Source: Naegleria gruberi (lineage: Eukaryota). From it: a stretch of 64,000 nucleotides of DNA. Positions 1-64,000 of this stretch are shown piece after piece. Numbering within the stretch: the first letter of the stretch is position 1; every line of letters begins with the position of its first letter. Below the pieces are notes generated by a model. The model made no database searches and was not told the origin of the DNA. It saw nothing but the letters and a program-made list of their open reading frames with translations. The stretch is taken from assembly GCA_000004985.1 (NCBI GenBank), contig GG738849.1. One strand, given 5' to 3'. Made by a program: the position numbers and the translations under genes.

Positions 1-1578
1 TTGAGTTCTGAGGAGAAGACTTGGAGATACAAATGTTTGAGATGAATTTACAGTGGTGGAGGATTGAGAAGTGCCAGAATTTTCATTTTGTCTTCTCATT
101 CTAGAAATTTTGATATTTTCCTTATAAATTTCTTCCTTAGATATTACACTTTCGAGGGCATCTTTTCTAGAGCTTTGCAAGTTACAATAGAGACCTTCAA
201 TTGCACGTTGCATAGAGTTTAAAACTTGAATTGGATCAGAAGCTACTTCCTTCATCCATCCATCTCTCATTACTTCTGTGGCATTTACATCACTGGAGAC
301 CTTTTCAAACTTTTTCAAAGTGTCAAAAATCTCACACTCTGGGAAAATGCCAATCCACTCACTAAATCTTACAACATTGGAATTAACGAGATTGGTTGTG
401 CTTTGGGAGCTGGCTCCACCAGGTATCGCTGTATTTAGTTGAGTAGGAAGAGAGGTGTGATGATCTAGCACAGAGCCACTAATATTTGATTCCCAAGAAG
501 ATTTCCACTTGTTGGAAATTGTTGTCTTGAGCTTGAGTATTACTTCAGAATCATCTGTTGAAAATTTATCTGTATTGGCTTGATAAATATCAATAATATC
601 CTCAATGCAGTCAAAATCATCTTGAAGTCTCTTTAAAATTGTTTCCAATATTGTAGGTGTAATAACATAACGAGTAGCCTTATTCGCAATTATCAATCTC
701 TTTACACAAGCAATTGATTGATTCTTCTTCAAAGTAAAGTATTGATCCAACACATTCTCTCCATCATCCAATTTAACATAATCCGAGTCCCAAATACCTG
801 GTTCAACTTCTTTAGCTGCATCAAGAACAGAATTAAAGTTAAGCATAATTAGGGTATCAACAATGGCCATTAAAATATCTCTGAAATTTGGATCCATACA
901 CAAGGAACTATTTCTAAAATACCATATTGTATAGTCAAATGCTTTCTTTAAGTTTTTCAATTCAGAGACGTAATAAAATAATGTCCCATATTCAAATACT
1001 CTGAATCCATGAACAATTTCAGATCTGAGCTTCAAAAATCTGTTTGCTGAATTACTATCTTCCATTCTTAATTCGTTTAATTTTTGATTCTGGAGATAGA
1101 TCAAGAGCTTTTTTGATTTTTCGCTATTGTAATCTCTTAAATTTTCAATAAAGGCAAAAACATCCCCCTCACAAAATTTGGCAATAAATTCATCCTCATC
1201 ATATGGCCTCTGTTGACAATTACTTTCATTTGCACTCTCCACGGAATATAAAAATTCAAAAAAGCCTATGCAAAGTACTTTCATCAGTGATGTTGTTAAA
1301 TCATTCAACTCTATCGGATCACTTGGATTAATGTCCGTTTTCATCCACATTAATAATAATTGTACTAGTGATTGAATATATTGTTTTGGGTTTTGACTAT
1401 CACTCAAGAGCATATAGAGTGAGTGATCACATTTGCCATCTGTACTTCTACTAAATAATCCCTTCTCTCTGTTTTTAAATTGGCTATTGTCACCAGATCC
1501 ACCCAAGTGGTCCAAAGTATTATTATTTGTTTCGCCATCGTCTGTTTTTTCAGAGGCACCACCAGGTGATGATGGCAT
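1..1578 (-). CDS. Hypothetical protein, 3' end outside the window (start ATG at 1578..1576)
   Basis: Continuous minus-strand reading frame from the ATG at 1578 to the window edge, more than 520 codons with no stop. It is absent from the ORF track only because no stop lies inside the window. The composition is protein-like and I recognise no family. Confidence 0.5.
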   Translation of the reverse strand, partial: MPSSPGGASEKTDDGETNNNTLDHLGGSGDNSQFKNREKGLFSRSTDGKCDHSLYMLLSDSQNPKQYIQSLVQLLLMWMKTDINPSDPIELNDLTTSLMKVLCIGFFEFLYSVESANESNCQQRPYDEDEFIAKFCEGDVFAFIENLRDYNSEKSKKLLIYLQNQKLNELRMEDSNSANRFLKLRSEIVHGFRVFEYGTLFYYVSELKNLKKAFDYTIWYFRNSSLCMDPNFRDILMAIVDTLIMLNFNSVLDAAKEVEPGIWDSDYVKLDDGENVLDQYFTLKKNQSIACVKRLIIANKATRYVITPTILETILKRLQDDFDCIEDIIDIYQANTDKFSTDDSEVILKLKTTISNKWKSSWESNISGSVLDHHTSLPTQLNTAIPGGASSQSTTNLVNSNVVRFSEWIGIFPECEIFDTLKKFEKVSSDVNATEVMRDGWMKEVASDPIQVLNSMQRAIEGLYCNLQSSRKDALESVISKEEIYKENIKISRMRRQNENSGTSQSSTTVNSSQTFVSPSLLLRTQ

Positions 1579-1789
1579 TATTTTTAATTATTAATATTTT
1601 TTTAACTTTGATGCAACCGTTAATAATTGTGTTTGAGCAAAGATTTGTGCTTCAACAAATTTATTTTTGTTCAAATTTACAAATATTAATGTGTTTTTTC
1701 AAATATTAAAAAGTCTGGTTTGGTTTCACGAAGCTCCAATAAACAATTTTCCTACAATATAAGATATATATGTTCATTATGAACATGAT

Positions 1790-1861
1790 TCCCGTGTAGT
1801 CCAATGGCTAGGATACCTGGCTTTCACCCAGGAGGTCCGGGTTCAATTCCCGGCATGGGAG
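1790..1861 (+). tRNA. tRNA-Glu (anticodon UUC)
   Basis: A 72-nt cloverleaf is visible in the sequence. It has a 7-bp acceptor stem (TCCCGTG/CATGGGA with one G-T pair), a D-arm GTCCAATGGCTAGGAT, an anticodon stem CCTGG/CCAGG with loop CTTTCAC (anticodon TTC) and a T-arm GGTTCAATTCC. It lies in the divergent intergenic region between the gene at 1..1578 and PGM. Confidence 0.85.
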
Positions 1862-2049
1862 AATCATTTTGTCAAATTTGTTTTTCAATATGAAAACCAC
1901 TCGATTTTTCAGCAGTTAAATAAATTCTTAATTTGAGAATATTGTATTTACAGTCTGATGATCTTAAAACCTTTTATGGCTCCATCCAAAAGAGTTCTCA
2001 ATCAGTAAGCTATTCTTTAAAAAAAATATAAAAACCTTTTTCTGTACAG

Positions 2050-3801
2050 ATGGCACCTCTCACTATTCGCAAACAAGCCACACAACCAATCCCAGGACAA
2101 AAGATGGGTACAAGTGGTCTTCGTGTCAAAGTTAAGCTTGTTGAAAATACACCATCTTTCCTTGAAAATTTCTCCCAAAGTGTATTCAATATTATTCTCT
2201 CATCGGAACAAGGATTGATCGGAAAGGTAAATGATCAAGGATGTTTACAAATGGTTATTGGTGGAGATGGTCGTTATTATAACAAGAAGGCCATTCAAAC
2301 CATCTTGAAGATTCTCTATGCTAATGCTGTTGCTCGTAATTTGAAAATTCATGTTAGAGTTGGGCAGGATGGTGTTGTTTCTACACCTGCAGTTTCGTGT
2401 ATGATTAGAAAATATAAGGCCGAATTGGGTGGTTTGATTTTGACAGCATCTCACAATCCTGGTGGTCCAAATAATGATTGGGGAATTAAATACAATGCAC
2501 CAAATGGAGGACCTGCTCCTGAAAAGATTACTGACATTATTTATCAACAGTCAACTCAAATTACTGAATATCATACTTGTGATGAATTCCCAGAGATTGA
2601 TTTTTCTCACATTTCTGATGTCTTTTCTGATGAACATTTGAAAGTTTCAGTTATTGATCCTGTAGATGACTATTATGAATTGCTCAGTACAATTTTCGAT
2701 ATGGAAAAGATTAAGAAATTAATTCAAAGGGATGATTTCAATTTATTGTTCGATGCCATGCATGGTGTCACAGGTCCCTATGCCAAGAGAATTTTACATG
2801 AGAAATTAGGAGCTGATCCTCAAAAGAATTTGATTAATTATGTTCCAAGTGAAGATTTTGGAAAGGGTCATCCAGATCCAAATCTTACCTATGCTGAAGA
2901 ATTGGTCAAGAAGGTATTGAATGATGAAAATAGTATTATTGATTTGGGAGCTGCATCTGATGGTGATGGTGATAGAAACATGATTCTTGGTAAACACTTT
3001 TTTGTCACTCCTTCTGATTCTGTTGCAATTATTGCTGATTATGCACAAAGGTGCATTCCATATTTCCAAAAGAGTGGAATTTCTGGATTGGCTAGATCCA
3101 TGCCAACTAGTACAGCCCTCGACAGAGTTGCTAAAGCTCTGGGTGTAAATATTTATGAAGTACCTACTGGATGGAAGTATTTTGGTAATTTATTTGATGC
3201 TGGTAAACTCTCTATTTGTGGTGAAGAGTCATTTGGTACTGGAAGTGATCATATCAGAGAAAAGGATGGTATGTGGGCTGTTTTGAGTTGGCTCTCAATA
3301 ATGGCATTTGAAAATGAAAATACCAAAACCTCAGTTGCAGACATTGTAAAGAATCACTGGAAGAAATATGGTAGAAGCTATTATACCAGATATGACTATG
3401 AAGAAGTTAGCTCTGAAGGTGCCAACAATATGATGTCTCACATTAGAGATACCTATGTTACTCCATTCCAAACTAATTCTCTCTCTGAAGAATCTAAAAA
3501 GTTATTCGAATCTTTGAGTGTTGCTTCATGTGAAGAATTCTCCTACACTGATCCTATTGATAACAGCTTTACTGGAAAGCAGGGAATGATCTTCAAATTG
3601 GTTGACCAAAGTAGAATTGTATTCAGATTATCTGGTACAGGAAGTTCTGGAGCAACTGTTAGAGTTTATATGGAAAAGTATAATCCAGATCGTTTGGATG
3701 GAAACCCACTCGAAGAAGTCAAACCACTTGCCCATGTCGCTCTCACTGTTAGCAAACTAGCTGAATTCACTGGTAGAAATGAACCAACAGTTATTACTTA
3801 A
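2050..3801 (+). CDS. PGM: Phosphoglucomutase (583 aa, single exon)
   Basis: The ORF carries the phosphoserine loop TASHNPGG, the metal-binding motif DGDGDR and the sugar-binding motif GEESFG. The start is an ATG. Confidence 0.95.
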   Translation: MAPLTIRKQATQPIPGQKMGTSGLRVKVKLVENTPSFLENFSQSVFNIILSSEQGLIGKVNDQGCLQMVIGGDGRYYNKKAIQTILKILYANAVARNLKIHVRVGQDGVVSTPAVSCMIRKYKAELGGLILTASHNPGGPNNDWGIKYNAPNGGPAPEKITDIIYQQSTQITEYHTCDEFPEIDFSHISDVFSDEHLKVSVIDPVDDYYELLSTIFDMEKIKKLIQRDDFNLLFDAMHGVTGPYAKRILHEKLGADPQKNLINYVPSEDFGKGHPDPNLTYAEELVKKVLNDENSIIDLGAASDGDGDRNMILGKHFFVTPSDSVAIIADYAQRCIPYFQKSGISGLARSMPTSTALDRVAKALGVNIYEVPTGWKYFGNLFDAGKLSICGEESFGTGSDHIREKDGMWAVLSWLSIMAFENENTKTSVADIVKNHWKKYGRSYYTRYDYEEVSSEGANNMMSHIRDTYVTPFQTNSLSEESKKLFESLSVASCEEFSYTDPIDNSFTGKQGMIFKLVDQSRIVFRLSGTGSSGATVRVYMEKYNPDRLDGNPLEEVKPLAHVALTVSKLAEFTGRNEPTVIT

Positions 3802-3838
3802 AACTCGATTTATTGTATTATTATTAACATTAAAGAAA

Positions 3839-5457
3839 TTATTGATTTTCATCAATTTTTTGTAGTAATTCCTTATCATAGCCAGGTGTGTAATATTTGA
3901 CAAGTTCTTCAGGATAAAGGTTGTTGATAAATTTGATACTTTCTTGCAGAGATTCTTCTTCTGTTTTGATTAATTGCAACTTTTGAAGACCCTTAGATTG
4001 AACAAATCTCTTCTTTGCTTCAACATCATCTGGTAAAAGAGCTTCAAATTGCTTGACAACATATTTCAAAATACTTTCTGGGGCCTTTTCAGAAAGTAAT
4101 GGATTAAGGGCATCAAGATATGTACATTTTTGTATAATTGCTTTGAGGGCTCTCTTTGACTTACTCTTCAAGTCTTCAGAAGCCTTGTCATCAAGGAAAG
4201 ATTCATTCAAAAGTGTCAAAATATTAGCTTCAGCAACGGCCTTTGCGTGTTCTGAACTGTGTCTACCAATTTGTCCCAAACTCCATGCAGCAGCTGCACG
4301 AAGGTGATCGGAATATGATGGTGACAAACAATTTCCTAGTGGTTGAACTGCCTTGGCCTTAATGACAGCAGTGGCCATTGTTTCTTGGAAGGCAGCAATA
4401 AATCCTAGAATCATAATACCTGGTAATTTGTTATCACCCTCTGCATTACTGATATAATCAACAATAGCTGGTAAACCACCAGCATTGACAATTAGTGAAG
4501 CCAATTCAGGATTGTGCTTTGATACTTGCATAATACAAGAGGCAGCATTCTTTCTGACAATTTCATCATCTGGGTCTTGTAATAAAGCAAAAATCTTTGG
4601 GAAAATTTCTCCTTCAACAACCAATTCTGCCAATTCAACAGAATGTTTAGCAATGAAGGCAAGACATTGACATGCTTGTCTCTTTACCATTGGATTGAGA
4701 ATGAGTGGTGTTATAACTGGAATACCTTCAGCATCAACTACAGATTGAGCTAGCTCAGGAGTGTGACTGCAAATATTGGCAAGAGATGAAATTGCGACCT
4801 TTTTCAGAGTTTGTTCTGGTTGTTGGGCACAAGTCAAAAGTAACCCCACACAACCATGATCTACACAAATCTGAGCCAACTCTGGTGTATGTATTGAGAT
4901 ATTTCCGATTGCATATGCTGCAGATTCCTTTACCAAAGGATCAAATTCATCCAAACATTTTACCAAAGCTTCTACAGATCCAGAATCAACAACAGCTTGT
5001 GCTAATCTTGGTCCGTGCTTGGCGATAGCTCGCAGAACGAAAGCTGCATGTCTTTGATAGTATTTCTAAACAATATTAAGACGACAATTATTTTAAATAA
5101 TTCGTGAAGAAACATACATTATTCTTGAGGATGGAAGCAACCAATTGAGGGACAATATCACTTGCAACGATCTTCTCGGCAAGTTGAGGGTTATAATTGG
5201 CCAATCTTCCCAATGCAAGAGCAGCATTTTGTTGAACACTTGGATCGCTATCGAGCAAAAGTGGACGGAGCAAATCCAGAACACCAGTTTCTTGTTGAAT
5301 CATAGCTAAAATCGTTCATCATTAATTTTGTCCTCCAATCATTTTACATACCTTCGATATGTCTTGGTTGTTTTACGAGTTCGGCAACACTATTGGCAAA
5401 CGTAATTCTTGCCTTCTTGTATGAAGCGAATACTTGTTGAATTTCCTTTGAGGCCAT
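3839..5457 (-). CDS. SPAG6: Sperm-associated antigen 6 / PF16 (armadillo-repeat flagellar central-pair protein), 3 exons
   Basis: Exons are 5457..5352, 5305..5118 and 5065..3839, with introns of 46 and 52 nt (GTATGT...TTTAG). The N-terminus MASKEIQQVFASYKKARITFANSVAELVKQPRHIE, and the ARM repeats through to the C-terminal YYTPGY, align with PF16/SPAG6. Confidence 0.85.
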
Positions 5458-5865
5458 TTTTTTTATGTGTTTGATTGTACATTAGGCATGGCGGGAAACA
5501 GTTGTAAATAATTTGCTTGTTTTTCAAACCACCATTTTTGGCGGCATTTTGTTTGACATTTTGAAACAACCTCTCAAACTGTTATTGTTAAGAATTTAGG
5601 ATTCTTGAATCATCAACCCAACTCTCTACAATTTTGAACAATCTAAGGAGCCACTTTCATTGAAGGGAATTAACGATCATACTATTTCGAATCCATTTCC
5701 AACTCCCTTTTAGAAGCAGAAAGATTAATTGTCATCACTAATAAAATTTTATTTTATTTTTAATTAAAAAAACGTGTTATTGTTGTGTAGATTTTTTCCA
5801 GGCATCACACTACAAATTTTCGGCATCATCTTGTATCATTAATTATAATATTCACAAAAGGAAGA

Positions 5866-8119
5866 ATGGAGCAATTGTTACCAATTATTAACAAAATCCA
5901 GGATGTTTTTGCAACTGTTGGATTGAATGACTCGATCGATCTACCACAAATTGCCGTCGTTGGTAGTCAAAGTTCAGGAAAATCCTCTGTATTGGAAAAT
6001 GTTGTCGGAAGAGATTTTTTACCAAGAGGTTCAGGAATTGTTACTAGAAGGTAATGTTTGTTTTACTATTATTTCTAATTTAGTTTAGACCTCTGATTTT
6101 GCAATTAATAACAATAGCATCAAAATATAAGGGTATGTGTATATTTTGGAAAATTCAACAACAACAATTTTAATAGCCGTTGAGGAAGTAACCGAACAAC
6201 AAAAACAACAAGAAGAATACGGTGAATTTTTGCACTTGCCAAACAAGAAGTTTTATAACTTTTCTGAAATCAGAGAGGAAATTGTGAGAGAAACCGATAG
6301 AATTACTGGATCAAATAAGAATATTAGTTCTGCTCCTATCAATTTGAAAATCTATTCACCATAGTATGTTTTGTTTAATTTCATCATTTCAATAACACAA
6401 ACGTGATCGGAAATAGTGTTCTCAATTTGACATTGATTGACTTGCCAGGTATCACAAAGGTTCCTGTTGGTGACCAACCAAAGGACATTGAACAACAAAT
6501 CAGAAAGATGATTCTTCAATTTATTTCTAAACCAACATGTATTATTTTGGCTGTTACTGCAGCAAATACCGATCTTGCTAACTCTGATGCTTTAAAGTTG
6601 GCAAAAGAAGTAGATAGAACTGGAGATCGTACTTTGGGTGTATTGACAAAAGTGGATATTATGGATAAAGGTGTCGATTGTATGGATATTATTAGAGGAG
6701 AAGTTTTACCACTCAAAATGGGATACATTGGTGTTATCAACAGATCTCAAAATGATATTAATACTAACAAATCAATCAGAGATGCATTGAAAGATGAAGA
6801 TGCATTCTTTAGAAACCATCCATCATATAGAAGTTATGCCAACAATATGGGAACAAAGTATTTGGCAAAAACACTCAATAAGATTTTGCTCAATCACATC
6901 AATAATGTTCTCCCAGAGCTTAGAAACAAAATTGGAAATCTCTTGACTCAATGCCAACAAAGAATGAAAGAATATGGAAGTGGTCCAATCAGCGATGATT
7001 CTCCAGGTGCTCTCTTATTGCAACTTTTAACTGACTATACAACTGAATATATTGATTCTATTGATGGAAGAAATACTGAAATTATCAAGATGAATGAACT
7101 TTTCGGAGGTGCTCTTATCAATAATATTTTTGTTTCCAAATATTATCCACAATTATCAGAACTTGAAGCTTGTGAAAATTTGACAGATTTTGATATCAAG
7201 ACAGCTATTAAGAATGCTAAGGGTTCAAAGACTTCTCTTTTCGTTCCTGAAGCAGCTTTTGAAATTCTTGTAAGAAGACAAGTTAAGCTTCTTGAAGATC
7301 CTAGCATTCAATGTGTAGATAGAGTTTTTGAGGAATTGATGAATATTGAAGATTTTTGTGAAAAGAAACTTATTCGTTTTCCAAATCTTAAGGAACGTGT
7401 CAAGGAATTTATCATTCAATTATGGAAAGGTTATACCATTGAACTTAAGGAATTTATTAGAAATATGATTCGTATTGAATTGGCTTATATTAATACTAAT
7501 CACCCAGACTTTATGGGAAGTAGTAAGAATGTATTCAGCCTCATGATGCCAAATAAGAATCGTGTAAACCGTGTTCAAAGTGGTGACCATTTACAACAAC
7601 AGCAACAACAACAACATCAAATGAGACCAAACATGCACCAAATTCGTAGTCAAAATCCAATGCCATCTGAAGATGATATGTACGATTACAATCCAAACCA
7701 AGGTAACACAAGGTCTGGATTACAACCTCCTGTCAATTCTATGGGACTTATGGGTGGCTCATTAGGAGAAAGAGAAAATCAAGAAGTTGAAGTCATTCGT
7801 GCTCTTCTCACAGCCTATTTTGATAATGTTGTCAGAAAGTAAGTTTTTCAATTTATTTCAAAATCTCACCAATGGTTTTTTCAAATTTAGGAAACTTGCT
7901 GATCAAGTTCCAAAGTCTATTATGGCTTTCCTTGTTATCAAGACCAAGAGCAATTTACAAAGTGAACTCATCAAAGAGCTTTACAAACCAGAACTTTTTG
8001 AAACACTCTTAAAGGAAAATGATGCTATTGCTCAAAAGAGAAAGCAAACTCAAAAAATGCTCAAAGCCCTCACGAAAGCTCAAAATGCCATCAATGAAAT
8101 TAAGGGTATTAGACTTTAA
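5866..8119 (+). CDS. Dynamin-related GTPase (DymA/Drp1-like, no PH domain or proline-rich domain), 5 exons
   Basis: Exons are 5866..6050, 6089..6132, 6177..6363, 6417..7838 and 7891..8119, with introns of 38, 44, 53 and 52 nt. The protein has a [10 protein letters not shown]-loop, [13 protein letters not shown], the dynamin signature LTLIDLPG, a middle domain and a C-terminal GED. A Q/N-rich insert (about 7585..7790) sits between the middle domain and the GED. Confidence 0.85.
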
Positions 8120-8316
8120 AAAAATTGTAAAAATAAAATATAATTATTATATTTTAATAATAATTATTTGATGATAAGTTGATAAACTTTATGATTGTTT
8201 TATTAGAAATGGTGAAGATCTTATTTTCTGTTTATTAATAAAGGAAGAACAAGGTTTTCAATTTTATTGAAGAAAATTAAAAAATAATTGAATTTTAAAA
8301 AAAAGGAATTTGAACC

Positions 8317-9414
8317 ATGAAACGCTTTGTGAAGGAGAACGTTAAAGAGTATGAAAGGAATTTCACTATTGATGATAGTAATAATAGAACATCATCATCA
8401 TCCGACAATGAAGACCAACTTGTTGCTGAAAAATTATTTACCGACCAAGAAGTTATTATTATGAATGAAAGATTGAAGGATTTAAACTTGTCATTCCAAA
8501 AATCTTTGAGCAAGTGTTTTAATTTAAATTTACCATACAAGATCACAACAGAGGACTCTAAATGTTTGATCAAATGTAAATCTTTATTACCTTCCGAAGA
8601 GGAAGCAAAAACAATTTCATCATGTTCCATATTTACTAAAGGATTTTTCAAATTTGATGAAGATTCGGGAGCATTTACTCTTGACAAGGCTCTCATTGGT
8701 GAAAAATCATTGGATGAAGTCAAATCAACAGCCTATGGATTTATTTCTAGAGGAGAAATTTCTACTTCAGTCAACACCCAAAATAATAAGAATCAAGCTC
8801 TATCTCACAAACAATTATTACACAAGGATGTTAACGCATATTTAGAAAAGGAATCTGTTTTGAATGGTATTGAAGATAAATTAATGGCACCAGTTCTGAG
8901 GAGCTCGTCATTCTCTAAATCAGAAAAGAAGGAACATGAAAAGTTGACTACTTTATTAGATCCAAATTATACACCTGCATCTATTGTGGATAAGAATGTT
9001 AATGCAGGAAAGGGATGGGCAAATATGGCTGCTCCAAGAATGACTCCTGAATTGAAACAAGAACTCGTTGCAATGCAATTAAAGAGAGCTAGTGAAGGTG
9101 AAGGAAAGAGAATTAAATCATCAAGTGTTGCACAATTTGATGAAGATAACATGCCAAAATACTTCCAAATTGGTACCATTGTAGATAATGCTAAAGAATT
9201 TTATTCGAACAGAGTTGTCAAAAAGAAGAGACAACAAAGTTTTTTAGATGAGCTCATACAAGATGATAAAGAACATGGATATGTTTCACAACGTTATGCA
9301 CAACTCCAAGACCAAATGGATCAAGTTCAAAAACGTAAGAAACGAAAGCTTATGAAAAAGATTGCTCAAAATAGTAAGGGAGGATCAAGCAGTGGTGGAA
9401 GCAGTAAGAAATAA
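8317..9414 (+). CDS. Fcf2 / DNTTIP2-domain pre-rRNA processing protein (365 aa)
   Basis: The C-terminal region GKGWANMAAPRMTPELKQEL...PKYFQIGTIVDNAKEFYSNRVVKKKRQQSFLDELI matches the conserved Fcf2 pre-rRNA processing domain. The tail is basic. Confidence 0.6.
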   Translation: MKRFVKENVKEYERNFTIDDSNNRTSSSSDNEDQLVAEKLFTDQEVIIMNERLKDLNLSFQKSLSKCFNLNLPYKITTEDSKCLIKCKSLLPSEEEAKTISSCSIFTKGFFKFDEDSGAFTLDKALIGEKSLDEVKSTAYGFISRGEISTSVNTQNNKNQALSHKQLLHKDVNAYLEKESVLNGIEDKLMAPVLRSSSFSKSEKKEHEKLTTLLDPNYTPASIVDKNVNAGKGWANMAAPRMTPELKQELVAMQLKRASEGEGKRIKSSSVAQFDEDNMPKYFQIGTIVDNAKEFYSNRVVKKKRQQSFLDELIQDDKEHGYVSQRYAQLQDQMDQVQKRKKRKLMKKIAQNSKGGSSSGGSSKK

Positions 9415-9733
9415 ACTTTCCCTCTGAAATATTCAAACCAGTTGACAATACAAATATTTATTATCCAGCATAGTTTCTCTAATCATGTTCTTTTTGTACA
9501 CTTGGAGTGATTTTGTATTTGTAAGATTAAGGTTGTAGTACATGGTACTGATGAATTGGTTTGACAAGTCAAGCTTCTCGTTGTATGCAACTCACGGAAG
9601 GCATTTCCGTCTTAAAAATGAAAAATATTTAAAAAAAAAATAGACTTTCGATAGTAGTGAATACCATCACACTTCGTTTCTTCCATCATCCAATCTTCCT
9701 TTGATACAAAACTTTAAATCATCCCTATACAAA

Positions 9734-11552
9734 ATGATGGCTCCAAGTATAAATCCTCTCTACATTGATGGAGAGAGAACCACTGGTAATGAAGTTAGAC
9801 TTGAAAATGGTATGTGTTTAGAAATTCGGATGTAAATTTATAATAGTAACATTTTGGAATACATCAACTTGTATTGTACATTTGATATCTTCTTGGGACC
9901 CTTTGAAATCTTTTTGGAATATACAACTTGTCTTTAATACAACAACAACAATATTGTGGATTTGTATTTTAACAACAATAGTTCAAGCTTGTCAAACAGT
10001 GCAAAACATTATGAAGACTTCATTCGGTCCACAAGGTCTTGACAAGATGCTTGTCGATGAAGTTGGTGATGTTACCGTAACTAACGATGGTGCTACCATT
10101 CTTAACCTCATTGAAGTCAATCATCCAGCCGCTAAGACTCTTGTAGATCTTGCTCGTACACAAGATGAAGCTGTTGGTGATGGTACAACATCTGTTGTTT
10201 TGTTGGCTGCCGAATTATTAAAACAAGGACAAGAATTAATCACAGAAAAGATTCACCCAACTAATATCATTTCCGGATATAAATTGGCTGCAAAGAAGGC
10301 CACTGAATTTATTAAGAATGAATTGCAAATCTCCACACATACTCTTGATAATGCTGCATTAATTAACGTTGCCAAGACTTCAATGGCTTCAAAGGTTTTA
10401 GGACCAGAATCAGATTTATTTGCCAAATTGTGTGTTGATGCTTTGTTGGCTGTTAAAGTTGTTACTGGATCTGGTAAGGAAAGATATCCAATCAAGGCTA
10501 TCAATATTTTGAAACAACACGGAAAATCAATGAAGGAAAGTACATTAGTTAATGGATTTGCTTTGAACAATACTCGTTCATCCCAACAAATGCCAAAGAT
10601 TATCAAGGGTGCCAAGATTGCTCTCCTCGATATTGCTTTGAATAGACAAAGAATGAAGTTGGGTATTAAATTCCAAATTACTGATCCAAAGGAATTGGAA
10701 GGAGTTCAAGAACGTGAACAAACTTTGATTCGTGACCGTATCCAAATGTTGTTAAATGCTGGTGCTAACGTTATTTTGACAACAAAGGGTATTGATGATA
10801 TGTGTTTGAAATACTTTGTTGAAGCTAATGCTATTGCTGTCAGAAGATGTGATAAGGAAGATTTGAAGCGTATTGCTAAATTGACTGGTGGTTCTTTGGT
10901 TACATCATTCGCTGATTTGGATGGTGAAGAGTCATTCTCTGCTGAATCTTTGGGTACTGCTGAAGAAGTTGTTGAAGAAGAACTTGCTGGTGATTCATTG
11001 ATTTATATTCGTGGTACTAAGCTCACCACTTCACAATCAATTGTTTTGCGTGGTGCTAACAGTTTCTTGTTGGATGAAATGAGTCGTACTATTCACGATG
11101 CTATGTGTGCTTTGAAACGAGTTTTGGAATCAAAGAATGTTGTTCCTGGTGGTGGTAGTGTTGAAACTGCTCTCTCTGTCTATTTGGATCGTTTTGCTAT
11201 GACTATTGAAACACGAGAACAATTAGCTATTGCTGCTTTTGCTAATGCTCTCTTGGTTATTCCAAAGACTTTATCTGTCAATGCTGCTTTGGATGCTACT
11301 GAATTGGTTGCCAAATTGCGAGCATACCACAATGATGTTCATGAATTGAACAAGAAGGAATATTTGAGATATGGTTTGGACCTTATGGCTGATGATGTTA
11401 GAGATAACGTTGAAGCTGGTGTTTTGGAGCCTGCCATGTTGAAGATTAAGTATATCCAATTTGCTACTGAAGCTGCTGTTACTATCCTCCGTATTGATGA
11501 CATGATCCGAATTAATGATAATGAAAAGGAAGATCCAAGAAGAAGAAGGTAA
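9734..11552 (+). CDS. CCT1: T-complex protein 1 subunit alpha (CCT-alpha), 2 exons
   Basis: Exon 1 is 9734..9809 ([25 protein letters not shown]). A 172-nt intron (GTATGT...AACAATAG) follows, then exon 2 is 9982..11552. The protein has [33 protein letters not shown] and the GGGSVE motif of group II chaperonins. Confidence 0.9.
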
Positions 11553-11651
11553 TTAACTAGGAACACACCTAAAAACAATAAAATTTAAATTATATCAAAA
11601 TGAAATGTTACCGTTCGACCTATTCGTCCCATCAATCAACCTTCAAAAAAA

Positions 11652-13280
11652 ATGATACCCAACATTAATCATCATCAGCAGCAACACCAATTTAACAATA
11701 TCAAACAAAACATTTTAAAATGGGTAAATATAATGAAACCCTATATTATCAAATTTTGCGCGGCCATTGTAGTATTATTCTTTCTTTTAAAAGAATACTT
11801 TTTCAAACTCTTGTCAACATTTAACAAATCCAAATCATTGATATTTCTTCTCCTTTCACAAATTTTATTCTTACTATCATTTGTAATAATATTGAAAATA
11901 TTTCTATTTAAACCTCAATTTTCACCAATAACACACATTCCAACAGATGAATATTTTATTCATTTACGTAATGTTCCGATAGAAAAATGTCATGTGACAT
12001 TTCTATTGAGTGCAAAACCAAGATTAGGATTAATTGGAACTGAATTTGTTCATTTAGATTTTCTAATTGAAAATATTATGAAATTTAAACAACAAGTATT
12101 TAATCCTTGTATTCTAATTTATAATTCTAAAGGTAAAATTTATAAGGATCAAATTGAAAAGATTGTAAACAGATATCCAAGGCAATACATTTCAATAATT
12201 CATAATTCTTATAGTTTTAACATGTTTATGAATGCTAAAATTACACCAAAACAAAAATCTCAATCCAACTCTTTCTATGACATGGTTAAGAATGTGAATA
12301 ATCAAATATCTCTCATTTCTAAGGGTGGTAGCAGTAGCAGTGGTAGTGTTGGTTTGAATAGTGGTATTAATACAAAGAGTGGTATTCTAGATGCTAACAT
12401 ACCTGTAGTTCTCATGCAGGATGATTATGTTTTATGTGATTCATCCATTTCACATTTATCCTTGATATTTGAGAAGGCAACTCATTTGGAAGAACAGGGA
12501 AAGGATTGGGCTGGTTTTCGTTTTTCTTATGGAATGAGTGGAATAATGATGCAACAGAAGGATTTACCAAATTTAATTGAATATTTGGGAAGGAGAAGTG
12601 ATACCCGACATACCATTCAACACTTGTTGGATAATTTCTTTGATAATACTAAAAAGGCACACCAAGACTATTTCAAAGGACGTTATTTTTACACATACAG
12701 ATTCCAATTATTGAGACCAAATTATCATTTCAACTTGGAAAAGTCTCACTTCCCTCAATGTTTTGAACCTCAAACTCATTTGGTAATTGAATCATGTTCA
12801 CATTCTCTGTTTTTTCCTTGTGAGGGAAAGGAACAGCAAGCTATTGATTATTCAGCATCAACTTTATCTGGTAATTCCAATAGTGGTGGTTCAAGTGGTG
12901 GCAATTCATTCTCTCATGATGTTTTGCAATTGGCGGCATTTCCAGCTTCACATAAGCATTCTATTAGTGATTTTAAAAATGTTGAGAGTATTCCATGCGA
13001 AAAGGGAGAAAGTTGTAATGCATGCTGTAGAAAAGTGAATGCATTGTGTGATGCCAACTTTTTCAGTTATATCAATAGATGTGATGAAATGCAAAGATTT
13101 GCACCTAAATGTAATTGCAAATATCAGAGAGGATTAATTGTGGAAAGTGTAGCTCCATATTTTAATGACAATACCTGTGTATTAGGTTCAAGAGTTTCCA
13201 AATTTAATTGTCATAATTCTGATTCTACTGTAAAACGTTTATGCCCATGTACTGAGAAAATTATTGATAGAACTGATTAA
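11652..13280 (+). CDS. Hypothetical type-II membrane protein with Cys-rich C-terminus (542 aa)
   Basis: The ORF starts at an ATG. It has an N-terminal hydrophobic anchor, a DDYVLCD (DxD-like) segment and a Cys-rich C-terminal domain. I recognise no family; a glycosyltransferase-like fold is only a guess. Confidence 0.45.
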   Translation: MIPNINHHQQQHQFNNIKQNILKWVNIMKPYIIKFCAAIVVLFFLLKEYFFKLLSTFNKSKSLIFLLLSQILFLLSFVIILKIFLFKPQFSPITHIPTDEYFIHLRNVPIEKCHVTFLLSAKPRLGLIGTEFVHLDFLIENIMKFKQQVFNPCILIYNSKGKIYKDQIEKIVNRYPRQYISIIHNSYSFNMFMNAKITPKQKSQSNSFYDMVKNVNNQISLISKGGSSSSGSVGLNSGINTKSGILDANIPVVLMQDDYVLCDSSISHLSLIFEKATHLEEQGKDWAGFRFSYGMSGIMMQQKDLPNLIEYLGRRSDTRHTIQHLLDNFFDNTKKAHQDYFKGRYFYTYRFQLLRPNYHFNLEKSHFPQCFEPQTHLVIESCSHSLFFPCEGKEQQAIDYSASTLSGNSNSGGSSGGNSFSHDVLQLAAFPASHKHSISDFKNVESIPCEKGESCNACCRKVNALCDANFFSYINRCDEMQRFAPKCNCKYQRGLIVESVAPYFNDNTCVLGSRVSKFNCHNSDSTVKRLCPCTEKIIDRTD

Positions 13281-13437
13281 ATTCTGTTAAATCTTACCAT
13301 GTTATTTTTACATTTTCAATTCATATAGAATTGCAAAGGGAATATCAAAATTTGAACAAGATATCCACCAGATTCAGATGATGTGAACTTGATCGTATAT
13401 TAGGCATCAGTAGACAATAATCCTCAAATATAAAAAA

Positions 13438-15349
13438 ATGAAAAAGTCACCAGCTATTGCCGAAGCGAAAGCACCAAGTCCCTATCTAACAACACCGTAT
13501 AAGGCACCTGCAACAACTAAAAAGACTGCAACCTCTTCATCATCACCTATTCCAACAACAACTAATGGTAGCAAACAATCTAAATCACCAGTTAAAACTA
13601 AGCAGAATCAACAACCAGAAAATAATGGCGTTAGTGCTCAGTTAAGCGAAAAGAAAGCTTCACCCTTAATTTCCAAAACGGCAAGCAATTCTACCCCAAA
13701 GAAGACAGCCACCACCACCACAACAGATAATCCCAATACTCCTACAAAGCAAAATAGCTCTCCAAATCACACTTCTCCTTCATCTATTGAAAAATCCAAA
13801 GGAAAGGAATCATCAACTCCAACTAAGACTACATCAACAAAAACTGCCACCTCTAAAACGACACCAACCTCTACAGGGAAATCTACTACTACCGTAACTA
13901 AATCTTCAGCAATTATCAAGTCTTCCTCCACCAAGTCCTCATCGAATAAGAATGCAGTTTTTAAGAAAATACCCTCAGATGTTGTTCTCATTATCTTGGA
14001 TTATTATGGAGGAATTTTCAAAAAGTCTACTATTACCGAAAAGGATGGCAAGATTGAGTATTCTTCTTTCATCAAAAAGTTTTATGGGCGATTTAGTGTT
14101 GATAAATCGGTGAAGTTCATGTTTAGATTCATTGAGGGGGATCATCAAGCTATCAACAATATGAAGGAAAGTATTGAACTAGTTAGATTGGCATTTGTAG
14201 GCTCCTCAAAAGTAAGAATTGCTGGCTCTGTGGCTGATTATCTTCTTAATTGTCCCAACAAGGCAGATCCCAGTTTAGCAATGCGAAAACTTGAACTATT
14301 TGCTTCATCACTTGGTGATGATTGTAAAAAAGTTAGTGAAGTGGATTTTGTTGGAAGAGAAACATTTTCAGAGTTGTGTTCTCTATTTTTCAAAACATTT
14401 ACAAATTTGGAAATCATAAAAGGTGGAAGACATATGAGAAAGAGAAGGGATAACGACTATGATACCAGATTTCATGCATTTGATACCTCCATGGCTAGTG
14501 CTCTGGAGGTTACAGGTCCAAATGTAAAGGAAATTAAATGGTTAGGCTCTACACTGCCAAAAAACCTGGCCTCCTTCACACCTAACTTGGAAACGATTCA
14601 CATTGGTAAGTTATTTTAACTTGGAATTATTCTCATTCTAAATATCAATATCAGCATGCCCTCAATCAATAATCGCTCACGCAGACCTATTGTGTGAATG
14701 GAAGAATCTCAAATCAATTTCCCACATCAAGCATGAAGTTTATGTTGACTATAATCCACCTCCAGTAAATGTAACTGAATATAATAGAGTTTTTACAACG
14801 TTTAGCAATATGGGGAGTTTACAAGAGTTGGTAATTGGGGAAGACAATAGAATTCCTCTCGATTGTTTCAGACTTTTAGAGAATAATCAGACGTTAACCA
14901 AGTTGAACCTAGATTTTTGTTTTCTGGGTAATGACTTTATGAAGATTATAGGAACCATGACAAATCTCAAACATTTCAGTGCAAGTGGTGGATCAATGAC
15001 ATCGTCATCTCTACAAAATCTACTGTCCATTAAACAATTGCAAGAATTAAAATTGGATCAGTGTGATAAAATAACAGAAGTTGGGTGTGAGACATTATGC
15101 AAGTTAACAACTCTGAGGTTATTGGAATTCCCTAATACTAATCTAAGAGATAAGGGTGCATGCATGTTGGTGTCCCTGAAAAATCTGAGGCACTTGGATC
15201 TTTCATGTTCTCTAATAACTAATACTGCAGTGGAAACCATTGTAAAGGGTTGCAGGAGGCTCACTTATCTAAATGTAACCAGTTGTAAATATGTATTCAT
15301 GGATAAATTCAAAGAGGATGTAAAGAAAAAGATTAAAAAATTCCACTGA
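13438..15349 (+). CDS. F-box / leucine-rich-repeat protein with S/T/K-rich N-terminal region, 2 exons
   Basis: Exon 1 is 13438..14605 with donor G|GTAAGT. Exon 2 is 14655..15349; an alternative in-frame acceptor at 14685 is also possible. The F-box-like segment is IPSDVVLIILDYYGG. The C-terminal LRR-cap repeats are LRHLDLSCSLITNTAVETIVKGCRRLTYLNVTSC. Confidence 0.6.
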
Positions 15350-15365
15350 ACTATTCTACAATCTT

Positions 15366-16922
15366 TCATTCCTCATCATCAGAGCTACTGTCCGACATTT
15401 CAATTTCTACAAATTTTCTCTTCTTTACATCTTTGTTAGTGGCATTTTCGATAGTGTTCATAACAGCCTTTTGAGCTAGAGCATTAATGTGACGATCTGT
15501 GAAGTCTTTAACCTTATTATTTGCCAATAAATCTTCCTTGATTTGCTTTGAACGAGCTGCCACAAACATTTGAGCACTTCTAGAGTTTCCAGAAAGGTAG
15601 TTTGCCATCTTTGGGGTGATACCACTGAAATTTTGGGCCTCTTGTTTCTTTTTCTTTTTTGTGGCCAATTCTTTTGGTTTTTCATCGGAGCTGGTCTTTC
15701 TAATCTTCTTAACATTAGCACCAGGATCTATAAAAAGGGTAACACCTGTGTAATTGTATACAGTAGGCTTGTCAAATGAGATGGATGACCTTTCAACAAG
15801 ATTGGCCCCATTGCATTCCACTCTACTATCTTGCACTTCTCTACTCTTCTTGTTAAAGTGGTAGTTACAATATCTGCTTACTGCCTTGTTGATAGGACAA
15901 GTACAAAATGTTAGTGGCTTATCCTTGTTTTGTGAGCTAGTTGTTGTGGTAGTTTGATTTTCGTCTTGCAGTTTTTGTTTCTTCTTCTCATTGAGCATAT
16001 TGAAAAGTTTAAGATTGTTTCCGGTATATTTGTTAAAGTCAACTGGTACATAGGTGCATGTCCCAAAATGTACAGCCTTACCAATAACTTTGAGAGAAAT
16101 ATTTCTATTTTCTCCAATCATGGATAACGAGCTGAATTGTTGTTTAGTACTATTCTCGGTGTCAGTTTCCTTCTTGTTAATTTGTAGAATGGTAGGATTG
16201 GCACTAATGACAATATCACCTGGAACAAGTTCTTGATTTGATTCCAACTTTTCCATTTCCTTCTTTCCAATACCTTTTATACTCAAGAGTGGCAATAGTA
16301 ATACCACAAACATTTCATTCAAAGTATCGGATACTCTCCAAACTTCAAACTCAATACCCTTTGCATTGCAAGTGAGATTGGGTAATTGTTCCATTAGTGT
16401 GAAAATTGTGCACCAGTTAGTGTACAAGTTATAGGTTTCATATTTTGACTGACGAACACAATCCTTGTATAATGTTTCAAGTTTTACAAATTGATAGGGG
16501 TTTGAACATTCTTTCACCTGTTGATTAGAAATCTTTCTTTGAGATATTTCCAATTTGGTAAAGTCCTCAATATTTTCCTTGCCAGTTGCTTCCAATCTTT
16601 TGGCTTCACATTTGAGTGAGAAAATCTTTGTGACCTTCTTTTGATGATCAGTTTTATCTTGTGAAAAGGTAGAAATAGTGGTTGGCTTGTTAGGAACGCT
16701 ATGTATCGGATTGTCACTATTACTTGTCGAACTAGTTATTTGCTCAGCCAATTGTCTGCTCTTTTTTAATTCTTTTGCTTGAACTTTTTTTTGCCTTTCT
16801 GCGATGGCTTCCTTCGGATCTTTGAAAGCTTGTCCAATCTCTACATTCGGAGTGAGAGCAAGACTTGGTTTGATAGAATTTGATCCTTTCTTTGTGAAGG
16901 GATGTTGATGATGGAACATTTT
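15366..16922 (-). CDS. MCM10-like replication factor (OB-fold plus CCCH zinc finger)
   Basis: The segments EFEVWRVSDTLNEMFVVLL...GDIVISANPTIL...AVHFGTCTYV...CTCPINKAVSRYCNYHFNK resemble the Mcm10 internal domain and its C-x9-C-x2-H finger. The track start at 16961 is TTG, so I moved the start to the first ATG at 16922. Confidence 0.5.
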   Translation of the reverse strand, partial: KMFHHQHPFTKKGSNSIKPSLALTPNVEIGQAFKDPKEAIAERQKKVQAKELKKSRQLAEQITSSTSNSDNPIHSVPNKPTTISTFSQDKTDHQKKVTKIFSLKCEAKRLEATGKENIEDFTKLEISQRKISNQQVKECSNPYQFVKLETLYKDCVRQSKYETYNLYTNWCTIFTLMEQLPNLTCNAKGIEFEVWRVSDTLNEMFVVLLLPLLSIKGIGKKEMEKLESNQELVPGDIVISANPTILQINKKETDTENSTKQQFSSLSMIGENRNISLKVIGKAVHFGTCTYVPVDFNKYTGNNLKLFNMLNEKKKQKLQDENQTTTTTSSQNKDKPLTFCTCPINKAVSRYCNYHFNKKSREVQDSRVECNGANLVERSSISFDKPTVYNYTGVTLFIDPGANVKKIRKTSSDEKPKELATKKKKKQEAQNFSGITPKMANYLSGNSRSAQMFVAARSKQIKEDLLANNKVKDFTDRHINALAQKAVMNTIENATNKDVKKRKFVEIEMSDSSSDDEE

Positions 16923-17089
16923 TTTGAATAATTTTTTTGAAGATTCTATTGGCGCCAACAATGCATAACGGTTTTAGTAGACTTGAAATTGTTATTACAG
17001 ACTGCAGCAACAGAAATTTTGCAAATACTAAATAAATTGCACAGTGCAATTTTGAATTTCATTTCAATAATAATTATTATTATTAAAAA

Positions 17090-18457
17090 ATGCCAAGATA
17101 CCTTGTTCGTTTCTTTAATGACTATGCTGCTTTCCGATTGCCAGACTTGGAGTGTTCTGCACACTCCTTTTCGATACCATTGAGTCATTGTGGAAAATTG
17201 GAAGATGATGAAGTTTTTTATTTTGTTGATTATCCTTCGGAAGAGGATGCCAAGAAGGCAGTTTCAAGATCTGTGCTGATACAAGGTATTTATGAAGTGT
17301 GGGGAAGTGGTAGTTCTGCTGAGGAATGTATTGATCAAACAGGAAAATATTGTACTGAGAATGCCCAACATGTGTCTTCTATTTTACATGATTCATCGTC
17401 ATATTGTATCACTGTTGAAAATTATGGTTGTAGATGGACTAAAAAACAAAAAATTGATTTGATGAAAAGTTTTAATACGATACCTTGGAAAGGAAGGGTT
17501 AATTTGGAAACGCCTGACACAGACTTTTTCATTTTCCAAGATTTTAGAAACTCTAGTATTCCTGGATTTAAAAAGGAGGGCAATGAGCAAGAAACTCTAG
17601 TTTTAAAGCAAGTTTACTTTACTAGAAAGCTAGGTGAAGGTTCTAGACATTTAATTACAGATTATGACTTGAAGAAGAGAAAGTATATTGGTACAACAAG
17701 TATGTGTGCCACACTGTCATTCCTCAGTGCTAATTGTGCACTTGCCAATAGAAAATCTCTTATTTATGATCCTTTTGTTGGAACAGGTTCTCTGATTGTT
17801 TCAATTGCACACTATGGAGCTCATGTCATTGGTTCTGATTTGGACATTCGTGTGGTTAGAGGAAAGAATTTCCGTCAAAAGGGTAATATTGAAAGTGAAA
17901 CAAATATTCAATCCAATTTTGATGATTATGGATTAACTAACAAGGCTGGTCTTGAATTGTTGAGAGTTGACTTATCACAAAGCCATGTTTGGAAACCTCA
18001 AAACAAATCTCATGCCCCAAAGCCAATATTCGATGCTATTGTTTGTGATCCTCCTTATGGAAATAGAGAAGGGCCAAGAAAGATTGGTAGAAATAAGCCA
18101 TTGGCTGAGGATAGTTTGGCAAGAGTTAAAGAAAATTATATTGCTGGAACAGTTCCATATGATGTCAAGGAAATGTATGATGACTTGTTAGAATTTGCTG
18201 CTAGATCCATTGTTACTAAGGGAAGAATTGTCATGTGGTTCTTTGTCAATAATGATGAATATTGCGAGGAAATTCTGCCATCTCACAGATGCTTTAAACT
18301 TCTCTACAATAGTATTGATCCTCTCACAAAGAAGTATCACAGAAGATTATTAACATTTGAAAAGTTTTGTGACTATTTTGAACCTCCAACCGCGAGCAAT
18401 AAGCATGATTTAAGTGATGTTGCTGAATCAGAAAATAAGAGAATCAAACAAGAATAA
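17090..18457 (+). CDS. TRM11: tRNA (guanine10-N2)-methyltransferase Trm11 (455 aa)
   Basis: The protein has an N-terminal THUMP-like region and a class-I methyltransferase core with FVGTGS and the IVCDPPYGNREG motif. Confidence 0.85.
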   Translation: MPRYLVRFFNDYAAFRLPDLECSAHSFSIPLSHCGKLEDDEVFYFVDYPSEEDAKKAVSRSVLIQGIYEVWGSGSSAEECIDQTGKYCTENAQHVSSILHDSSSYCITVENYGCRWTKKQKIDLMKSFNTIPWKGRVNLETPDTDFFIFQDFRNSSIPGFKKEGNEQETLVLKQVYFTRKLGEGSRHLITDYDLKKRKYIGTTSMCATLSFLSANCALANRKSLIYDPFVGTGSLIVSIAHYGAHVIGSDLDIRVVRGKNFRQKGNIESETNIQSNFDDYGLTNKAGLELLRVDLSQSHVWKPQNKSHAPKPIFDAIVCDPPYGNREGPRKIGRNKPLAEDSLARVKENYIAGTVPYDVKEMYDDLLEFAARSIVTKGRIVMWFFVNNDEYCEEILPSHRCFKLLYNSIDPLTKKYHRRLLTFEKFCDYFEPPTASNKHDLSDVAESENKRIKQE

Positions 18458-18560
18458 ATTACACTATTTCACTTCTACAAATTAGACCAATATTGTATTT
18501 CGTAATTATGAGGTGTGCTGATTAGAATTGAAAATTCAAAACATTTTAAAGAAGAAAAAA

Positions 18561-20735
18561 ATGTCTGCACTTGATAGGTTCACCTCTCCAAGTACTGCAA
18601 CGAGATTCGAATTTGATGCCTATTATCATGCTAAAAGTTTTCTCTCCTCACCATTTACTCTGTTCCTTAAAAATAGATCTTGCTCGTATTATCATCCCGA
18701 AATTAATTGCACAGAGCTGAATAAGATCTTATCCTTTGGCAGTAATCATGCCAAGTTTGGCCAATGGATAACATGGAAAGATTTAAAGCTTAAAACTAGT
18801 CATTGTGAGGAGGAGATTTTACTTGTTGATTATTTTGCAAATAATTTAACATTACCAACTGCTGTTGTGGATAGTAATGTAACAGAGATCATGGTTCAAC
18901 ACTTGAAGGAGTTGGATGGTGCAGTTCTTGTTTGTGAATTTAGCGTTGAGAAGACTGATGCAGAGTTTGATGTATGCTTGTCATTCTTTCAAGTAGATGC
19001 CACAATATTGAAACGTATCAGCTCTTCATTCCAAATAGTTCAAGATCTGTTCAAATATGAAGAGTACGGTAGATGTGGACTTATTTTTGAGCTATTGGAT
19101 GAGTATTTTGTAGATGTACTTTTTTCTATTGATGGAATTGAGTGGAATATCATTAACAGAGGAAGTGACTGGAAATTAATTCAAAAAGATCCAAGCCAAT
19201 ACATTTTTGTGACTCCAAAGTTAGAAAGTGAAAGGGAGTACTTTTTCAAACTTGTGGTCATTTCAAAGAGAAATACGTGGATATATCATGACTTGGGTCA
19301 ATTATATCCAGAATCAGTACTTTCTTCAGGTCTGTTGCCCTCATTGGTCAATGAAAATGTAAAACATATTGTTGATGGTTGTGTCCTTGCTTCAACTCAT
19401 CCAAACATGTTCCACCTTAAATTTGATAATTATCCACTCTTTCACCTAGGTTGCTCAATTGTAAAATCCCCAGCGTTCCATAATGAATTGAATTCAGCGT
19501 TGCAAGTTGTAGTAGAAGCAAGTGCTATTAAGAAATATGAAGAACCATTGTGGAAAGAAATAACTCCAGTTGGGCATGAACTAAACTCTGAACAATTGAA
19601 ATCATCAGCTATAGATACAAAAGCAAGTTACAAAGCACGATTGTTTATTGCTTGTAAGTTTGATCGTTTCAGAATTGGAAATATTACACCAAAAAGCAAC
19701 CCAGTGACCATTCCGAGTTCATTAATGATGTGGAATGAGATACCACATGTAGGCGAACTCTCTATGGTTCATGATACATTCCTTAAATTAACTTCAAAGA
19801 CACCAATATTTTTCGTCTTCCTTCCACAAGATGCCTATTCCAAGTTATACAATTTTACAATTCAAGCAAGGTTAAAAAGGTCAAATAATGAATCAGATTG
19901 GGTCACTTTAGATACTGAACCTGCAGTTACTGGATTCCATTTAAAAATGCAAGGCAATGTTGTAAAATGCTCAGCTAAATCCCATCAATTATTAGAGTAT
20001 GGAAAAATATACTCTGTTAGAATAATGGCAAGCTATAACAATTGCAGACCTATTATTGTAAAGGAATTTTCAAAGACCATTCCCAAGTTTAATTATATTC
20101 CTAATCTCACAACTGATATTTTGGAAAGAAACGGAGGAATGTTGATTTTCAATACTGAAAGTTATTATATTTATTTAATGTTGGATGGCACTATTATAAT
20201 AGTTGATCCAACTGTAAAATATCAGTGGAATGATACTAGAATGTTTGTTGGAACCTTTAGATTTTGTGATTTGTTGGATGAAAATGTAATGAGACCATTC
20301 TTCCTCCAATCATTTGCTACTATTAATGATGAAATGGTGGATGAAGTAATTGACACATCAAAATGGCAATTGATTACTCGTGTGGAAGCAACAATTGACC
20401 ATCATCCAACCCACAATCTTAGACTTCCAAAAGAAACTTTTAATTATTACTTTGATATTATTTTCGATCACGAATTGAAGAAATACCAACTCGTAGATAA
20501 ATCCGAGCTCTTTGGTGATGTACATCGAGTAGTTAGTGTCAAATGGAGAAATGAAGAGCTTTCCAATGCCATTATAATGGATTATTACTCTCATTCTAGT
20601 CAATTAGATCAACGGAGAATATGTGGGGTCAATCACGAGAATGAATATCCTCAAAGAGCAATTCAATGGTATTCTGATTTTTATATACAAAATAGAATAC
20701 AATTTAGTGATATGACTTTTGATTTTACAAATTAG
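18561..20735 (+). CDS. Hypothetical protein (about 724 aa from the first ATG)
   Basis: This is a long ORF with protein-like composition. The track start at 18528 is TTG and the first ATG is at 18561. I recognise no family. Its stop at 20733..20735 overlaps the last exon of the convergent gene by 11 nt. Confidence 0.5.
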   Translation: MSALDRFTSPSTATRFEFDAYYHAKSFLSSPFTLFLKNRSCSYYHPEINCTELNKILSFGSNHAKFGQWITWKDLKLKTSHCEEEILLVDYFANNLTLPTAVVDSNVTEIMVQHLKELDGAVLVCEFSVEKTDAEFDVCLSFFQVDATILKRISSSFQIVQDLFKYEEYGRCGLIFELLDEYFVDVLFSIDGIEWNIINRGSDWKLIQKDPSQYIFVTPKLESEREYFFKLVVISKRNTWIYHDLGQLYPESVLSSGLLPSLVNENVKHIVDGCVLASTHPNMFHLKFDNYPLFHLGCSIVKSPAFHNELNSALQVVVEASAIKKYEEPLWKEITPVGHELNSEQLKSSAIDTKASYKARLFIACKFDRFRIGNITPKSNPVTIPSSLMMWNEIPHVGELSMVHDTFLKLTSKTPIFFVFLPQDAYSKLYNFTIQARLKRSNNESDWVTLDTEPAVTGFHLKMQGNVVKCSAKSHQLLEYGKIYSVRIMASYNNCRPIIVKEFSKTIPKFNYIPNLTTDILERNGGMLIFNTESYYIYLMLDGTIIIVDPTVKYQWNDTRMFVGTFRFCDLLDENVMRPFFLQSFATINDEMVDEVIDTSKWQLITRVEATIDHHPTHNLRLPKETFNYYFDIIFDHELKKYQLVDKSELFGDVHRVVSVKWRNEELSNAIIMDYYSHSSQLDQRRICGVNHENEYPQRAIQWYSDFYIQNRIQFSDMTFDFTN

Positions 20736-23393
20736 ATGGTTTGGTATCTTTAGAGATGCGATCTTGGCACTTTTCAATCATATGAGCACATGGCTTATCT
20801 TCAACACCTTCTGTTTTCTCAATATGAATGGATTGATATTGTTCAAAATATTCAAGGGCCTCATTAAAGTGACCTTGTTTAAAGCTTTCAATTCCCTTAT
20901 TGTAAATTCTCCACTTGTCCACTTGCTCTTTTTGCTGCAATTCATACATCCCTAAGTAATTATGATATTCACAAATGAAAAAACAATATCAACTTACATT
21001 CATCCATGTTAACTTGTTTTGAATCTCCAACCTCATAAATTGGTGTCTTTTCACCACTCTTTGATTTTCTATTGGACATAATTGGTTCAAATGTATTTTC
21101 ATTCACTAATTTCTTCCATGATACCAATCTAGTCGAGTGAACATCAGCAATTTCCTGGTAAACATGATCTGTGATTAAAAAGTTAACATTAAGCTTGGAA
21201 GTTAAACTGATTAAAAATTCAAGATTTTCTTGATAACTGCCTAAAATTGAGAAGGTTTTAACATCTCTAGTACCAACGTTACCAACTTTGTTTTGCTGTG
21301 AAACCATGGCACAAAGGAAAGATATGGATGAAGAACATTTCAATTTTTGTAATTGACCTTGAAGTTGTGTCATGCAGAATAAACCTTTTTCTTCTGCTTT
21401 GGCGCTTTCTGATGTAGCATTAAAACTAAGAATGATGGTACTCTTCTCAAAATTGCCAACCAATGCATTGTTTAAACTTGCATGTCTTTGAATTACTGTG
21501 AAAATTTCAGTAAGCACGACAGTAATATCATGTTCTTTCAATTCATTAAGTAGTTCGTTGAGCCCTTCGAAATATATCATTGCACTCACCACCCTTCTCT
21601 TTTCCAGACCTAATTTAAAAATGGAATTATGAAAACCAGAAGAATGAGCTCCAATCTTGCTATGATGAGATGACTTTGAGAAGGAAAGAGATGTAAACTT
21701 GTTACTCGAATGATGTTTAGATTCTTCGTGTGAACGTGTGTCATTACTATCCAATTTGCTCAACAAGTGAGGTGGAAGGAAACTTCTAAATAATTTCATC
21801 TTTTTCACCATGAACAATACATGTTCTTGGATTTCAGAAACTTCCTTCAATGGTGATGCAACCTTCAAGCCCTCAATTTCGTCCAATTGCATTTCTGAAA
21901 TGAATTCAAATTGGGTCATTAACTTTTTGAAAGGTGTAACAATTCTTGTACTGAACCAAATACCTATCAAAATTGCAGAGATTGTAATAATGACACTCAC
22001 AATAACGGCAACTATCACTGCAATTACAATGGAAGATATGTAGTTCCACTGTGGCACTGCAAAGATTATCATCCAATTCAACAATGTTGGAGTGCACAAT
22101 CTATAGAGTCCAACATAATAAGAACTAACTGTTGTGAATTTGAAAGTTGAACATTTCATAGATTTGAGATCATTCCCTAAAGATTCATAAACAGCAGATC
22201 CAATATCTCTCACTTGTGGAATATCAAAGTTCTTAACAGTCTTTCTTGTTTCCTTTCCACTTTTATCCCATTCAGAAACTGGAATATCAGGGTAGTTGGC
22301 TAATTATTATTGAAACAGTTTAAAACAGGAATATTAAAAAAACATACTTGCAATAATAGCGTCAGTTTTGATCTCAATAACAACTGCCAGTGAGTTCATA
22401 ATATCACTTGTAAATTCAAGCAAGTATTGGGATAGAGAGTGAACTGTCAGATCAATAGCAAAATACCAATCAAAAGTGGATGAGCCAGGAACTGAGTGAA
22501 CACTTACACATGAGAACCAAACCCACAGTGGATATCCTGAATCTGTGTAAGAGTCAGAAAATCCGGTTGAGTTGAGTAAGTTTTGGGCTTGTTCCACTTC
22601 AGTTGAAAGATCAAATGTTGGTTTAATCTTATCCCATGTTGGACCTTTTCTAACACAGCTAGTGTGAGAGGAGTCAAAATCACAAGTTTTGTAATAAGCT
22701 CCTGTTGAATTAATCACAAATAATGATAGATACATTTCAGGTGATTTAGCAGCTCTAGATTGACTGCTAGTTATACCCTTATTACCTCCCAATACATCTC
22801 CAAAATATGAATTGATGAAAAGACCATTTATGTAAGCTTCCTGTGATTTATAGGTCATGAAGGTCTTGTCAATTAACCACTCGTCACGATTATAATAATC
22901 CATATCATTCCACACAGAGTTCCTTACAGTTTCAGTGGCCATTGCTACCTGTTGTTAGGAATTTCCACATGTTTGTCAATTTTACACTAAATTCAAACCG
23001 TCAACAACAAACCTTATTCATGGTAGAGTCTATAAATTCAGTCATACTAGAGAATTGAGACTCCATTAAACTATTACTCACAGATGTAACACTCCCAGCA
23101 AAACTAGATACCCAAACTATGGTTAATAAGATTACAGAAACCACCAAAACAAACAATAATAAGAGTATTAAGCTTGATTTGATGGTTATTTTCTGAGAGG
23201 AACGCTTATTTTGTTGTTTGATTTGAGCACCATCATCTGACGAATTATCATCAATTATTGGTTCCAAAGGAGAAACAGCACTAATAGTAAATCCATCATT
23301 TGATTCGGTAAGGTGATTTTTGGATGTTGGTGTCCTATTTGTTGTATATACAGATACATGTGGGGGCAATGGTGTAACCTTAGAAGCGACCAT
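20725..23393 (-). CDS. Receptor-type membrane protein with divergent class-III nucleotidyl-cyclase homology domain, 4 exons (836 aa)
   Basis: Exons are 23393..23013, 22948..22348, 22299..20998 and 20951..20725, with introns of 64, 48 and 46 nt. Exon 1 has donor AAG|GTTTGT. All frames were verified across the junctions. Layout: an N-terminal region, TM1, an extracellular domain, TM2, then a cyclase-like domain (RRVVSAMIYFEGLNEL...GNVGTRDVKTFSILGSYQENLEF). The canonical metal-binding Asp residues and the GDxY motif are replaced. Confidence 0.6.
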
Positions 23394-23880
23394 ACTAATG
23401 AACGCACACTGTTGTAGAGAGTTTTTTTATACTATTGCTCTGTGATAAGTTGCTGTAACAGTTAAAGAACAGTTCAGCAAGCCTTGTGCGTTTATCTCTG
23501 TCACCACCCGAATCCGAATACCTTAATTTATTATCTTCATTATCAGTCCAATGCTGAAAATAGACTATTGTGCTGTTGCATACAGGCGGGAAAGCCTTAC
23601 AAACTGTACAATCACCCTTATAGGAAGTTTCCTTTATCACTCAAAGCATGGTAGTCACCTGCTAAACAACATCTAAAGTTTTCCCGACCGGGTAGCTGGA
23701 TTTTCACTAGTTCCTCAATCAGCGGGGAAACACCAGTTACAAACCATAAATTCCATATCTCACCCTCTGTCCACATCCTTTAGAGTATTAATACTCTTTA
23801 GAAAAGATACTTATCGAACAAATTATAGAATTTCAACCAAACAAGTATAACTCTAGAAATGATCGTATTGAATCATGTTA

Positions 23881-24933
23881 TTATTGCATGGAACAAGTCT
23901 TCTTTTCACTATTCTTTACAACTTGCTTAAATGAAGGATCATTCCACACACAGATGGACTTGACCATCACTTCGTTCAGCTCCCTGATTCCAGTACCTTT
24001 CAGAGCGCTTGTTTCGGCAAGTAATTTTCCCTGTTCAAAACTTTGAATCTTTTTATGTTTTTTGATAAGTAATTCTCTGGTAAAGATTGGATCATCTCTA
24101 AAATCAATTTTGGTGCAAACAAGTGCAATTGGAGTTGTTGAACAATGATGCCTTAGTTCATTATCCATAGATGATTCTGAACAACAACTGAAACTCAAAA
24201 AGAATAAATCAGTTTGGGGATAAGAAAGTGGACGTAATCTGTGTATGATAGATAAATTCATTAAGTTCCAAAATTTAACAATATTATTGCTTTTTGATAA
24301 ATAAATAACTTCCCTAGGGAAGAAGGATAAATTACAGCACGCAGGGGGAGAAGTTCTTTTGCTTCCTTCCACATCATAGCCAACATTCAACCCAAAACAA
24401 CATCTGTCATTTACTTGAAGTTGTTGGTACATTGAAGAACAAGTGGTAATTGATACTTTGAACACCCTGTTTTTCTCTTGGTCTAATAAAGACTTGTATT
24501 GTTAATAAACTTCTATCTATAATAAATCATGAAAAAAAATCATACAACACCCTCAGTTGGTAGGAGGGGGTTTAAGACGGCCAAAAAGTGTAATTTATCC
24601 TTCTTCCCTTACCTATCAAAATCTTTTGAAAGGTCAATCAAAAATGTTTTGAATATTTTTTAAAATTACTAACCTTCTTGTCCTATGGTATCCCACAATC
24701 CAATACTTAAAGTTTTTCCATCATAGAAAAAATTGTATTGCTATCAAAAATTGTTGGTATATATTCGTGTGGAAAGGAATCGGTAGTTAGAGATATCCAA
24801 AGACATGTTTTACCCACAGCTCCATCACCTTATTTAAAATAATTAATTGGCATTCAATATTGAATAATAAATGATGACACTCACCAACTTGAACAATTTT
24901 AAAAGAATTTGCTGAACTGTTTTTCAAATTGTA
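23881..24933 (-). CDS. Rho-family small GTPase with CAAX box (CSMQ), 4 exons including a 10-nt micro-exon
   Basis: Exons are 24933..24885 (SFKIVQVG), 24828..24674 (GDGAVGKTC...EYIPTIFD...GLWDTIGQE), a micro-exon 24622..24613 (ATTTTGATAG, encoding DFD) and 24238..23881 ([11 protein letters not shown]...TKIDFRDD...CSMQ). Exon 2 has an apparent 1-nt frameshift in a homopolymer (A6 at + 24727..24732). There is no in-frame ATG upstream of exon 1; see the fusion finding. Confidence 0.7.
24317..24608. mobile_element. MITE-like element inside the Rho intron: 20-bp perfect terminal inverted repeats flanking about 252 bp
   Basis: + 24317..24336 (gggaagaaggataaattaca) is the exact reverse complement of + 24589..24608 (tgtaatttatccttcttccc). 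The element lies wholly within the 374-nt intron (24612..24239), which is by far the longest intron in this gene; the others are 51-56 nt. Confidence 0.4.
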
Positions 24934-26027
24934 CTTGAGAATTTCTTCTTTAGGAACGTAGATATCACTTCCACATTGTGACAAACCCTCAATATAACTG
25001 GTTCTATTATGGTGATCTCTGTTGGCTCATTAACTTGCTTCTTTTTGTCAATCTTGTGATAAGTACCACCAAATACAAAGTAATTCATAGCAATACTATC
25101 ATCTTCATTGGTCGCTTGGAATGGAACAGTTGTATGAAAGACGGGTCCAACATCTTGGCTTGTAAAAGTTTGAGAAAGTGAGTGAGTGTGGCTTACATCC
25201 CAACCATTCTTGATATTAATTAAATCAATATAGATACAATCCAAATGGTCAATTCTATCATTACAACCTCCAATGGAGTAAAGTCTTTTACCATTTTCTG
25301 ATTTTTCCAACACCAATGAATGACCAAATCTTGGAGCAAAGCCATCAAGTTCAGAAATTAATACCTCCGATTGACAAGTACCCTCTTTCACATCCAGAGT
25401 AGACAATTTAATCTTTACAAAATCTTTAACAAGATCAGTAGCCGATTTACCACCCAAAATATACCAATCACCAGTTTCTTCATCCAAAACACTAGCATGA
25501 TAATATCTTCCCATAAGTTCAATGCTCAATTCCATCAATTTCCATTCTCTACTCTTCAAATTGAAAATAAACAATTCATTCGATGGGAAACTGTTGTTAT
25601 CATCATACCCACCAAACACAACCAAATAATCACCATAAATAGTTGCTGATTGACCATAACGTGGAGTGATAATCTCATCACCACTAGGCTCCAGTAATCC
25701 CCACTCAAAAGTATCAAATCGATACGACCAAACATCATTATGAAAACCATTTGATTTCCCGCCAAAAATTACCATCTCATCACTACAATCATTCGATTTT
25801 CTTTTCACTAGACACGAGGAGTGGAAGTTACGAGCACTTGGTCCCCTATTATGTATTGTCTTGTTTTCCCACTTTTGTGAGGAAACATCCACTTGAATGA
25901 GATCGTTTACAAGTAGTTCGGAATTGACAAAGCCTCCGAAAAGATAAACTTTATCGTTATGAAAGATACCACTGTGACCAACACGAGAGGTTAATTGACC
26001 GAGGGGCAACGAAGATGTTAATAACAT
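24924..26027 (-). CDS. Kelch-repeat beta-propeller protein (367-aa ORF; possibly the N-terminal part of a Kelch-Rho fusion)
   Basis: ATG at 26027. There are five to six kelch blades (GHSGIFHNDKVYLFGG, VIFGGKSNG..DVWSY, VVFGGYDD..ELFIFN, YILGGKS, YSIGGCND). The last 63 nt (24986..24924) overlap Rho exon 1 on the same strand in another frame. Confidence 0.75.
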   Translation of the reverse strand: MLLTSSLPLGQLTSRVGHSGIFHNDKVYLFGGFVNSELLVNDLIQVDVSSQKWENKTIHNRGPSARNFHSSCLVKRKSNDCSDEMVIFGGKSNGFHNDVWSYRFDTFEWGLLEPSGDEIITPRYGQSATIYGDYLVVFGGYDDNNSFPSNELFIFNLKSREWKLMELSIELMGRYYHASVLDEETGDWYILGGKSATDLVKDFVKIKLSTLDVKEGTCQSEVLISELDGFAPRFGHSLVLEKSENGKRLYSIGGCNDRIDHLDCIYIDLINIKNGWDVSHTHSLSQTFTSQDVGPVFHTTVPFQATNEDDSIAMNYFVFGGTYHKIDKKKQVNEPTEITIIEPVILRVCHNVEVISTFLKKKFSSTI

Positions 26028-26105
26028 TTTTTTGACAAAGTATTGGAAACTCGTGTAACAATCAAGATCAAATAATAAATTAAAAATATAATATTATTTA
26101 AAAAT

Positions 26106-26760
26106 ATGACAACAACTCTTGTACAAGACCCTATTGTTTGGGTTGACATGGAGGTAAGATAATAGCCACTGACCACAATTCACACAATTAATTCTAAATA
26201 GATGACAGGATTAGATATTGATTCCGATCACATTTTGGAAATTGCAGTCATTATTACTGATGGTAATTTAAATATTATTGCACAATTGGATTCATTGATT
26301 GTTCATCAGAGTGACTCTGTTTTAGATAATATGAATGATTGGTGTAAACAGCATCATGGTGATAGTGGTTTGACTGCTGCCGTTCGAAAGAGCTCATTCT
26401 CCATTCAGCAAGTTGAGGATACAGTCTTGGATTTTGTTAAACACTATGTTGCATCGGAGAGATTGGCTCCATTGGCTGGTAACAGTGTTTATTGTGATAG
26501 ATTATTTATGAAGTATGTTAATTTCTTTATTATTTTGTTAATAATATTTTAATTATTTTAGAAAGGAAATGAAAAGATTAGATGAATATTTGCATTATAG
26601 AATTATTGATGTTTCTTCAATTAAAGAGCTTGCAAGAAGATGGTCACCTGAAACTCTTACCAAGGTTGTAAAGACTGGAGCCCATAGAGCACTTGATGAT
26701 ATCAAAGAATCTATTGAAGAATTGAAAGTTTACAAAAAGCATCTATTTAAATTGGAATAA
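26106..26760 (+). CDS. ORN: Oligoribonuclease (REXO2/Orn family 3'-5' exonuclease), 3 exons (185 aa)
   Basis: Exons are 26106..26153, 26202..26512 and 26562..26760, with introns of 48 and 49 nt. The protein shows the DEDDh motifs: WVDMEMTGLD, HQSD...[20 protein letters not shown] and [16 protein letters not shown]...HRALDDI. Confidence 0.85.
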
Positions 26761-27124
26761 TTATTGATTCTAAATTATTAATTATATTACACAATATTTG
26801 ATCTTCTTTAACTAGTATATTCAGGTAAAGAATAGCAGGTTCATCTTGGCCATATTAAGGCCTGTTAATTTTGGTCGCTTTGTCTTAGTAAATCAGGGTT
26901 GTGTGAAAATCGCCAAAAAGCGGATTAATTCTTCCTAAAAGATACAAAGTATACTTTTTAGGCTGGCTATGAATCTCGAGCAAGACCACAACATTCCGAG
27001 ACTTATTTGTTATTAAAGCCTCAAAAAAAACAACTTCAATACCTCCTCAAATTTAGTACAAGCTTAATACTGGCCATAGAGAGGTTTTGTTATTTTGGTA
27101 CTTATTCGTTTGGTCGTATCCAAC

Positions 27125-28248
27125 ATGTTACCTTCCTTAAACGAATTGATTAAAAAGTTTGACGAATTTAAAGACAAACAAAGGTTGAATACTGATATTC
27201 ATCAGAATTTGAAACCAATAGATGTTAAACCAATAGTAGATGTTGCTTCTCCTGCATGTTACCCTTCATCATCCCATACTCAAAGAGAACCACCCATCAT
27301 TCATTCTAAATATTACTCTTCAACAACATGTAATTCTCTAAGATCTTCATCTAATATTTACCAACCATCACCACACAATCACCCTCATCAGCTCCATCAT
27401 TACCCTAGTCATCTTCAGCAAACCTCATTCACCAAAGTAATGCATGTGGATCATGATCCAAGCTATTTTGAATCTCTTCATTATCATACTGGAGGTCATG
27501 AAACGATAATTAGCAATAATAGTCTTGCACAAATTGTTGAGCCACCGCCACATGCTCTTAGTGACATGCCACATGCCCTTCCTCCAACTTTGGAAATGTG
27601 TCCAACAACTTCTAGTAATAATGCATCTTCGTCGATATGTAATAAGCAAACTTGTTTCCTTCCTTCTTCATCTCAAAGTACATTCACGACGGATGCAGCA
27701 AATAATAGATCAAATAGCAATAGTCCAAAAAATAGTTCTTCACAGAATAGTTCCACAAACTCTTTCCAGTCCTCGTTTAATGTAAATAAGAAAATTCCAA
27801 AAAGCAAAATTTCCAAAAAATCAAAAGAACCCATTCAATTCAAAGCATTTTCCATCTCATTAGATACATCTAAAATCAAATTTATCAATGAGCAACATCA
27901 GAAAATTGGGATTAATGATGGATCATGGACTGAGCAGGAACATGCCAATTTCATTCGAGGTTTAAATGAATGTGGAAAAGGAAAATGGAGAGAAATTGCA
28001 GAGGGTTATGTTAAGACAAGGTAAGTTGTCCAAGTTACCTGCTCGTGTTAATCGAATCGTAAATCCCTAATTATAACTATATTTCATGTTAATTGAATCT
28101 TATTTCTTTCCCCTTAGAACAAGGTAAGTGATTTCATTTTAATCGAATCCTAATTCTATCCTAATTCTTCCTTAGAACTCAAGTTGCTTCGCATGCTCGT
28201 AAATATTTGAAAATGCTTGCAAGGAAAACTAAATCTTCAATTAGATAA
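27125..28248 (+). CDS. SHAQKYF-class MYB-related protein with long low-complexity N-terminus, 3 exons including a 6-nt micro-exon
   Basis: Exon 1 is 27125..28020; the track start at 27095 is TTG. A 97-nt intron follows, then the micro-exon 28118..28123 (AACAAG), a 52-nt intron and exon 3 at 28176..28248. The Myb helix reads GKGKWREIAEGYVKTRTRTQVASHARKYL, which matches the plant/amoebozoan SHAQKYF consensus in length only when the micro-exon is included. Confidence 0.65.
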
Positions 28249-28409
28249 CCATATTGATTATACTTCTTATAATATTCAATAATCCCCGTTCATTCAAGAA
28301 GAATAGAGGAGCCAACCTTCTTTTATAAATCTTAATTCGCACAATATTTGGCAACTTCGCCATCAAAGAATCGGATTATACGTATATTTTGTTGGAAGTG
28401 GATAAAACC

Positions 28410-29258
28410 TTATTTGTTTTTCTCCACTTCAAATATAGATCTCTCTCTCTTTTTACAGCCCACCTTAATCCACTCTAAATCACTCAAAAACCATTCTCTG
28501 TGCTGCTTGACTTCATCTAATGAAATGTTTTTTGTATTCCTATAAAGTGAGTGTATCATCATAGGATTTCCAATATTATTGTCCTTGGTATGGCTTTGTT
28601 GTGTGTTGGAATCTGCAGCACTCTGAGGAGAAGGAACAAATGAAGATGTTTTTAGAATCTTGTTAAGCCAATCCAAATTTGGAGTGGGCAACGCGTCGTT
28701 CATTGGTTCGTTAGTGGTATTAACACCCTCTACAATTGAAGATTTACAAAACTTGTTTGGGTTTACATAAATCAATTGTTTGCAATATTTTTCCTTAATT
28801 TGTTCATAGTCAAAATTTTGCTTTGGTCCATAATGTGAAATTTTCATTACTCTTTCTTCAATATCATGAATGGATTGTTCTCCAAAAATTGTAGACCAAG
28901 TTTTTAATAATTTCAAGTATTTAATTTGAATATTCAAATCTATTTGTACTTTGAATGAGTAAAAGAACAAGTCCGAAATTCCAGCACTAAATTCATCAAT
29001 ATATTCTCCTCCAATATTTTTAATAATTGAATCTAATAAATAGAGACTCGGAAGTTTCTCCTCTGCACTTGCTGTTTTAATTCTTGTAGAAATAACTTTT
29101 GCAATAGATTTACAATATTTAATTTCCTCCCTAGCAATACTAGTCAATTTTTTAATATCCATTAACGAATTGGTTTTTAAATCCTTCTGTAAGGAGAGAG
29201 AATATTTTTGTACAATACTACCTTCCGATGATGATTGGGGCTTGTTGAATTGTTTCAT
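28410..29258 (-). CDS. CID (CTD-interacting domain) protein, Pcf11-like N-terminal domain (282 aa)
   Basis: The segment AEEKLPSLYLLDSIIKNIGGEYIDEFSAGISDLF...LKLLKTWSTIFG matches the Pcf11 CID core (KLPVMYLMDSIVKNVGREY...). The protein is shorter than canonical Pcf11. Confidence 0.6.
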   Translation of the reverse strand: MKQFNKPQSSSEGSIVQKYSLSLQKDLKTNSLMDIKKLTSIAREEIKYCKSIAKVISTRIKTASAEEKLPSLYLLDSIIKNIGGEYIDEFSAGISDLFFYSFKVQIDLNIQIKYLKLLKTWSTIFGEQSIHDIEERVMKISHYGPKQNFDYEQIKEKYCKQLIYVNPNKFCKSSIVEGVNTTNEPMNDALPTPNLDWLNKILKTSSFVPSPQSAADSNTQQSHTKDNNIGNPMMIHSLYRNTKNISLDEVKQHREWFLSDLEWIKVGCKKRERSIFEVEKNK

Positions 29259-29419
29259 TTTTTTGATAAGTGTTTACAAAAACTTGAATTGAAAATGTCA
29301 ATCTTTATCGAGACCTAATGAAAAACTTCAAAAAGGATCTACTGTTACTGAATCTTAGGTAAGAATACAGTAATCTATCTTACACCAATGCTTCATTATC
29401 ATATCATTCACCACAAAAA

Positions 29420-29800
29420 ATGAGTAACAAACAAGCCCTCCTCTCAGATCAACTTTATGATTCAAGCAGCTCGGACGATGATCTTGATTTCAAGCAGGGT
29501 TCCTACACTCCCCATAACATACTCTCATCGAATCCATATAGTAATAATAGTACATCAACAGCTGCCGCAGTAACATCCTCATCATCGAGTGGATATGTGA
29601 GCAAAGATCAGAGGCCACTTTTAGGACTTTCGAGCGAATCTGTACAGCAGCCTTCCGAATCAATCTATCAACGAGTTTCAAACCTAATTCCTCTTTTATG
29701 TGTTTTGAATGCATTTGCTTCGTTATTCAAGACAATTTTAGGTCGATTCTCCTCTCCTCAACAATCACAAGAAGAAAGTGATGGTTATTTAAATGTTTAA
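29420..29800 (+). CDS. Small hypothetical protein (126 aa), Ser-rich with C-terminal hydrophobic segment
   Basis: The ORF starts at an ATG and sits in a gap between well-supported genes. I see no homology. It is overlapped by an antisense ORF of similar size. Confidence 0.3.
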   Translation: MSNKQALLSDQLYDSSSSDDDLDFKQGSYTPHNILSSNPYSNNSTSTAAAVTSSSSSGYVSKDQRPLLGLSSESVQQPSESIYQRVSNLIPLLCVLNAFASLFKTILGRFSSPQQSQEESDGYLNV

Positions 29801-29832
29801 TGTATTTTTGTATTTGTTTTTTTGTAAAGTCT

Positions 29833-30474
29833 TTAAAGTTGAATTGTTGGTATGTGCTTCTTGATAGTAAGCTTTAAACTAGCATAGGATTCATCCAAAT
29901 CGTTATTTTCAACTGAGTCATCAAAGAGATTGGTATTGTCTTGTTCAAATTCTTCCAATTCTTTTCTGGCATTCTTAAGTCGAAGTTGAATGCTTTCCTC
30001 AGTTTCAGTAGCTCTTCCTCTCAATCTTTGTTCCAAAATATCCATGCTTGGTGGCTTGACAAACAAAACAAGAGGATTTAATTCCTTATTGTTTCTTACT
30101 TGTCTGGCTCCTTGAATATCAATGTCGAGGACACAACATTTTCCTTTGGTTTGAACTTCCTTTACAGCTTGAAAGCTTGTTCCGTACAAGTTTCCGTGCA
30201 CGTTTGCATGTTCAATAAATTTACCTTCATCAATTTCCTTTTGCATTATTTCCTTTGTACTAAAGTAATAGTGCACTCCATTTTCTTCTCCTGGTCTTGG
30301 TCCACGAGTTGTATGAGAGACTGAAAAACCGAAAATGTTTGGATATTCCTTGAACAATTTTTGAATAAGTGTTCCTTTACCGACACCACTTGGGCCACAA
30401 ATAACAATAGGTCTAAAAAGTTGCAAAGTTGAAGCAGTACTGGTGGACATGGTTGATGAGCAAATACCTCCCAT
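29833..30474 (-). CDS. GUK1: Guanylate kinase
   Basis: The P-loop is ICGPSGVGKGTL. The protein also has SVSHTTR, GVHYYF and YGTS, and an LDIDIQG lid. The track start at 30498 is TTG, so I moved the start to the ATG at 30474. Confidence 0.85.
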   Translation of the reverse strand: MGGICSSTMSTSTASTLQLFRPIVICGPSGVGKGTLIQKLFKEYPNIFGFSVSHTTRGPRPGEENGVHYYFSTKEIMQKEIDEGKFIEHANVHGNLYGTSFQAVKEVQTKGKCCVLDIDIQGARQVRNNKELNPLVLFVKPPSMDILEQRLRGRATETEESIQLRLKNARKELEEFEQDNTNLFDDSVENNDLDESYASLKLTIKKHIPTIQL

Positions 30475-30933
30475 ATAGAAATCTATACATTTAACCAAAT
30501 AGCAATTTTAAATGAGATGACGGCACATATTATCCGTTGTTATAATCACGGGTTGGGCTAAAAACAAAACGAACCTTTGAGATGATGAAGGAAAGAAAGG
30601 TGGGTTAAAAAACTCGAGTTGTTGAATTTTTTTTTTGCCAAACTTTCTAACGGTGGCAAATAGGTTACTTTTGAAAGTGAGTAGCATTGTTGCCATTTCA
30701 TTGAATGCTTGTTAGGAATTGAGGTTCATTAACTGTTTTACGTTGACAGACAAAGAAATTTAATGTGTTGAGAATTGTATATTATTAGAGATAATTGGTG
30801 TTGATTCAAACAGTTGAACAAACCAATAACGTAGGTGGGCCATGCATTCATTAATAATATGATGATGAAAAACCTGTAAGAACCCAATTATTATTAGAAG
30901 AAAATTAAACAATTAAAAACAAATTTAAAAAAA

Positions 30934-31569
30934 ATGAGTAACGTGACTGAAACAATGTTCAACCCTGTTTTTGCAAGAAATATTGTCAGCTTTTTAAAAA
31001 TTGTTAGTAAATTAAAACATACACTCCGAACAGGATGGGTAGATTGTAAAGTGAAACAACCAGAAACTATTGCTGGTCACATGTATAGAATGGCTATTAT
31101 CAGTATGCTCACAAAGAATCAACCAAATATTTGTACAGAGAGATGTATCAAAATGAGTATAATTCACGATCTTTCTGAAGCTATTGCAGGAGATATCACA
31201 CCTCATGCTGGTGTTTCAAAGGAAGAAAAATTCAAACTTGAAAATGATGCCATTGAAAATATGAGGAAAACCTTGTTGAATGGAGTTAGTGACACTACTG
31301 AGGAAGGTAAACAATTTACTCAAACTGTAAATGAAATGTTGGATTTGTGGCATGAATATGAGGAAGGAACATCACCAGAAGCAGTCATGATCAAGGATAT
31401 TGATAAATTTGATATGGTTCTTCAAGCTTTGGAATATGAAACAGACCAAAATTTGGAGCTACCAACTTTTTATGAATCAACAAAAGGCGGATTCAAGACT
31501 GATATGGTTAAGGCCTTGATGAATGAAGTTTATGAACAAAAAGATAAATTAACAGAAGAAAGAAAGTAA
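30934..31569 (+). CDS. HDDC2: HD-domain protein HDDC2 / YfbR-like 5'-deoxynucleotidase (211 aa)
   Basis: The protein has LRTGW, IAGHMYRMA, IIHDLSEAIAGDITP and DKFDMVLQALEYE. Confidence 0.8.
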   Translation: MSNVTETMFNPVFARNIVSFLKIVSKLKHTLRTGWVDCKVKQPETIAGHMYRMAIISMLTKNQPNICTERCIKMSIIHDLSEAIAGDITPHAGVSKEEKFKLENDAIENMRKTLLNGVSDTTEEGKQFTQTVNEMLDLWHEYEEGTSPEAVMIKDIDKFDMVLQALEYETDQNLELPTFYESTKGGFKTDMVKALMNEVYEQKDKLTEERK

Positions 31570-31578
31570 CATTAAAAA

Positions 31579-33133
31579 TTACAATTTTCTATTGGTATAC
31601 AACAATTTGTTACCACTTGTCAATCCTCCAAATATTGACAAGTTGCATCTTTTAGTGAGCATTTGACAAAAGTCTACCGCTCTTACTGAGTGACCTTTCT
31701 TATCAACAAGAGGAGAAAATATTGCCATGCCACAAACACCTGGTACCACAATCATTAGACATCCTGAAACACCACTCTTTGCTGGTAAACCAACAGTAAA
31801 TGCCCATGTACCACTGTAATCATACATTCCACAACTGTAGAGTAAACTCAAACAATCTCTCACAACATGAATATCCTTAATACATCTATCACCTGTCAAG
31901 GGACAAACACCACTATTTGCCAAAGTACTAGCAATTACACTCAATTCTCTTGTTGTACAACTGATGCTGTTACATTGAACATAAAAATCGAGTACATCAT
32001 TAATATCGTAGCCCTCCTCTTGTGAAATTCCCTTAACACCATTTGATCTCATAAAGTAAAAGAGAGCTCTATTTCTATCATTGTGTTCCTTTTCGCTTAG
32101 ATATGTACATTGAGAGTATGAAATTTGTGAATTATCATCATTGCTGTCAAGTGTTGTTGGACAGCCGGCCATTCTTTGGACGAATTGGTAAATGTTAGTA
32201 AATCTTTTACTACTACAATCCCTTGGTGAAATTTGACTGGCACAAACCAATCCGCCAGTACTCTATTTCAATAATTAATATTTGTATCAGATAAATTCAC
32301 TTACAACAAAAGGATTGTGTGGTTTCTTTTCTTCATTCAAGGAGAAGGCATTAAACTTCAATCCGGATGGTTCTCTACCAATAAATTGATGTAGGTCAGT
32401 ACCCTGCTCTCTTCCTAAACAATATAACATTGGAAGAATACTACATTTTGTAAAAAACCCTATTGAATTAATTAGAGTTAGAACATACCAGTGTTGTAAG
32501 GTAAATACCTTCTTGGTACCATTTCCAAAATGTGCAACTTGTCCATCCACTGTACAAAGGGAAATTCCAAATAGATTAGGATCAGCATTTGCTAACTCTG
32601 GTATATAATCAGGAAGTATTCCACTTGAATTTTTTTGAATAATTTCAAATATTTCCGAAATATTATTACAAAATCCTATTCCATTTAATTTCAATATTTT
32701 AAAAATATGGTTTCCATAAATATTATTGTAATTAAATAATTTTACCTTGAAAATTTGGAATTGATAATTTTCCGTTCAAAGCCTTTTGTAAAATATTTGG
32801 TTTATCGCTTGTCATCCATTGTGTAAATTCGACAAAGCTAATTTTTCCACCTGTACAATTCACTGGACATTTGTAGAATCCATACTTTTTCAAATAATTT
32901 TTAACTTCCTCCTGTGTAATGTATCCATCTCCATCTACATCAATTTCTGAAAATTTAGATTGTAATTCCATTCTCTTTCTATTGACAATTGCATCCATAC
33001 TTTCAAATCTTGGGGAGTTTAAATTAGAGAGAGAATTAATGCGAGGGATACCCATAGTGTTATCTTCTGTAGGAATAGAGGTACCATGATTTGATTGTTC
33101 GGAACATTCCTCCTCTGGCGATGAAGTTAGCAT
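31579..33133 (-). CDS. GLS: Glutaminase (serine-dependent beta-lactamase-fold, no ankyrin tail) with N-terminal EF-hand exon, 4 exons (about 464 aa)
   Basis: Exons are 33133..32746 (EF-hand: SEIDVDGDGYITQEEV), 32675..32489, 32440..32305 and 32262..31579, with introns of 70, 48 and 42 nt. The core reads DYIPELA...CTVDGQ...FTLQHCILPMLY...GREPSGLKFN...KPHNPFV | STGGLVCASQ...GLPAKSGVSG...SPLVDKKGHSVR. Confidence 0.8.
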
Positions 33134-33191
33134 TTTTTTATTATTTTGATTTTAAAAAATATTTAATAAATTTCAATAAGGGTGGTACTCT

Positions 33192-35099
33192 TTAAAACAC
33201 AACATAATTCTCTTTATTCGGAGTTTGCTTCAATGTGAAATAATCTAAAAGGAATGCACCCTTCACTGCTGGAATTTTCAATTCGGAAATTGTTCTTGTC
33301 TCAGAGTCATGTGTTGCCTTAACGTCGTCGTCCAGTATTGCAAGAGTGACATTTGAATCCAGAGTTTCACTAACAATACCATCACCAGCTGTGATAACAT
33401 CCTGAAATAATTCTCTTGGAGGTCCTGATAACTCTAACAGGTGGATATACACAATCCATCCTTTGAATGGACCGTGTCCATGTTCTTCCCTGAATTGTCT
33501 CCACTTACGTCCAACTCCCATCCATATTCCCTTTGTTGTGAATTCATCTGAAAACCACTCGTAATTTTTTTCATCCAAAAACTCATTGTTCCCAACAGAG
33601 TCCTTAATATAGCTTGGTTTGAGAACCCAACTTCCTTTAGCACATGATGTCATGAATTTGTGAGTTCTCTTAATTTCACTAATGATGAGGTGAGTGTCAA
33701 CGGCAGTACTGCAGACTTTAGCACCTAAATTTTCTATTTTTTCTATGATTTCCTCTTCCTCTGATGGATGAAGTGATAATTTAAAGACTCTCTCCTTCTT
33801 TACCTTCTTTTTCTGCTGAGGAGGTTTTTCAGGAACCTTATCCTCTTGTGGTAATTTTCTCTTCTTATCTAATGATGTTGTTGCAGTTTCGAGTGTGTAT
33901 AAACCTGTATTCATCATTCTCCAATGACTAATAGAATCAAAAATGAAATCAGGAGAAAGAATGGTTAATTCCCATGTTTTAGCCTTTTCAATCTTTTTAG
34001 AAACCAAATCAAATGATTTCACAATGAGAAAATCATTTTGCTTATTTAAATCTCCTGTATAGATAGCTCCTGTTTGTTTTATGAGATAAATCATGTCTGA
34101 TCTCTCAGCTCCTTCAAATCCTGTAATGGAAATTTTCTTATTTTCAAATCCCTTGATAAAATTATTTGATTTCAAAGGTCTATAAATTATCTTTTCACTT
34201 ATTGGAATCAATCTAGATTCCCTCAATGAGTCGTCAATCCACTGAGCTGTTGTTATATTTTCTACATTTTTTAATGTATATGGTTCATTACATGCATATC
34301 TGGTAATTAAATAATCAATCTTGACATTATCTTTTAACAACCTGCTCTGTAAGACCTTTCCTCCGTTTGAGCAAATTTCCCTCTGTAAAATACTTATAAA
34401 TTCTGGAGGATAATTTACAATGTAGAATGTTAAACTTTGGAAGAGAGTTTTTGCTTGATGAATACTAATGTATTTTCCTTGATTTTTGCCCACCAAATAA
34501 TTCTTTTCATCCAAATATATTCTCTTTGAAAAGCATAATTTCAACCACTCAAAAGATACAATAATGACATGATCTGATGATGATGATGGAGCAACTGTTT
34601 CAGTATCATCCGATGTTGTGATAATGTGAGTAATTTTTTCTTCCTCTTGTTGTTCTAAAAACTTTCCTCCAAGGAAAGTAACCATGAAAGCTACACTTGC
34701 AATATTGGAAATCTTTCTCGTACAAGTAAAAACAAGATTATAAAATACAAAGGGATAGCAGAGTAGAAAATTTTCCTCATCACACAACTTATTCTCCTTG
34801 ATTGAAGTGTAGACAAATTGAGGACTTATGATGAATCGGTCTGGATTTTTAACTTGAGAACTATTCAATGTATCAATATTTTCATTTTCGGAATTGGTTT
34901 CCATCTCCACAGATATAATATGAGTAATTCCATTAGTATCTAAATCATTCGAAATTGTTCCATCATGTTTTTCTATTGATTTAATTAATTTTTCTTTTTC
35001 ATTCTTTGGTATCGAAGAGGAGAGAAAGAAACAGAGGCTAGTGAACAGTTTTGCTGTTGTTGATTTGTTTGGAGGCATTTTTTTTAAATGTTCCATCAT
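33192..35099 (-). CDS. BRCT-repeat protein (Dpb11/TopBP1-like architecture, 635 aa)
   Basis: There are several BRCT-like units, for example KKISITGFEGAERSDMIYLIKQTGAIYTGDLNKQNDFLIVKS and GWIVYIHLLELSGPPRELFQDVITAGDGIV. The exact orthology is uncertain. Confidence 0.55.
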   Translation of the reverse strand: MMEHLKKMPPNKSTTAKLFTSLCFFLSSSIPKNEKEKLIKSIEKHDGTISNDLDTNGITHIISVEMETNSENENIDTLNSSQVKNPDRFIISPQFVYTSIKENKLCDEENFLLCYPFVFYNLVFTCTRKISNIASVAFMVTFLGGKFLEQQEEEKITHIITTSDDTETVAPSSSSDHVIIVSFEWLKLCFSKRIYLDEKNYLVGKNQGKYISIHQAKTLFQSLTFYIVNYPPEFISILQREICSNGGKVLQSRLLKDNVKIDYLITRYACNEPYTLKNVENITTAQWIDDSLRESRLIPISEKIIYRPLKSNNFIKGFENKKISITGFEGAERSDMIYLIKQTGAIYTGDLNKQNDFLIVKSFDLVSKKIEKAKTWELTILSPDFIFDSISHWRMMNTGLYTLETATTSLDKKRKLPQEDKVPEKPPQQKKKVKKERVFKLSLHPSEEEEIIEKIENLGAKVCSTAVDTHLIISEIKRTHKFMTSCAKGSWVLKPSYIKDSVGNNEFLDEKNYEWFSDEFTTKGIWMGVGRKWRQFREEHGHGPFKGWIVYIHLLELSGPPRELFQDVITAGDGIVSETLDSNVTLAILDDDVKATHDSETRTISELKIPAVKGAFLLDYFTLKQTPNKENYVVF

Positions 35100-35287
35100 T
35101 GTTTAGATTTCTTAAATTTAGTTTTCCACCAATTTTCTGAAGAGGAGAACAACAAGAAATTGTGTATGCAAAAAGACAAATTCATAATTGCGCCAAATTA
35201 AAAAATAAGTAACCGTTTAAAAATTAAATAAATATATTTTGGTCTAATTGATTTTTACATTTACAATTAACTTAGGGTGTTGATTAT

Positions 35288-35947
35288 TTACTCATCATCG
35301 CTTTCTTCTTCGCTACTTTCTTCTTCTTCTGATTCCGATTCCTTCTTGGTCTTCTTCTTTGCTGGTGCCTTAGTTTCGTGAGTGGCATCATATTCTTCCT
35401 TTTGAACTTTGTAGGCAGCCTTCAATTTTTCAGCCTGAGCAATGTATGGCTTCTTTTGTTCGTCAGACATTTTCTTCCACAAAGCACCAACCTTCTTGGC
35501 AACTTCTGTTACTTTAAGGGTACTATCCTCTTCCAAGAGCTTCTTTCTCATTTCTTGAGAGAAGATCATGTATGAAGTGAGTGGTCGCTTTGGAGCATCC
35601 TTATCCTTTTTGGCCTTTTTGCTTCCTCTCTTTCTCTTCTTCTTTTCACCATCAGAGTCGGATTCTTCTTCATCTTCTGAAGATGGCTTATTCTTCTTAT
35701 ATTCTTCCATTTGAGCATTGTATCCATCCAAAGACTTCTTGTACTTGTCATTGTATGGCTTCTTTTGTTCATCACTTAATGAATTCCACATTTCTCCCAA
35801 GACTTTGCTTACTTCACTGGCACTCTTCTTTTCACCAGTCTTAGCCTTGGCAGCTTCTCTGTGTTCATCACAGAACAAGAAATAACCAGTCTTTGGTTTC
35901 TTTGGTGCGTTTGGGTCCTTCTTCTTGGTAGACTTCTTTCCTGCCAT
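35288..35947 (-). CDS. HMGB-type protein with two HMG boxes and an acidic tail
   Basis: The two HMG boxes are PKKPKTGYFLFCDEHREAAK... and PKRPLTSYMIFSQEMRKKL.... The C-terminal tail is acidic (SESEEEESSEEESDDE). I moved the start to the ATG at 35947 (MAGKKSTKKK). Confidence 0.75.
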   Translation of the reverse strand: MAGKKSTKKKDPNAPKKPKTGYFLFCDEHREAAKAKTGEKKSASEVSKVLGEMWNSLSDEQKKPYNDKYKKSLDGYNAQMEEYKKNKPSSEDEEESDSDGEKKKRKRGSKKAKKDKDAPKRPLTSYMIFSQEMRKKLLEEDSTLKVTEVAKKVGALWKKMSDEQKKPYIAQAEKLKAAYKVQKEEYDATHETKAPAKKKTKKESESEEEESSEEESDDE

Positions 35948-36728
35948 TGTGTTGTTGTTGTGTGTTGAGTGTTTTGTTTCTCCTTTGAAAAGATGCAGCG
36001 TTGAAAAGGCTGCCACCGTTGTCTTGAAGCCGCACGTTACACAAAGCAAAAATATTCTCTCTCCAACAACGGCACATCAACATTATTGAAGAGCCTCGAG
36101 CAATTGCTGCTGTTTGATTGGCGCATAAATATTTTTAGGCCTGAGTGATGTCGTAACTTGCCCTCTTTGATTGAGTTGAGCATCAGCAGCTTGCTGGTAA
36201 TTGGTTCTTTTCAGCATACACCACAAGACGGATTGGTTGCGCAGTCAAGTCGTTCCCCTTTACAACATCCTTTGCAAACAAAGGCACTTTTCGGTAACGG
36301 ATCGAATATTGTTAGCTGCTTCAACGAGAACGCTCATGACCAGCAATAGGATCCATCAGCAGGCGCCTCTTTGTACTACAACAATTCAACCAACACCAGT
36401 CTAATGATACATCAATACTACACCTACTTGTCGAAGAAATTGATCATTATTTAGACCAATATCAAGGAAGAGTGTATGAAGGTAACATGTCCAACACCTG
36501 GCCCAATTGATCGCCTCTATATTGAATAATTAAAATAATTAAATGTTAATCTTCAATATTTTTGTTTTGACAACTAATAATTCTAACCTTAATGGATTTA
36601 AAGATGTTTAATAACACATGATAATGTTAATGTAAGATAACAACACCTATTGGAGTTTGTTATTGTTATTTTTCTTAATAAGTTAGACTATAAATCATCT
36701 TTTTTGTTAGAATTATTTTCTGGTTTGG

Positions 36729-36760
36729 TTCTCGAAACACTGACCTCTGTGTTTCGAGAA
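36729..36760. other. Perfect 12-bp stem / 8-nt loop hairpin in a 1.2-kb gene-free divergent region
   Basis: ttctcgaaacac (36729..36740), loop tgacctct, then gtgtttcgagaa (36749..36760). It lies inside the only long interval (36050..37290) without a credible ORF. Confidence 0.4.
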
Positions 36761-37289
36761 TATTTTCCTACCTGGAAGGCCATTTGGAGAATAATTGTTT
36801 GAACATGGTAATAATTGAAATTTCTTTCGAATTAGGGAGCTTGTAGCTTCCCACAAGTCAATTGAACCTGCTCCAAGTACACAGCCTTTGTTACTGTTTT
36901 ATCTAAAATTTGGAAATTGTTGTTTTGTTGGTGATTTTCAAATGGCTAATAAATCATGAACTTCTTCCTTATTGAAACGAAAACACCAACATCATACTAT
37001 CACAACACCTACCACCATTCTCACCTTAACACATTGATAGCCACTAAACACTTATCAAGAATTAAAAAATGGATTGACATAAATTTTCCCATTCTGTCTG
37101 TTTTCACAGGCTAACAATACTGAAAGATTCGGAACATGATTTATATTTAATTATTATGGAAAGAACTGTTTTGATCTTCATACAACAAGTATACAACGTA
37201 GTTTACATCAAATCTCCTCTTATGACCAACAGAAACGACACATCTACACATCTAGGATGAATTAAACCACATCAACAACAACTTTTTCC

Positions 37290-40172
37290 ATGGGGATTTT
37301 TAAACCTCATTCTTCATCAGGCAACACGATAATACTGATAGGAGATGAAAGTTATTGGATTCCAACAATAAGATTGTGGTTGATGCCACTTCAATTACCA
37401 CCAGCACCACTTGAAAAAATGAACAGAAAACCAACCCTAAGAAAACGGGCCAAAAACGTCTCGTACTATGAAGGAAATAATCAAGTTATTTTAGAAGAAG
37501 ACGAAGAAGAAAATGAAGACGAAGTTGAAGAGGAAGAGGAGGAAGATGAAGCTGTTGTGGAGTTTGATGAAGAGGATGATGATGAAGAGATGGAGGCCTA
37601 TGTAGATTCTACAAAAGAGGAACAGATCAACAATACTAGTAGCAATAGTAGTAATAGTAGTGAATCTGATGAGGAACAAGTTCCGAAAAGAAAACAACCA
37701 TCACGGTCAAGAAATCAACCTAAAAGCCAATCCAAAAATCAATCAAAAGTTTCCAGTACTAGAAGAGGTTCATCTTCAAAGAAGATGGAAATATCAACCA
37801 CAACAAGTGAAAGTGACAATAACTATGAACCAACTAAAAAAACTAGGCAAACTCCAAAGAAGAAAATTACAAAATCCACCACCTCTGCCTCTAGAGGTTC
37901 GTCATCTTCTAATCGTTCCAAATCACCTTCTACTCAGACATCCTCAAGAAAGAGGAGAAAGGAGTCCGAAAGTGAGGAGCTCTCTGATAATGACGAAGAA
38001 ACCTATGATAGTGATAGTTTCATTGTAGACGATGAAAATGAATCAAGTGAGGAAAATAATGATGAGGAAGATAGTGAAGGTACTACAAAGAAGAGGAAAA
38101 CAAAAAAGACTTCAAAAACTTCTAGGAAATCGAGTAGCAATACTACTTCTAATGGCTCCTCGAATAGATCTCAATCAACAAGCCGATCTAAAACTGTCAA
38201 CTCCAAGAAGAAGAAAAAGTCACCCAACACTGTTCAGAATTTATTTGAAATATTTGCGATTGAGAAGGATACGATCGCAGAACAGAATAGGCAACGATCC
38301 AAGCTCATTAATGAATCCGAAAGTGAAGAAGAGGAAGAAGCCTACTCAACCAGTGATAATGAGGCACAAAAACAACAGAATAAGAAAACCTTTGCCGACT
38401 TGGAATTGGCACCTATTGTAGAACATGATGGACTCATTAATCCATATAACAAAAATAGGTGCGAACAAATTCCTCTTCCTCAACACAAACATTTGGATGA
38501 TGAACAATACGATAATTACATGAATGAGAATAATAACGAGTAAGTAGTTCTTTTCAATATGGAAAGATATTCTAACTTGAAATTTAGTCATTCTCTCGCA
38601 GTAGGAGTGAAGCTAACTGGAATGGACGAGTATGAAAGCTTAATACAAAGAAGAGTCAGACAAAGAAAGGAAGATGAAGGAATAGAGGAAGAGGAGGATG
38701 AAGTGCCAGCCAATTTACAGGATGAAAGTTACATATCCGAGCTCATAAAAATGTCTGTCGGAAAGCAAGCAAGTTACAAAATCAAACCATTCAAAGGAGG
38801 CCACTATATTAATTGTGACTTGAGATATTTTACCTTGTCCTCACTGGGTAAATTTGATGTAATATTAATTGATCCACCTTGGAGAGTTATTCAGAGTAGA
38901 CCACAGGAGGCCATGATGTTCAGTAATACCAACTTTAAACTAAATTATAACACTCTCTCATACGAGGAAATTATGGATATTAATGTGGGATCATTGTGTG
39001 ATCAGGGGTTCTGTTTCATGTGGGTTCTCAATTCATCTCTTCAATTTGGACTCAATTTACTGAATCATTGGGGATTTTCCTATATTGACAAGATTACCTG
39101 GATCAAAAAGACAAAGAATGATCAAATATTTGCAGGTACAGGTTATTATTTCCTTCACTCAACTGAATTACTGCTAGTTGGCGTAAAGCATGGCTCAACA
39201 AAGAAAAATGGGCAAAAGTTGCAATATATTTCCAAAATTACCAACGATATTCTCTTCTCAAAAGTTGGTATCCAATCCCAAAAACCAAACGAAGTATACG
39301 AGATTATCGAAAGCATGGTACCAGGAGCTAGAAAGATTGAAATATTTGCAAGAAATCACAACATTAGAAAAGGGTGGCTGAGTATTGGTAATAGATTGGG
39401 TGAAGCATTTGATAAGGAAATGACAAGCTATTCATGTCACAAGTGTGATAAGAATTTATTCTCACCTGACTTTATGGGAACTGATAAGAATATTAAGAGG
39501 TTTAAGAGCTGTAAAAATCCAAAGGTTAATCTCTGTGAAAAATGTTCATCTAAATTTTCAGAAGATTATGGGCCATATTTTATATTTGAGAATACTTGCA
39601 CAGAACCAATTTTCCACGATTGGTATTCTTGTGATGTTTGTGAGATGTATCCTATTTGTGGAGCTAGGTTTTCATGTAAAGATTGTTCAGGAGATTTTGA
39701 TGTTTGTGAGGATTGTTTTGATAAGGTCATGACAAAAGATTCACATGAACATAGATCAGATTCATTTACTGCAATTGAATATCCAGATCCTGGCTGTGGT
39801 TATGCAGTTCATGTTGATAAGAAATGTAGCTCTTGTCTGGCTTGTCCTATAATTGGTGAAAGATTTATGTGTACGGAGTGTAAGGATGTTAACTTATGTA
39901 GAAAGTGTTTCTTCCTTCAAAAAGAGCCCAAGACACACAAATGCACTCACGAAATTTCAATGATACCCGAGCCAAGACATGCCCACCAAAAACTCAAATG
40001 TGCTGGTTGTGGAACAGTGGGACTCCAAGCACCAATCCACAAATGCAAAACATGCATGTCTTTCATCCTTTGTAATAAGTGCTATGATGTCCATGAAACA
40101 TGTTATGACTCACTCAAGTTGGACAAGTTTACAACACACAAACAATTCCACTCATTTATGAGAATGAAATAA
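37290..40172 (+). CDS. MT-A70-family N6-adenine methyltransferase with acidic/Ser-rich N-terminal region and C-terminal array of ZZ-type zinc fingers, 2 exons (about 945 aa)
   Basis: Exon 1 is 37290..38539 with donor GA|GTAAGT. A 48-nt intron with a TTCTAAC branch motif follows. Exon 2 is 38588..40172. The catalytic core reads VILIDPPWRV...CFMWV...LLLVGVKHG...EIFARNHNIRKGW. At least five Cys-rich ZZ/ZnF units follow (CDVCEMYPICGARFSCKDCSGDFDVCEDCF and others). Confidence 0.75.
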
Positions 40173-40177
40173 ATTAT

Positions 40178-42193
40178 TTAATGAAATGGATCGATATCAT
40201 AACCAACTAGACCTTTTTCTCTTAGCTTTCTCTCGTGCTCTCTTTCAACCTCTGAGTTTTGGTGTTGTTGAATTGATTGAGCGTTATCTGATTGAATATG
40301 ATCTAGCTTTTTTCTTTGCTTGGATTTCTCCTTACTATAGAATGCTTTATCCTTCTTGATTATTTGTTGTTTTCTTCTTTCTTGTTGTGTAGAGCTTAAA
40401 TGTGACGGAAGTTTAGTGAAAGGTTGGTTGCTTTGTTTCCATTCGTTATTGAGAGGAACTTCTTGTTGAGCTAGTTCATTCAATGTTTTTTGCATACTAT
40501 CATTGAATTCTTTTTTCAGATCTGTGGCAGTGTGCATAGAATCGATCTTTAGTAGTGTGCAAACCATTTCAACAGCTTGGTGAAGGCATTGAATCTTTAC
40601 TCGCATTGAATCCCAAACGCCTTTGACTTCTGGATGAATGAATCTAGCTGGAAATGAGCTAGTTTCTAGTGTTAGAATCTTTTCCTTCTTGATTTGATGC
40701 ATCCACGTTCGGAGAGTGGTACTCGTATTGAGCCCACTACTTTCACAAATCAGAAATGGTACTGAGGATTCCAATGCAAGTGAAAATTTTTCATAAATCA
40801 ATTGTTCAATAGGTGATAATTTGTTTGCTGTTTTTTTAAGGTGAGAGGAAAGCATCATTTCTAATGATCCTCCTCCAGGAGCAATTAGACAATCCTCGTA
40901 TGAATTTCTAATAATTTTCAAGGCACCCCTAATTAATCTAGAATATTGTTGATTGAGAACTCTGTTGGATGCTGAAACTATTATCGATCCGACAGTGTAT
41001 TTGTTTCCCTTAATGTGTATTATAGATTCTGGCTGTGCATGTCTTTGATCTTCCTTGATGGAAACAAACTCTGCATGTCCAATATAGTCTTCCTTGATGT
41101 AGTCGCAATCATAAATTTTTGTTGCACTCGTCATTTCACAAATTCTATCGAAAATATCTTGTCTCACGTGTCTGAGGGCAATAGTATTGTGCCTTGAGAA
41201 TTGGTTCAAGCTGGAATCATCTATGGCATTATTGGAAATTACAAAAGAGGGAGAGAATTTCAGTATCTTTTTTAACTTGTAATCTATTATTTCTCTCTCC
41301 TTTCTGAGAAGCTCTAGTCTCTCTTGTGCAGATTTGAATTCATTCTTCTTCTTTTCTTTCAACATTTCTAGTGGAATGTCACTTATTGCAATTACCTTAC
41401 AATCTTTCAGATATCGAGGCATGAACTGATTCTGCAATCCATGTTCAAATACAAGACCATCAATATATTCTACTCTAGAGCTTAGGGATACTTGTGAAAT
41501 GATATTGACATTGTGGAAATTCGGCAGTAATTGGATATTTTTCATTTGTTTAATAGAAAGACCATCGTATAAATCAAAGGACGCCTTCAGACAAATATTT
41601 ACAAGTTGAGAAATGATTTTTTCATCATTCAGTTTGGTTCTAAAGAAGGTTCTTACCAAATCATCTGATTTACGCTTGTCAATATGAATCTTTACATTCA
41701 AAATATCCTTATTACTCTTGATCGATGATAGGTCAAGGCTATTCCCATTCTCATCGACAAGAATATTGAGGGCAAACTTTTTCATTTCATCCACACATTT
41801 CTTACATATTTGAGTAAATGTTTCACAAACCAAATTGGTTTCAATAGTGTCATTATTAATCAAATCTTGTGCAACCTTCAATAATTCATTAAGAAGGCAC
41901 ACAACATTTATCGTTCCATCACCACATCCCATTTGAATTTGTTTAACCAATTTTACAATCATCAACCCGACTGGATGTTTAACATTTAAATTTTGAATAA
42001 TAAATCCACCCTCATTGCTTAAATATTGTTGAGTATTATTATCCCTTCCAATAATTGTTATTATTTTACCACTTGATTTAGGACCAAAACAATCAATCAC
42101 ATGATCATTAATTTGTCTAACAATATTCTCAACAATTCTACCAAATGATTGTTCCTTACCATGAGGAAGGCTTGCTATCTGTTGATGATTCAT
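40178..42193 (-). CDS. Divergent group-II chaperonin-like protein (BBS10/BBS12/MKKS-like), about 672 aa
   Basis: The protein has CCT-like equatorial motifs (GPKSSGKII, MGCGDGTINVVCLLNELLKVAQDL and a GGG-type segment, APGGGSLE) in a diverged sequence of BBS10 size. I set the start at the ATG at 42193 (MNHQQIASL). The ciliary context is supported by SPAG6 in the same window. Confidence 0.45.
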   Translation of the reverse strand: MNHQQIASLPHGKEQSFGRIVENIVRQINDHVIDCFGPKSSGKIITIIGRDNNTQQYLSNEGGFIIQNLNVKHPVGLMIVKLVKQIQMGCGDGTINVVCLLNELLKVAQDLINNDTIETNLVCETFTQICKKCVDEMKKFALNILVDENGNSLDLSSIKSNKDILNVKIHIDKRKSDDLVRTFFRTKLNDEKIISQLVNICLKASFDLYDGLSIKQMKNIQLLPNFHNVNIISQVSLSSRVEYIDGLVFEHGLQNQFMPRYLKDCKVIAISDIPLEMLKEKKKNEFKSAQERLELLRKEREIIDYKLKKILKFSPSFVISNNAIDDSSLNQFSRHNTIALRHVRQDIFDRICEMTSATKIYDCDYIKEDYIGHAEFVSIKEDQRHAQPESIIHIKGNKYTVGSIIVSASNRVLNQQYSRLIRGALKIIRNSYEDCLIAPGGGSLEMMLSSHLKKTANKLSPIEQLIYEKFSLALESSVPFLICESSGLNTSTTLRTWMHQIKKEKILTLETSSFPARFIHPEVKGVWDSMRVKIQCLHQAVEMVCTLLKIDSMHTATDLKKEFNDSMQKTLNELAQQEVPLNNEWKQSNQPFTKLPSHLSSTQQERRKQQIIKKDKAFYSKEKSKQRKKLDHIQSDNAQSIQQHQNSEVEREHERKLREKGLVGYDIDPFH

Positions 42194-42473
42194 GATGATG
42201 ATGATTTCATTCTCGCCTCCGATGTATATTCGTAAAATTTGTAATTGCTGTTGATGAGCAAAATTGAGGTTACGGATTGTTGAAGGTGTAGAGTTTCGGT
42301 TTTTTATTAATAATTTAAAAATCAAAAAAAATTCATTATTTAATAACATCATTTGTTATTCTAGAGAGGTTGATCACCACACCATACACTACGGAAGAGA
42401 TTTTCGATTAATACTTAAAATATATTCGGAGAGTCTACTTGTATTACTTGATCATTGTGTATGAAAAATAATT

Positions 42474-45400
42474 ATGGATCGTTTATTGGAACTTCAGTTG
42501 GTTTCTAAAGTTTGTAAAGAACTTGAAACCCACATTGGATCAGGCGAGAAGGCTCTTGCTGAATTTGTTATTCATCTTGCTCGGGAGGAATCAAAGACTG
42601 CAGAGGATTTTTATAATAAATTAATTGATAATGAAGCTGAATTACCGAGGGATTTTGTGGAGACTTTATTTGCCATGATACACAGAATGTCATCCAAGAC
42701 ATCTGGAAAGTTTACAAGTGCAGGAAAATACTCTACAACGTCATTGACAAAATCGGAGGAAAAAATTGAGAATGATAAGGAGGTCGTAACATCATCTTCG
42801 ACACAGATTAATGATCGATTGCATTCATTGGATAAAAGTATAAAGGAAGAAATGGAAGAAAAGATTAGGAAAAAGATAGATTCAAAGAAGAAATTTCCAG
42901 GATTATGCCTTCCTGATAAATTACCTGATCAATTAGAATCATCTAAGAGCCAACCATCGTTGTCATCATCAAAAAGCGATTCAAGATCTATTCCATCTCA
43001 AGACGATAGAAATAGAAAAAGAAGAGAATATACAGACAAAATCGAGGCTAATCAAATTTATAGAGCCAGAGTTTCAGGGTTGAAAAATTATGGATTCTTT
43101 GCGAGATTAGAGGAAACCATAGATGGTGTAATTGTAAAGGGAAATAAGGATGGCATGTGTCACATTAGCGAAATTAGTAATGAAAAGAAAGTATCAAAGG
43201 TAGATGACTTTGTTGCAAAGAATGATATGGTTTGGGTTAAGGTTATCGTAGCAACTGATTCAAGAGTTTCTCTCTCAATGAAGGAAGTTGACCAAAATAC
43301 AGGAAAAGATCTCTTTCCTCGTAGAGCACTTGCAAGAGCTGGTTCCTCTGAGGATGATGAATTTTACAAATCAACCAACCACTCTGGAATATCTTCCTCC
43401 ATTTTAGATTCTAGAAGTGATTCCAGAAGGCCAACCAAAAAGATGAATCCGTATGAAATGTGGGAACAAAAACAAATTGCAGCATCTGGATTTGGATATT
43501 CTGGTCCAATGATAGATCCTGATGATGGACCTCAAAGTTATGAAGAAGTTGAAGAGGATGTTGAAATTGAGAGAAGTGAAAAGGAACCTAAATTCTTGGA
43601 GAATCAAACTTCAAAAGGTGGAATGACCTATTCACCTGTTCGTTTGACTCAAGTTAGAGATGGTACCCTCACCAGAATAGCAGAAAAACAACTCGAATAT
43701 TCGCAAGACAGAAGAGACTTGAAGGAAGAGCAGAGAGCAAAACTCCAAGGAGAAATTCAAGATTTTGAAGCTGATGATCCTCTCTTTGAATATTATAGAC
43801 GTGTTAATGAATCAACAGATTTCAGTAATAAGGGAATGGGATCAGGTGCTCCAGATTGGAAAAAATCAACCATTACTGGTGTAGCTCAAAAAAGTTCTGC
43901 AGCCACCATTAAACAACAGAGAGAATCCTTGCCAGTCTATTCTCTCAGATCAGAGCTTGCTGCTTCAATTAGTAATAATCAAATTCTTATCGTCATTGGT
44001 GAAACAGGAAGTGGTAAAACAACACAAATTACTCAATATATTGCAGAGGAGGGAATCAATGGAGGTAAAATTATTGCATGTACTCAACCTCGTAGAGTGG
44101 CTGCCATTTCAGTTGCTAGACGTGTTGCTGAGGAATTTGGATGTCGAGTTGGACAAGAAGTTGGTTACACTATTCGTTTTGAAGATTGTACATCACCTGA
44201 TACTGCCATCAAATACATGACTGATGGTATGCTTTTGAGAGAAGCACTGTTGGATCCACTATTGGAAAAATATTCTGTTATCATGTTGGACGAAGCTCAC
44301 GAGCGTAACCTTCACACAGATGTCTTGTTTGGCCTATTGAAAAAGTTAACACAAAAGAGAAAGGATTTGAAACTAATTGTAACATCTGCCACTTTGGATG
44401 CAGAAAAATTCTCCACTTACTTCTTCACATGTCCAATCTTTACAATTCCTGGTAGAACTTTCCCTGTCGAAATTTTATATACAAAGGAGCCAGAGGAGGA
44501 TTATCTTGATGCAACCCTTATTACTGTCATGCAAATTCACTTGACTGAACCAGCTGGTGATATTCTGGTCTTTTTAACCGGTCAGGAAGAAATTGATACT
44601 GCTTGTCAAATTCTCTATGAACGTATGAAAGCATTGGGAAGTGATGTTCCAGAACTTGTCATTTTACCAATTTATGCTGCCCTACCATCAGAAATGCAAT
44701 CCAAAATCTTTGACCCTGCACCACCTGGTGGCAGAAAGGTTGTTATTGCTACAAATATTGCTGAAACTTCCATTACCATTGATGGTATTTTGTATGTGGT
44801 AGATCCTGGTTTTGTAAAACAAAATATTTACAATTCCAAAACTGGTATGGATCAATTGACAGTTGTCCCAATCTCTCAGGCAGCCGCTCGTCAAAGAGCT
44901 GGTAGAGCTGGTCGTACTGGACCAGGTAAATGCTATCGTTTATATACTGAAGAAGCATACAAAAATGAAATGTTGCCAAATACTGTTCCTGAAATTCAAA
45001 GAACCAACTTGGCAAATACTGTATTGACTTTGAAGGCTATGGGTATTAATGACTTGTTGAACTTTGATTTTATGGATCCACCACCACCTCAAGCACTTAT
45101 TGCTGCTATGGAGCAATTGTACAGTCTAGGAGCTCTTGACGATGATGGTCTATTAACTAAAATGGGAAGAAAGATGGCAGAATTTCCTCTCGAACCACAA
45201 ATGGCAAAAACCCTTATTGCCTCTGTAGATTTGAAATGTTCTGATGAGGTTTTAACAATTGTTTCCATGATTTCAGTACAAGGAATTTTCTATAGACCAA
45301 AAGAGAAGCAACAACAAGCTGATCAGAAAAAGTCAAGATTTTTCCAACCTGAAGGAGATCACTTGACACTTCTTGCAGTTTATCAATCATGGGAAAGAAG

Positions 45401-45893
45401 TAATTTTTCTGTTCCTTGGTGTTTTGAAAACTTTATCCAATCCAGATCAATGAAAAGAGCTCAGGATATTCGAAAACAATTATTAACAATTATGGACAGA
45501 TATAAATTGCCAGTCATTACATGTGGAAAGAACTTTACCAAGATTAGAAAGGCTATTGCCAGTGGATTTTTTGCCCATGCAGCCAAGAAAGATCCACAAG
45601 AAGGATACAAGACACTTGTTGAAAACCAACCTGTATATGTGCATCCAGGAAGTGCTCTATTCCACAAGAATCCTGAATGGGTTGTTTACCATACCTTACT
45701 ATTGACAACTAAGGAGTATATGCGTGATATTATTACCATTGAACCAAAGTGGTTGGTTGAATTGGCTCCAAACTTTTACCGAGTTCACGATGATGCTTAC
45801 CTTTCTAAGAGAAAGAGACAAGAAAAAATTGAACCACTTTATAACAAGTACGGCGATGATCCTCTCCAATTACTAAAGCGAACAAAGAGATAA
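42474..45893 (+). CDS. DHX8: Pre-mRNA-splicing factor ATP-dependent RNA helicase DHX8/Prp22 (1139 aa, single exon)
   Basis: The protein has an S1 domain (GFFARLEE...VWVKV) and a DEAH-box core: [34 protein letters not shown] and [10 protein letters not shown]2 and OB-fold domains follow. Confidence 0.95.
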
Positions 45894-46002
45894 TAAAAAC
45901 AATCTTTGGATTTATTTAACTTACATTATTGAGCTCAATGCTTTTTTTTGAGTTTAGGTTTCACTGTGATAATCCCTTTGCCAAAATTGAGAGTGAAACA
46001 CA

Positions 46003-48327
46003 TTAGAGAATGTTGCAAGAAGATGCCTTTTCAGATTCAGTTGGTGGGACTCCACTACTCCTGCGTACTCTCTTTGGATTGTTATTTTGGGAAGGTGAGG
46101 TGTTTGCTGCATTTCGTGATGGTGTGGTTTGTTCTTCAACTTCTTCATTCTTACGCTTTTTAGAGTTTTCATCTTCCATTGCCAAAGGCACTAGAGAAGC
46201 AAGTTGTGAAATAGTTGGAAGTATTTTTCCTTGTTGTGCTTGGGCATAGGTCATAATGGTCACACCCTTTTCGAAAGCTAAAGTTTTCATTCCTTCATTA
46301 TGGCATTCCATTTGATTCATGACATCTCTGTTACATGATAAAACTGATGCCTTGTTTGAAAGCTTGACCCAACAATACTTGGCATTTATCCAAAAAATCT
46401 TAATCATACCGTACCTTGAGAACGCATCCTTAATATGTTCATTAGTAATTTCCTGTGTGAGATTAGTTAAGAGGAAGACATCAGATCTATCTTCAGATGG
46501 GTTAGTCTTTAAAAGTTTCAAATTCAAATCACAATTATGGATATTAATAATGTTTGTCATTTCCTTGATGTGAGTCAAATCGGCAATTCCTTTAAAATTC
46601 TTATTATTTCTGTTTGTTGCAATCATGTGGCTAATTCTGTAAAATACATAACCAGTCATGAAAGCATCAAATGCAGCAACGTGATCGAAATCCTTGATGG
46701 AAGAATAAAACTCTGTGAAGTTTTCAAAAACTGGACCATCTGTGTTGTTATTATTGAGTGTATATTCAAAAGCGGTTCTCAGAGAGGTGTCTCTGCCAAG
46801 AGCTGAAGAAATTTGAGGATAAGTCTCACAGATATATTTGGTATCTATTACACTGTTAAAATGGTTTGAATAATTGTATTATTGGGTATTTTGTAAATTT
46901 TGTTATAAAAACTTACTGTTCAAAATTCTCTCTAACAATAGTCTTGAATTGTTCTGAAGACTCTGGAAGTGGTTGTATAAATTTGTGAACAATGTGCATC
47001 ATATCCAGCATGGCATTATGGCCAATAAAGAATAAGTGTTTGTGTTTTTTCAATTCTCTGATAATTCTTGAAAATCCAATATCTCTATTTACAGCCTCTC
47101 TGATTTCTCTTTGCATCTTTTCTTCTTCACTTTCTCCACTAGCTCTCTGTACTCGAATAAATGCTGTTCTATTGTTGGCGTAAATAGTTGTAAGGGTAAT
47201 CCTATTTTCATAACTATATAAATTATTGTCACCGAGTTAAAAATTGCAATTAACATACATTTCTCCAAATTCTTGGAAGAGCAACTTTCTTTCAAAAGTA
47301 TTGCAAGGATCCAAGTTAATATCATCATCTTCTGAATTATCAAACCATTCAGCAACTCTACTTTTACAATTTTCCAAAAATTCACGTTGTTCTGGTTTTA
47401 AATTTTCAACTTGAATCTTATCTCCACGATCAGACTTTCTTCTATTGGTAGCAGAAGCAGCCTTTTGCTTGGTAATTCTTGTGACATTTTCTCTGATGGC
47501 TTCTTCTTCATCCTCATTCATATAACTGATACCTTGACCGATTACCTTATTGATATCCATCTTGTTATTGACTAAAAATTGAAGACAAGTGTTTTGACAT
47601 GAAAATACATTTGCTGAACGAGTTGGTGATTTGAAAACGTAGAAATTATATGGCTTAGCTGTGACTGTAGTAGTGGTCTTTTTGTTCATTGATGATTTTA
47701 TAAGTCTTCTTAATCTCTCTGCTTGGTCAATAATTTCGTCATCTTGCATAGAGTCGGTAGCTGGTTGTTCTTCTACAACATCCTTAACAAACCACAAACA
47801 GAGACCAACTTGAATAACTTCAAATGCTTTAACACTATCTTTCAATTTAAGATATCTATCCTCAATAGTATCAATGTACATTAATTTATGTTCCTCACTG
47901 AAAAAGATCAATATTAAAGATTATAATAAACATACTCTACTTCTAATCCGGTCATTTCAAGATCAAAACTGATAAATGCAGTGGTAGGAAGAAGTTCTTG
48001 AATTTCTTGAAACTTTTCATCGAAATTTAATCTAGTAACATCAATGATTGATGATGATGGTTTTTTAACAGGTTGCTCCTTTCTCAAGTTTGTTGCCCTT
48101 TCCAAGGCAATTTTGTTAGCAATATCTTCAACTTCCTTTTTAATTTGTTCCGAAGTTTTACTTGATGAATTATTTTGTATTGTTTCCGTTTCATTATTTG
48201 TAGTAGTAGTGGTTGTATTAGCAATTGTTGTTGTGCCATTCATTGGTTCAGAAACCATTGTTGCTGATGTTTCCAAATTTATTGCTGTTGTTGCACTCTG
48301 ATCAGGGAGATGTGCTGTATTCTCCAT
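46003..48327 (-). CDS. PARN: Poly(A)-specific ribonuclease PARN with N-terminal extension, 4 exons (about 725 aa)
   Basis: Exons are 48327..47936, 47897..47259, 47213..46917 and 46852..46003, with introns of 38, 45 and 64 nt. The CAF1/DEDD nuclease motifs are FISFDLEMTGL...GFSRIIREL...FIGHNAMLDMMH...FDHVAAFDAFMTGYVF. A C-terminal RRM-like domain follows (DAFSRYGMIKIFWINAKYCWVKL). Confidence 0.8.
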
Positions 48328-48761
48328 GAATGGTTGCTTCCTCTGTTGCTACCACTGTTTGTTCTAATTCTGAAGGGAGTGCTTCCTGCTTTTCAGTAGG
48401 GGTGTTGGCAACAACTTGAATAAAATCAACGTTGAGAGGGAGAGGTTCACCTCCATTATTATTATCACTCATTTTTTCAAAATAAATTTATTATCAAAGC
48501 CAATAGTTACTTGTTATATGATTCTTCATCAAATAATTGCACCATCGGATTAGATTGATAAATTGTTTGATCAATTAGCTATGAACTATTTGATGAAAAG
48601 AACAATCTTGCAATAAAAGAAATGATGAAAATAATTTTATTGTTGTGCTTCAACTTGTTTTTTGATAAGAGAATAAAAAATAATTTGCATTTTCGTTCAA
48701 CAAAAAAAAACCTTTGTGCATCAACAACATTCTTTTGTGTCTTCATTATTAAAACAAGAAA

Positions 48762-50698
48762 ATGAATCACAAGAGACTTTTGAAGGAAATTGAAACTAAA
48801 AAGAAGATTACCGATGTTAAATTCTTCAAGGATGATGATAAAAACGAGAAGGAGAAGAAAGTCTTTTCAAGTAGTAACATGAACATTGCCTCCAAGAATT
48901 ATGGTGTGCTTGTTTATGATTTGGAAGGTAAAAAATCACTTTCGGAAATTATTCAAAACTCCAAGTTGAAGGCAAAATATAACATGGATGCCAAGAATTA
49001 CTTTAACTTGATTGATGACTTGGAATTCCCAACTGCTTGTAATAATATTTGTTTAGCAGCTGATGAAAACCATTTGTGGACATCAGGTATCTACAAGCCA
49101 CAACTCCGTTGTTTTACTCTTGATGATTTGTCAATGAAATTCAAGAGACACGTAGATCTTGAAATTATTAAAATTTGTCCACTCACTTCAGATTTTAGAA
49201 AATTGGCAACTCTTTGTCAAGATAGATATATTGAAATTCATGCTCAATGGGGTAGTTACTATAGATTCAGAATTCCAAAATATGGTAGAGATTTAGTTTA
49301 TCATGACCATAGTGCAGAATTGGTTATGGTTGGCTCATCTAATGAAATTTATAGATTCAATCTTGAACAAGGCATGTTTAGAAAACCAACATTAAGTTAT
49401 ACAAATACAGAAGCTATCAATACTGTAAGAATTAACCCAGTTCACCAACTTTTTGGACTTGGGTGTGATAATGGATTTGTGGAATGTATGGATCCAAGAT
49501 CAAAGAGAATTATTGGATGTATTGATGCTTGTGGATCAATTAACACTATGCTACCATCAGAAGTATCTTCATCTTCAATAACAGCTTTCGAATTTGATAA
49601 TGATGGTATTGGATTTGCAGTTGGTACAAATGCTGGTAAAGTTGGATTATTCGATTTGAGAAAACAAGGTGCTGTCTATATTAAGGACCATAACACTGAT
49701 TTACCACTTGTTAAAATTGCTTATCATGATTCATCAAAGAATATCTTCTCTGCAGATACTCAACTTGTCAAGATTTGGGATAAATCAAATGGCAATAACT
49801 ATACAAACTTGGAATTATCGGCAAAGATTAATGATTTCTGTATAATTCCAAACAGTGGTATGATTCTTGTTGGTGGTGAAAGATCAAAGATAAAACCATA
49901 CTATATTCCAAGTTTGGGACCTGCTCCAAAGTGGTGCTCATTTGTGGATCAAATCACAGAAGAACTCGAAGATTTCAAGAAGAATACTGTTTACCAAGAC
50001 TTTAAATTCCTTACAATGGAAGAAATTCAAGAGTATGTATTTTATGAATTTTTCAATTACTTAATAATTATAGTCTTGGATTGGAAGATTTATTCGGAAC
50101 AGATCTTTTACGACCATACATGCACGGTTTCTTCATCAAGATGTCCCTCTATAGAAAGGCTCTCGAATTTAACAATCAAAAGCCAACTGAACCACAAATT
50201 GATCTTGAAAAGATTGAAAAGGAATCTGAAGACAGACTCAAGGAAGAACGTATTAAGAATCTTGTTGATTTCATTACATCTGAAGAAGGTGGTGAGGAAG
50301 TTCCAAAGAAAAAGAAGAAGGGTGCTATTTCTTCTGTCAATGACGAAAGATTTACAGAAATGCTCAATGATCCAGACTTTAAAGTGGATACTAAAGAAAA
50401 ACAAAAGAAGTTGGATGAAAGAAAGTTAAAGAGAAAGGAAAAGGTTGAAAACACTAGGCATAAGGATGATGAGTATGATGATATTGGAATTTATGGTATT
50501 GAGTCAACTCAATCACTCAATTATGACAATAGCAATATTTTAGATTTTGGTGCAAAGAGTAAGGAAGAAAGAGGAATGACATTTGAAAAGCGATTAGGAC
50601 GAAAGAATGATAAACACAACAGTGAAGATCCAGCCTCAAAGAAAAGAAAGAGAGTTAGAGGTGAAAACAAGAAAGCCAAACATGTAAAAAAGTATTAA
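48762..50698 (+). CDS. NOL10: Nucleolar protein 10 (NOL10/Enp2) with NUC153 domain, 2 exons (about 631 aa)
   Basis: Exon 1 is 48762..50032 with donor GA|GTATGT, then a 41-nt intron, then exon 2 at 50074..50698. WD-repeat N-terminal region. The NUC153 segment reads LGLEDLFGTDLLRPYMHGFFI. The tail is basic (K/E-rich). Confidence 0.8.
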
Positions 50699-51329
50699 AA
50701 ATTTTGTTTACTATTGAGGATTTCTTCTAAATGTGGTTATTTACACCACGATTATCAATTTGTAAATATTTGAGATTTAGAGATCATTTTGTTGAGTTGA
50801 TAAAATTTATGATATATGGGAAACAAGACATTCATCAAGGATTCAATATTGGGCTGTGCAACTTGTTGAAGAGCTGCATATTTGATCTTCTACATTGCTG
50901 AGATTAACTAATTGAAGTGAGATTAAAAAGCACATAATAATCCAATCAATCACAAGTTCAAAGAGCAACCCTTTCTCACTGAATCAATCATCATTCTTTC
51001 ACAATCATACCCAACAAAATAATAATCGAGAATCAAGTCATTTTGGCAGCAAAGACACATTTACTTCTACTCTTGCTAATTTTGGATCGGTTTTCATTTA
51101 AAAAAAATTGCCTTCAACTCCTCTCATCAAAACATCTAAGAAAACTACGAATCCATCAGCAAATAGCACACGAGGCATCATTCATGATACTGTAGCACAG
51201 AAAAGCACGTAGTAGTACTAACACACAACAAAAGAATTGATTGACTATTTTAAAATCCAATACTCACACACCCTCATCAATTCTTCTCTTTAAAACAACA
51301 ACACTCTTTGATTCCGAAGCAGACATAAA

Positions 51330-53315
51330 ATGATGAATCGCACTACCAGTAGTGGAACTATTAATATTCCAATGATGATGATGAACAATAATACCGCTAA
51401 TAGTAGTATGAATAGTTTGGTGGAGAACACCTTCCACTCACCTCCAACAATGATGATGATGGGTGGTCTACCAACAACAGCAAATACCACAACTCCTTCT
51501 TCGCTGAGTAGTAATAATAGTGGTGGTAGTCTGAACAATTCAGTTCCAATACCCATTCCTTCTTCTTCTTCAACTCTTACCTTTAAACGAAAAACCTCTA
51601 ACGCCAAGTACAAGCCTGCCAATCTGAGTATTTCCTCTGTTCGAGATAGTAAGGCTTCAAAGCCTACAAAACAATTCGAAATACCACAAGAATTCTACAT
51701 GTACAATCATGCCTCCTCCGTTCCAAATCAAGGCTACATTTCGTCAGTTGATGAAAGTAATACTATGGCATCCCCTTCTCCTCACTCCTCTTCTCTCATC
51801 ACAAGCGCCCACTATCATAATAGAAGTAGTAGCCTTCAACCACAACAACCATCAAGTAGTATCAATAACTTGTTCCAAAAATCCACTCACCATCACCACC
51901 ATGGAATGGGTCAACGTCAACATACTCCATTTTCCCCGCCTTCAACTTCATCTGCCATGATGATTAATAGAAGTAGCGTATCATCAGTATCTTCTTCCTT
52001 TTCCAATTCCTCATATAATCCAATTGCCCATTCTCACTCATCAGCTGCCCATCATCACAGTAGCTCATTTGTACAAAATTCCCTTGGCCATCAATATAGT
52101 TCTGGCTATTTTAATCCTCACAGTTATGACAATAATTCCATGTGTTATTCTCTGAGCAGTAGTGTGGAGTCTAATTGTTCCTATGCTAGTCATTGTATCA
52201 GTCCTAATACCGGTTCTTTATTGTTATACGATAAATTGAATAGAAAATTCCGTAAAATTAGAGCACTTGGAGAAGGATCATCAAGTACTGTTTCTCTAGT
52301 TCAACAAGAATCCACTGGTCTCTATTTTGCAGAGAAAGTAATTGAACATTATGAAGAAAGAGAGGCCATTGTTAAGAACGAGGTCAAGTATCTTTCAATA
52401 TGCAAACCTTGTTCAAATGTAGTGACATTATTCGATTGTTTCCAAAAAGGAGATTCTATTCATCTCATTCTTGAATATATGGAAGGCAACTCTTTGGATA
52501 TTATTGCTAAACAATATAGCAAACTTTCCAAGACACAGAGGAAATCCTTAGAAGAGGAAACAGAAACTAATTCATCCCATCTTTCACCAATGGCCTTTGA
52601 TGAAGATTCAGAATTAATGACTTATGATGATGACTTGGATGATTTGAATACAGATGAGGAAATGTTCCCAATGGATACGAAATCATCAGCAAAGCCAGAA
52701 AAAAAGAAGAGTACCAGAAGAAAGCTGTTCGACGATGACGAAGAATCAGATAGTGCCAAAAATCAAAGAGATAATAAGGGTCTACCTGAGGAAATGCTTG
52801 CCTTGATGGTTGTGCAAATCACCAGAGCGTTATGCTTTTTAATGGATCACAATATTATTCACTCTGATATCAAACCAAGCAATATTCTTCTTAACAGAAG
52901 AGGAGAAGTCAAATTGACTGACTTTGGTTTGTCTACTTGTACAGAGGTTTCTCAAAATAGACTTGGCTCATTTGCTTATATGAGTCCAGAAAAGTTGCAA
53001 CACGGTAAACATAGCCACAAATCAGACATTTATTCATTGGGAGTCTCAATTTTGGAATTATCCAAATTCAAATTCCCCTTCTCTGAGAGTGGATTCCACA
53101 TGAATGAAATTCAGCATCTAGATGTAGAAAAATTTGTTGGAAATACTCACTCTCATGAATTTAAAGATTTCATTAGACAATGCATACAAATAGAACCAAA
53201 TGTAAGATTATGTGCTCATGAATTATTACAACATGACTGGTTGAGAAATTATGCAAACATGGACAATGACTTGATATGTTCAAAAATATCTAAATGGTAT
53301 AATAAATTGTCTTAG
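51330..53315 (+). CDS. Ser/Thr protein kinase, MAP2K/STE7-like, with low-complexity N-terminus and kinase insert (661 aa)
   Basis: The glycine loop is LGEGSSSTV and the catalytic loop is HSDIKPSNILLN. The protein also has VKLTDFGLS and an SPE motif. An acidic insert of about 100 aa sits between subdomains V and VI. Confidence 0.75.
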   Translation: MMNRTTSSGTINIPMMMMNNNTANSSMNSLVENTFHSPPTMMMMGGLPTTANTTTPSSLSSNNSGGSLNNSVPIPIPSSSSTLTFKRKTSNAKYKPANLSISSVRDSKASKPTKQFEIPQEFYMYNHASSVPNQGYISSVDESNTMASPSPHSSSLITSAHYHNRSSSLQPQQPSSSINNLFQKSTHHHHHGMGQRQHTPFSPPSTSSAMMINRSSVSSVSSSFSNSSYNPIAHSHSSAAHHHSSSFVQNSLGHQYSSGYFNPHSYDNNSMCYSLSSSVESNCSYASHCISPNTGSLLLYDKLNRKFRKIRALGEGSSSTVSLVQQESTGLYFAEKVIEHYEEREAIVKNEVKYLSICKPCSNVVTLFDCFQKGDSIHLILEYMEGNSLDIIAKQYSKLSKTQRKSLEEETETNSSHLSPMAFDEDSELMTYDDDLDDLNTDEEMFPMDTKSSAKPEKKKSTRRKLFDDDEESDSAKNQRDNKGLPEEMLALMVVQITRALCFLMDHNIIHSDIKPSNILLNRRGEVKLTDFGLSTCTEVSQNRLGSFAYMSPEKLQHGKHSHKSDIYSLGVSILELSKFKFPFSESGFHMNEIQHLDVEKFVGNTHSHEFKDFIRQCIQIEPNVRLCAHELLQHDWLRNYANMDNDLICSKISKWYNKLS

Positions 53316-53406
53316 TAAATTTACTTCTGAGCACATTACCAAAGCAAATAATACCAATTTTGATTGGCTTGGAGATTTTCCAAAAATATTTATTCAAATG
53401 TTTGGA

Positions 53407-55026
53407 TTACTCATCACTTGACCTTATCCATTTGACTAGCTTTTTCTCTTGAGCTGAATAGTACTTGATAAGTTTGATTCGTTTGCAGTGTTTGATAATT
53501 TGATTCTCTAATTGTACTGTATTTAATGGAACTCGAATATCAAAAACATCCAATTCTTCCAGTGTATTGTTTTTAACAGTCATGTTTCCATCAAAACAAC
53601 CATTGGAAAGATTCAATCTTTTCAAATATTTGAAATTCTCAATATCCTTCGCTAATAATTTACAAAGAGATGGTTCTATTAGGGAACGATTACCACTCAA
53701 ATCTAAAATTCTAAGGTTAGGGAAAATGAAATTCCATGAGCAGTGCAACAGTTCATTATCAGCTAAACTCAACTCTCGCAGTGAGGCATAGCATGGTGAT
53801 GAAGATTGACCAGATTTGTGCATTTGAATGAACATTGCTCTCAATTGAAAGTACAATTCTCTCACACTCTCTTGAGATAATTGGCAATCAATTAGCTTAA
53901 ATGACTTTAGGTGATTATTAAACCTAAAAAAAGGAATTACAACAAAATTAATATAATAGTTAGCTTGGTTAGAACAATTTGAAAATGTTACAGATTCCAA
54001 GTATGGAATGTAGAAAAAGTTTCTGACATTGTAAAATTGAATGGAAAATCTCTTTCTTGATGATTCATCAACCAGCTCGTCCTGCTCTTCATTTTCCAAT
54101 ATTTTCTTTCGGACTTGAATGGCAATTTGTGATGAACCTAAGGATTTTGACCTTCTTCTTATCGATTGTTCTGATGATATATTATTGAGCGATGAAGATC
54201 GACTCAAACTCGAATTAATGGTATGTACACAATTTCGCAAGTGTCTCGGTAAATTGGAGTGAATTGAAATGAGATTAGTTCTCTTCTCGAAGGATTCTAA
54301 CATTATTTCACTATCATTCTTATTTGCAAGAAATTTTTCAAATGAATGTGGACTAGAGGTTAGTAAATTGAGAAAGTCGTCGTCATTTGACATTTTCGAT
54401 CTTCTCATAGATGACCTTGGTGATTGTAAGGTCATTTCAGAATCATTTTTAGCAAATGAATCAAATCTATAAAAGGAATTATATAAATTTAACATTTGGT
54501 CAAATCCAATAAATTTTAAATGAGAATAAAAATCGAATAAAAATACACGTTGGTTTCTTTCCTTTTCGAATACTCCAAATAATTTAGATATTAAATTATT
54601 AATATTAAAGGGTATAGTCTTCGTAAGGGAATTTGAATTTGTTCGTTTGTGAATTGATTTTCTCATATTCCTGTCGAGTTGTCCATTTTCAATATCTCCA
54701 TTAAAATTATCAACTCGAAAATCATGTTGCTGCTGTGAATTATCCTTAGCCATAACATCATATAACAACATTTTTTCATACAAGTCACTATAATGAGCCG
54801 TTTCTATCAACTTTTTCGAATAGAATATAATTTCTGGAAATTTAATAAATGAAAGAATGGTCAATATTATATCAAATGGAAGCTTTCTAAAATCATCAAA
54901 ATCAATATCATATTCACTATATAATTTGTTATATATTGTTATCATATGATGAGTCGGAGCAATAAATTGACCATGTTCAAAGTAATAGATGTGCTGCATT
55001 TTTTTTAGAGTTGGATTTTGGCGCAT
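53407..55026 (-). CDS. F-box / LRR protein (539 aa)
   Basis: The start is an ATG. The N-terminal F-box-like segment is LPFDIILTILSFIKF. C-terminal leucine-rich repeats include LRELSLADNELL and LRILDLSGN. Confidence 0.5.
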   Translation of the reverse strand: MRQNPTLKKMQHIYYFEHGQFIAPTHHMITIYNKLYSEYDIDFDDFRKLPFDIILTILSFIKFPEIIFYSKKLIETAHYSDLYEKMLLYDVMAKDNSQQQHDFRVDNFNGDIENGQLDRNMRKSIHKRTNSNSLTKTIPFNINNLISKLFGVFEKERNQRVFLFDFYSHLKFIGFDQMLNLYNSFYRFDSFAKNDSEMTLQSPRSSMRRSKMSNDDDFLNLLTSSPHSFEKFLANKNDSEIMLESFEKRTNLISIHSNLPRHLRNCVHTINSSLSRSSSLNNISSEQSIRRRSKSLGSSQIAIQVRKKILENEEQDELVDESSRKRFSIQFYNVRNFFYIPYLESVTFSNCSNQANYYINFVVIPFFRFNNHLKSFKLIDCQLSQESVRELYFQLRAMFIQMHKSGQSSSPCYASLRELSLADNELLHCSWNFIFPNLRILDLSGNRSLIEPSLCKLLAKDIENFKYLKRLNLSNGCFDGNMTVKNNTLEELDVFDIRVPLNTVQLENQIIKHCKRIKLIKYYSAQEKKLVKWIRSSDE

Positions 55027-55452
55027 TCTTTCCTAGTCGCCAATGTTTCTTTATTCATCTTGCTATTTCCAATTGTAAGGTATGATAGATGAGTATTGAT
55101 TCGTTGCTGGATTGATTGTTTAAATGATGAACAGTTCTCTTTTGGAAGGTTACAAGAACTTGCACTATTGTATTTTTATTAATAAGAGAGATTATCAATC
55201 TTCAATTGAATGAAATTGTAGATTCAGGAAAGCAATTTACTATTCCTTTTTTTTCACGTTTCCTTATGTACCTCATGTTTAACAGTTTCTAAATATAATT
55301 CACAAGATATTGATTCTAATTCCTCTCCAATCACACATTAAAAAAAATTAATAACACGTGTGTTGATCATCTATTTATCGGAGGACACACATTCATCATC
55401 ATCACGTTTTTTAATATATTGGAGTAGTAGTAATATTAAACAAAATATTTAG

Positions 55453-58400
55453 ATGGAAGGTGTGAGAGAGATTGAAGATGATATTTCATCATCATCGTCA
55501 TCTGTTGCAGAATTAGTTACGGATTTTCAATCAATTGGTAAAAATTTAATTCAAGATCATCAACAGTATGATGGGACATCAGATAATTTTCTGATGAGTT
55601 ATTCACTCTCATTTAGGAATGACAACACAACACAGGATTTGGAGGCTAATCTAAATCCGAAACGAGATGAAAATGAAAATAATAATAACACAAAGTGGAC
55701 ACCAACGGATAGGCCAATAGGAGCACAAATAGGATATAATCTTGAAGATGATGAATATTTATTGGTTGATGTTGGAGATAAAGGTGATTTATATACGAGT
55801 CAAACATTTATCAACTCTTCAGTAGTGACAACACCTAGACATGTGGCTTATCCATCCGTAATTCCAGAAAGTTCTGAAGTATTTTTTGATATTCCACATT
55901 ACAGTACGGATACAGTCAAGTTGGATCTCGATATTTTGGGAAGTGGCTCGGATATTCAAATAAGCTCTGTAATTGATAATTCAAAGGAGTATAAAAGTAT
56001 TGGAAGTTATTTGTATCCTACCAATAGTACTACCCCAACAGTAGATTTAGTTCCCCTTCTTCAGTCTCAAATAGGATTGGGATATGTAAATAATTTATTA
56101 CTGACAGAAGCTGATGTGTTGGATTATTTGGGGAAGCATACCTTTAGTATGGATCATGAATTTTACATAATGTGCTATGAATATTATCAATCCTTTTCAG
56201 AGTTGACCAGACTGAGATCTGAAATGGACCACCTACTCACTGAACAAGAAAATATCGAAAGAAATTTATTTATTTTAAATGAACAACAGATAAAATCTCC
56301 CATGTGTGATTGTGGGGATGGATACCAAGTACATGGTTATGTAAAGGCACTCACTGCCACTTTGGATCACAAGCAAAAGAGTAACCTGATCAAAAATCAA
56401 GAAAATCTGAGGAATCTCTATCACGACAAGATTGTAGAGGTAAACATGTTGAACAGATATTTCCATCTTAAAGTTTCCCGATATATTGGAGATATTATTC
56501 AAAACGAACCTCTATTTAACAATTATCTGAGGTACGAGCTTTACACCTTGTCGGTAGAAGATATGATGCACAAGCAGAATTTAAGAGTAGAACAAGACAT
56601 TGCTGCGGTTGATAGACTTAAAGTTGTCATTCAAATACTACTCTATTTCGAGCAAGTATCATGTGAAATTACAACTCTTCATGTTCCTAAAGGATTCTCT
56701 CCTGTTTCTGTAACCATCAGTGGGGAAAATATAGAAAATTTTAGGAAGGAAATTAGGGATTGGGCTTATCTATCAATTGCCTCGCTATTGAGGGTCTCAA
56801 CAGTGGAAGATAATAGGTTTTTAATCTTTGAAATTCTTAAATGCAAACATATTGGAAGTTGGGGGCAAACTTTCCTTCAATTTCCAGGAGTAGATTCTGA
56901 TCAAGCAATTGATACATTTTTGGCATTCCTTTCCCTCTTCTTAACACCAACATTTATAACTGAGAATGAACTAGTTTTGTCAGAAGAAGATTACTTGTCA
57001 TTGTGGACACAAGTTCCTCTTTTTGAAAGTATGGAATACATACTTTCCAAGTGTACTGAGCAATTTGGACTCAACCAAAGCAACTCTACCTTCTCCTCAT
57101 TTTCACAAGCCTTCTCCTTAATTGATACAGTGTTGTACATTTTCTATCAGGCTTTGAGCAATTTCAACAAATCTTCTAATCACAAATCATTTACTAGAAT
57201 GCTCTCTCAGAATATGGCAAGGCTCGTTCAAATGGCTTCCAACTCGCTTGCACAAATAGAAGGGACAAGTCAAGAAGATGTTGAATATCTGTTCAATTCC
57301 TTCTATGTAAAGTGTTTCAAAGGTTTACTTTCATCCTCATCGAGCTTGTGGTCCTTCCTTTCTGAGCTACCATATGAAATTATTTCAGAGCCTTGTGCAT
57401 GCTCGATATTTTGGATTATGTTTCGTGATGAACCTGTGATTGATCTCAAAATAACTTATGATATTTTGAGAGATTTTGATTCATGGCTCAAATTGGTCAC
57501 TGAAGATAAGAGTTTGAGAAATAATTTTATCACACTCTTCCAAAAACCAGAGTGTAGTTATTTATTTCCTGTAATGTCAAGATTGGGCTGTTCTCATTCA
57601 TACGGTCTCGCTGCCATTATAGTTCACGAGCTATTCTTGATTGGTTTCATTAATGAAACTTCTAGAGATACCTATTTTAGAGATGCTACAAAGAATATTG
57701 TTTCAATATGTGAGATACATCCCCGATTGATATCATTACTGCTTGCACTTGTTGTTAAATACTTAAAGTTTGTAGGAAGGTATTCCCTTACCATGTTTAA
57801 ACAACTTGATTTAAAGACGTGGAAATTATCCAAAACAAAAGACTTACCGCTATTGGAAGAGTTAATTCTCAAACCACTCAACTCTACGGAACATGAGCTT
57901 GCCAGATTCATCATAGATCATTTGGCTTGGAATGATTCTACAAAAAACAAGAACTTGACATTGGATGTGCAGAAGGATATACTTTTATTGATGGCAAGAA
58001 CAGTCTCAACACACAAGAAGGATTCACAATATTCCTTCGTTAAAAAGGATCCATGGATTGGTCTCGAGGAATGGTGTTGGTCTGTTGCTCAGAGGGTTAA
58101 AATCTATGACTCTGTCCAAACACCACTCATTCCTATTGAGTCGATTGAACATCCCTCTCTCAATGGACTTTTACATACGATTGAACTATCTGTGAAAAGT
58201 GGCTCAATAGATGGAGTTAGTATATATGCTGTTTTGGCCTTGAGTGATGTAGGCAACAATTTGGAAAAGTATAATGAATATTCATCTGGTTGGTTTGAAG
58301 CTATTGTTAACAACAAGACACAAGAAAGAGCAATCAGACTAATGTATGAAATCAGCATGAGGTTTTGTGAACAAGTCAAGTCTCAAAGCTCAGGAGTTCG

Positions 58401-61400
58401 TACGCCAACAAACCTCACATTCTATCCTCACATGGATAGTATTTTGTATTTGGATACCAAATCTTCATTCATTTCTAGATTGGTCAGCTCGAACAGATAT
58501 ATTGGTGATAATACTCAAAGTCTTTCTACATGCATTTGCAAAGGTATTCAGAGTTTACATGCCTCTGAGAAATTGAACAAGTTGAGAAGTTTTACTCTAT
58601 TTTGGGTAAATGAAATTACGAAAATTTCTAATTGGACCAATAATCCATGCTGCCTCTTCCTTATGAATCAAATTTCCAAAGTAATAATCCACTTGAATAT
58701 GATTAATGTTACAGGTATTTCAAATATCATTTCAACTCTACCTGAAATGGATATGTTTGCTCTCCAATCTTCTGGAATATTTACCTCTTCATCCACTGTA
58801 ATTACCACTTCTGCATTCAATAAGGACATTAATCCTCAGATTCAATATCCATATTTTTCTTTTATTTATTTGATTGGATTGTCGTTATCAGAGTTTCACA
58901 AACGTCAACAAGTTGCCAATTCTCTTTTCGAAATGAGAAATACTTTCCCAACTGCTGTAAAATCCTTTGAGGCAGTTAAATTCTGTATTTATAGAGTATT
59001 GGCATATTGTGTCAAGTTGACAGAGCAGCTATTGGATACCAGTCAATCACCAACAGATGTCACTAATATTCATTCCATTCTTCCAATGTACTGGCAATTA
59101 TTTTTCCACTTGTACTTTGAAAAGCAATTCACTCCAATGAATACTGTAAGATTTTTCGGCTATCAATTTCTTGAAATACCAACAAAGGAAAAGATTTTCA
59201 CATCAGTTCTCGACAGGTTAGAATCTCTAAAGAAATTCTACACAGAGACACAAAACACTAGTTTTACAACACGAGGAGAGTTGATTGACTTGTACTATGC
59301 AATGATATTATGGCTTAAAGGCACCAAAGATAACTTTTTATACTTTATTGATCAAATATCATCAATTAGCAAGTTTCATCAACCTGCCAGAATTGTTAGT
59401 TCAATTAATGATGACATTGCAAGAGATACTACCAAGTTATGGCATGATTTGATTGATAATATTAACATACAGGAACTTATTAGTAGTGAAGAAAAGAATT
59501 ATATTTCCTCTATTTATCCAACTTTTACTAGCCAATCAAGCACTCTGTCAATCAAAAGCCGATCTTTAGTATTTAATAACCAAAAGATTGATATAATCTT
59601 TTTAAAGCAGAAGGAAAAGGAAATAATGAAGTATTTACCATCTGTTACCATAACTCAGGAACCATTCCCACGAGGATTTATTCTCAATTTGAGTGATTTG
59701 AATGCTATGAAAATTACACAATCCATTGATATTTACCTCAAAGAAAAAGAAATGCAAAGAAGAGCAGACGAGGAATATATTTCCCTCATACCTTATCTCT
59801 ATTTTGAGGTAAAGAAGCAAGCCTCTCTTTCAGTTCCATGCTATAAGGAATTTTTCTGTAAAAGACCAGCCAATATTTACTTCTCCTATTCAGAATCAGT
59901 TAAAAATAATAATAATGAAACTAGAATGAAGGAAAATAGATCATTGGTTATGCGAATTATGGATTCTAAATATGTTGATCATTCACTTTGCAATTTATTG
60001 TATGAATTGGATGTAACTCTAAGAAATGTCAACTCTCAAGGGTTGGGTAGCAAACTTTTCTATGGTCTTTTGCAAATTCACTTTGTTATGTGTGATAGGT
60101 TTGTTCCTTTCAGAAAGATTATGAATCACATCGTATCACAATTTGCTTCCACATTTATAATGAATCAACCAACTGAGATGGAGAGTCTATTGATGAGTAT
60201 GGTTCAAAGTAATGCCTTGATATCTTTACTTTCTCCATTTTTTAATCCTTTACTTTGTCCAGAGTCTTGGGAACGATTCCTTGAAATCATTTTGAACAAG
60301 AAGAAGGAAAACCCTTCAAGTATGTCCCTTCAGATTTACAAAAACTTTGACATCCAAAAGTGGTTGGCATCGTTTTATAATATTGAAAATATTAAATCAC
60401 TGATGGCTCACTCAGTGAGAAATCTCAGAAATTGCAAGATGAATGAGGTAATTGCATTCTATCTTACACTTATACCTGCTTGCATCAATAGTTACCCTTC
60501 TAACTTGTTGGCATTTACATTCTCTCACATGTATTCGTGCATGTTAGAGCTTCCATACCAATTATTAGAATCCTGCAATGACACTATGAGTTTTGAGAAT
60601 TTTGATGATTCATTACTCTGTGATTTTATAGAAATTACCAGAGAATTCTTATGGAACGTCAGAAAAAAGCACAACAACACTCTTTACAATGCTTTGCCAA
60701 AGGAATATTTGAAGGAGATTGTAAGGTTGTTGGAGAAATTTGTTTGTTTTTCTCATCTCAGCAATAGTTTCCTCCAAGAAGGCCAAGTTTTTGAAAAAGT
60801 TTGCAGAGGATATGAAGCATTCATATTGCCAGTTCCAGCCAAAACTAATCTCTCAACATCTGGAGATGTGACAATTCTTCCCTTCCTTGATAATCAAGCT
60901 TCTATGGCATCTTCAGTTCTGGCAAGTTTCGTCAGATGCAATAAGCGTCTCTTGGAATCTAACAAGGGTATTCTCAATCAAGTTTGGAACATTTATTCAC
61001 AACTTATTTTCAATAACATTCTTGATCCAGACTGTCTAAACATGTATCATCAGGAATTGATGTATCTGGATTGGTCAAATTGGACAACAATTAATTTTGA
61101 ACAAATTTCACAAATGTGTGCCATTTTAGAAGTCTCTCCACAGAGAACAACCAAGACAATTTTGTCTGGTCACAGAATATTCGTCAAGAATATTATCAAG
61201 GTCATGTCTTGGAAGATTATTACAGATAATATCGTATTGTGTCATTTGAGTAGTGAAGATATTAGTAAGGTCTATTCGGATATTATTTCCTTGATGGTCT
61301 CCTCTATTCTCAAGTCTACAACACCACAAGTGGATGAAAGTTTGGCTGAATGTGTTGAAAAACTTTTCAATTTTAATATTGAATGGAATAGAATTACTGT

Positions 61401-62820
61401 GGAACATTTTTCAAATATTTTGAAACTCTATAGCAAGCTTTTTATTGAGGTTAAGAACTTTTCATACAATATTCCAAAAAGAAACCTCGATCTCTGCTTT
61501 TCAATTCTTCAAAATGTTTGTCAACCAAGAGAGTCAACAGCCAGCAATAGCTACCCTTCAGCTAACCAATACGATGATTATCCAAATGTAAATCCAAACT
61601 ATCAATCCAATAAGCCACTCACTCTCTACTATATTGATTTTATTATTAGTACTCTGGTTTATAGTTTTTCCTCCAAGCAAACTAGTCCTTCAGTAGTGGA
61701 TAATTATCTAGCAGAGCAAATTACACAACCTTTCGATTGGATTATTGATACAATGGCTCATTATTATGATTACAACTCGTGCACAGAACATTTTGTTCAA
61801 TTGCTAACTTTTACAGATCGTAACTATGCAGAATTTGATACTATTTTCCAATTTATTATTGAAAAGGCATTCCAACACCCAAGCAAATTGTCTATTTGTT
61901 TGTTCTCAGCTGCTCAATCGGTTAAAAATTATTTGAAATCTACGATATTAATGGAATTTGCTCTTAGATCTCATATTAGTCAACCTAATGTTTCTTTCAA
62001 TTATTTAACATCTATTCTATGGTTGCCACCACATGAAGCTCAAAGAAGACAGTTTGCATCTGCATGTATTGAGAAAGGTTGCTCATTGTTGTACTTTGTT
62101 CAAACTCTCAAAAGAATACAAGAAGAGCATGACACTCCACTGGTAATATTTGAAAAGATAATTGAGGAATTTATATTTAATTCCAATGTATTCTGTCCAG
62201 ATCAAGTGAATATTGTCTCACAAATCAAATCCTCCAACATGCTTCGACCAGAGCAATATCTCATTCCAATATGGTCACTCTATGTGAATGTTTTAATAGA
62301 AACGAGACCTGCATCATTCTCCAGTGTCATACCAATAACACAGGGCTATTATTTGAATTTATTACTAGATAAGAACCATAACAAGCTCCCTCCTCAACAG
62401 TACTATCCTGGAGTGGATGGAATATTGTCCCTCTCTAATCTCTTACTCACCATCAGTGAGGACAGAACAGTGGAGAGTACATTCGGCAAGTTAGTTTCCT
62501 TTTTCTCTAAAAAGAGTGACTTTGAGGTTTATAGAAATGATTTCAAATTCTTTTCCAGAGTTTTGGGAGTGTACTTGTTGAAATTCACTGCTAAATATCA
62601 TGTGAACGATCAAAAAGCCATTCAGGAATATCAAAAGTTGAAATCTACACTTGACAAGTACTTTACCAAAACTAGTGACACAAAGGAAAGAAATGCATTG
62701 GAAGTTTTGAACAATTACCTTAATTTATATGGAGAAACCAATTACTTGTTCGGATTTGTTTCCTTGATGGTTGAGCTGATAGGTATTCTTTTTGAATCTT
62801 CTACCTTTCCTAAGTTTTAA
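55453..62820 (+). CDS. Very large uncharacterised protein (2455 aa, single uninterrupted ORF, predominantly alpha-helical Leu/Ile-rich)
   Basis: A 7.4-kb ORF with no stop cannot be chance at about 35% GC. I see no nucleotide-binding or other diagnostic motif. It is in the size class of large helical-solenoid trafficking, autophagy or ciliary scaffold proteins. Confidence 0.7.
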   Translation: MEGVREIEDDISSSSSSVAELVTDFQSIGKNLIQDHQQYDGTSDNFLMSYSLSFRNDNTTQDLEANLNPKRDENENNNNTKWTPTDRPIGAQIGYNLEDDEYLLVDVGDKGDLYTSQTFINSSVVTTPRHVAYPSVIPESSEVFFDIPHYSTDTVKLDLDILGSGSDIQISSVIDNSKEYKSIGSYLYPTNSTTPTVDLVPLLQSQIGLGYVNNLLLTEADVLDYLGKHTFSMDHEFYIMCYEYYQSFSELTRLRSEMDHLLTEQENIERNLFILNEQQIKSPMCDCGDGYQVHGYVKALTATLDHKQKSNLIKNQENLRNLYHDKIVEVNMLNRYFHLKVSRYIGDIIQNEPLFNNYLRYELYTLSVEDMMHKQNLRVEQDIAAVDRLKVVIQILLYFEQVSCEITTLHVPKGFSPVSVTISGENIENFRKEIRDWAYLSIASLLRVSTVEDNRFLIFEILKCKHIGSWGQTFLQFPGVDSDQAIDTFLAFLSLFLTPTFITENELVLSEEDYLSLWTQVPLFESMEYILSKCTEQFGLNQSNSTFSSFSQAFSLIDTVLYIFYQALSNFNKSSNHKSFTRMLSQNMARLVQMASNSLAQIEGTSQEDVEYLFNSFYVKCFKGLLSSSSSLWSFLSELPYEIISEPCACSIFWIMFRDEPVIDLKITYDILRDFDSWLKLVTEDKSLRNNFITLFQKPECSYLFPVMSRLGCSHSYGLAAIIVHELFLIGFINETSRDTYFRDATKNIVSICEIHPRLISLLLALVVKYLKFVGRYSLTMFKQLDLKTWKLSKTKDLPLLEELILKPLNSTEHELARFIIDHLAWNDSTKNKNLTLDVQKDILLLMARTVSTHKKDSQYSFVKKDPWIGLEEWCWSVAQRVKIYDSVQTPLIPIESIEHPSLNGLLHTIELSVKSGSIDGVSIYAVLALSDVGNNLEKYNEYSSGWFEAIVNNKTQERAIRLMYEISMRFCEQVKSQSSGVRTPTNLTFYPHMDSILYLDTKSSFISRLVSSNRYIGDNTQSLSTCICKGIQSLHASEKLNKLRSFTLFWVNEITKISNWTNNPCCLFLMNQISKVIIHLNMINVTGISNIISTLPEMDMFALQSSGIFTSSSTVITTSAFNKDINPQIQYPYFSFIYLIGLSLSEFHKRQQVANSLFEMRNTFPTAVKSFEAVKFCIYRVLAYCVKLTEQLLDTSQSPTDVTNIHSILPMYWQLFFHLYFEKQFTPMNTVRFFGYQFLEIPTKEKIFTSVLDRLESLKKFYTETQNTSFTTRGELIDLYYAMILWLKGTKDNFLYFIDQISSISKFHQPARIVSSINDDIARDTTKLWHDLIDNINIQELISSEEKNYISSIYPTFTSQSSTLSIKSRSLVFNNQKIDIIFLKQKEKEIMKYLPSVTITQEPFPRGFILNLSDLNAMKITQSIDIYLKEKEMQRRADEEYISLIPYLYFEVKKQASLSVPCYKEFFCKRPANIYFSYSESVKNNNNETRMKENRSLVMRIMDSKYVDHSLCNLLYELDVTLRNVNSQGLGSKLFYGLLQIHFVMCDRFVPFRKIMNHIVSQFASTFIMNQPTEMESLLMSMVQSNALISLLSPFFNPLLCPESWERFLEIILNKKKENPSSMSLQIYKNFDIQKWLASFYNIENIKSLMAHSVRNLRNCKMNEVIAFYLTLIPACINSYPSNLLAFTFSHMYSCMLELPYQLLESCNDTMSFENFDDSLLCDFIEITREFLWNVRKKHNNTLYNALPKEYLKEIVRLLEKFVCFSHLSNSFLQEGQVFEKVCRGYEAFILPVPAKTNLSTSGDVTILPFLDNQASMASSVLASFVRCNKRLLESNKGILNQVWNIYSQLIFNNILDPDCLNMYHQELMYLDWSNWTTINFEQISQMCAILEVSPQRTTKTILSGHRIFVKNIIKVMSWKIITDNIVLCHLSSEDISKVYSDIISLMVSSILKSTTPQVDESLAECVEKLFNFNIEWNRITVEHFSNILKLYSKLFIEVKNFSYNIPKRNLDLCFSILQNVCQPRESTASNSYPSANQYDDYPNVNPNYQSNKPLTLYYIDFIISTLVYSFSSKQTSPSVVDNYLAEQITQPFDWIIDTMAHYYDYNSCTEHFVQLLTFTDRNYAEFDTIFQFIIEKAFQHPSKLSICLFSAAQSVKNYLKSTILMEFALRSHISQPNVSFNYLTSILWLPPHEAQRRQFASACIEKGCSLLYFVQTLKRIQEEHDTPLVIFEKIIEEFIFNSNVFCPDQVNIVSQIKSSNMLRPEQYLIPIWSLYVNVLIETRPASFSSVIPITQGYYLNLLLDKNHNKLPPQQYYPGVDGILSLSNLLLTISEDRTVESTFGKLVSFFSKKSDFEVYRNDFKFFSRVLGVYLLKFTAKYHVNDQKAIQEYQKLKSTLDKYFTKTSDTKERNALEVLNNYLNLYGETNYLFGFVSLMVELIGILFESSTFPKF

Positions 62821-62853
62821 ATGGTTTACAAATATTCTGTGAAGATAAATGGT

Positions 62854-63990
62854 TTACAGAGCCAAATGAATAGTTTGAATAATGCCAGAGTTGATATCTG
62901 AGGTTACTTTTCTTGAGGCCATTTGCAAAATGTGAGCATTACCTGTACTTGTTAGGTTGTTTCTTTCAAGAGTAATAAAGTGAATAGCATCATAGTTTTC
63001 TGTTGAAATACCTTCTCCCAAGTATTCTGCTCCTTTATCAGTAATCATATTAGATTCCAAATCAATAAATCCCAATACTGCATTATCTTTCATCTTTTTC
63101 ATATACTCTGACAAAAATAATACACCAGCATCTGTAATGTCATTATTTCTAATGGAGAGTGAAGTCAGAGTATGGTTATTCTCATAGAGTGAATCTACTA
63201 CTTCCTTCAAACCTAAATCACCCACCTTGTTATAATTCAAAACTAGGCATGTAATGGATGTATTATACTCTAATAATTTGCGTAAATAAACACCAGATCT
63301 TGGAGTAAAGTGATTTCCTGATAAGTTCAAATGATAAATATTCGAAGGTTTTCTATTTCCTATCTTGTCCAATAGAATTGAATTGTCACTGAATAATAAT
63401 GATAAATCATCATCACCCAATGAACAATTTCTCAAATCTACACAAATTAAACTCTGTAATAAATTTTCAAACACACAATTCAATGAAACTAGGGAAGTGT
63501 TGGCATTGAATAAGTTAGAATGTGGATAAAAAGTGGAAATAACGCTTCTCATCTCTTCACAGTAATCAAAATCTCCAAGAACATTACCGCTAATAAGGAA
63601 ATGCGATATTGGTTTCTTTGTGAACTTTTCAAATGTCTCCATTGCCTTATCTTTCAATGAGCAATCACTAATTTCAAGCCACCACGATCCACAATTTAAA
63701 TCTTGATATTCACTTGTGTCTCTTGCATACAACTTAGTTGTCAAATCAACAATTGAATCGGAGAGCATATCAGGATTATTGCTCATATTCAATCTGGATA
63801 AGCTTGTATTTCTCTCAATGGATTTCATCAAGTGGCGAGCACTGAGATAGGTTATTCTATTGTTTGTCAAGTCCAAATTTATGAGAGTGTCATTGAATTC
63901 ACCAACATTTCTTTCCAATGTTGGTTCATTAGTATTCTTAAATATTTGATCAGTTGGTGAGAAGGCGTTTGCAAATGCCAAAGCTCCCAA
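62854..63990 (-). CDS. Ribonuclease-inhibitor-type leucine-rich-repeat protein (378-aa ORF; the true N-terminus may lie beyond the window edge)
   Basis: The protein has repeated RNI-like LRR units of 28-29 residues, for example LTSLSIRNNDITDAGVLFLSEYM and GFIDLESNMITDKGAEYLGEGI. The ORF start is only 10 nt from the window end. Confidence 0.55.
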   Translation of the reverse strand: MGALAFANAFSPTDQIFKNTNEPTLERNVGEFNDTLINLDLTNNRITYLSARHLMKSIERNTSLSRLNMSNNPDMLSDSIVDLTTKLYARDTSEYQDLNCGSWWLEISDCSLKDKAMETFEKFTKKPISHFLISGNVLGDFDYCEEMRSVISTFYPHSNLFNANTSLVSLNCVFENLLQSLICVDLRNCSLGDDDLSLLFSDNSILLDKIGNRKPSNIYHLNLSGNHFTPRSGVYLRKLLEYNTSITCLVLNYNKVGDLGLKEVVDSLYENNHTLTSLSIRNNDITDAGVLFLSEYMKKMKDNAVLGFIDLESNMITDKGAEYLGEGISTENYDAIHFITLERNNLTSTGNAHILQMASRKVTSDINSGIIQTIHLAL

Positions 63991-64000
63991 ATCACCAATG

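What the first reader, a model, noticed from the sequence alone, without database searches (positions are those of the whole stretch)
20725..23393. Receptor-architecture membrane protein whose cyclase homology domain lacks the canonical catalytic residues
Layout: cytoplasmic N-terminus, TM, a roughly 200-aa extracellular domain, TM, then a class-III nucleotidyl-cyclase-like domain. The two metal-binding Asp positions and the GDxY / FGDTVN motifs read AMIYFEGL, GNFEKS and ILGSYQENLEF. This looks like a pseudo-cyclase receptor, or one that dimerises with a catalytic partner. The protein was assembled from four exons verified in frame. The last exon is a TPR-like tail.
Basis: inference. Interest (0 to 1): 0.5.

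Follow-up and report, generated by a model that had tools for sequence, protein, structure and literature searches.

The report
Naegleria membrane receptor with dead cyclase domain
This Naegleria gruberi gene encodes a two-pass membrane receptor whose intracellular domain has the fold of an adenylate/guanylate cyclase but has lost five of the six residues such enzymes need, and it belongs to a family of at least about 50 similarly degenerate, uncharacterised receptors that standard domain searches do not recognise as cyclase relatives.

Summary
A four-exon gene on the minus strand (20725-23393) encodes an 836-aa protein. Its order is a cytoplasmic N-terminus, TM1, a ~317-aa ecto-domain (not ~200 aa), TM2, a HAMP-like segment, an 'LPPHLL' transducer-like motif, a Ser/His-rich linker, a cyclase homology domain (CHD, aa 555-761) and a TPR-like tail.

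The window is Naegleria gruberi. The gene is already annotated as 'predicted protein' XP_002681856.1, but that model misses exon 4.

Pfam does not detect the CHD from the single sequence. Homology is nevertheless firm:
- A family profile hits solved class III cyclases (CyaB, E=4e-12).

Both metal-binding Asp are replaced (Y570, S614), as are the substrate Lys (N610) and the transition-state Arg (L690). Only Asn686 remains. In 51 close relatives, those named being Naegleria proteins, the first Asp is present in 0/51, the Arg in 0/51 and the Lys in 1/51, while other motifs are invariant.

The best reading is a receptor-type pseudo-cyclase. Rescue by a catalytic partner is unlikely, because both half-sites are degenerate. 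Canonical cyclases with the same overall architecture exist in public data. I rate it a new variant of a known kind, of moderate interest.

The parts
20725..23393 (-). Whole gene, from ATG to stop. It encodes 836 aa and corresponds to N. gruberi NAEGRDRAFT_63107 / XP_002681856.1, extended here by a fourth exon.
23013..23393 (-). Exon 1 (aa 1-127). It holds a Ser/Thr/Asn-rich cytoplasmic N-terminus (aa 1-73, with a K/R cluster before the TM), TM1 (aa 74-96, 23106-23174) and the start of the ecto-domain.
22949..23012 (-). Intron 1, 64 nt, GT..AG.
22348..22948 (-). Exon 2 (aa 128-328, the last codon split). It forms the core of the ecto-domain.
22300..22347 (-). Intron 2, 48 nt, GTATGT..TAG.
20998..22299 (-). 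Exon 3 (aa 328-762). It holds the end of the ecto-domain, TM2, the HAMP-like segment, the transducer-like motif, the linker and the CHD.
22043..23105 (-). Ecto-domain, aa 97-413 (spans introns 1 and 2). It has four family-invariant Cys (216, 225, 377, 396) and two NST sequons. It is probably a double-PDC/dCache-like sensor.
   Evidence: The family alignment is A5. There is no PDB sequence hit. The A5 profile matches the ecto regions of P0064 and P0090 at E~1e-27. Their weak MCP-like_PDC_1 hits, and the dCache_1 hit of P0130, map to aa 210-407.
21962..22042 (-). TM2, aa 414-440.
21794..21961 (-). HAMP-like juxtamembrane segment, aa 441-496. It contains the near-invariant P450 and E480.
   Evidence: P450 and E480 are at least 90% conserved in 57-77 relatives. 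The Pfam HAMP hit of relative P0079 (E=2.7e-5) maps to aa 442-496. This protein has no direct Pfam HAMP hit.
21746..21793 (-). 'LFRSFLPPHLLSKL' motif, aa 497-512, with near-invariant P503. It resembles the helix/LPxxVAxxL element that precedes class III cyclase domains.
   Evidence: Conservation is shown. The resemblance to the cyclase-transducer element is from my own knowledge and was not tested.
21620..21745 (-). Ser/His-rich low-complexity linker, aa 513-554, variable in the family.
20999..21619 (-). Cyclase homology domain, aa 555-761, catalytically degenerate. The mapped residues are Y570 (metal Asp1), N610 (substrate Lys), S614 (metal Asp2), S678 (substrate Thr/Asp), N686 (transition-state Asn, kept) and L690 (transition-state Arg).
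20952..20997 (-). Intron 3, 46 nt, GTAAGT..TAG. The deposited reference model reads through it.
20725..20951 (-). Exon 4 (aa 762-836 plus stop). It holds the conserved 'WMYEL' helix and one TPR-like repeat (aa 774-807, 20815-20916).
   Evidence: Pfam TPR_1 gives E=0.006 and designed TPR proteins in PDB give E=0.02. 'DEWMYEL' is conserved in paralogues and is found in 31 of 51 close family sequences.

Best explanation
The gene encodes a receptor-type pseudo-cyclase of Naegleria gruberi.

**Shown.**
- It is a type-II-like two-pass membrane protein with a Cys-stabilised ecto-domain.
- Its intracellular module is a true homologue of class III (bacterial IIIb-like) adenylate/guanylate cyclase catalytic domains and has their fold.
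- In this protein, and throughout its Naegleria family, the first metal-binding Asp, the substrate Lys and the transition-state Arg are replaced.
- This protein also lacks the second metal Asp.

**Inferred.**
- It cannot make cAMP or cGMP by the canonical two-metal mechanism, either as a homodimer or as half of a heterodimer.
- A ligand binding to the dCache-like ecto-domain is relayed through TM2 and the HAMP-like and transducer-like helices to a dimeric CHD.
- That CHD acts as a conformational, scaffolding or possibly nucleotide-binding module rather than an enzyme.
- Output would go through the conserved C-terminal 'DEWMYEL' + TPR-like tail as a protein-protein interaction surface, and/or by sequestering active cyclase paralogues in inactive heterodimers.
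For: **Gene model and identity:**

**CHD homology.**
- The exon 3 product has 393 relatives, and some of the more distant ones pass Pfam PF00211.
- The family profile A1 hits CyaB 3r5g at E=3.9e-12, Cya2 2w01 at 6e-11, CyaC at 1e-8, PACs at 7e-6 and mammalian VC1 at 9e-4.
- The full-length profile hits the same set.
- A canonical CHD finds the exon by tblastn at E=8e-6.

**Fold.**
- AF2 gives pLDDT 92.8 and pTM 0.88.
- The Foldseek top 50 are all class III cyclases, best E=6e-13, TM 0.70-0.76.

**Residue mapping.**
- The mapping comes from the HMM alignment to CyaB.
- It agrees with the model's secondary structure: G573 opens helix 1, and S614 immediately precedes strand 3.

**Family statistics (n=51).**
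- Asp1 0/51, Lys 1/51, Arg 0/51, Asp2 24/51, Asn 46/51.
- N621, G667-N668-x-G670 and R718 are invariant.
- This combination indicates purifying selection on a non-catalytic function.

**Topology.** A K/R cluster precedes TM1 and RxxxxxKK follows TM2. The loop has four invariant Cys and two NST sequons.

**Precedents.**
- The cyclase domain of NeoR is inactive on its own (PMC10622942).
Against: - No activity, binding or expression data exist for this protein or its family. No paper mentions it.
- Inactivity is inferred from residue identity only.
- The family keeps an acidic/amide cluster in the strand2-strand3 turn where the catalytic Lys and Asp normally sit: E612 is E/D in 46/51, N613 is N in 41/51, and Asp2 is D/E in 32/51. 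It also keeps the transition-state Asn and a Thr/Ser at the base-specifying position. A shifted or single-metal catalytic centre, or nucleotide binding, is therefore not excluded.
- The dimer was not modelled.
- The dCache, HAMP and TPR assignments rest on transitive or sub-threshold matches.
Confidence: 0.72

Rival explanations
1. It is still an active nucleotidyl cyclase that uses a non-canonical catalytic constellation. For example, E612, or position 614 in paralogues, together with N621 and N686 could bind metal and substrate.
For: - The family-specific motif F-E-N-(D) lies exactly in the turn that normally carries the Lys and the second Asp.
- N621, H629 and R718 are (near-)invariant.
- Asn686 and Ser/Thr678 are retained.
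- From my own knowledge, non-canonical substrate residues are tolerated in some mycobacterial cyclases.
Against: - The strand-1 Asp is absent in 0/51 and is replaced by Tyr, His, Leu, Lys or Phe, which cannot ligate metal the same way.
- The Arg that stabilises the transition state is hydrophobic in 51/51.
- This particular protein also has K613 and S614 in place of the family's N-D, so it departs even from its family's putative site.
- From established knowledge of class III cyclases, loss of either Asp abolishes activity in all tested enzymes.
Confidence: 0.12
2. It is the non-catalytic half of an obligate heterodimer that is enzymatically active with a canonical cyclase paralogue. This would resemble C1/C2 of mammalian cyclases, sGC alpha/beta or NeoR/RGC, and is the reader's second option.
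For: - Class III domains work as dimers with composite sites.
- Receptor-type heterodimers with one inactive cyclase half exist (PMC10622942).
- Naegleria encodes many cyclases: at least 81 (PMC9928731).
- Canonical proteins with the same dCache/HAMP/CHD/TPR-like layout exist in public data (P0131, P0129).
Against: - A productive asymmetric dimer needs one partner to give both Asp and the other to give Lys, Thr/Asp, Asn and Arg.
- This protein lacks both Asp and also the Lys and Arg, so neither composite site would be complete.
- Heterodimerisation would silence a partner rather than complement it.
- No other CHD gene lies in the 64-kb window.
Confidence: 0.1
3. The cyclase resemblance is a chance pattern and the domain is something else.
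For: The single sequence gives no Pfam PF00211 hit even at E<10. The first word-indexed homology search found nothing.
Against: The profile, the fold and a pairwise tblastn all identify class III cyclase domains with high significance.
Confidence: 0.01
4. The locus is a decaying, functionless relic of a cyclase gene.
For: It departs further from the catalytic consensus than most of its paralogues, with S614 unique among 51. There are no expression data.
Against: - The ORF is intact over 836 codons across three introns with canonical splice sites.
- All family-invariant structural residues are kept: N621, G667, N668, G670, R718, four ecto Cys, P450, E480 and P503.
- The AF2 model is confident.
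- A 65%-identical fragment from another sample (P0017) shows that a close relative is maintained elsewhere.
Confidence: 0.03

Closest known systems
Bacterial class IIIb adenylate cyclases with sensor-TM-HAMP-CHD layout. The closest solved structure is P. aeruginosa CyaB (3r5g), followed by Cya2 (2w01) and CyaC (1wc1). The closest in layout are uncharacterised dCache-like/HAMP/CHD/TPR-like proteins such as P0131 and P0129.
   Same: - It shares the 'GNxG' strand, the Thr/Ser at the base-specifying position and the Asn.
- P0131 and P0129 show the same order: dCache-like sensor, TM, HAMP, '..Y(V/I)P..L' motif, CHD and a TPR-like tail.
   Different: - Those proteins keep the catalytic signature FFSDIxGFT / DK(F/Y)IGD / GDxxNxxSRLE.
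- This protein has YFEGLNE / GNFEKS / GSYQENLEFL.
- It is eukaryotic, spliced, and has a disulfide-type ecto-domain and a Ser/His-rich insert before the CHD.
Eukaryotic receptor-type adenylate cyclases: trypanosome GRESAG4/ESAG4 (1fx4) and Dictyostelium ACG.
   Different: From my own knowledge, those proteins are catalytically competent, have a single TM and a periplasmic-binding-protein-like or other sensor, and have no HAMP-like segment or TPR tail. This protein is structurally closer to bacterial IIIb enzymes than to them.
Non-catalytic cyclase homology domains: 'class III adenylyl cyclase-like ATP-binding protein' of P. aeruginosa (PDB 6yii).
   Different: It is a soluble bacterial transcription-regulator context, not a membrane receptor. 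Sequence similarity is low (11% over the aligned residues). Whether the Naegleria domain binds ATP is unknown.
Heterodimeric rhodopsin-guanylyl cyclases of chytrid fungi (NeoR/RGC).
   Same: It is a receptor-linked CHD whose cyclase half is inactive alone. One paralogue (CcNeoR4) lacks the transducer element and the metal- and base-binding residues and was non-functional (PMC10622942).
   Different: NeoR cyclase domains remain about 50% identical to active ones and complement a partner. Here both half-sites are degenerate, the sensor is an ecto-domain rather than a rhodopsin, and the family is far more diverged.
Pseudo-symmetric second site of mammalian membrane cyclases (C1/C2) and soluble guanylate cyclase.
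   Different: In those enzymes one composite site stays fully catalytic. Here no complete set of catalytic residues is present in the subunit.

Membership tests
Class III nucleotidyl cyclase catalytic domain (CHD; Pfam PF00211 Guanylate_cyc) | Match to the PF00211 profile at or above the gathering score | tested here: not met
   There is no hit even at E<10 for the whole protein or the isolated domain. Seven close paralogues also show no hit. 21 of 57 wider relatives do match, best E=5e-12.
Class III nucleotidyl cyclase catalytic domain (CHD; Pfam PF00211 Guanylate_cyc) | Statistically significant sequence homology to experimentally solved class III cyclase domains | tested here: met
   The family profile A1 hits CyaB at 3.9e-12, Cya2 at 6.3e-11, CyaC at 1.1e-8, OaPAC at 7e-6 and VC1 at 9e-4. 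The full-length profile A2 hits the same set. tblastn with the canonical P0127 gives E=8e-6.
Class III nucleotidyl cyclase catalytic domain (CHD; Pfam PF00211 Guanylate_cyc) | CHD fold (beta-alpha-beta-beta-alpha-beta core with the dimerisation arm) | tested here: met
   [not shown]
Class III nucleotidyl cyclase catalytic domain (CHD; Pfam PF00211 Guanylate_cyc) | Two metal-binding aspartates (end of strand 1; G-D before strand 3) | tested here: not met
   These positions are Y570 and S614 (alignment to CyaB; secondary-structure register). In the family, Asp1 is 0/51 and Asp2 is 24/51.
Class III nucleotidyl cyclase catalytic domain (CHD; Pfam PF00211 Guanylate_cyc) | Substrate-specifying pair (Lys + Asp/Thr for ATP; Glu + Cys/Ser for GTP) | tested here: not met
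   N610 stands at the Lys/Glu position (family Lys 1/51). S678 stands at the Thr/Asp position (family Thr/Ser 39/51).
Class III nucleotidyl cyclase catalytic domain (CHD; Pfam PF00211 Guanylate_cyc) | Transition-state-stabilising Asn-x-x-x-Arg pair | tested here: not met
   N686 is kept (family 46/51), but the Arg is L690 (family 0/51 Arg; all Leu, Met, Ile or Val).
Class III nucleotidyl cyclase catalytic domain (CHD; Pfam PF00211 Guanylate_cyc) | Head-to-tail dimer and cNMP synthesis | not testable with these tools
   No multimer prediction or assay is available.
Uncharacterised Naegleria receptor family (e.g. N. lovaniensis XP_044550760, N. gruberi XP_002682882, XP_002679045, XP_002679537) | End-to-end homology with the same domain order, and the family motifs FEN(D), sfN, CGNxGT, R718 and DEWMYEL | tested here: met
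   phmmer of the full-length protein gives E=3e-152 to 1e-73 over aa ~50-830. Identity is 25-38%. The invariant columns are kept. This protein deviates only at N613K and D614S.
HAMP domain (PF00672) | Match to the HAMP profile, with conserved Pro in helix 1 and Glu at the start of helix 2, directly after a TM helix | tested here: inconclusive
   There is no Pfam hit for this protein. P450 and E480 are at least 90% conserved in relatives. The HAMP hit of relative P0079 (E=2.7e-5, 24.8 bits against a cut-off of 25) maps to aa 442-496. NarQ TM-HAMP gives E=0.56.
dCache_1 / double-PDC extracellular sensor (PF02743, PF22673) | Match to Cache/PDC profiles between two TM helices | tested here: inconclusive
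   This protein and its ecto-domain profile give no Pfam or PDB hit. Of 57 wider relatives, 8 hit dCache_1 (best 1e-19) and 7 hit MCP-like_PDC_1. The hits of P0130, P0134, P0064 and P0090 map to aa 210-407, and the ecto profile matches P0064 and P0090 at E~1e-27.
Tetratricopeptide repeat (PF00515/PF07719) | 34-residue helix-turn-helix repeat matching the TPR profile, usually in arrays of three or more | tested here: inconclusive
   TPR_1 gives E=0.0059 (16.8 bits against a cut-off of 27.8) at aa 778-799. Designed consensus TPRs give E=0.02-0.1. Only one repeat is recognisable.

The most novel reading that the evidence does not exclude
Naegleria carries a large, Pfam-invisible family of dCache-like/HAMP-like receptor pseudo-cyclases. 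At least about 50 sequence clusters are present in public data. They descend from the bacterial-type dCache-HAMP-CHD-TPR cyclase architecture and no longer make cyclic nucleotides. Instead they would signal through their conserved TPR-like tail, by nucleotide binding, or by poisoning active cyclase paralogues. This would be a eukaryotic counterpart of receptor pseudokinases, and it would mean that the much-quoted cyclase count of Naegleria misses a whole non-enzymatic branch.
Probability: 0.6. Interest if true: 0.55.

Novelty: new variant of a known kind. Interest (0 to 1): 0.4.

Why it matters
- **Naegleria sensory repertoire.** Naegleria is noted for an unusually large set of membrane cyclases thought to underlie environmental sensing: at least 81 in the pangenome study PMC9928731, which cites the 2010 genome paper.
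- **A hidden branch.** If a sizeable branch of receptor-like relatives is invisible to Pfam and catalytically dead, then its sensory wiring is not simply 'many receptors feeding cAMP/cGMP'. Pseudo-cyclases would join pseudokinases and degenerate GGDEF/EAL domains as a recurrent way of turning an enzyme into a signalling scaffold.
- **Annotation.** The work corrects the reference gene model by adding a missing last exon.
- **Testable construct.** It gives a confident structural model and a defined residue map for activity and binding tests.
- **Limits.** The protein type itself (sensor-TM-HAMP-CHD) and the concept of inactive CHDs are already known, so this is an extension rather than a new principle.

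Tried and rejected
1. **Pfam on the whole protein and on the isolated domain and ecto-domain.** There were no cyclase, HAMP or Cache hits. This is a matter of sensitivity and is not evidence against homology.
2. **Word-indexed homology search with the full protein.** Nothing was found. With the family alignment only 2 hits came back. The index is saturated or insensitive for this low-complexity-rich family.
3. **Single-sequence AlphaFold of exon 3.** pLDDT was 43, which is unusable.
5. **Exact look-up of the 836-aa model and of an exon-2-start variant.** Neither is in the collection. The intron-3 read-through variant is.
6. **Ecto-domain family profile against PDB sequences.** No hit.
7. **AlphaFold-DB fold library.** Not available.
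8. **Search for a catalytic partner in the window.** There is no other convincing CHD match in the 64 kb.
9. **Literature.** No paper mentions the locus tag or accessions. I found no description of Naegleria pseudo-cyclases. The paper on PDB 6yii and the 2010 genome paper are not in the searchable library.

Full report
**1. What is in the sequence**

The region 20725-23393 carries a minus-strand gene of four exons: 23393-23013, 22948-22348, 22299-20998 and 20951-20725. The three short introns are 64, 48 and 46 nt and have GT..AG ends. The spliced CDS is 2511 nt, in frame, and encodes 836 aa.

Hydropathy shows two strong transmembrane segments at about aa 74-96 and 414-440. A K/R-rich stretch precedes TM1, and 'STRIVTPFKK' follows TM2. 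The loop between them (aa 97-413, about 317 aa) holds two NST sequons and four Cys that are invariant in the family. The N-terminus and everything after TM2 are therefore cytoplasmic, and the loop is extracellular.

**2. Organism and annotation status**

The window is a gene-dense, 34% G+C eukaryotic sequence. Its phosphoglucomutase ORF is identical to the N. gruberi protein except for a 15-aa stretch that the deposited model removes as an intron. The window is therefore Naegleria gruberi.

An exact look-up shows that exons 1-3 plus read-through of intron 3 (770 aa, ending ...MDECKLILFFHL) is the deposited 'predicted protein' XP_002681856.1 / EFC49112.1 / UniProt D2V2T0, locus NAEGRDRAFT_63107. 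The four-exon, 836-aa product is not in the collection.

Exon 4 is nevertheless supported:
- Paralogues align through to aa ~832.
- The junction sequence 'MDE|WMYEL' is a family-conserved motif.

No paper in the searchable library mentions the locus.

**3. Is the C-terminal domain a cyclase homology domain?**

By itself the protein gives no Pfam PF00211 match even at E<10, and no PDB sequence match apart from weak TPR hits.

An exhaustive phmmer search with the exon 3 product found 393 relatives with E<=1e-3, of which 41 had E<=1e-30. The closest named ones are uncharacterised proteins of N. lovaniensis and N. gruberi at 30-38% identity. UniRef labels the N. lovaniensis protein 'Guanylate cyclase domain-containing protein'. 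The close paralogues also miss Pfam, but more distant relatives pass PF00211.

The evidence for homology and fold is as follows:
- A 34-sequence alignment of the domain (A1), used as a profile against PDB sequences, hits P. aeruginosa CyaB (E=3.9e-12), Cya2 (6e-11), CyaC (1e-8), photoactivated cyclases (7e-6) and mammalian VC1 (9e-4).
- With the same alignment AlphaFold2 gives a confident model, with pLDDT 92.8 and pTM 0.88.
- The Foldseek top 50 PDB matches to that model are all class III cyclase domains (best E=6e-13, TM 0.70-0.76).
- A canonical cyclase domain (P0127) finds this exon by tblastn at E=8e-6, with no other convincing match in the window.

The similarity is real homology.

**4. 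Catalytic residues**

The profile alignment to CyaB places the residues as follows:

| CyaB motif | Canonical residue | This protein |
|---|---|---|
| FFSDIRGFT | metal Asp 1 | Y570 (Y-F-E-G-L-N-E opposite D-I-R-G-F-T-E) |
| DKFVGD | substrate Lys | N610 |
| DKFVGD | metal Asp 2 | S614 |
| YTIIGRE-VNLASR | base-specifying Thr | S678 |
| YTIIGRE-VNLASR | transition-state Asn | N686 (kept) |
| YTIIGRE-VNLASR | transition-state Arg | L690 |

The register agrees with the model's secondary structure. G573 directly precedes helix 1, and S614 directly precedes strand 3. E572 corresponds to the variable third residue of 'D-I-x-G-F-T', which is Glu in mammalian C1 (my own knowledge), and not to a metal ligand.

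Five of the six canonical residues are therefore replaced. The roles of these six positions are established knowledge for class III cyclases.

Across 51 close family members the counts are:
- Asp1: 0/51 (Tyr, His, Leu, Lys or Phe instead).
- Lys: 1/51.
- Arg: 0/51.
- Asp2: 24/51.
- Thr/Ser: 39/51.
- Asn: 46/51.

Meanwhile N621, G667-N668-x-G670 and R718 are invariant, and H629 and E612 are nearly so. The degeneracy is thus old, family-wide and accompanied by purifying selection. This is the signature of a pseudo-enzyme and not of a decaying gene. This particular member departs further than its relatives, with K613 and S614 in place of the family's N-D.

**5. The rest of the architecture**

The full-length profile of the family and its wider relatives keeps three near-invariant cytosolic residues before the CHD: P450, E480 and P503.
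- P450 and E480 fit the conserved Pro and Glu of a HAMP domain. The Pfam HAMP hit of relative P0079 maps to aa 442-496.
- P503 lies in 'FLPPHLL', which resembles the LPxxVAxxL end of the helix that precedes class III cyclase domains. This resemblance is from my own knowledge and was not tested.
- A Ser/His-rich, variable insert (aa 513-554) follows.

The ecto-domain gives no direct Pfam or PDB hit. Transitive evidence nevertheless points to a double-PDC/dCache-like sensor:
- Its profile matches the ecto regions of P0064 and P0090 at E~1e-27.
- Among 57 wider relatives, 8 hit dCache_1 (best 1e-19), 7 hit MCP-like_PDC_1 and 3 hit NIT.
- The hits of four relatives (dCache_1 in P0130 and P0134, MCP-like_PDC_1 in P0064 and P0090) map to aa 210-407 here.

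I therefore call the sensor probably dCache-like, and the test inconclusive. The tail (aa 762-836) has one sub-threshold TPR match and is conserved across the family.

Two metagenomic relatives, P0131 and P0129, are fully canonical cyclases with FFSDIEGFT, DKYIGD and GDNVNLASRLE. They show the same order of a dCache-like sensor, TM, HAMP, '..YVP..L', CHD and a TPR-like tail. The whole architecture therefore pre-exists in presumably active enzymes, and the Naegleria family looks like a derived, catalytically degenerate branch. The source organism of P0131 and P0129 could not be determined.

**6. How it most likely works**

Shown: a two-pass receptor topology, a genuine CHD fold, and loss of the catalytic constellation.

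Inferred: the protein does not synthesise cyclic nucleotides. Class III sites are composite. One subunit gives the two Asp, and the other gives Lys, Thr/Asp, Asn and Arg. This protein can supply neither set. A homodimer has no site, and a heterodimer with a competent paralogue would have two incomplete sites.

The likeliest mechanism runs in three steps:
1. A ligand binds the ecto-domain.
2. The signal passes through TM2 and the HAMP-like and transducer-like helices.
3. A dimeric CHD changes conformation, or binds nucleotide without turnover, and presents the conserved TPR-like tail to downstream partners.

Precedents exist. A solved 'class III adenylyl cyclase-like ATP-binding protein' (6yii) appears among the fold matches. 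In chytrid rhodopsin cyclases the NeoR cyclase half is inactive alone, and one paralogue that lacks metal- and base-binding residues is non-functional (PMC10622942).

The main rival is a non-canonical active site built from the conserved F-E-N-(D) turn. It cannot be excluded without an assay. It is weakened by the hydrophobic or basic residues at the Asp1 and Arg positions in every member, and by this member's own K613/S614.

**7. Comparison, novelty and verdict**

The domain works like, and descends from, class III (IIIb-like) cyclase domains. It fails the catalytic-residue criteria, so it should not be filed as a cyclase enzyme. It is a clear member of an uncharacterised Naegleria receptor family.

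Naegleria is known for many membrane cyclases (PMC9928731). I found no description of a catalytically degenerate receptor branch. Because Pfam misses these proteins, they are probably not included in published counts, although that is inference.

The gene itself is already deposited, sensor-TM-HAMP-CHD proteins are common, and inactive CHDs are known. I therefore rate this a new variant of a known kind, with moderate interest (0.4).

Noticed in passing
window 20952-20997 and 20725-20951: The deposited N. gruberi model of this gene (XP_002681856.1, 770 aa) reads through intron 3 and ends ...MDECKLILFFHL. Splicing that intron adds a 75-aa exon 4 product with the family-conserved 'WMYEL' + TPR-like tail. 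The reference annotation therefore appears truncated at the 3' end.
   Followed up: yes
window 2050-3801 (gap at 3457-3501): The phosphoglucomutase ORF is open over 583 aa. The deposited N. gruberi protein (568 aa) lacks 15 aa, corresponding to an in-frame 45-nt GT..AG stretch. N. lovaniensis and Willaertia orthologues cover the whole 583-aa ORF, so the annotated intron is probably spurious.
   Followed up: partly
window 20725-20735: The receptor gene's exon 4 (stop codon 20725-20727, minus strand) and the convergent plus-strand ORF 18528-20735 overlap by 11 bp at their 3' ends.
   Followed up: no
window 18528-20735 (+) and 37290-38543 (+): Two long ORFs (735 and 417 aa) give no Pfam match at all. 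They may be lineage-specific proteins.
   Followed up: no
window 38559-40172 (+): This ORF combines an MT-A70 (m6A-methyltransferase-like) domain with ZZ-type zinc fingers.
   Followed up: no
window 55453-62820 (+): A very long uninterrupted ORF (2455 aa) that I did not examine.
   Followed up: no
related proteins P0064, P0075, P0149 (JGI metagenome contigs): These are wider relatives of the family. They carry N-terminal ankyrin repeats ahead of the sensor/TM/CHD module and also lack the first metal Asp. P0064 and P0075, the two looked up, are annotated by the source as 'ankyrin repeat protein/class 3 adenylate cyclase'; the source name of P0149 was not checked.
   Followed up: partly
related proteins P0131, P0129 (Logan contigs): These are fully canonical class IIIb cyclases with the same dCache-like/TM/HAMP/CHD/TPR-like order as the Naegleria pseudo-cyclase family. 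Their source organism is unknown, so the direction and age of any transfer between bacteria and Heterolobosea is open.
   Followed up: partly
protein collection, cluster of P0276/P0277: The cluster that holds this protein is represented in the 50%-identity library by a 202-aa fragment equal to the exon 2 ORF, called prokaryote-style on a short contig. This explains why the exhaustive search with exon 3 did not return the protein itself.
   Followed up: yes

Follow-up and report, generated by a model that had tools for sequence, protein, structure and literature searches.

One question raised by positions 23,881 to 26,027 of the Naegleria gruberi window (the whole stretch of 64,000 nucleotides analysed here) is whether a Kelch propeller and a Rho GTPase, adjacent on the minus strand, form one functional gene. 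In a preliminary description the two were joined by a 53-nt intron into a protein of ~535 aa, with a Kelch propeller at its N-terminal and a Rho domain ending in a CAAX motif. The reading that we favour, with a probability of roughly 0.88, is that this region contains a non-processed copy, now in decay, of a Naegleria gene that encodes a Kelch propeller, an F-box, a helical linker and a Rac domain with a CAAX motif. The homology, the lesions, the intact paralogues and a sister copy are seen directly in the compared sequences, and the pseudogene call itself is published (PMC8296547). The features of the locus are listed in Table 1.

Table 1. Features of the locus and their positions in the window (a slash within a motif in the text marks an exon border).
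Feature	Positions	Strand	Remarks
Kelch ORF	24924-26027	minus	367 aa; XP_002681858.1 / NAEGRDRAFT_63109
Kelch beta-propeller coding segment	25020-26027	minus	six GG-containing blades; intact part of NAEGRDRAFT_63109
Out-of-frame tail of the Kelch ORF	24924-25019	minus	probable product of the deletion; no counterpart in homologues (protein alignment)
Junction of the internal deletion	25014-25031	minus	F-box and most of the helical linker gone, frame shifted
Linker-tail remnant	24922-25026	minus	in the Rho reading frame, without ATG
Proposed 53-nt intron GTTTGT...CTCAAG	24934-24986	minus	judged a chance GT-AG pair in former coding sequence
Rho "exon 1", 3' part	24885-24933	minus	ends at donor GTGAGT
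Intron 1, GTGAGT...AAATAAG	24829-24884	minus	genuine, 56 nt; between KIVQVG and DGAVGKTC
Rho exon 2	24674-24828	minus	P-loop, switch I, DTxGQE; carries a frameshift
Intron 2, expanded	24239-24673	minus	435 nt; donor GTTAGT, acceptor CACAG; 52 nt in the intact paralogue
Inverted-repeat element in intron 2	24316-24609		294 bp; perfect 21-bp terminal inverted repeats AGGGAAGAAGGATAAATTACA
Rho exon 3 remnant, ..TKID...ETSAL...CSMQ-stop	23881-24238	minus	out of phase with exon 2

The Kelch part is well preserved. Pfam Kelch families match the window ORF with up to 148.8 bits, its six GG blades line up with those of all family members in the protein alignment, and all family-invariant Kelch residues are retained. 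The propeller segment is 100% identical to the annotated XP_002681858.1 and shows 36-49% identity to members of the Kelch-F-box-Rac family in tblastn. No F-box was found by Pfam in this ORF. With 367 codons open and the invariant residues kept, a Kelch-only protein may be expressed, or the decay may be very recent.

The combination of Kelch and Rho domains was thought to be unfamiliar, but a homologue search places it in a published family with Kelch, F-box and Rac domains (PMC8296547). Homologues with Kelch, F-box and Ras domains (Pfam) occur in Naegleria, Willaertia, Acrasis and Amoebozoa, and relatives with the complete order of Kelch propeller, F-box, helical linker and Rac-CAAX were found in N. 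gruberi, N. fowleri, N. lovaniensis, Willaertia and Acrasis. In every close homologue a single protein begins with a Kelch propeller and ends in a Rac domain with a CAAX motif, so the earlier view that the Kelch and Rho parts are not independent genes stands, whilst the mechanism, the product and the novelty claimed for their union do not. The intact members each consist of one polypeptide chain of about 700-770 aa, in which an F-box and helical linker of ~150-200 aa, with no intron there, bridge the Kelch and Rac domains. In N. gruberi, XP_002672610.1 (EFC39866.1, D2VTI8; 700 aa, "rho family small GTPase") has a six-blade Kelch propeller with 49% identity to the window ORF (via the cluster representative), a Rac domain and the CAAX motif CLVQ, and its F-box scores 22.7 bits in Pfam, above the 20.5-bit cut-off. 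Compared with the window copy it is intact: it has a linker of ~115 aa, no frameshift and both of the Rac segments discussed below, and its Rho-domain introns (after ..V.IG and after ..GQ) coincide with those of the window copy or are displaced by no more than one or two codons. N. fowleri FDP41_007326 (731 aa) and N. lovaniensis C9374_001827, C9374_004444 and C9374_009358 (749-767 aa) are also intact and have the same architecture, although they are named "F-box domain-containing protein"; tblastn gives 36-42% identity to the window in the Kelch part and 36-43% in the C-terminal Rho part. Their Rho-domain introns are found elsewhere, after GKT(S/C) and after DYDRLR.

On the DNA level, the window and the N. 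gruberi paralogue loci are 67-70% identical in the Kelch part and their intron sequences cannot be aligned; a match of AATTTTGGAA at the 3' end of intron 2 to the paralogue loci was dismissed as chance. In tblastx comparisons the loci of N. fowleri and N. lovaniensis gave matches to nothing but the gene itself, with no synteny and no positional orthologue. A profile search with the F-box and linker region returned only five Willaertia proteins and missed the sources of its own query rows, which makes it uninformative on the distribution of the family.

What separates the window copy from these relatives first of all is the region between propeller and Rac domain. The F-box that follows directly behind the propeller (LNDDIxRxILSFL..LxLVSKxLRIC) is absent, homologue residues ~395-545 have no match anywhere in the window (tblastn), and the same F-box and linker segment is a gap for the window copy in the family protein alignment. 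The deletion, near 25020, comprises about 110-130 codons (~350 nt) and is out of frame. Of the linker tail, AEK..IE..(F/Y)xTxEEILxYP, the last ~35 residues are left, in the Rho frame and not in the Kelch frame. A profile built from 11 homologous tails gave a single match among 1775 six-frame window peptides (E 1.3e-4), aligned over residues 1-35 of a peptide that begins at 25026 in a frame other than that of Kelch, and in BLASTP the remnant aligns with an N. gruberi paralogue from RDHH... onward.

The same breakpoint is marked by a sister copy. XP_002668324.1 (EFC35580.1), a partial N. gruberi protein (416 aa) from a scaffold of 7,486 nt, matches the window Kelch with 98% identity over 335 aa. 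It leaves the window sequence exactly after ...KKKQVNEPT, where the window copy has its deletion junction, and continues into an F-box (FNIEVFDNVMNDDIFRLVLSFMTITDLCKLELVSKKLRICKL...; FNIEVFDNVMNDDIF...), which scores 19.6 bits in Pfam, just below the 20.5-bit cut-off. To judge from its sequence, XP_002668324.1 is either allelic to the window copy or a very recent duplicate of it.

The Rac/Rho reading frame of the window copy is not continuous either: it is spread over three frames and is broken by a premature TAA, and in tblastn the Kelch, P-loop, switch II and C-terminal Rho segments of the family fall in three minus-strand frames. When the Rho part is translated with repair by hand, Pfam finds a Ras domain with 97.5 bits. 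The end of exon 1 matches the intron position of the intact paralogue XP_002672610.1 (...KVVLIG/); intron 1, with an A+T content of 79%, has an intron at the same position in that paralogue, and its removal restores VG/DGAVGKTCL. Exon 2 contains a frameshift near a run of six T (24727-24732), which leads to a premature TAA at 24707-24709 and leaves its halves in different frames. This single-base frameshift adjoins the run, and a sequencing error there is possible in principle. A small or alternative intron that bridges the frameshift was considered, and its only candidate (G/GTAAAA...GATAG/) was rejected, as the conserved KTCL...IPTIFD is lost and the frame is wrong. The junction of exons 2 and 3 is out of phase, even with the T run repaired. 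In the element of intron 2, a repeat search shows arms of 21 nt with 100% complementarity, and the arm pattern (20 nt searched) occurs twice in the window, where chance alone would give 0; the element resembles a miniature inverted-repeat transposable element (MITE) that inserted into the intron.

The exon 3 remnant lacks the DYD region and has lost 7 codons at 24160/24159 and 9 codons at 24016/24015, in both cases without a change of frame; these two deletions remove the conserved Rac segments alpha3 "xxKWxPE" and beta6 "RKxGCxxYx". At both points the tblastx matches to N. fowleri are interrupted, with gaps of 21 nt and 27 nt on the N. fowleri side, and in the protein alignment both deletions hold against all relatives and human Rac1. 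The CAAX motif is kept as CSMQ before the stop (23895-23881), where the C-termini of the relatives are CYLQ, CLFQ, CLVQ or CKVQ. With three frame breaks, intron 1 retained and intron 2 expanded, the copy has the marks of a non-processed pseudogene.

A mechanism that fits these data is that an out-of-frame internal deletion near 25020 eliminated the F-box along with most of the linker. Owing to the shift the Kelch frame meets a fortuitous stop at 24924, which accounts for the annotated 367-aa, Kelch-only XP_002681858.1, and the Rac part is stranded without a start codon. Further lesions of the Rac part may have been acquired since, or may already have been present before the deletion. These are the frameshift in exon 2, both in-frame deletions, the 294-bp element in intron 2 and, where exon 3 begins, the loss of ~10 nt, which we infer to have arisen, most simply, by slippage between ATTAC repeats (G/AT TAC [GAT AGA TTA C]GT CCA). 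Such a locus would yield no functional Kelch-Rho fusion.

Another option is that the locus is intact in the organism and that the lesions are artefacts of sequencing or assembly, with the F-box and linker region collapsed and a true gene like XP_002668324.1. A 98%-identical, F-box-bearing copy on a 7,486-nt scaffold would agree with this, as would the position of one frameshift beside a homopolymer, but no fewer than six independent lesions, different in kind, would then all be false (the deletion of ~350 nt, the shift by 1 nt, the loss of ~10 nt, both in-frame deletions and the insertion of 294 bp with its perfect inverted repeats). In addition, the two copies are distinct sequences, with 8 differences in 335 residues and an indel of 2 aa, and the neighbouring oligoribonuclease gene also has a separate copy of 98% identity, which argues for a real second haplotype or duplicate and against a collapse. 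We consider an artefact of this extent very unlikely.

Some of the observations behind the fusion model were reproduced. The donor AGG/GTTTGT (G at 24986) and the acceptor CTCAAG/ (exon from 24933) do bound 53 nt, the removal of which links ...EPVILR to YNLKNSS... in phase; exon 1 of Rho has no in-frame ATG, as the Rho-frame stretch is open from 25026 with zero Met, and ~100 nt of it coincide, in a different frame, with the end of the Kelch ORF. A functional fusion of ~535 aa with Rho and CAAX, made by splicing of 24986-24934, would also agree with the presence of Kelch and Rho in one protein in relatives, and a similar donor (AAG/GTTTGT) is plausibly used in the adjacent cyclase gene. However, the join is no better than chance: 49 GT...AG pairs of 40-300 nt, this one among them, can connect both frames in phase, and GTTTGT, with 54 copies in the window, is the most frequent of five donor-like hexamers counted. 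The A+T content of the 53-nt segment is 64%, compared with 69-90% in three homology-supported introns nearby, and the linker-tail homology in the Rho frame spans it from end to end; the supposed intron is homologous to coding sequence of the linker tail. Moreover, when the 53-nt splice is combined with the canonical Rho introns, the ORF ends at the TAA at 24709-24707 after 403 aa, because of the frameshift in Rho exon 2, and not after ~535 aa with a CAAX motif. The second phase break between exons 2 and 3, the missing conserved Rac segments and the listing of the window gene as a putative pseudogene in Table S8 (PMC8296547) also speak against the fusion, and no spliced-fusion protein was found among the database matches listed. 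On these comparisons the 53-nt GT...AG pair is coincidental, we infer indirectly that no splicing takes place at its sites, and a functional fusion made in this way is extremely improbable. An in-phase GT...AG pair between adjacent ORFs does little to establish a fusion gene, and a comparison with paralogues can quickly be decisive.

A question of a different kind is whether the Kelch-only ORF is a retained functional gene, for example as a substrate decoy for the intact paralogues, with the Rac half alone dead. The ORF is open over 367 codons in a genome with 34% G+C, its invariant Kelch residues are all kept, and the genome project annotates it as a protein. Between its ATG and the oligoribonuclease gene, which is transcribed divergently, lie 78 nt, so the promoter region probably persists. 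A very recent deletion, however, would equally leave the frame open and the residues conserved, which fits the 98% identity to XP_002668324.1, and we regard a retained gene as unlikely. A more specific form, in which the deletion allele is expressed as a 367-aa propeller without F-box (or as a 403-aa stub) and acts as a dominant-negative decoy for the substrates of the intact receptors, is far less probable still; the stub, with Kelch and P-loop, would be the alternative product if the cryptic 53-nt sites were used. If such a decoy did exist, the locus would be a snapshot of how domain loss makes an inhibitor out of a GTPase-coupled E3 receptor.

The decayed Kelch-F-box-Rac copy agrees with the published record. 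In Herman et al. 2021 (PMC8296547), Additional file 10, Table S8, the entry reads "Rac, XP_002681858.1, putative pseudogene? yes", and the curators behind this listing had inspected the gene models. The same table has several Rac genes of N. gruberi that carry Kelch and F-box, among them XP_002672610.1 and XP_002668324.1, both as "Rac; Kelch, F-box", and Additional file 4 shows F-box and Kelch combined with Rho-family GTPase domains (PMC8296547). The label "BTB" given there to XP_002681858.1 was not reproduced, as Pfam has no BTB match in the window ORF. Both the Kelch/F-box-Rho architecture and the listing of the window gene as a putative pseudogene are already known, and as a dead member of a reported family (Herman et al., 2021; PMC8296547) the locus has little import beyond annotation hygiene.

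The family itself is of biological interest and widespread in Heterolobosea, and Amoebozoa have similar fusions. Based on their domains, the intact members may be membrane-anchored, GTPase-coupled substrate receptors of SCF-type ubiquitin ligases, in which the Kelch propeller would bind the substrate, the F-box would bind Skp1 and the prenylated Rac domain would anchor or regulate the protein; this combination suggests a putative GTPase-coupled ubiquitin ligation. An analogue of the proposed role is RhoBTB with Cul3. RhoBTB (metazoa; Dictyostelium RacA; reviewed in PMC4931677) is likewise a Rho-family GTPase fused to an adaptor module of cullin-RING ligases, but has its GTPase at the N-terminal, ahead of two BTB domains and a BACK-like region (Cul3), whereas the window family has the reverse order of Kelch, F-box (SCF/Cul1 type) and Rac. 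Membership of the window gene in RhoBTB was ruled out by the absent BTB domain together with this reversed order. A CAAX motif is carried by RhoBTB3 as well (PMC4931677).

Database search found the 367-codon ORF of the window (G+C 34%) to be 100% identical to a predicted N. gruberi protein (XP_002681858.1 / EFC49114.1 / NAEGRDRAFT_63109 / UniProt D2V2T2) on an 850-kb scaffold, and the adjoining ORFs are exact matches to other N. gruberi proteins. Pfam yields strong Kelch matches on this ORF; Rho-like pieces follow it on that strand, ...SFKIVQVG first, then an intron and a further Rho segment. The locus belongs to a family already known, is in decay, and has been marked before as a putative pseudogene. 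The preliminary description knew of no such domain combination; yet, with the conceptual Kelch-Rho fusion as query, proteins uniting the Pfam domains Kelch, F-box and Ras in one chain were recovered from N. fowleri (731 aa), N. lovaniensis (749-767 aa), Willaertia magna and Acrasis kona, together with Kelch-BTB-Ras variants from Amoebozoa. The sequences and their alignment with the window copy (A1) give the family order as an N-terminal six-blade Kelch propeller, an F-box (LNDDIxRxILSFL...LQLVSKxLRICQL; above the Pfam cut-off in P0002, the N. fowleri protein, and in P0004 and P0135), a helical linker of about 100 aa with (F/Y)xTxEEILxYP at its end, a Rac-like GTPase and a CAAX end. An intact N. 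gruberi member is XP_002672610.1 ('rho family small GTPase', 700 aa), with Kelch, F-box, Ras and CLVQ.

The combination is also in the literature. Genes of the Ras superfamily in N. gruberi and N. fowleri were curated by Herman et al., 2021 (BMC Biol 19:142, PMC8296547), who describe Kelch motifs also in F-box/Rho-family GTPase combinations and suggest GTPase-dependent ubiquitination. The N. gruberi sheet of their Table S8, with columns for annotation, corrected sequence, ID, 'putative pseudogene?' and additional domains, lists the window gene as 'Rac, XP_002681858.1, yes, BTB', beside 'Rac, XP_002668324.1, Kelch, F-box', 'Rac, XP_002672610.1, Kelch, F-box' and several more corrected Kelch/F-box Rac models. 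Pfam on the window protein yields Kelch repeats only. The 'BTB' entry, which Table S8 (Additional file 10) also gives for XP_002672362.1 in its corrected form, was probably written there in place of Kelch by mistake. RhoBTB, in which a Rho domain is joined to an adaptor of cullin ligases, is the nearest characterised analogue in concept, but domain type and order are unlike, so the window gene is not a RhoBTB.

When nine homologues were searched against the 64-kb window by tblastn, the Kelch, P-loop, switch II and C-terminal parts were found across three different minus-strand frames, and homologue residues ~395-545 (F-box and most of the linker) had no match anywhere in the 64 kb. A sister copy, the partial protein XP_002668324.1 from a 7,486-nt scaffold, matches the window copy at 98% identity over 335 aa. 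Past ...KKKQVNEPT it runs into FNIEVFDNVMNDDIFRLVLSFMTITDLCKLELVSKKLRICKL..., an F-box (Pfam score 19.6 bits, slightly below the 20.5 cut-off), whereas the window copy runs past ...NEPT/ into EITIIEPVILRVCHNVEV...*; this comparison makes the deletion breakpoint visible, and the sister copy looks intact at this point. The deletion took out some 110-130 codons, a length not divisible by three, and left the Kelch part and the linker tail in different frames.

Directly past the junction, the Rho frame encodes a linker-tail-like peptide (25026-24922). A profile built from the tails of eleven homologues only, with GTPase residues left out, was run on the 1775 peptides from six-frame translation of the window and had this one as its sole match (E 1.3e-4); the alignment includes the entire 53-nt intron that had been proposed to join Kelch to Rho. 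The BLASTP alignment with an N. gruberi paralogue taken from the published table also runs unbroken from RDHH... across the P-loop, and both results indicate that the '53-nt intron' is former coding sequence. As described earlier, the Rho frame stays open from 25026, contains no Met and overlaps the Kelch ORF end, and the donor AGG/GTTTGT (24986) and acceptor CTCAAG/ (24934) do link ...EPVILR to YNLKNSS... in phase. Yet 49 in-phase GT...AG pairs of 40-300 nt could link the two frames, so one such join is to be expected and the observation, though real, is no better than chance. The A+T content of the proposed intron is 64%, against 69-90% for three homology-supported introns nearby, whose donors are GTRAGW or GTATGT. 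Kelch and Rho belong together evolutionarily, as the single-protein relatives show, but neither the proposed intron nor the ~535-aa product is supported.

GTTTGT is the most frequent of five donor hexamers counted in the window, and the adjacent cyclase gene plausibly uses it, as had been stated. In this downstream dCache/cyclase-like gene, a candidate 63-nt intron (22950-23012, minus; AAG/GTTTGT...CCTAACAACAG/) contains CTAAC, which resembles a branch site, and its removal would leave ...EFIDSTMNK reading in frame into VAMATETVRNS...; on this showing, GTTTGT may be a genuine donor in the N. gruberi genome.

The Rac part carries further lesions (Table). In exon 2, ...IPTIFDS and the following conserved 17-residue segment sit in different frames, with the frameshift adjoining a T6 run (24732-24727); the splice model that was to give a product of ~535 aa consequently stops at a TAA (24709-24707) after 403 aa. 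The exon 2 donor GAA G/GTTAGT (24673) is in phase 1, and the only acceptor, CACAG/ (exon from 24238), leads into a frame that hits a stop, with the conserved exon 3 residues in another frame. The simplest reading is that 10 nt would have been lost between ATTAC repeats, G/AT TAC [GAT AGA TTA C]GT CCA. Intron 2 is 435 nt in the window copy vs 52 nt in the paralogue. The element inside it, with termini AGGGAAGAAGGATAAATTACA / TGTAATTTATCCTTCTTCCCT, looks like a miniature inverted-repeat transposable element, and no second copy is present in the window.

Table. Features in and beside the decaying Kelch-F-box-Rac gene
Feature	Position	Strand	Remarks
Kelch ORF	24924-26027	minus	
Canonical intron, Rho exon 1/exon 2	24884-24829	minus	56 nt, GTGAGT...AAATAAG
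294-bp element	24316-24609		perfect 21-bp terminal inverted repeats; inside expanded intron 2 of Rac remnant
In-frame loss, 7 codons	24160/24159	minus	xxKWxPE segment, helix alpha3; vs every relative and human Rac1
In-frame loss, 9 codons	24016/24015	minus	RKxGCxxYx, strand beta6; vs every relative and human Rac1
NAEGRDRAFT_30577, oligoribonuclease/REXO2-like gene	26106-26760	plus	three exons; introns 26154-26201 and 26513-26561

The oligoribonuclease gene also has a second copy, 98% identical, on a 1,669-nt scaffold (XP_002668076.1). Since the Kelch gene and this neighbour each have a 98%-identical copy on a tiny scaffold (7,486 and 1,669 nt), the assembly holds the region twice, with ~2% protein divergence. 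This suggests either a second haplotype, left unmerged owing to structural differences, or a segmental duplication of recent date. The two genes form a head-to-head pair, with 78 nt between the Kelch ATG (26027, minus) and the NAEGRDRAFT_30577 ATG (26106, plus), and probably have a common promoter region.

The N. fowleri and N. lovaniensis genes differ from the window copy in intron positions, and their loci show no synteny with the window. A metagenome contig (L005) carries a copy at least 90% identical to XP_002672610.1, its product clustering with it at that level; its two GTPase-region introns, after ...VVLIG and ...AGQ, are at the same positions as the two Rho-domain introns of the window copy or off by a codon or two. 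L005 and a second contig, L006 (ENA metagenome assembly ERZ929261, run ERR1078381; 33-34% G+C), each have an intact Kelch-F-box-Rac gene, and seem to come from N. gruberi or a very closely related strain. Between the L006 product and the stretch of the corrected XP_002672362.1 model printed by Herman et al. (Table S8), only a few positions differ.

What the first reader, a model, noticed from the sequence alone, without database searches (positions are those of the whole stretch)
24613..24622. 10-nt micro-exon (ATTTTGATAG) encoding D-F-D of the Rho DxxGQEDYDRLR motif
Exon 2 ends in phase 1 (...GQE G|GTTAGT). The [11 protein letters not shown] exon needs phase 2 (AG|A TTA CGT). Only a 10-nt exon between a 51-nt intron (24673..24623, acceptor CAAAAG) and the donor GTAAGG at 24612 reconciles the phases. 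It yields GQE-DFD-RLRPLSY, matching the universally conserved GQEDYDRLRPLSY. The acceptor AG and the next donor GT are only 10 nt apart, which is a hard case for exon definition.
Basis: partly seen in the sequence, partly recalled or inferred. Interest (0 to 1): 0.6.

Follow-up and report, generated by a model that had tools for sequence, protein, structure and literature searches.

The report
Inherited 10-nt micro-exon in decaying Rho gene
The ten bases are a genuine, inherited ultra-short exon of a Naegleria gruberi Rho-GTPase gene, and the same exon is found in a related gene, but the copy in this window looks like a broken gene that probably no longer makes a working protein.

Summary
The window is Naegleria gruberi. 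On the minus strand a Kelch-repeat ORF (26027-24925, annotated as a 367-aa protein) is followed by an unannotated Rho-GTPase region in four pieces. The 10-nt piece ATTTTGATAG (24622-24613) sits exactly as described: 51-nt intron upstream, GTAAGG donor downstream, and the phases give GQE-DFD-RLRPLSY. The motif AG-ATTWTGAYAG-GT occurs once in the window against 0.01 expected.

The decisive evidence is comparative. A homologous gene on contig L004 (its Rho half is 94% identical to an N. gruberi protein) has the same exon, ATTATGATAG. It has the same two intron phases, and the upstream intron aligns poorly. That exon is required for an intact 715-aa ORF. Relatives carry exons of 4, 6, 13 and 20 nt in the same switch-II stretch.

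The window copy is degenerate. It has a -1 frameshift in exon 2 upstream of the micro-exon. It has lost the F-box-like block and two segments present in every relative compared. It also has a 294-nt inverted-repeat-bounded insertion in the downstream intron.

Verdict: a real ancestral micro-exon, probably now a relic in a pseudogene. The claim that only this exon fits the phases is overstated, because 30 segments fit mechanically.

The parts
24925..26027 (-). Kelch-repeat ORF (367 codons plus stop). This is the only part of the locus with a public gene model (P0001, 'predicted protein [Naegleria gruberi]').
   Evidence: 100% identity to P0001. Pfam Kelch/beta-propeller hits, E 1.9e-43. ORF seen in the frame-0 translation.
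24885..24990 (-). Linker plus the end of Rho exon 1 (...[29 protein letters not shown]|). It is in a different frame from the Kelch ORF and has no ATG of its own. The 5' limit is uncertain.
   Evidence: Frame-2 translation. Aligns to the ...FTRDDILAYP...KMVTIG segment of relatives. The F-box-like block that relatives have between Kelch and this linker is absent.
24829..24884 (-). Intron 1, 56 nt, GTGAGT...AATAAG, phase 1 in the first G of GDGAVGKT.
   Evidence: L005 has an intron at the same position and phase.
24674..24828 (-). Rho exon 2 ([30 protein letters not shown]...[18 protein letters not shown]|), 155 nt. It has a -1 frameshift at the T6 run in AATTTTTTC.
   Evidence: tblastn with Rac1 splits it into two frames. 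The as-is translation stops at [13 protein letters not shown]. Adding one T restores a reading that aligns with relatives.
24623..24673 (-). Intron 2, 51 nt, GTTAGT...CAAAAG, phase 1 in the first D of D-F-D.
   Evidence: L004 has an intron at the same position and phase (43 nt, GTAAGT...TTTTAG).
24613..24622 (-). The 10-nt micro-exon ATTTTGATAG = (G)AT TTT GAT AG(A), encoding D-F-D and two bases of R in switch II.
   Evidence: Unique match to AG-ATTWTGAYAG-GT, 0.01 expected. Homologous 10-nt exon ATTATGATAG in L004, 9/10 identical, same phases.
24239..24612 (-). Intron 3, 374 nt, GTAAGG...ACACAG, phase 2 in the R after D-F-D.
   Evidence: The same intron position is found in L004, in N. lovaniensis P0004 and in L015/L018.
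24316..24609 (.). 294-nt insertion-like segment inside intron 3, bounded by perfect 21-nt inverted repeats (AGGGAAGAAGGATAAATTACA). It starts 3 nt after the donor GT. Without it the intron would be about 80 nt.
   Evidence: the repeat finder. Only these two arms occur in the window. No other copy in the window or fetched loci. The arms pair in the MFE fold.
23881..24238 (-). Last Rho exon ((R)[10 protein letters not shown]...TKIDFRDD...SALKG...KKTCSMQ*), 118 codons plus stop. The CAAX box is retained. It lacks 7 aa (V.TKW.P) and 9 aa (RKMGC..YI) that all eight relatives have.
   Evidence: The conceptual Rho product hits Pfam Ras PF00071 at 96.6 bits.

Best explanation
The ten bases at 24622-24613 (minus strand) are an inherited micro-exon of a Naegleria gruberi gene. 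The gene belongs to the heterolobosean Kelch / F-box-like / Rho fusion family.

The exon supplies AT-TTT-GAT-AG. Together with the last base of exon 2 and the first base of the last exon, this encodes D-F-D-R of the switch-II motif DTxGQE-DYD-RLRPLSY.

In intact family members each short flanking intron (42-60 nt, strong GTAAGT-type donor) is presumably recognised and removed as its own unit (intron definition, possibly sequentially). That would explain why an exon of 10 nt, or even 4 nt, is tolerated. This step is inferred, not shown.

In this window the gene copy has decayed:
- The F-box-like block is deleted and the Kelch and Rho parts are in different frames.
- Exon 2 has a -1 frameshift upstream of the micro-exon.
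- Two universally conserved G-domain segments are deleted in frame.
- A 294-nt inverted-repeat-bounded segment has landed in the downstream intron, 3 nt from the donor GT.

The micro-exon is therefore most likely a still-recognisable relic in the pseudogenised 3' half of the locus. The Kelch ORF may or may not still be expressed on its own.
For: **Shown**
- Coordinates, phases and the reading GQEDFDRLRPLSY.
- The flanked motif is unique in the window, 0.01 expected.
- L004 has exons of 1721/20/10/13/384 nt and introns of 48/43/42/42 nt. They give an intact 715-aa ORF only if ATTATGATAG is included.
- In the window-vs-L004 alignment the exon bases and splice dinucleotides match, while the upstream intron aligns poorly and needs gaps.
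- In an NJ tree, window, L004 and L005 form one clade apart from the N. fowleri / N. lovaniensis genes.
- The phase-2 intron in the R of DYD-R also occurs in N. lovaniensis P0004. That GenBank protein can only be reproduced with exons of 4 nt (ATCG) and 6 nt (ATTAAG) between GTAAGT introns of 53/52/49 nt.
- That annotation used BRAKER1 with RNA-seq (PMC6125883).
- Willaertia magna P0144 has a 13-nt exon in the same stretch.

**Decay of the window copy**
- Frameshift and premature stop.
- About 100 aa holding the LNDDIFRxILSFL...LRICQLT block, plus 16-17 and about 20 further aa, are missing only in the window.
- The 7-aa and 9-aa segments present in all eight relatives, including Acrasis, are missing only in the window.
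- The Ras-family score is lower than for L004, 96.6 against 130.9 bits.
- The inverted-repeat insertion.
- The public model covers only the Kelch ORF.
Against: - There is no RNA evidence for this locus. No protein containing GQEDFDRLRPLSY, and no independent assembly of the locus, is in the searched collections.
- All six splice dinucleotides, the D-F-D coding, a 118-codon open last exon and the CAAX box CSMQ are still intact. By my estimate from base composition, the chance of that exon staying open without selection is about 1e-4. So decay is recent, or the single-base frameshift in a T run is an assembly error and the gene is alive.
- A hypothetical 47-nt intron (25034-24988, GTTAAT...TTGAG) could join the Kelch and Rho frames. 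The frame change at the junction is therefore not proof of a break.
- The closest relative by distance tree, L005, lacks the micro-exon. It has one intron 4 nt upstream and none at R. The history therefore needs at least one intron loss or shift.
- The NJ tree is a simple distance tree without support values.
Confidence: 0.7

Rival explanations
1. The gene is alive. The T6 run is an assembly or sequencing error (true T7). A short unrecognised intron joins the Kelch ORF to the Rho exons. The locus then encodes a divergent Kelch-Rho protein without an F-box, and the 10-nt exon is spliced into its mRNA today.
For: - All splice sites, the D-F-D coding and the CAAX box are intact.
- The last exon is open for 118 codons.
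- One added T restores a reading that aligns without extra gaps to relatives.
- In-frame Kelch-to-Rho joins by GT...AG pairs exist, for example the 47-nt 25034-24988.
- The conceptual product still passes Pfam Ras.
Against: - The 7-aa and 9-aa deletions remove segments invariant in length in all eight relatives.
- By alignment to Rac1 and the known Rac1 fold, these lie in helix alpha3 and in the strand before the SAK/SAL motif. A normal G domain is therefore unlikely.
- The F-box-like block that defines the family architecture is gone.
- The candidate joining intron has a weak donor (GTTAAT) and no support from relatives.
- The public annotation has no Rho model here.
Confidence: 0.22
2. Chance: the 10 nt are ordinary intron sequence that happens to fix the phase, and the Rho region is spliced differently or not at all.
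For: Thirty AG...GT-bounded stop-free segments in the interval fix the phase mechanically, so phase repair alone is weak evidence.
Against: - Only this segment encodes D[FY]DR.
- The flanked motif is expected 0.01 times in the whole window.
- An independent homologue has the same exon at the same position with the same phases.
Confidence: 0.03
3. The micro-exon is normally skipped, as in the public N. gruberi model P0121. That model reads GPE-GK-LRPLSY by using a GT 5 nt further into the intron and jumping to the ATTACG exon.
For: P0121 (GenBank/JGI 'rho family small GTPase', 94% identical to the Rho half of L004) has GPEGKLRPLSY. L004 DNA can produce that via GAAGGTAA|GTTTTT.
Against: - That reading deletes the D-Y-D-R present in eight of the nine aligned family members and in Rac1.
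- It leaves a perfectly flanked, conserved ATTATGATAG unexplained.
- In the window the equivalent reading is impossible, because GAA GGT TAG is a stop.
- The basis of the P0121 model is not known to me.
Confidence: 0.05

Closest known systems
Ultra-short micro-exons of eukaryotic genes (animals and plants; from general knowledge, not looked up here)
   Same: An internal coding exon far shorter than 30 nt, flanked by canonical AG and GT. It is needed to keep the frame and to encode conserved residues, and it is easily missed by gene finders. Here the public models for this locus and for the paralogue P0121 both omit it.
   Different: - The host is a heterolobosean amoeba with very short introns (42-140 nt in this family), so intron definition is the likely recognition mode rather than enhancer-dependent exon definition.
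- No evidence of regulated inclusion.
- No paper on Naegleria micro-exons was found in the searchable library.
Rho/Rac small GTPases (Pfam Ras family PF00071), switch-II motif DTAGQEDYDRLRPLSY
   Same: The conceptual product has GDGAVGKT, DTx[17 protein letters not shown], TKxD, SAL and a C-terminal CAAX box. Pfam Ras E 1.5e-27. About 37-63% identity to human Rac1 in pieces.
   Different: - It lacks 7 aa and 9 aa that all relatives have.
- It has I for A in DTAGQE and F for Y in DYD.
- It is frameshifted in exon 2 and is fused downstream of a Kelch propeller.
Heterolobosean Kelch / F-box-like / Rho fusion proteins: N. fowleri FDP41_007326, N. lovaniensis C9374_001827 / _004444 / _009358, Willaertia magna ABK040_012314, Acrasis kona 'ced-10'
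   Same: - The same domain order, Kelch propeller then Rho with CAAX.
- 40-49% identity in the Kelch part.
- Shared intron positions in the Rho part.
   Different: - The window copy has no F-box-like block.
- It is not annotated as a fusion.
- The 10-nt exon itself is shared only with L004. The others have different micro-exons or a single intron there.
MITE-like / inverted-repeat-bounded insertions in introns
   Same: A 294-nt segment with perfect 21-nt terminal inverted repeats inside an otherwise roughly 80-nt intron.
   Different: No clear target-site duplication, and no second copy in the window or in the fetched loci. Membership of a repeat family is unproven. It could be a local inverted duplication.

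Membership tests
Micro-exon (internal coding exon of 30 nt or less) | Bounded by a 3' splice site AG upstream and a 5' splice site GT downstream, with plausible introns on both sides. | tested here: met
   CAAAAG|ATTTTGATAG|GTAAGG, with introns of 51 and 374 nt. AAG acceptors are also used in relatives' mapped introns.
Micro-exon (internal coding exon of 30 nt or less) | Inclusion is required to keep the reading frame and restores conserved residues. | tested here: met
   With it the product reads GQEDFDRLRPLSY. Without it the last exon is out of frame.
Micro-exon (internal coding exon of 30 nt or less) | Conserved as an exon in homologous genes. | tested here: met
   L004 has ATTATGATAG with the same phases, and it is needed for an intact 715-aa ORF. 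It is not present in L005, L007, P0002, P0003 or P0006.
Micro-exon (internal coding exon of 30 nt or less) | Present in the mature mRNA (spliced reads or cDNA). | not testable with these tools
   No transcript data for this locus. No protein with GQEDFDRLRPLSY in the 5.8-billion-protein collection. The ORF look-up found nothing.
Rho-family small GTPase (functional member) | Significant match to the Ras/Rho G-domain profile, with the G1, G3, G4 and G5 motifs and a CAAX box. | tested here: met
   PF00071 at 96.6 bits. [21 protein letters not shown] and CSMQ are read from the sequence.
Rho-family small GTPase (functional member) | Uninterrupted reading frame through the G domain. | tested here: not met
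   A -1 frameshift in exon 2 gives a stop after [13 protein letters not shown] as the sequence stands.
Rho-family small GTPase (functional member) | Complete core secondary-structure elements. | tested here: not met
   The 7-aa (V.TKW.P) and 9-aa (RKMGC..YI) segments present in all eight relatives are absent. Their assignment to alpha3 and to the strand before G5 rests on the known Rac1 structure, not on a model made here.
Heterolobosean Kelch / F-box-like / Rho fusion family | N-terminal Kelch propeller homologous to family members. | tested here: met
   40-49% identity to P0002-P0007. Pfam Kelch hits.
Heterolobosean Kelch / F-box-like / Rho fusion family | F-box-like block (LNDDIFRxILSFL...LRICQLTxEDQFW) between Kelch and Rho. 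| tested here: not met
   A block of about 100 aa is present in all eight relatives and absent from the window.
Heterolobosean Kelch / F-box-like / Rho fusion family | Kelch and Rho parts in one reading frame or transcript. | tested here: inconclusive
   The frames differ and the Rho frame has no ATG. Hypothetical GT...AG joins exist but are unsupported.
MITE / DNA-transposon insertion | Terminal inverted repeats. | tested here: met
   21/21 perfect arms.
MITE / DNA-transposon insertion | Multiple copies in the genome and a target-site duplication. | tested here: inconclusive
   No other copy in the 64-kb window or in the fetched loci. The flanks (GGTA / AGGG) give no clean duplication. The rest of the genome is not available here.

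The most novel reading that the evidence does not exclude
The switch-II coding stretch of heterolobosean Kelch/F-box-like/Rho genes may be a hot spot of intron gain, loss or sliding. Eleven different intron positions fall within 17 codons across nine genes. They leave exons of 4, 6, 10, 13, 13, 20 and 22 nt. If so, the Naegleria/Willaertia spliceosome would routinely join exons with essentially no lower size limit, and public annotations (here the N. gruberi models P0001 and P0121) would systematically miss them. The inverted-repeat element sitting 3 nt from a donor site would then hint that mobile DNA takes part in remodelling these introns.
Probability: 0.3. Interest if true: 0.65.

Novelty: new member of a known kind. 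Interest (0 to 1): 0.42.

Why it matters
The finding shows that N. gruberi gene models can miss exons of about 10 nt that encode invariant catalytic-switch residues. The paralogue P0121 is annotated as GPE-GK-LRPLSY instead of GPE-DYD-RLRPLSY, and the Rho half of this locus is not annotated at all.

It also gives a compact test case: several genes with 4- to 22-nt exons in one conserved motif. These could be used to study how an early-diverging eukaryote with very short introns splices adjacent introns that are only a few bases apart, and how intron positions turn over among paralogues.

For this particular locus the practical consequence is modest. The copy is probably a decaying gene.

Tried and rejected
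1. **Intron to cure the exon-2 frameshift.** There is no GT between IPTIFD and YDGK (sequence), so this was rejected.
2. **Canonical intron joining the Kelch and Rho frames.** Seventy-nine GT...AG pairs work mechanically. None is supported by relatives, so this is left open.
3. **Other Rho genes or copies of the inverted-repeat element in the window.** None found.
4. **Synteny between the window and L004, L005 or L006.** Only the gene itself matches.
5. **Metagenome scan for AG-ATTWYGAYAG-GT, a 35-65 nt gap, then AG-AYTNMGNCC.** Eleven loci came back. Nine are chance hits in unrelated DNA. Two (L015 and L018, the same sequence) are a Rho gene with a 22-nt exon sharing only the downstream intron position. 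No further 10-nt exon was found within that intron-length limit.
6. **Independent assemblies or transcripts.** The exact-protein look-up of the last-exon ORF and of P0121 found nothing on record.
7. **Literature.** No paper on Naegleria micro-exons or on the Kelch/F-box/Rho family was found.
8. **A P0121-like skipped reading for the window.** Impossible, because GAA GGT TAG is a stop.
9. **Rfam and tRNA scans.** Only an unrelated tRNA-Glu.

Full report
**Origin and layout**

The window has about 34% G+C. Its minus-strand ORF 26027-24925 is 100% identical to a 367-aa 'predicted protein [Naegleria gruberi]' (P0001). That protein is a Kelch beta-propeller (Pfam).

Immediately downstream, in other frames, tblastn with human Rac1 finds three pieces of a Rho GTPase. 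No other Rho gene is in the window.

Exact parts on the minus strand:

| Part | Coordinates | Length | Notes |
|---|---|---|---|
| Exon 1 end | 24885 | - | ...KIVQV G\| |
| Intron 1 | 24884-24829 | 56 nt | GTGAGT...AATAAG |
| Exon 2 | 24828-24674 | 155 nt | - |
| Intron 2 | 24673-24623 | 51 nt | GTTAGT...CAAAAG |
| Micro-exon | 24622-24613 | 10 nt | ATTTTGATAG |
| Intron 3 | 24612-24239 | 374 nt | GTAAGG...ACACAG |
| Last exon | 24238-23881 | 358 nt | - |

**The observation**

It is correct as written. G|AT TTT GAT AG|A gives D-F-D-R, so the conceptual product reads [21 protein letters not shown]. Omitting the 10 nt throws the last exon out of frame.

AG-ATTWTGAYAG-GT occurs once on both strands of the window against 0.01 expected.

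The statement that only this exon reconciles the phases is too strong. Thirty AG...GT-bounded, stop-free segments of length 3n+1 exist between the two exons, but only this one encodes D[FY]DR.

**Comparative test**

The protein search found the family: Kelch, then an F-box-like block, then Rho. Members occur in N. fowleri (P0002), N. lovaniensis (P0003, P0004, P0006), Acrasis kona, and metagenome contigs. I fetched the DNA of seven relatives and mapped their exons.

Contig L004 (ENA metagenome) is the key case:
- Its Rho half is 94% identical to the N. gruberi protein P0121.
- Its sequence reads ...CCT GAA G|gtaagt...ttttag|ATTATGATAG|gtaatt...atttag|ATTACGTCCATTG|gtaagt....
- Its exons are 1721, 20, 10, 13 and 384 nt, and its introns 48, 43, 42 and 42 nt.
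- Together they give an intact 715-aa ORF ending in CLVQ.

The 10-nt exon of L004 differs from the window's at one base (TAT for TTT, Y for F). Both junction phases are identical, and the next exon begins with the same ATTACGTCC. The upstream intron aligns poorly and only with gaps.

A distance tree puts window, L004 and L005 in one clade.

**Micro-exons are a family trait**

- The GenBank protein of N. lovaniensis C9374_004444 (P0004) can be reproduced from its locus by only one GT-AG model. That model has exons of 4 nt (ATCG) and 6 nt (ATTAAG) between three GTAAGT introns of 53, 52 and 49 nt.
- That genome was annotated with BRAKER1 using RNA-seq (PMC6125883). This makes read support likely, but I could not see the reads.
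- Willaertia magna P0144 has a 13-nt exon, AGCTGGACCAGAG.
- An unidentified eukaryote in two JGI metagenomes has a 22-nt exon ending at the same phase-2 position in the R of DYD-R.
- Across nine genes I count eleven intron positions within the 17 codons W56-Y72, in Rac1 numbering.
- P0002 and P0003 have no intron between GPE and DYD. Theirs lies 6 nt further 3'. L005 has one intron 4 nt upstream of the window's intron 2 and none at R. So the 10-nt exon is not universal in the family.

**State of the window copy**

It differs from every relative in ways that point to decay.

1. Exon 2 changes frame at a T6 run. As it stands, translation stops at [13 protein letters not shown]. One extra T restores [25 protein letters not shown], which aligns with relatives. 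No GT lies in the stretch, so no intron can explain it.
2. The block of about 100 aa with LNDDIFRxILSFL...LRICQLTxEDQFW, plus adjoining linker segments, is present in all eight relatives and absent here. The Kelch and Rho parts are in different frames, and the Rho frame has no ATG.
3. Two segments of fixed length in all eight relatives, V.TKW.P (7 aa) and RKMGC..YI (9 aa), are missing. By alignment to Rac1 and the known Rac1 fold, these fall in helix alpha3 and in the strand preceding the SAK/SAL motif.
4. Intron 3 holds a 294-nt segment bounded by perfect 21-nt inverted repeats that starts 3 nt after the donor GT. Without it the intron would be about 80 nt, typical for the genus (median 80 bp in N. 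lovaniensis).
5. The public annotation stops at the end of the Kelch ORF.

Against decay:
- All splice dinucleotides, the D-F-D coding, a 118-codon open last exon and the CAAX box survive.
- The break is therefore recent, or the frameshift is an assembly error.
- I could not find an independent assembly or any transcript.

**Mechanism**

Shown: the exon's position, its phases and its conservation.

Inferred: in intact members each short intron with its strong donor is recognised as a unit (intron definition), perhaps one after the other. Exon length is then not limiting, and the 4- and 6-nt exons in N. lovaniensis argue the same way.

The minimum-free-energy fold of intron 3 pairs the two 21-nt arms. 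It also pairs the micro-exon end plus donor with a stretch 12-21 nt upstream of the 3' splice site (z = -2.4, mostly due to the arms). I draw no functional conclusion from this.

**Annotation consequence**

The N. gruberi model P0121 reads GPE-GK-LRPLSY. On L004 DNA that corresponds to using the GT 5 nt into the intron (GAAGGTAA|GTTTTT) and skipping the 10-nt exon. It removes the D-Y-D-R that eight of the nine aligned family members and Rac1 keep, so it is most likely a mis-annotation.

**Verdict**

The interpretation as a micro-exon is supported by homology. Its present-day use in this locus is doubtful, because the host gene copy looks pseudogenised.

It is a new, unannotated example of a known kind of feature. 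The wider pattern in the family is the more interesting lead.

Noticed in passing
L003 4968-5131 (N. lovaniensis PYSW02000021.1, gene C9374_004444): The GenBank protein can only be reproduced with two consecutive exons of 4 nt (ATCG, 5021-5024) and 6 nt (ATTAAG, 5077-5082). They are separated by 53-, 52- and 49-nt introns that all start GTAAGT, and together encode part of E-Y-D-R-L-R.
   Followed up: yes
L004 2019-2236 (ENA ERZ929261 contig k127_519858): Three consecutive micro-exons of 20, 10 and 13 nt encode WDTAGPE / DYD / RLRPL. The four introns are 42-48 nt. The spliced ORF is an intact 715-aa Kelch/F-box-like/Rho protein.
   Followed up: yes
P0121 (N. gruberi 'rho family small GTPase', 203 aa); equivalent DNA L004 2080-2195: The public model reads GPE-GK-LRPLSY. 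It skips the 10-nt exon by using a GT 5 nt into the intron. It also starts at an internal Met of the linker, so the Kelch/F-box-like part of that gene is not in the model. Probable mis-annotation.
   Followed up: partly
L020 2189-2304 (Willaertia magna JBEGDK010000112.1, ABK040_012314): A 13-nt exon, AGCTGGACCAGAG, encodes (T)AGPE in the same switch-II stretch. Its intron positions differ from those in Naegleria.
   Followed up: yes
Switch-II coding stretch of nine related genes (window, L001-L005, L007, L015/L018, L020): Eleven different intron positions fall within 17 codons (W56-Y72, Rac1 numbering). One further paralogue (L008) has none. This suggests unusually high intron turnover at this spot.
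   Followed up: partly
window 24316-24609: A 294-nt segment with perfect 21-nt inverted terminal repeats lies inside intron 3, 3 nt after the donor GT. The right arm plus its flank forms a 14-nt palindrome, CTTCCCTAGGGAAG. There is no second copy in the window and no clear target-site duplication.
   Followed up: partly
One added T restores the family reading.
   Followed up: yes
L015 587-661 and L018 544-618 (JGI metagenome contigs): A Rho gene of an unidentified eukaryote (41-43% G+C). It has a 22-nt exon, TTGCCCAAGAAGATTATGACAG, and the same phase-2 intron in the R of DYD-R as the window.
   Followed up: partly
window 1789-1862 (+): tRNA-Glu (anticodon TTC), the only Rfam/ARAGORN hit in the window.
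   Followed up: no

What the first reader, a model, noticed from the sequence alone, without database searches (positions are those of the whole stretch)
24317..24608. Intronic element with 20-bp perfect terminal inverted repeats (MITE-like) explains the one long intron in the Rho gene
gggaagaaggataaattaca at 24317..24336 and its exact reverse complement at 24589..24608 bracket about 252 bp of non-coding sequence. All other introns in the gene are 51-56 nt, but this one is 374 nt. That is consistent with insertion of a small non-autonomous DNA transposon. Alternatively it is a long hairpin-forming structure adjacent to the micro-exon, which could influence its splicing. The left arm is extended by a 14-bp palindrome, cttccctagggaag.
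Basis: seen in the sequence. Interest (0 to 1): 0.5.

Follow-up and report, generated by a model that had tools for sequence, protein, structure and literature searches.

The report
Inverted-repeat insertion in a Naegleria intron
A 294-base piece of non-coding DNA with perfect 21-base inverted ends sits inside a formerly short intron of a decaying kelch–Rho gene copy in Naegleria gruberi; it looks like a small transposon, but that could not be proven, and it is an ordinary kind of event.

Summary
A perfect inverted repeat, 21 nt rather than 20 (24316-24336 / 24589-24609), encloses 252 nt. It is the longest such repeat in the window and exceeds all 100 shuffles. It lies in a 374-nt intron on the minus strand (24612-24239), after a 10-nt micro-exon.

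The window is Naegleria gruberi. An intact paralogue in the same genome (P0118, DNA in L006) has the same micro-exon and intron positions. Its corresponding intron is 74 nt and has no repeat. Removing the 294-nt unit from the window intron leaves 80 nt that align with that intron. The unit is therefore a lineage-specific insertion into an existing intron, and probably recent.

Calling it a MITE is plausible but unproven:
- No choice of boundaries gives a canonical target-site duplication.
- No second copy was found in the window, JGI metagenomes, IMG/VR or any protein set.
- The N. gruberi genome itself could not be searched.

The inside has no RNA structure, Rfam match or coding similarity. 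The host "Rho gene" is a decayed copy: its F-box region is deleted out of frame, and it carries a 4-nt frameshift. One feature is unexplained: a third copy of AGGGAAG at the junction.

Low interest; a new member of a known kind.

The parts
24589..24609 (-). Proximal arm of the inverted repeat. In gene sense it reads AGGGAAGAAGGATAAATTACA and occupies intron positions +4 to +24, directly after the donor GTA.
24337..24588 (.). 252-nt interior of the insert. GC is 37%. It has no repeats, tRNA or Rfam match, no coding similarity and no significant RNA structure.
24316..24336 (-). Distal arm of the inverted repeat. In gene sense it reads TGTAATTTATCCTTCTTCCCT, a pyrimidine-rich end that together with the next AG forms a cryptic acceptor (CCCTAG|G).
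24309..24315 (-). Third copy of the 7-mer (AGGGAAG in gene sense), immediately after the distal arm. With the arm it forms the 14-nt palindrome at 24309-24322. It is also a 7-bp direct repeat of 24603-24609 (CTTCCCT on the + strand).
24239..24612 (-). The 374-nt intron (GTAAGG...CACAG). It consists of 80 nt of ancestral intron plus the 294-nt insert.
24613..24622 (-). 10-nt micro-exon ATTTTGATAG, encoding part of E-D-F-D-R. It is conserved in the paralogue (ATTATGATAG) and used in the annotated product P0118.
24623..24673 (-). 51-nt intron upstream of the micro-exon.
24674..24828 (-). Rho exon ([10 protein letters not shown]...LWDTIGQE). It carries a 4-nt deletion relative to the paralogue near 24736, which shifts the frame.
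23881..24238 (-). Last Rho exon, ending in the CAAX box CSMQ and a stop codon. It has 21-nt and 27-nt in-frame deletions relative to the paralogue.
24924..26027 (-). Kelch-repeat ORF, identical to P0001 (367 aa). It ends at a stop created by the out-of-frame 397-nt deletion of the F-box linker (junction about 25022-25048).

Best explanation
A 294-bp non-coding DNA segment with perfect 21-bp terminal inverted repeats was inserted into an existing intron of about 80 nt. The host is one paralogue of a kelch/F-box/Rho gene in Naegleria gruberi. The insertion point lies between intron positions +3 and +4, or up to 7 nt further in, because a 7-mer is repeated at the junctions.

The most likely source is a small non-autonomous cut-and-paste DNA transposon (a MITE-like element) of undetermined superfamily.

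The donor consensus GTAAGG survives because the end of the insert (AGGGAAG) is identical to the sequence it displaced.

In the pre-mRNA the two arms can form a 21-bp stem. This loops out the 252-nt interior and brings the donor back to about 80 nt from the acceptor, so the intron could still behave like a short one. The stem also covers donor positions +4 to +6, and the distal arm creates a cryptic acceptor.

The host copy is decaying through an out-of-frame deletion and a frameshift, so the insertion may simply be tolerated.

Shown: the repeat, the insertion relative to the paralogue, the lack of coding or RNA features, and the decay of the host gene.
Inferred: transposon origin, recency, and any effect on splicing.
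For: The repeat:
- Perfect 21-nt arms with a 252-nt spacer.
- Unique in the window and beyond all shuffles.

The insertion:
- Paralogue B (L006) encodes P0118 at 99.7%. It shares the micro-exon and all three intron positions.
- Its intron after the micro-exon is 74 nt.
- A global alignment shows one large extra block in the window (288 + 12 nt) exactly there.
- The reconstructed 80-nt empty intron aligns to the paralogue's intron with score 41, against 27 ± 6.4 for shuffles.
- More distant N. fowleri and N. lovaniensis homologues have 50-nt and 117-nt introns 6 nt away, without the repeat.

Recency (inference):
- dS between the paralogues is 0.17-0.23.
- Zero mismatches in 42 arm positions would have a probability of about 0.02 if the insert were as old as the duplication.

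MITE-like properties:
- 294 bp in length.
- No ORF with any homologue: a six-frame query found no hit at E ≤ 10, and there was no Pfam hit.
- No Rfam family, no tRNA, no tandem repeat.
- The interior is not structured.

Background: DNA transposons exist in N. gruberi (PMC12344493). Repeat content is 5.1% (PMC6125883).
Against: - No canonical target-site duplication. No boundary choice gives both a terminal inverted repeat and a flanking direct repeat. The only direct repeat, the 7-bp CTTCCCT, overlaps one arm.
- No other copy in 64 kb.
- The three 20-mer matches in JGI metagenomes are isolated 20-23-nt matches with no other similarity to the element or the window.
- None in IMG/VR. No translated match anywhere.
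- Recognisable transposon content in N. gruberi is reported as very low: 0.28% (bioRxiv 10.64898/2026.06.24.734286).
- No transposase gene nearby.
- The genome itself could not be searched, so copy number is unknown. This is missing evidence, not evidence of a single copy.
- The comparator is a paralogue, not an orthologue. Loss of the segment from the paralogue is less likely but not excluded.
Confidence: 0.5

Rival explanations
1. The insert is not a transposon. It is filler DNA captured during double-strand-break repair, or produced by a template-switch event. The inverted arms and the 14-nt palindrome were then made by the repair process, through snap-back or hairpin copying of the flank, rather than carried by a mobile element.
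For: - No canonical target-site duplication.
- The outer 7 nt of the arms are identical to the ancestral flank. A perfect palindrome, CTTCCCT|AGGGAAG, sits exactly at one junction, as expected from hairpin opening or snap-back synthesis.
- A third copy of the 7-mer by chance has a probability of about 6e-5 (inference).
- The segment AAGAAGGATAAATTA of the proximal arm weakly resembles the paralogue's AAGAAAAGTTATTA. Part of the arm could therefore be ancestral intron.
- No other copy was found.
Against: - Template switching explains arms, but not 252 nt of new sequence with no similarity anywhere in the 64-kb window.
- From general knowledge of polymerase-theta repair, snap-back inserts are usually tens of bases long and close to their template.
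- A 14-21-nt perfect inverted repeat spaced 252 nt apart is the classic shape of a MITE.
Confidence: 0.25
2. The long intron with the inverted repeat is ancestral to the two paralogues. The intact paralogue lost the 294 nt, for example by replication slippage between the 7-nt direct repeats, helped by the hairpin.
For: - The unit is bounded by 7-bp direct repeats (CTTCCCT at 24309-24315 and 24603-24609). That geometry allows precise deletion.
- The comparator is a paralogue, so polarity is inferred.
Against: - The arms are perfect although paralogue dS is about 0.2.
- Distant Naegleria homologues also have short introns here: 50 and 117 nt.
- The median intron in the genus is short: 80 bp in N. 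lovaniensis (PMC6125883).
- The paralogue's junction sequence does not contain the 7-mer.
Confidence: 0.08
3. The element is a functional RNA feature. It could be a hairpin that regulates inclusion of the micro-exon or yields small RNAs, or an intron-hosted non-coding RNA gene.
For: - A 21-bp stem of -31.9 kcal/mol starts at donor position +4, next to a 10-nt micro-exon.
- The whole-intron fold has z = -2.77.
Against: - It is absent from the intact, presumably functional paralogue.
- The host copy is frame-disrupted.
- The interior is unstructured on both strands.
- No Rfam family even at E ≤ 10.
- A 21-bp stem closing a 252-nt loop is not a microRNA-like precursor.
Confidence: 0.05
4. The element is an Introner, or part of a nested twin intron (stwintron): a mobile sequence that carries or creates its own splice signals.
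For: - GTA + proximal arm reads as a consensus donor (GTAAGG).
- Distal arm + AG reads as a pyrimidine tract plus acceptor (TTATCCTTCTTCCCTAG).
- Both would hold in either orientation, because the ends are inverted repeats.
Against: - The intron existed before the insertion. The paralogue has it at the same position.
- Removing GTAAGG...CCCTAG leaves GATAG|GGAAGT, which does not regenerate a donor. It is therefore not a stwintron (reading).
- The genome-wide Introner screen lists N. gruberi NEG-M without Introners (PMC9860276 supplement).
Confidence: 0.03

Closest known systems
MITEs (miniature inverted-repeat transposable elements; non-autonomous cut-and-paste DNA transposons such as Tourist/PIF-Harbinger or Stowaway/Tc1-mariner derivatives)
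   Same: - Size of 294 bp.
- Perfect terminal inverted repeats.
- No coding capacity.
- Located in an intron.
- Present in one gene copy, with an empty site in its paralogue.
   Different: - No canonical target-site duplication. The nearest readings are TAA/TAG (2 of 3 bases) around 20-nt arms, or a 7-bp repeat that overlaps one arm.
- No second copy demonstrated.
- The superfamily cannot be assigned.
Introners (transposons that create new spliceosomal introns; Gozashti et al. 2022, PMC9860276)
   Same: - A sequence bounded by inverted repeats, lying within an intron.
- Its ends, together with the flanks, resemble a donor and an acceptor.
   Different: - It did not create the intron, which is older than the insert.
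- No family of similar introns is reported for N. gruberi.
Internally symmetrical (stw)introns of Hypoxylaceae (PMC8469720)
   Same: - An intervening sequence with terminal inverted repeats, apparently integrated without flanking tandem duplications. From recall of the abstract, only part of which was shown.
- Sits at the donor of an intron.
   Different: - Those have 45-55-nt repeats, are complete introns or nested introns, and occur as multi-copy families. Also from recall of the abstract.
- Here the inner unit is not an excisable intron that restores the outer donor, and no family is known.
Stem structures that shorten the effective length of long introns in yeast (donor-to-branch-point pairing; from general knowledge, not tested here)
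   Same: A stable stem loops out most of the intron and brings the donor to about 80 nt from the acceptor.
   Different: Here the stem is a by-product of an insertion in a decaying gene copy. There is no conservation or experimental evidence.

Membership tests
MITE / non-autonomous DNA transposon | Terminal inverted repeats | tested here: met
   21-nt perfect arms. Far beyond chance.
MITE / non-autonomous DNA transposon | Target-site duplication directly flanking the inverted repeats | tested here: not met
   Scanning all boundary choices gives no pair with both a terminal inverted repeat and a flanking direct repeat. The only direct repeat, the 7-bp CTTCCCT, overlaps the right arm. The imperfect TAA/TAG reading remains possible.
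MITE / non-autonomous DNA transposon | Multiple dispersed copies in the genome | not testable with these tools
   - No copy in the 64-kb window.
- No related copy in JGI metagenomes or IMG/VR.
- N. gruberi contigs are not retrievable.
MITE / non-autonomous DNA transposon | Small size (under about 800 bp) and no coding capacity | tested here: met
   294 bp. The six-frame query has no protein hit at E ≤ 10. No Pfam hit.
MITE / non-autonomous DNA transposon | Presence/absence at homologous sites (an empty site) | tested here: met
   Paralogue L006 has a 74-nt intron without the unit. The reconstructed 80-nt empty intron aligns to it. Caveat: the comparator is a paralogue, not an allele or orthologue.
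Introner | The element's insertion creates the intron | tested here: not met
   The same intron position exists without the element in the paralogue.
Introner | A family of near-identical introns in many genes | not testable with these tools
   Literature only: N. gruberi NEG-M is scored as lacking Introners in the PMC9860276 supplement.
Stwintron (nested spliceosomal intron) | An internal GT...AG intron whose removal regenerates the outer splice signal | tested here: not met
   Removing GTAAGG...CCCTAG (24612-24314) leaves GATAG|GGAAGT, with no donor at the junction (sequence).
Hairpin RNA or microRNA-like precursor, or a known non-coding RNA | An extended, stable, conserved secondary structure, or a match to a known RNA family | tested here: not met
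   Only the 21-bp terminal stem. Interior z-scores are +0.21 and -0.50. No Rfam hit. Absent from the paralogue.

The most novel reading that the evidence does not exclude
The insert could be one copy of an undescribed Naegleria transposon family whose inverted ends mimic splice signals in either orientation. The 5' end would extend a GTA into the donor GTAAGG. The 3' end would supply a branch-like TGTAAT, a pyrimidine tract, and CCCT next to an AG. Such a family could be tolerated in introns, or even create them, in a lineage where no Introners are known. The 7-nt junction palindrome would then reflect an unusual integration chemistry with a hairpin intermediate.
Probability: 0.05. Interest if true: 0.6.

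Novelty: new member of a known kind. Interest (0 to 1): 0.2.

Why it matters
The significance is modest. The locus documents a recent insertion bounded by inverted repeats in a genome reported to be very poor in transposons. It also shows how a short-intron organism can carry a 374-nt intron. The case has clean polarity, because the intact paralogue keeps the empty site.

It also corrects the local annotation. The two NCBI models, EFC49114 (kelch) and EFC49113 (Rho fragment), are remnants of one decayed kelch/F-box/Rho gene with a conserved 10-nt micro-exon.

If genome-wide copies exist, the 21-nt ends would define a new Naegleria MITE family. The junction palindrome would then say something about how that family integrates.

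Tried and rejected
- Rfam scan of 23000-26000 at E ≤ 10: nothing inside the element.
- tRNA scan and tandem-repeat scan: nothing.
- BLAST of the element against the whole window at word size 7: only self matches. The weak hits at 18447 and 45598 lie in coding sequence and are chance.
- Metagenome scan for the 20-mer: three hits, all isolated 20-23-nt matches with no other similarity to the element or the window. One contig has 48% GC.
- IMG/VR scan: 0 hits.
- Six-frame translation of the element against 5.8 billion proteins: no hit at E ≤ 10.
- Pfam on the element's open frames: none.
- Attempts to fetch N. gruberi DNA by protein look-up (1139-aa window ORF, P0001, P0118, P0119): no record.
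- My first gene model included a 53-nt intron at 24986-24934. I rejected it because the paralogue reads through this stretch as coding, and the frame change comes from a 397-nt deletion.
- I first treated L006 as an orthologue from another species. Corrected: it is the N. gruberi paralogue.
- N. fowleri and N. lovaniensis homologues (L001, L002, L008) and a distant ENA homologue (L007) have different intron positions. They serve only as loose outgroups.
- Literature searches for Naegleria MITEs or Introners found no description of such an element.
- Not run: the exhaustive protein-representative search and structure prediction. The element has no credible protein product.

Full report
**Observation**

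The window holds a perfect inverted repeat of 21 nt: AGGGAAGAAGGATAAATTACA at 24316-24336 and its reverse complement at 24589-24609, with 252 nt between them. This is one base longer than reported.
- The 20-mer occurs nowhere else in the 64-kb window, even with three mismatches. No shuffle produced a match.
- It is the longest perfect inverted repeat with a spacer of 1 kb or less in the window. In 100 block shuffles the longest was 11-17 nt.
- The 14-nt palindrome CTTCCCTAGGGAAG is at 24309-24322.

**Organism and gene**

The kelch ORF at 24924-26027 (minus strand) is identical to a Naegleria gruberi predicted protein, P0001. The window is gene-dense and has 34% GC.

On the minus strand, downstream of the kelch ORF, I read the following:
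- a Rho exon (24933-24885)
- a 56-nt intron
- a second Rho exon (24828-24674)
- a 51-nt intron
- a 10-nt micro-exon, ATTTTGATAG (24622-24613)
- the 374-nt intron (24612-24239)
- a last exon (24238-23881) ending in a CAAX box

The assembled coding sequence is not a multiple of three.

**The comparator**

A search with the last-exon ORF found two proteins:
- P0116, the annotated 126-aa Rho fragment of this locus. It starts at an ATG inside the intron.
- P0117, on the ENA contig L006.

L006 encodes N. gruberi protein P0118 (EFC37603.1, 586 aa, on another scaffold) at 99.7%. L006 is therefore the intact paralogue in the same species, not an orthologue. dS between the two copies is 0.17-0.23 and dN/dS is 0.36-0.39.

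Relative to this paralogue, the window copy has:
- lost 397 nt of the F-box linker, out of frame, which creates the stop at 24924
- a 4-nt deletion in the second Rho exon
- 21-nt and 27-nt in-frame deletions in the last exon

The 'Rho gene' is thus the decaying 3' part of a kelch/F-box/Rho gene. A third, 97.6%-identical copy or allele (P0119, on a 7.5-kb scaffold) still has the F-box. The decay is therefore recent.

**Insertion**

The paralogue has the same micro-exon (ATTATGATAG) and the same three intron positions. Its annotated product uses the micro-exon.
- Its intron after the micro-exon is 74 nt and contains no inverted repeat.
- The global alignment shows small indels in the other introns and one large extra block in the window (288 + 12 nt) at exactly this place.
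- Deleting the 294-nt unit leaves an 80-nt intron, GTAAGGGAAGTTATTTATTTATC...CACAG. It aligns with the paralogue's intron (GTAAG...AAGTTATTAATTTTAT...ATACAG) with score 41, against 27 ± 6.4 for shuffles.
- More distant N. fowleri and N. lovaniensis homologues have 50-nt and 117-nt introns 6 nt away.

I conclude that the intron is old and the 294 nt are an insertion in this copy.

The arms are still perfect. If the insert were as old as the duplication (about 0.1 substitutions per site per lineage), about four mismatches would be expected, and the chance of none would be about 0.02. This recency argument is inference.

**What the insert is**

- No Rfam match at E ≤ 10.
- No tRNA and no tandem repeat.
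- No significant RNA structure in the interior on either strand: z = +0.21 and -0.50.
- No similarity to any other part of the window.
- A query made of all six reading frames found no protein among 5.8 billion at E ≤ 10. Pfam found nothing.

This profile of about 300 bp, non-coding and bounded by perfect inverted repeats is the profile of a MITE. Two defining features are missing.
- No boundary choice gives inverted ends flanked by a direct duplication. The candidates are an imperfect TAA/TAG around 20-nt arms (which would be PIF/Harbinger-like, from general knowledge) or a 7-bp repeat, CTTCCCT, that overlaps one arm.
- No second copy was found in the window, JGI metagenomes or IMG/VR.

The N. 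gruberi genome could not be reached with these tools. Copy number is therefore untested, not shown to be one. For background, published estimates give N. gruberi very little recognisable transposon sequence, though DNA transposons exist.

**Unexplained detail**

In gene sense the layout is:

GTA | AGGGAAG-AAGGATAAATTACA ... TGTAATTTATCCTT-CTTCCCT | AGGGAAG-TTATTT

The outer 7 nt of the arms therefore occur a third time, directly after the distal arm. The chance probability is about 6e-5 (inference). Possible explanations:
- integration next to a sequence resembling the element's own end
- a 7-bp duplication combined with a palindromic (hairpin-type) junction
- repair-associated copying of the flank

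This keeps a non-transposon rival alive: captured DNA with templated inverted duplication.

**Mechanistic consequences (inferred)**

- The proximal arm starts at donor position +4, and the donor GTAAGG is preserved.
- The arms can form a 21-bp stem of -31.9 kcal/mol. This loops out the interior and restores an effective intron length of about 80 nt.
- The stem also covers donor positions +4 to +6.
- The distal arm plus flank creates a cryptic acceptor, TTATCCTTCTTCCCTAG|G (AG at 24315-24314). Using it would retain 75 nt in frame.
- The host copy is already frame-disrupted, so the insertion may be neutral.

**Comparison with known classes**

- It works like, and most resembles, a MITE. Membership is unproven, because the target-site duplication is not met and copy number is untestable.
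- It is not an Introner. The intron predates it, and the published screen lists N. gruberi NEG-M without Introners.
- It is not a stwintron. Removing the inner GT...AG unit does not restore a donor.
- It is not a known RNA family or a microRNA-like hairpin.

**Verdict**

This is an ordinary kind of event in a decaying gene copy. Interest 0.2.

Noticed in passing
window 23881-26027 (minus strand): The two NCBI gene models here, the 367-aa kelch protein EFC49114 (P0001) and the 126-aa Rho fragment EFC49113 (P0116), are remnants of one kelch/F-box/Rho gene. Relative to the intact paralogue P0118, this copy has a 397-nt out-of-frame deletion of the F-box linker, a 4-nt frameshift in a Rho exon, and 21-nt and 27-nt in-frame deletions.
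   Followed up: yes
window 24613-24622; L006 1151-1160: A 10-nt micro-exon (ATTTTGATAG / ATTATGATAG) encodes part of the conserved E-D-[FY]-D-R of switch II. It is shared by both N. gruberi paralogues and used in the annotated P0118 product. N. fowleri and N. lovaniensis homologues lack it and have one intron 6 nt downstream instead.
   Followed up: partly
window 24610-24635 (minus strand): A predicted local hairpin pairs the end of the upstream 51-nt intron with the micro-exon and the donor (ACCU.UUCAAAAGAUUUUGA.UAGGU). It appears partly conserved in the paralogue, by eye. It might matter for recognition of the micro-exon.
   Followed up: no
not in the window: N. gruberi 7,486-bp scaffold encoding EFC35580.1 (P0119): A third copy or allele, 97.6% identical to window 26018-25020, still contains the F-box region that is deleted in the window. 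It is the best place to look for an empty site of the 294-nt insert, but it could not be fetched.
   Followed up: partly
window 24239-24465 (minus strand): 75 stop-free codons run from inside the insert, in frame, into the last exon. The chance of this is roughly 0.3-2%. There was no protein or Pfam similarity, so it is probably chance. It explains why the annotated fragment P0116 starts at an ATG inside the intron.
   Followed up: yes
window 24314-24336 (minus strand): The distal arm plus the flank forms a strong-looking cryptic acceptor (TGTAAT...TTATCCTTCTTCCCTAG|G). Using it would retain 75 nt (25 codons) in frame.
   Followed up: no
window 23455-23480 and 24909-24934: An imperfect 26-nt inverted repeat (81% complementary, 13-nt exact core) brackets the whole Rho remnant. 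About two such cores are expected by chance in the window, so it is probably chance.
   Followed up: partly
L006 1654-3277 versus window 22000-23870: Sequence downstream of the two paralogues shows no similarity at DNA or protein level. The duplication therefore covers little more than the gene itself, or the flanks have been replaced.
   Followed up: partly

What the first reader, a model, noticed from the sequence alone, without database searches (positions are those of the whole stretch)
28021..28175. 6-nt micro-exon (AACAAG) flanked by two sequence-related introns in the SHAQKYF Myb gene
The two introns are GTAAGT...taatcgaatc...CCTTAG (97 nt) and GTAAGT...taatcgaatc...CCTTAG (52 nt). They share their 5' splice site, an internal taatcgaatc block and their 3' end. 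Only AACAAG separates them. Including the 6 nt gives GYVKTRTRTQVASHARKYL, the same length as the conserved ...TTRTPTQVASHAQKYF helix. Skipping it gives the equally in-frame KTR-TQV. So this is either a tandem intron duplication that created a micro-exon, or an alternative-splicing module that changes helix-3 spacing of the DNA-binding domain.
Basis: partly seen in the sequence, partly recalled or inferred. Interest (0 to 1): 0.55.

Follow-up and report, generated by a model that had tools for sequence, protein, structure and literature searches.

The report
Six-base exon between two copied introns
In a Naegleria gruberi Myb transcription-factor gene, a real 6-base exon sits between two short introns that are copies of each other and absent from every relative examined, so this looks like a recent intron gain by intron copying, and the public gene model misses it.

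Summary
The window is Naegleria gruberi. The gene (27125-28248, +) has exon 1, a 97-nt intron (28021-28117), the 6-nt exon AACAAG (28118-28123), a 52-nt intron (28124-28175) and a short last exon.

Including the 6 nt gives KTRTRTQVASHARKYL. Every relative examined has this spacing, and so does the solved SHAQKYF Myb structure 6nvz. The micro-exon therefore belongs to the functional mRNA.

The two introns are homologous. With the splice-site hexamers removed, their cores score 21, against 10.4±1.8 for shuffles (0 of 5000 reach 21). Intron 2's two best matches in the 64 kb both lie in intron 1.

Neither intron position is occupied in N. fowleri, N. lovaniensis, a Logan Naegleria-like contig, two metagenomic heteroloboseans, Willaertia or Acrasis. 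Several of these carry introns elsewhere in the domain. Both introns split identical sites (ACAAG|AAC) in a tandem Thr-Arg codon repeat.

Best reading: a lineage-specific intron gain, followed by copying of that intron into the neighbouring identical site. A plain tandem duplication would add 6 coding nt, so it does not fit without a second event. Regulated skipping is untested and disfavoured. No transcript data could be reached. The public model (…KTRTSPP) lacks the recognition helix.

The parts
27125..28020 (+). Exon 1 of the Myb gene. It runs from the ATG to the first two bases (AG) of the first Arg codon of TRTRT. It encodes the low-complexity N-terminal region and helices 1-2 of the Myb domain.
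   Evidence: Uninterrupted 298 codons plus 2 nt. 100% identical to N. gruberi 'predicted protein' P0001. The N-terminus MLPSLNEL resembles those of the Naegleria homologues. Pfam PF00249 hit.
28021..28117 (+). Intron 1: 97 nt, phase 2, GTAAGT…pyrimidine tract…CCTTAG. It contains two copies of the TCRTGTTAATYGAATC block.
   Evidence: Retaining it gives an immediate in-frame TAA (AGG TAA). The position is unoccupied in all relatives whose DNA was read.
28118..28123 (+). Micro-exon AACAAG. It supplies the last base of Arg-1, the Thr codon ACA, and the first two bases of Arg-2.
   Evidence: Including it restores KTRTRTQVASHA, identical in length and residues to the N. fowleri and N. lovaniensis homologues. 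The Pfam Myb score is 45.1 bits with it and 39.8 bits without it. The alignment to solved structure 6nvz is gap-free through TRTRT.
28124..28175 (+). Intron 2: 52 nt, phase 2, GTAAGT…CCTTAG. It is a copy of intron 1 lacking about 53 internal nt and carrying a small internal tandem repeat.
   Evidence: Alignment, repeat family D1, statistics. Its length is typical of the plausible introns in this window (42-64 nt).
28176..28248 (+). Last exon: the final base of Arg-2, then TQVASHARKYLKMLARKTKSSIR and the stop TAA at 28246-28248. This is the recognition helix of the Myb domain.
   Evidence: Translation; conservation of TQVASHA.KY.
28043..28065 (+). Repeat block A (TCGTGTTAATCGAATCGTAAATC) in intron 1.
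   Evidence: Family D2. 83% identical to block C. BLAST E = 0.011 against intron 2.
28081..28111 (+). Repeat block B (ATTTCATGTTAATTGAATCTTATTTCTTTCC) at the 3' end of intron 1.
   Evidence: Family D1. 26/31 identical to block C. BLAST E = 2e-4.
28131..28161 (+). Repeat block C (ATTTCATTTTAATCGAATCCTAATTCTATCC) in intron 2.
28147..28172 (+). 11-nt tandem repeat (ATCCTAATTCT, 2.5 copies) inside intron 2. It accounts for the only indel in the alignment with the 3' part of intron 1.
   Evidence: Tandem Repeats Finder; alignment.
28011..28026 (+). First copy of the junction repeat TTAAGACAAG|GTAAGT. The second copy, TTAGAACAAG|GTAAGT, lies at 28114-28129. Both introns split the same 8-nt context, ACAAG|AAC.
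   Evidence: Family D3 (spacing 103 nt, 14/16 identical); sequence.

Best explanation
This is a genuine 6-nt micro-exon, included in the functional mRNA of a Naegleria gruberi single-repeat SHAQKYF-type Myb gene. Two homologous short U2-type introns flank it.

The coding sequence holds a tandem Thr-Arg codon repeat (ACA AGA ACA AGA). This gives two identical proto-splice sites, ACAAG|A, six bases apart. One intron was gained at one of these sites in the N. gruberi lineage. A copy of it was then placed into the neighbouring identical site without changing the coding length.

The copying could have gone two ways. It could have been RNA-mediated: intron transposition by reverse splicing into the adjacent identical junction, then reverse transcription and recombination. 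Or it could have been DNA-level: templated repair or template switching guided by the ACAAG and AAC microhomologies. Afterwards the copies diverged by small internal tandem duplications and deletions: a second copy of the TTAATYGAATC block about 41 nt upstream in intron 1, and an 11-nt tandem repeat in intron 2.

Because the 3' splice site of intron 1 and the 5' splice site of intron 2 are only 6 nt apart, the two introns are most likely removed one after the other.

Shown: the anatomy; the homology of the introns; the absence of both positions in relatives; the invariant protein spacing. Inferred: constitutive inclusion; the direction (gain, not loss); the copying mechanism; the order of splicing.
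For: Organism and gene: (P0001, 100% identity, N. gruberi).

Micro-exon is real:
- Inclusion gives KTRTRTQVASHA, as in N. fowleri and N. lovaniensis.
- Every homologue retrieved that contains this stretch keeps TR-xx-[TS]Q; only the N. gruberi public model P0001 departs, because it diverges there. None has the skipped spacing.
- The alignment to PDB 6nvz is gap-free through TRTRT.
- The Pfam score is higher with inclusion.
- Within 28021-28180, the first AG downstream of intron 1's pyrimidine tract is its own acceptor (read).

Introns are homologous: (0/5000 shuffles; other window introns score 6-12 against 21).

Lineage-specific positions:
- Contiguous coding DNA through TRTR in N. fowleri L001 and N. 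lovaniensis L002.
- The same in metagenomic L003 and L006.
- The same in Logan contig L010, Willaertia L011 and Acrasis L012.
- L006, Acrasis and Willaertia keep introns elsewhere in the same domain. Their lack of an intron here is therefore not due to wholesale intron purging.
- In the NJ tree the Naegleria genes form a clade (80%) with L003 outside it (78%).

Other points:
- Both sites share the identical context ACAAG|AAC.
- Willaertia has the same ACA AGA ACA AGA repeat without introns. The two identical sites can therefore exist before any intron.
- Intron 2 (52 nt) is typical of the plausible introns in the window (42-64 nt); 155 nt would be an outlier.
Against: - No transcript evidence could be obtained.
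- The window gene's position among the Naegleria paralogues is unresolved (bootstrap 39-57%). A strict orthologue in another species has not been identified, and local synteny with N. fowleri is absent.
- A second N. gruberi paralogue, P0133 (NAEGRDRAFT_73944), has a public model that stops exactly at …KTR. That hints at an intron at the same position there. If so, the first intron may predate the paralogue split and be older than assumed, or it may have spread between paralogues.
- If the introns are recent, the intact micro-exon is not by itself evidence of selection.
- Only 64 kb of the genome could be searched for further copies of the intron.
Confidence: 0.7

Rival explanations
1. Tandem DNA duplication of the unit 'intron + 6 exon bases' (103 nt) gave a transient TRTRTRT protein. 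A compensating 6-nt deletion of one Thr-Arg unit then restored the domain length.
For: The junction repeat TTAAGACAAGGTAAGT / TTAGAACAAGGTAAGT has a spacing of 103 nt. The 5 exon bases upstream and 3 downstream are identical at both sites. In N. fowleri, N. lovaniensis, L003, L006 and Acrasis the first Arg codon is CGN, whereas N. gruberi has AGA at both sites, as if the flank had been copied with the intron. Local tandem duplication is evidently active in these introns.
Against: It needs two events, with an intermediate that lengthens the turn before the recognition helix. Willaertia has ACA AGA ACA AGA without any intron, and L010 has AGG at the first Arg, so AGR at that codon does not need co-duplication. 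No trace of a third Thr-Arg unit remains.
Confidence: 0.25
2. Regulated alternative-splicing module. The micro-exon is a cassette, and skipping it (one 155-nt intron, 28021-28175) produces a Myb protein with a shortened turn and altered or abolished DNA binding.
For: Skipping is in frame and uses consensus sites. Exon skipping has been detected in N. gruberi transcriptomes in general (PMC6142364). A 6-nt exon is hard to define, so some skipping is mechanistically plausible.
Against: None of the homologues retrieved has the shortened spacing. Each intron has its own pyrimidine tract and acceptor. The plausible introns in this window are 42-64 nt long, which points to intron-definition splicing. 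Relatives have no intron here at all, so no conserved regulatory module exists. The same paper reports that intron retention exceeded exon skipping in all but one species surveyed (PMC6142364).
Confidence: 0.1
3. Both introns are ancient and were lost independently in all the other lineages. Their similarity reflects shared splicing signals or a functional intronic motif rather than recent copying.
For: Intron loss is common in intron-poor protists. N. gruberi is reported to retain many ancestral intron positions (PMC3488318). A second N. gruberi paralogue model ends at the same residue. The triple TTAATYGAATC block could be a selected cis element.
Against: It requires at least 4-5 independent double losses, including in lineages that kept other introns in the same domain. 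A 26/31 match with shared flanks is not expected between ancient, unconstrained introns. The block is absent from the six other plausible introns in the window and is not enriched in the window: 5 matches against 1.9 expected, three of them in this locus. A soybean family member has no intron here.
Confidence: 0.08
4. Both introns are independent insertions of a mobile 'introner'-type element with a preference for the ACAAG|A target.
For: Two related introns sit at identical target sequences. A possible third case lies at the homologous site of paralogue P0133.
Against: There are no further copies in the 64-kb window and no terminal inverted repeats. The identical bases flanking each intron are ancestral coding sequence, so they are not evidence of a target-site duplication. 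No stable RNA structure is predicted (z = +0.7 and +0.5). Naegleria is not mentioned in the main text of the introner survey PMC9860276. At 52-97 nt these would be very small for an element.
Confidence: 0.07

Closest known systems
Intron transposition / propagation of an intron to a new position (indirect evidence reported for Mycosphaerella and Oikopleura; reviewed in PMC3443670)
   Same: A novel intron position is occupied by an intron whose sequence is homologous to another intron. The copy brings ready-made donor, branch and acceptor signals, and the coding sequence is unchanged.
   Different: Here source and copy lie only 6 nt apart in the same gene, at two identical sites of a codon repeat, and leave a 6-nt exon between them. 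The RNA-mediated step is not shown, and a DNA-level templated copy explains the data equally well.
Intron gain by tandem genomic duplication (AGGT model; Hellsten et al. 2011 and Gao & Lynch 2009, as cited in PMC3443670; Drosophila cases in PMC2891723)
   Same: Local tandem repetition, duplicated AG|GT junctions, and no change in coding length in the final product.
   Different: In the AGGT model the new intron is made of duplicated exon sequence. Here the intron bodies resemble each other, not the exons, and a plain tandem duplication would add 6 coding bases that are not present.
Near intron pairs (PMC2891723)
   Same: Two intron positions less than 32 nt apart within one conserved coding region.
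   Different: [quoted passage not shown] Here both coexist in one gene.
Very short micro-exons that automatic gene predictors miss
   Same: A coding exon of a few bases is needed to keep a conserved domain intact, and the public gene model misses it.
   Different: Those micro-exons are usually old and conserved in position. This one is delimited by lineage-specific, mutually homologous introns.
SHAQKYF-class single-repeat Myb proteins (PDB 6nvz; plant MYB1R1/KUA1-like proteins)
   Same: Pfam PF00249 hit, the W…W…VKTRT.TQVASHA.KY signature, and the same spacing.
   Different: The motif reads SHARKYL instead of SHAQKYF, a variant shared with N. gruberi P0129 and Logan P0130. The long low-complexity N-terminal region is specific to Naegleria.

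Membership tests
U2-type GT-AG spliceosomal intron (each of the two) | GT…AG boundaries with a consensus donor and a pyrimidine-rich acceptor region | tested here: met
   GTAAGT…TTATTTCTTTCCCCTTAG and GTAAGT…CCTAATTCTTCCTTAG. The donor is the same as in six other plausible introns of the window.
U2-type GT-AG spliceosomal intron (each of the two) | Removal restores the reading frame and a conserved protein | tested here: met
U2-type GT-AG spliceosomal intron (each of the two) | Spliced junctions observed in RNA | not testable with these tools
RNA-seq exists under PRJEB23822.
Micro-exon | A coding exon of a few nucleotides bounded by an acceptor and a donor, encoding residues conserved in homologues | tested here: met
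   The 6 nt AACAAG encode the Thr and parts of both Arg residues of the TRTR motif, which is kept by all heterolobosean relatives examined.
Alternative cassette exon | Both inclusion and skipping isoforms present in transcripts | not testable with these tools
   No RNA data. Family-wide spacing argues against a functional skipped form.
Intron transposition / intron copy | Significant sequence similarity between the novel intron and another intron | tested here: met
Intron transposition / intron copy | The position is unoccupied in related genes (novel position) | tested here: met
   Seven relatives read at DNA level. Caveat: strict orthology is unresolved.
Intron transposition / intron copy | RNA intermediate (reverse splicing plus reverse transcription) | not testable with these tools
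   Cannot be read from the sequence, and a DNA-level templated copy is equally compatible.
Tandem genomic duplication (AGGT) intron gain | The intron body is derived from duplicated exon sequence | tested here: not met
   The intron bodies match each other and not the flanking exons. The only exon-intron repeat is the junction motif itself.
Introner / introner-like element | Many near-identical copies in introns across the genome | tested here: inconclusive
   No further copy in the 64-kb window. The rest of the genome could not be searched.
Introner / introner-like element | Element hallmarks: terminal inverted repeats and target-site duplication, or a stable predicted RNA structure | tested here: not met
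   No terminal inverted repeats. The fold z-scores of both introns are positive.
SHAQKYF-class Myb domain | Pfam Myb_DNA-binding match above the curated cut-off | tested here: met
   45.1 bits against a cut-off of 24.4.
SHAQKYF-class Myb domain | SHAQKYF motif in the third helix | tested here: inconclusive
   The motif reads SHARKYL, so 5 of 7 positions are kept. The same variant occurs in P0129 and P0130. Best solved relative: 6nvz, 'shaqkyf family'.

The most novel reading that the evidence does not exclude
N. gruberi has, or recently had, an active process that copies a spliceosomal intron into nearby or paralogous sites sharing the same exon-junction sequence. It would have acted once across 6 nt within this gene, and possibly once more into the homologous site of the paralogue NAEGRDRAFT_73944, whose public model stops at the same Arg. 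That would be a traceable case of site-specific intron propagation, by reverse splicing or homology-guided copying, in a discoban protist, with source and copy both preserved.
Probability: 0.2. Interest if true: 0.65.

Novelty: new member of a known kind. Interest (0 to 1): 0.42.

Why it matters
Intron gains whose source sequence can still be identified are rare (PMC3443670). Here both the presumed source and its copy survive side by side, the target sites are identical, and intron-free relatives are available. The locus could therefore help to separate RNA-mediated from DNA-mediated intron copying. It also shows that two introns can coexist 6 nt apart, which a Drosophila study considered very unlikely within one gene (PMC2891723). 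On the practical side, the public N. gruberi model of this transcription factor lacks its DNA-recognition helix because the micro-exon was missed. A paralogue model may have the same defect, which matters for transcription-factor inventories of this organism.

Tried and rejected
Look-ups of the unspliced ORF, P0001 and P0133 were 'not on record'. No other N. gruberi DNA or RNA could be read.
2. Metagenome scan for close relatives with a profile: only one distant locus, L005.
4. Synteny between the window and the N. fowleri, N. lovaniensis, L003 or L010 loci: none beyond the Myb gene.
5. Introner idea: BLAST of both introns against the window found nothing above noise.
6. Structured-RNA or snoRNA idea: the folds are not significant and Rfam gives no hit at E ≤ 1 in 27800-28450.
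7. A hairpin sequestering the donor of intron 1 (28019-28040): -7.8 kcal/mol, z = -1.5, not significant.
8. A ~50-nt tandem duplication of the intron's 3' part plus the exon start as the origin of intron 2: rejected. Like every tandem model it adds 6 coding nt, and it also needs a donor to be created de novo.
9. First Arg codon CGN in relatives against AGA in N. gruberi as proof that the flank was co-duplicated: weakened by Willaertia (AGA AGA without introns) and L010 (AGG).
10. An ancient intron position shared with plants: a soybean family member has no intron in the domain.

Full report
**What is there.** The window is from Naegleria gruberi. The translated gene is 100% identical over its first exon to the N. 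gruberi 'predicted protein' P0001. The gene starts at ATG 27125 and runs uninterrupted for 298 codons plus two bases, to 28020. It is followed by:
- a 97-nt intron, 28021-28117;
- the six bases AACAAG, 28118-28123;
- a 52-nt intron, 28124-28175;
- a last exon ending at TAA 28246-28248.

Joining all three exons gives a 324-aa protein ending …WREIAEGYVKTRTRTQVASHARKYLKMLARKTKSSIR. Leaving out the six bases is also in frame and gives …KTRTQV…. Retaining intron 1 stops translation at once (AGG TAA).

**Is the micro-exon real?** Yes, by comparative evidence.
- The closest homologues in N. fowleri (P0002) and N. lovaniensis (P0003) read …KTRTRTQVASHAQKYF, the same length as the inclusion form.
- Every homologue retrieved that contains this stretch keeps two residues plus Thr/Ser between 'TR' and 'QV'. 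The only departure is the N. gruberi public model P0001, which diverges there. None shows the shortened spacing of the skipped form.
- The solved SHAQKYF-family structure 6nvz aligns through this stretch without a gap.
- The Pfam Myb score falls from 45.1 to 39.8 bits if the six bases are skipped.
- From general knowledge of the Myb fold, these residues form the turn before, and the first turn of, the DNA-recognition helix. A two-residue deletion there should be damaging. This last point is an inference.

The public model P0001 departs from this structure. After KTRT it continues with SPP, which maps about 1.3 kb downstream at 29430-29441, and it lacks the recognition helix altogether.

**Are the introns related beyond chance?** Yes. 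The shared GTAAGT means nothing, because six other plausible introns in the window begin the same way. The evidence lies elsewhere.
- With six bases trimmed from each end, the intron cores give a local alignment score of 21. Dinucleotide shuffles give 10.4±1.8 (0 of 5000 reach 21), the other window introns give 6-12, and random genomic segments give 7.5±1.7 with a maximum of 17.
- In a BLAST of intron 2 against the whole 64 kb, the two best non-self hits both fall in intron 1 (28081-28111, 84% over 31 nt, E = 2e-4; 28043-28072, E = 0.011).
- Intron 1 therefore carries two copies of a block TCRTGTTAATYGAATC (starting at 28043 and 28084), and intron 2 carries one (starting at 28134).
- Intron 2 aligns with intron 1 as donor, then a 53-nt gap, then the 3' 43 nt. 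The only other indel is an 11-nt tandem repeat inside intron 2.
- The junctions themselves repeat at a spacing of 103 nt (TTAAGACAAG|GTAAGT and TTAGAACAAG|GTAAGT). Both introns interrupt exactly the same 8-nt context, ACAAG|AAC, in phase 2 of an Arg codon.

No further copy of the intron sequence exists in the window. Neither intron is predicted to fold stably, and Rfam finds nothing.

**Relatives.** DNA was read for seven related genes. All are uninterrupted through the Thr-Arg-Thr-Arg codons.

| Locus | Source | Codons at K/L-T-R-T-R-T/V |
|---|---|---|
| L001 | N. fowleri | AAA ACT CGA ACG AGA ACT |
| L002 | N. lovaniensis | AAG ACT CGA ACG AGA ACA |
| L003 | metagenomic contig | AAG ACC CGC ACC AGA ACC |
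| L006 | metagenomic contig | AAA ACA CGA ACA AGG ACA |
| L010 | Logan contig, Naegleria-like | CTA ACT AGG ACG AGA ACC |
| L011 | Willaertia magna | AAA ACA AGA ACA AGA GTA |
| L012 | Acrasis kona | AAA ACA CGA ACA CGA ACA |

Several of these genes do carry introns elsewhere in the same domain. L006 and Acrasis have them at GIN|DG (GKN|DG in Acrasis) and at SHAQ|K. Two Willaertia genes have one at SH|AQ. Their lack of an intron at the Thr-Arg sites is therefore not a by-product of general intron removal. Metagenomic proteins P0136, P0137, P0138, P0147 and P0153 also read straight through TRTR. I take this to mean contiguous ORFs, since they come from JGI/IMG metagenome gene calls.

An NJ tree on 79 columns places the six Naegleria-type genes in one clade (80%), with L003 outside it (78%) and the remaining heteroloboseans further out. 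Relationships inside the Naegleria clade are not resolved.

**A complication.** The profile search showed that N. gruberi has at least three genes of this subfamily:
- the window gene;
- P0133 (NAEGRDRAFT_73944);
- P0129 (NAEGRDRAFT_53145).

N. fowleri P0002 is slightly closer to P0133 (78%) than to the window gene (71%). It may therefore be the orthologue of P0133 and not of the window gene. The window gene shares its SHARKYL motif and its MLPSL N-terminus with P0129 and P0130.

The public model of P0133 ends exactly at …KYVKTR, the residue at which intron 1 begins in the window gene. That is what an AG|GTAA donor would produce. This suggests, but does not show, an intron at the homologous site in a second N. 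gruberi paralogue. Its DNA could not be reached.

The pattern is thus: introns at these sites only in N. gruberi genes, and none in any other species. This still favours gain in the N. gruberi lineage over four or more independent losses. It leaves open whether the first gain preceded a gene duplication or spread between paralogues.

**How it most likely arose.** The intron-free Willaertia gene shows that a tandem ACA AGA ACA AGA repeat, and so two identical proto-splice sites ACAAG|A six bases apart, can exist without introns.

Any simple tandem duplication or unequal exchange that copies an intron together with its exon flank adds six coding bases and gives TRTRTRT. The N. gruberi protein has the canonical length. 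Two routes remain.
- The second intron was copied into the neighbouring identical site without its flank. This could be intron transposition by reverse splicing, or DNA repair or template switching guided by the 5-nt and 3-nt microhomologies.
- A tandem duplication was followed by a compensating 6-nt deletion.

I favour the first route (roughly 0.5 against 0.25) but cannot separate them. The argument that the first Arg codon is CGN in most relatives and AGA only in N. gruberi would favour co-duplication of the flank, but Willaertia and L010 weaken it. After copying, the introns diverged by small internal tandem duplications. This framework follows the catalogue of intron-gain mechanisms in PMC3443670.

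**How it most likely works.** Each intron has its own donor, pyrimidine tract and acceptor. The first AG downstream of intron 1's tract is its own acceptor. The plausible introns in this window are 42-64 nt long, so intron 2 is typical and a single 155-nt intron would be unusual.

With only six bases between an acceptor and a donor, both sets of splicing factors can hardly sit there at once. I therefore infer stepwise removal, after which the micro-exon is part of a normal-sized exon. Occasional skipping would give an in-frame product that is probably defective. Nothing in the data suggests that skipping is regulated, but it is untested.

**Comparison with what is known.** This is an instance of known phenomena: micro-exons missed by gene predictors, and novel introns homologous to another intron (reported for Oikopleura and Mycosphaerella according to PMC3443670). 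It differs from the AGGT tandem-duplication model because the intron bodies do not derive from exon sequence. It is also a counter-example to the expectation from Drosophila that introns less than 32 nt apart do not coexist in one gene (PMC2891723). The main text of the introner survey does not mention Naegleria (PMC9860276).

**Verdict.** The micro-exon is real and almost certainly included in the functional mRNA. The two introns are copies of one another and lineage-specific. The exact copying mechanism and the splicing pattern remain to be shown, with public RNA-seq (PRJEB23822) and the rest of the N. gruberi genome. Interest is moderate: a clean, traceable case within a known category, plus a correction to the public annotation.

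Noticed in passing
window 29430-29441, and P0001: The public N. gruberi model P0001 (303 aa) ends …KTRTSPP. The tail maps about 1.3 kb downstream, inside the start region of the next + strand ORF (ATG about 29420). The hexamer AACAAG recurs there at 29430-29435. The tail could therefore come from exon 1 joined to a non-canonical acceptor, or from exon 1 plus the micro-exon joined to the AG at 29434-29435. Either way the model lacks the recognition helix.
   Followed up: partly
P0133 (NAEGRDRAFT_73944, XP_002671033.1); not in the window: A second N. gruberi paralogue has a public model that stops exactly at …KYVKTR, the residue where intron 1 starts in the window gene. It probably has an intron, and a truncated annotation, at the same site.
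   Followed up: partly
P0129 (NAEGRDRAFT_53145); not in the window: A third paralogue model (724 aa) reads through TRTRTQVASHARKYL and then continues for about 150 residues that include a CCCH-like motif (CRYHLEGNCRFGRNCRFYH). The related Logan ORF P0130 stops soon after the Myb domain, so the N. gruberi model may be a fusion with a neighbouring gene.
   Followed up: no
L006 4980-5190; L012 1058-1276; L008 and L011: Other heterolobosean members of the family carry introns at GIN|DG (GKN|DG in Acrasis; phase 1) and SHAQ|K (phase 0) in L006 and Acrasis. Two Willaertia genes carry one at SH|AQ (phase 1). The last two positions are 5 nt apart, a possible case of intron sliding or independent gain.
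   Followed up: partly
window 28197-28211 (SHARKYL): The signature motif reads SHARKYL instead of SHAQKYF. The same variant occurs in N. gruberi P0129 and in Logan P0130, which suggests a Naegleria sub-lineage with an altered recognition helix.
   Followed up: partly
window 28019-28040: An inverted repeat AGGTAAGTTG / CAAGTTACCT could pair the donor of intron 1 into a hairpin (-7.8 kcal/mol). It is not significant against shuffles (z = -1.5).
   Followed up: yes
L001/L002 6868-7419; L003 6061-6598: A PAP2_3-like gene lies a few kb downstream of the Myb gene in N. fowleri, N. lovaniensis and metagenomic contig L003, but not near the window gene. The window shares no other gene with those loci.
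   Followed up: partly
window 7839-7890, 14606-14654, 38540-38587 (+); 46916-46853, 32304-32263, 20997-20952 (-): Six plausible short introns were found by an ORF-restoring heuristic. All start with GTAAGT and are 42-64 nt long. They served as a yardstick for intron size and sequence in this genome and were not checked against homologues.
   Followed up: partly
window 28410-29258 (-): A 282-aa ORF on the opposite strand starts about 160 nt beyond the Myb stop codon (convergent arrangement). It was not characterised.
   Followed up: no
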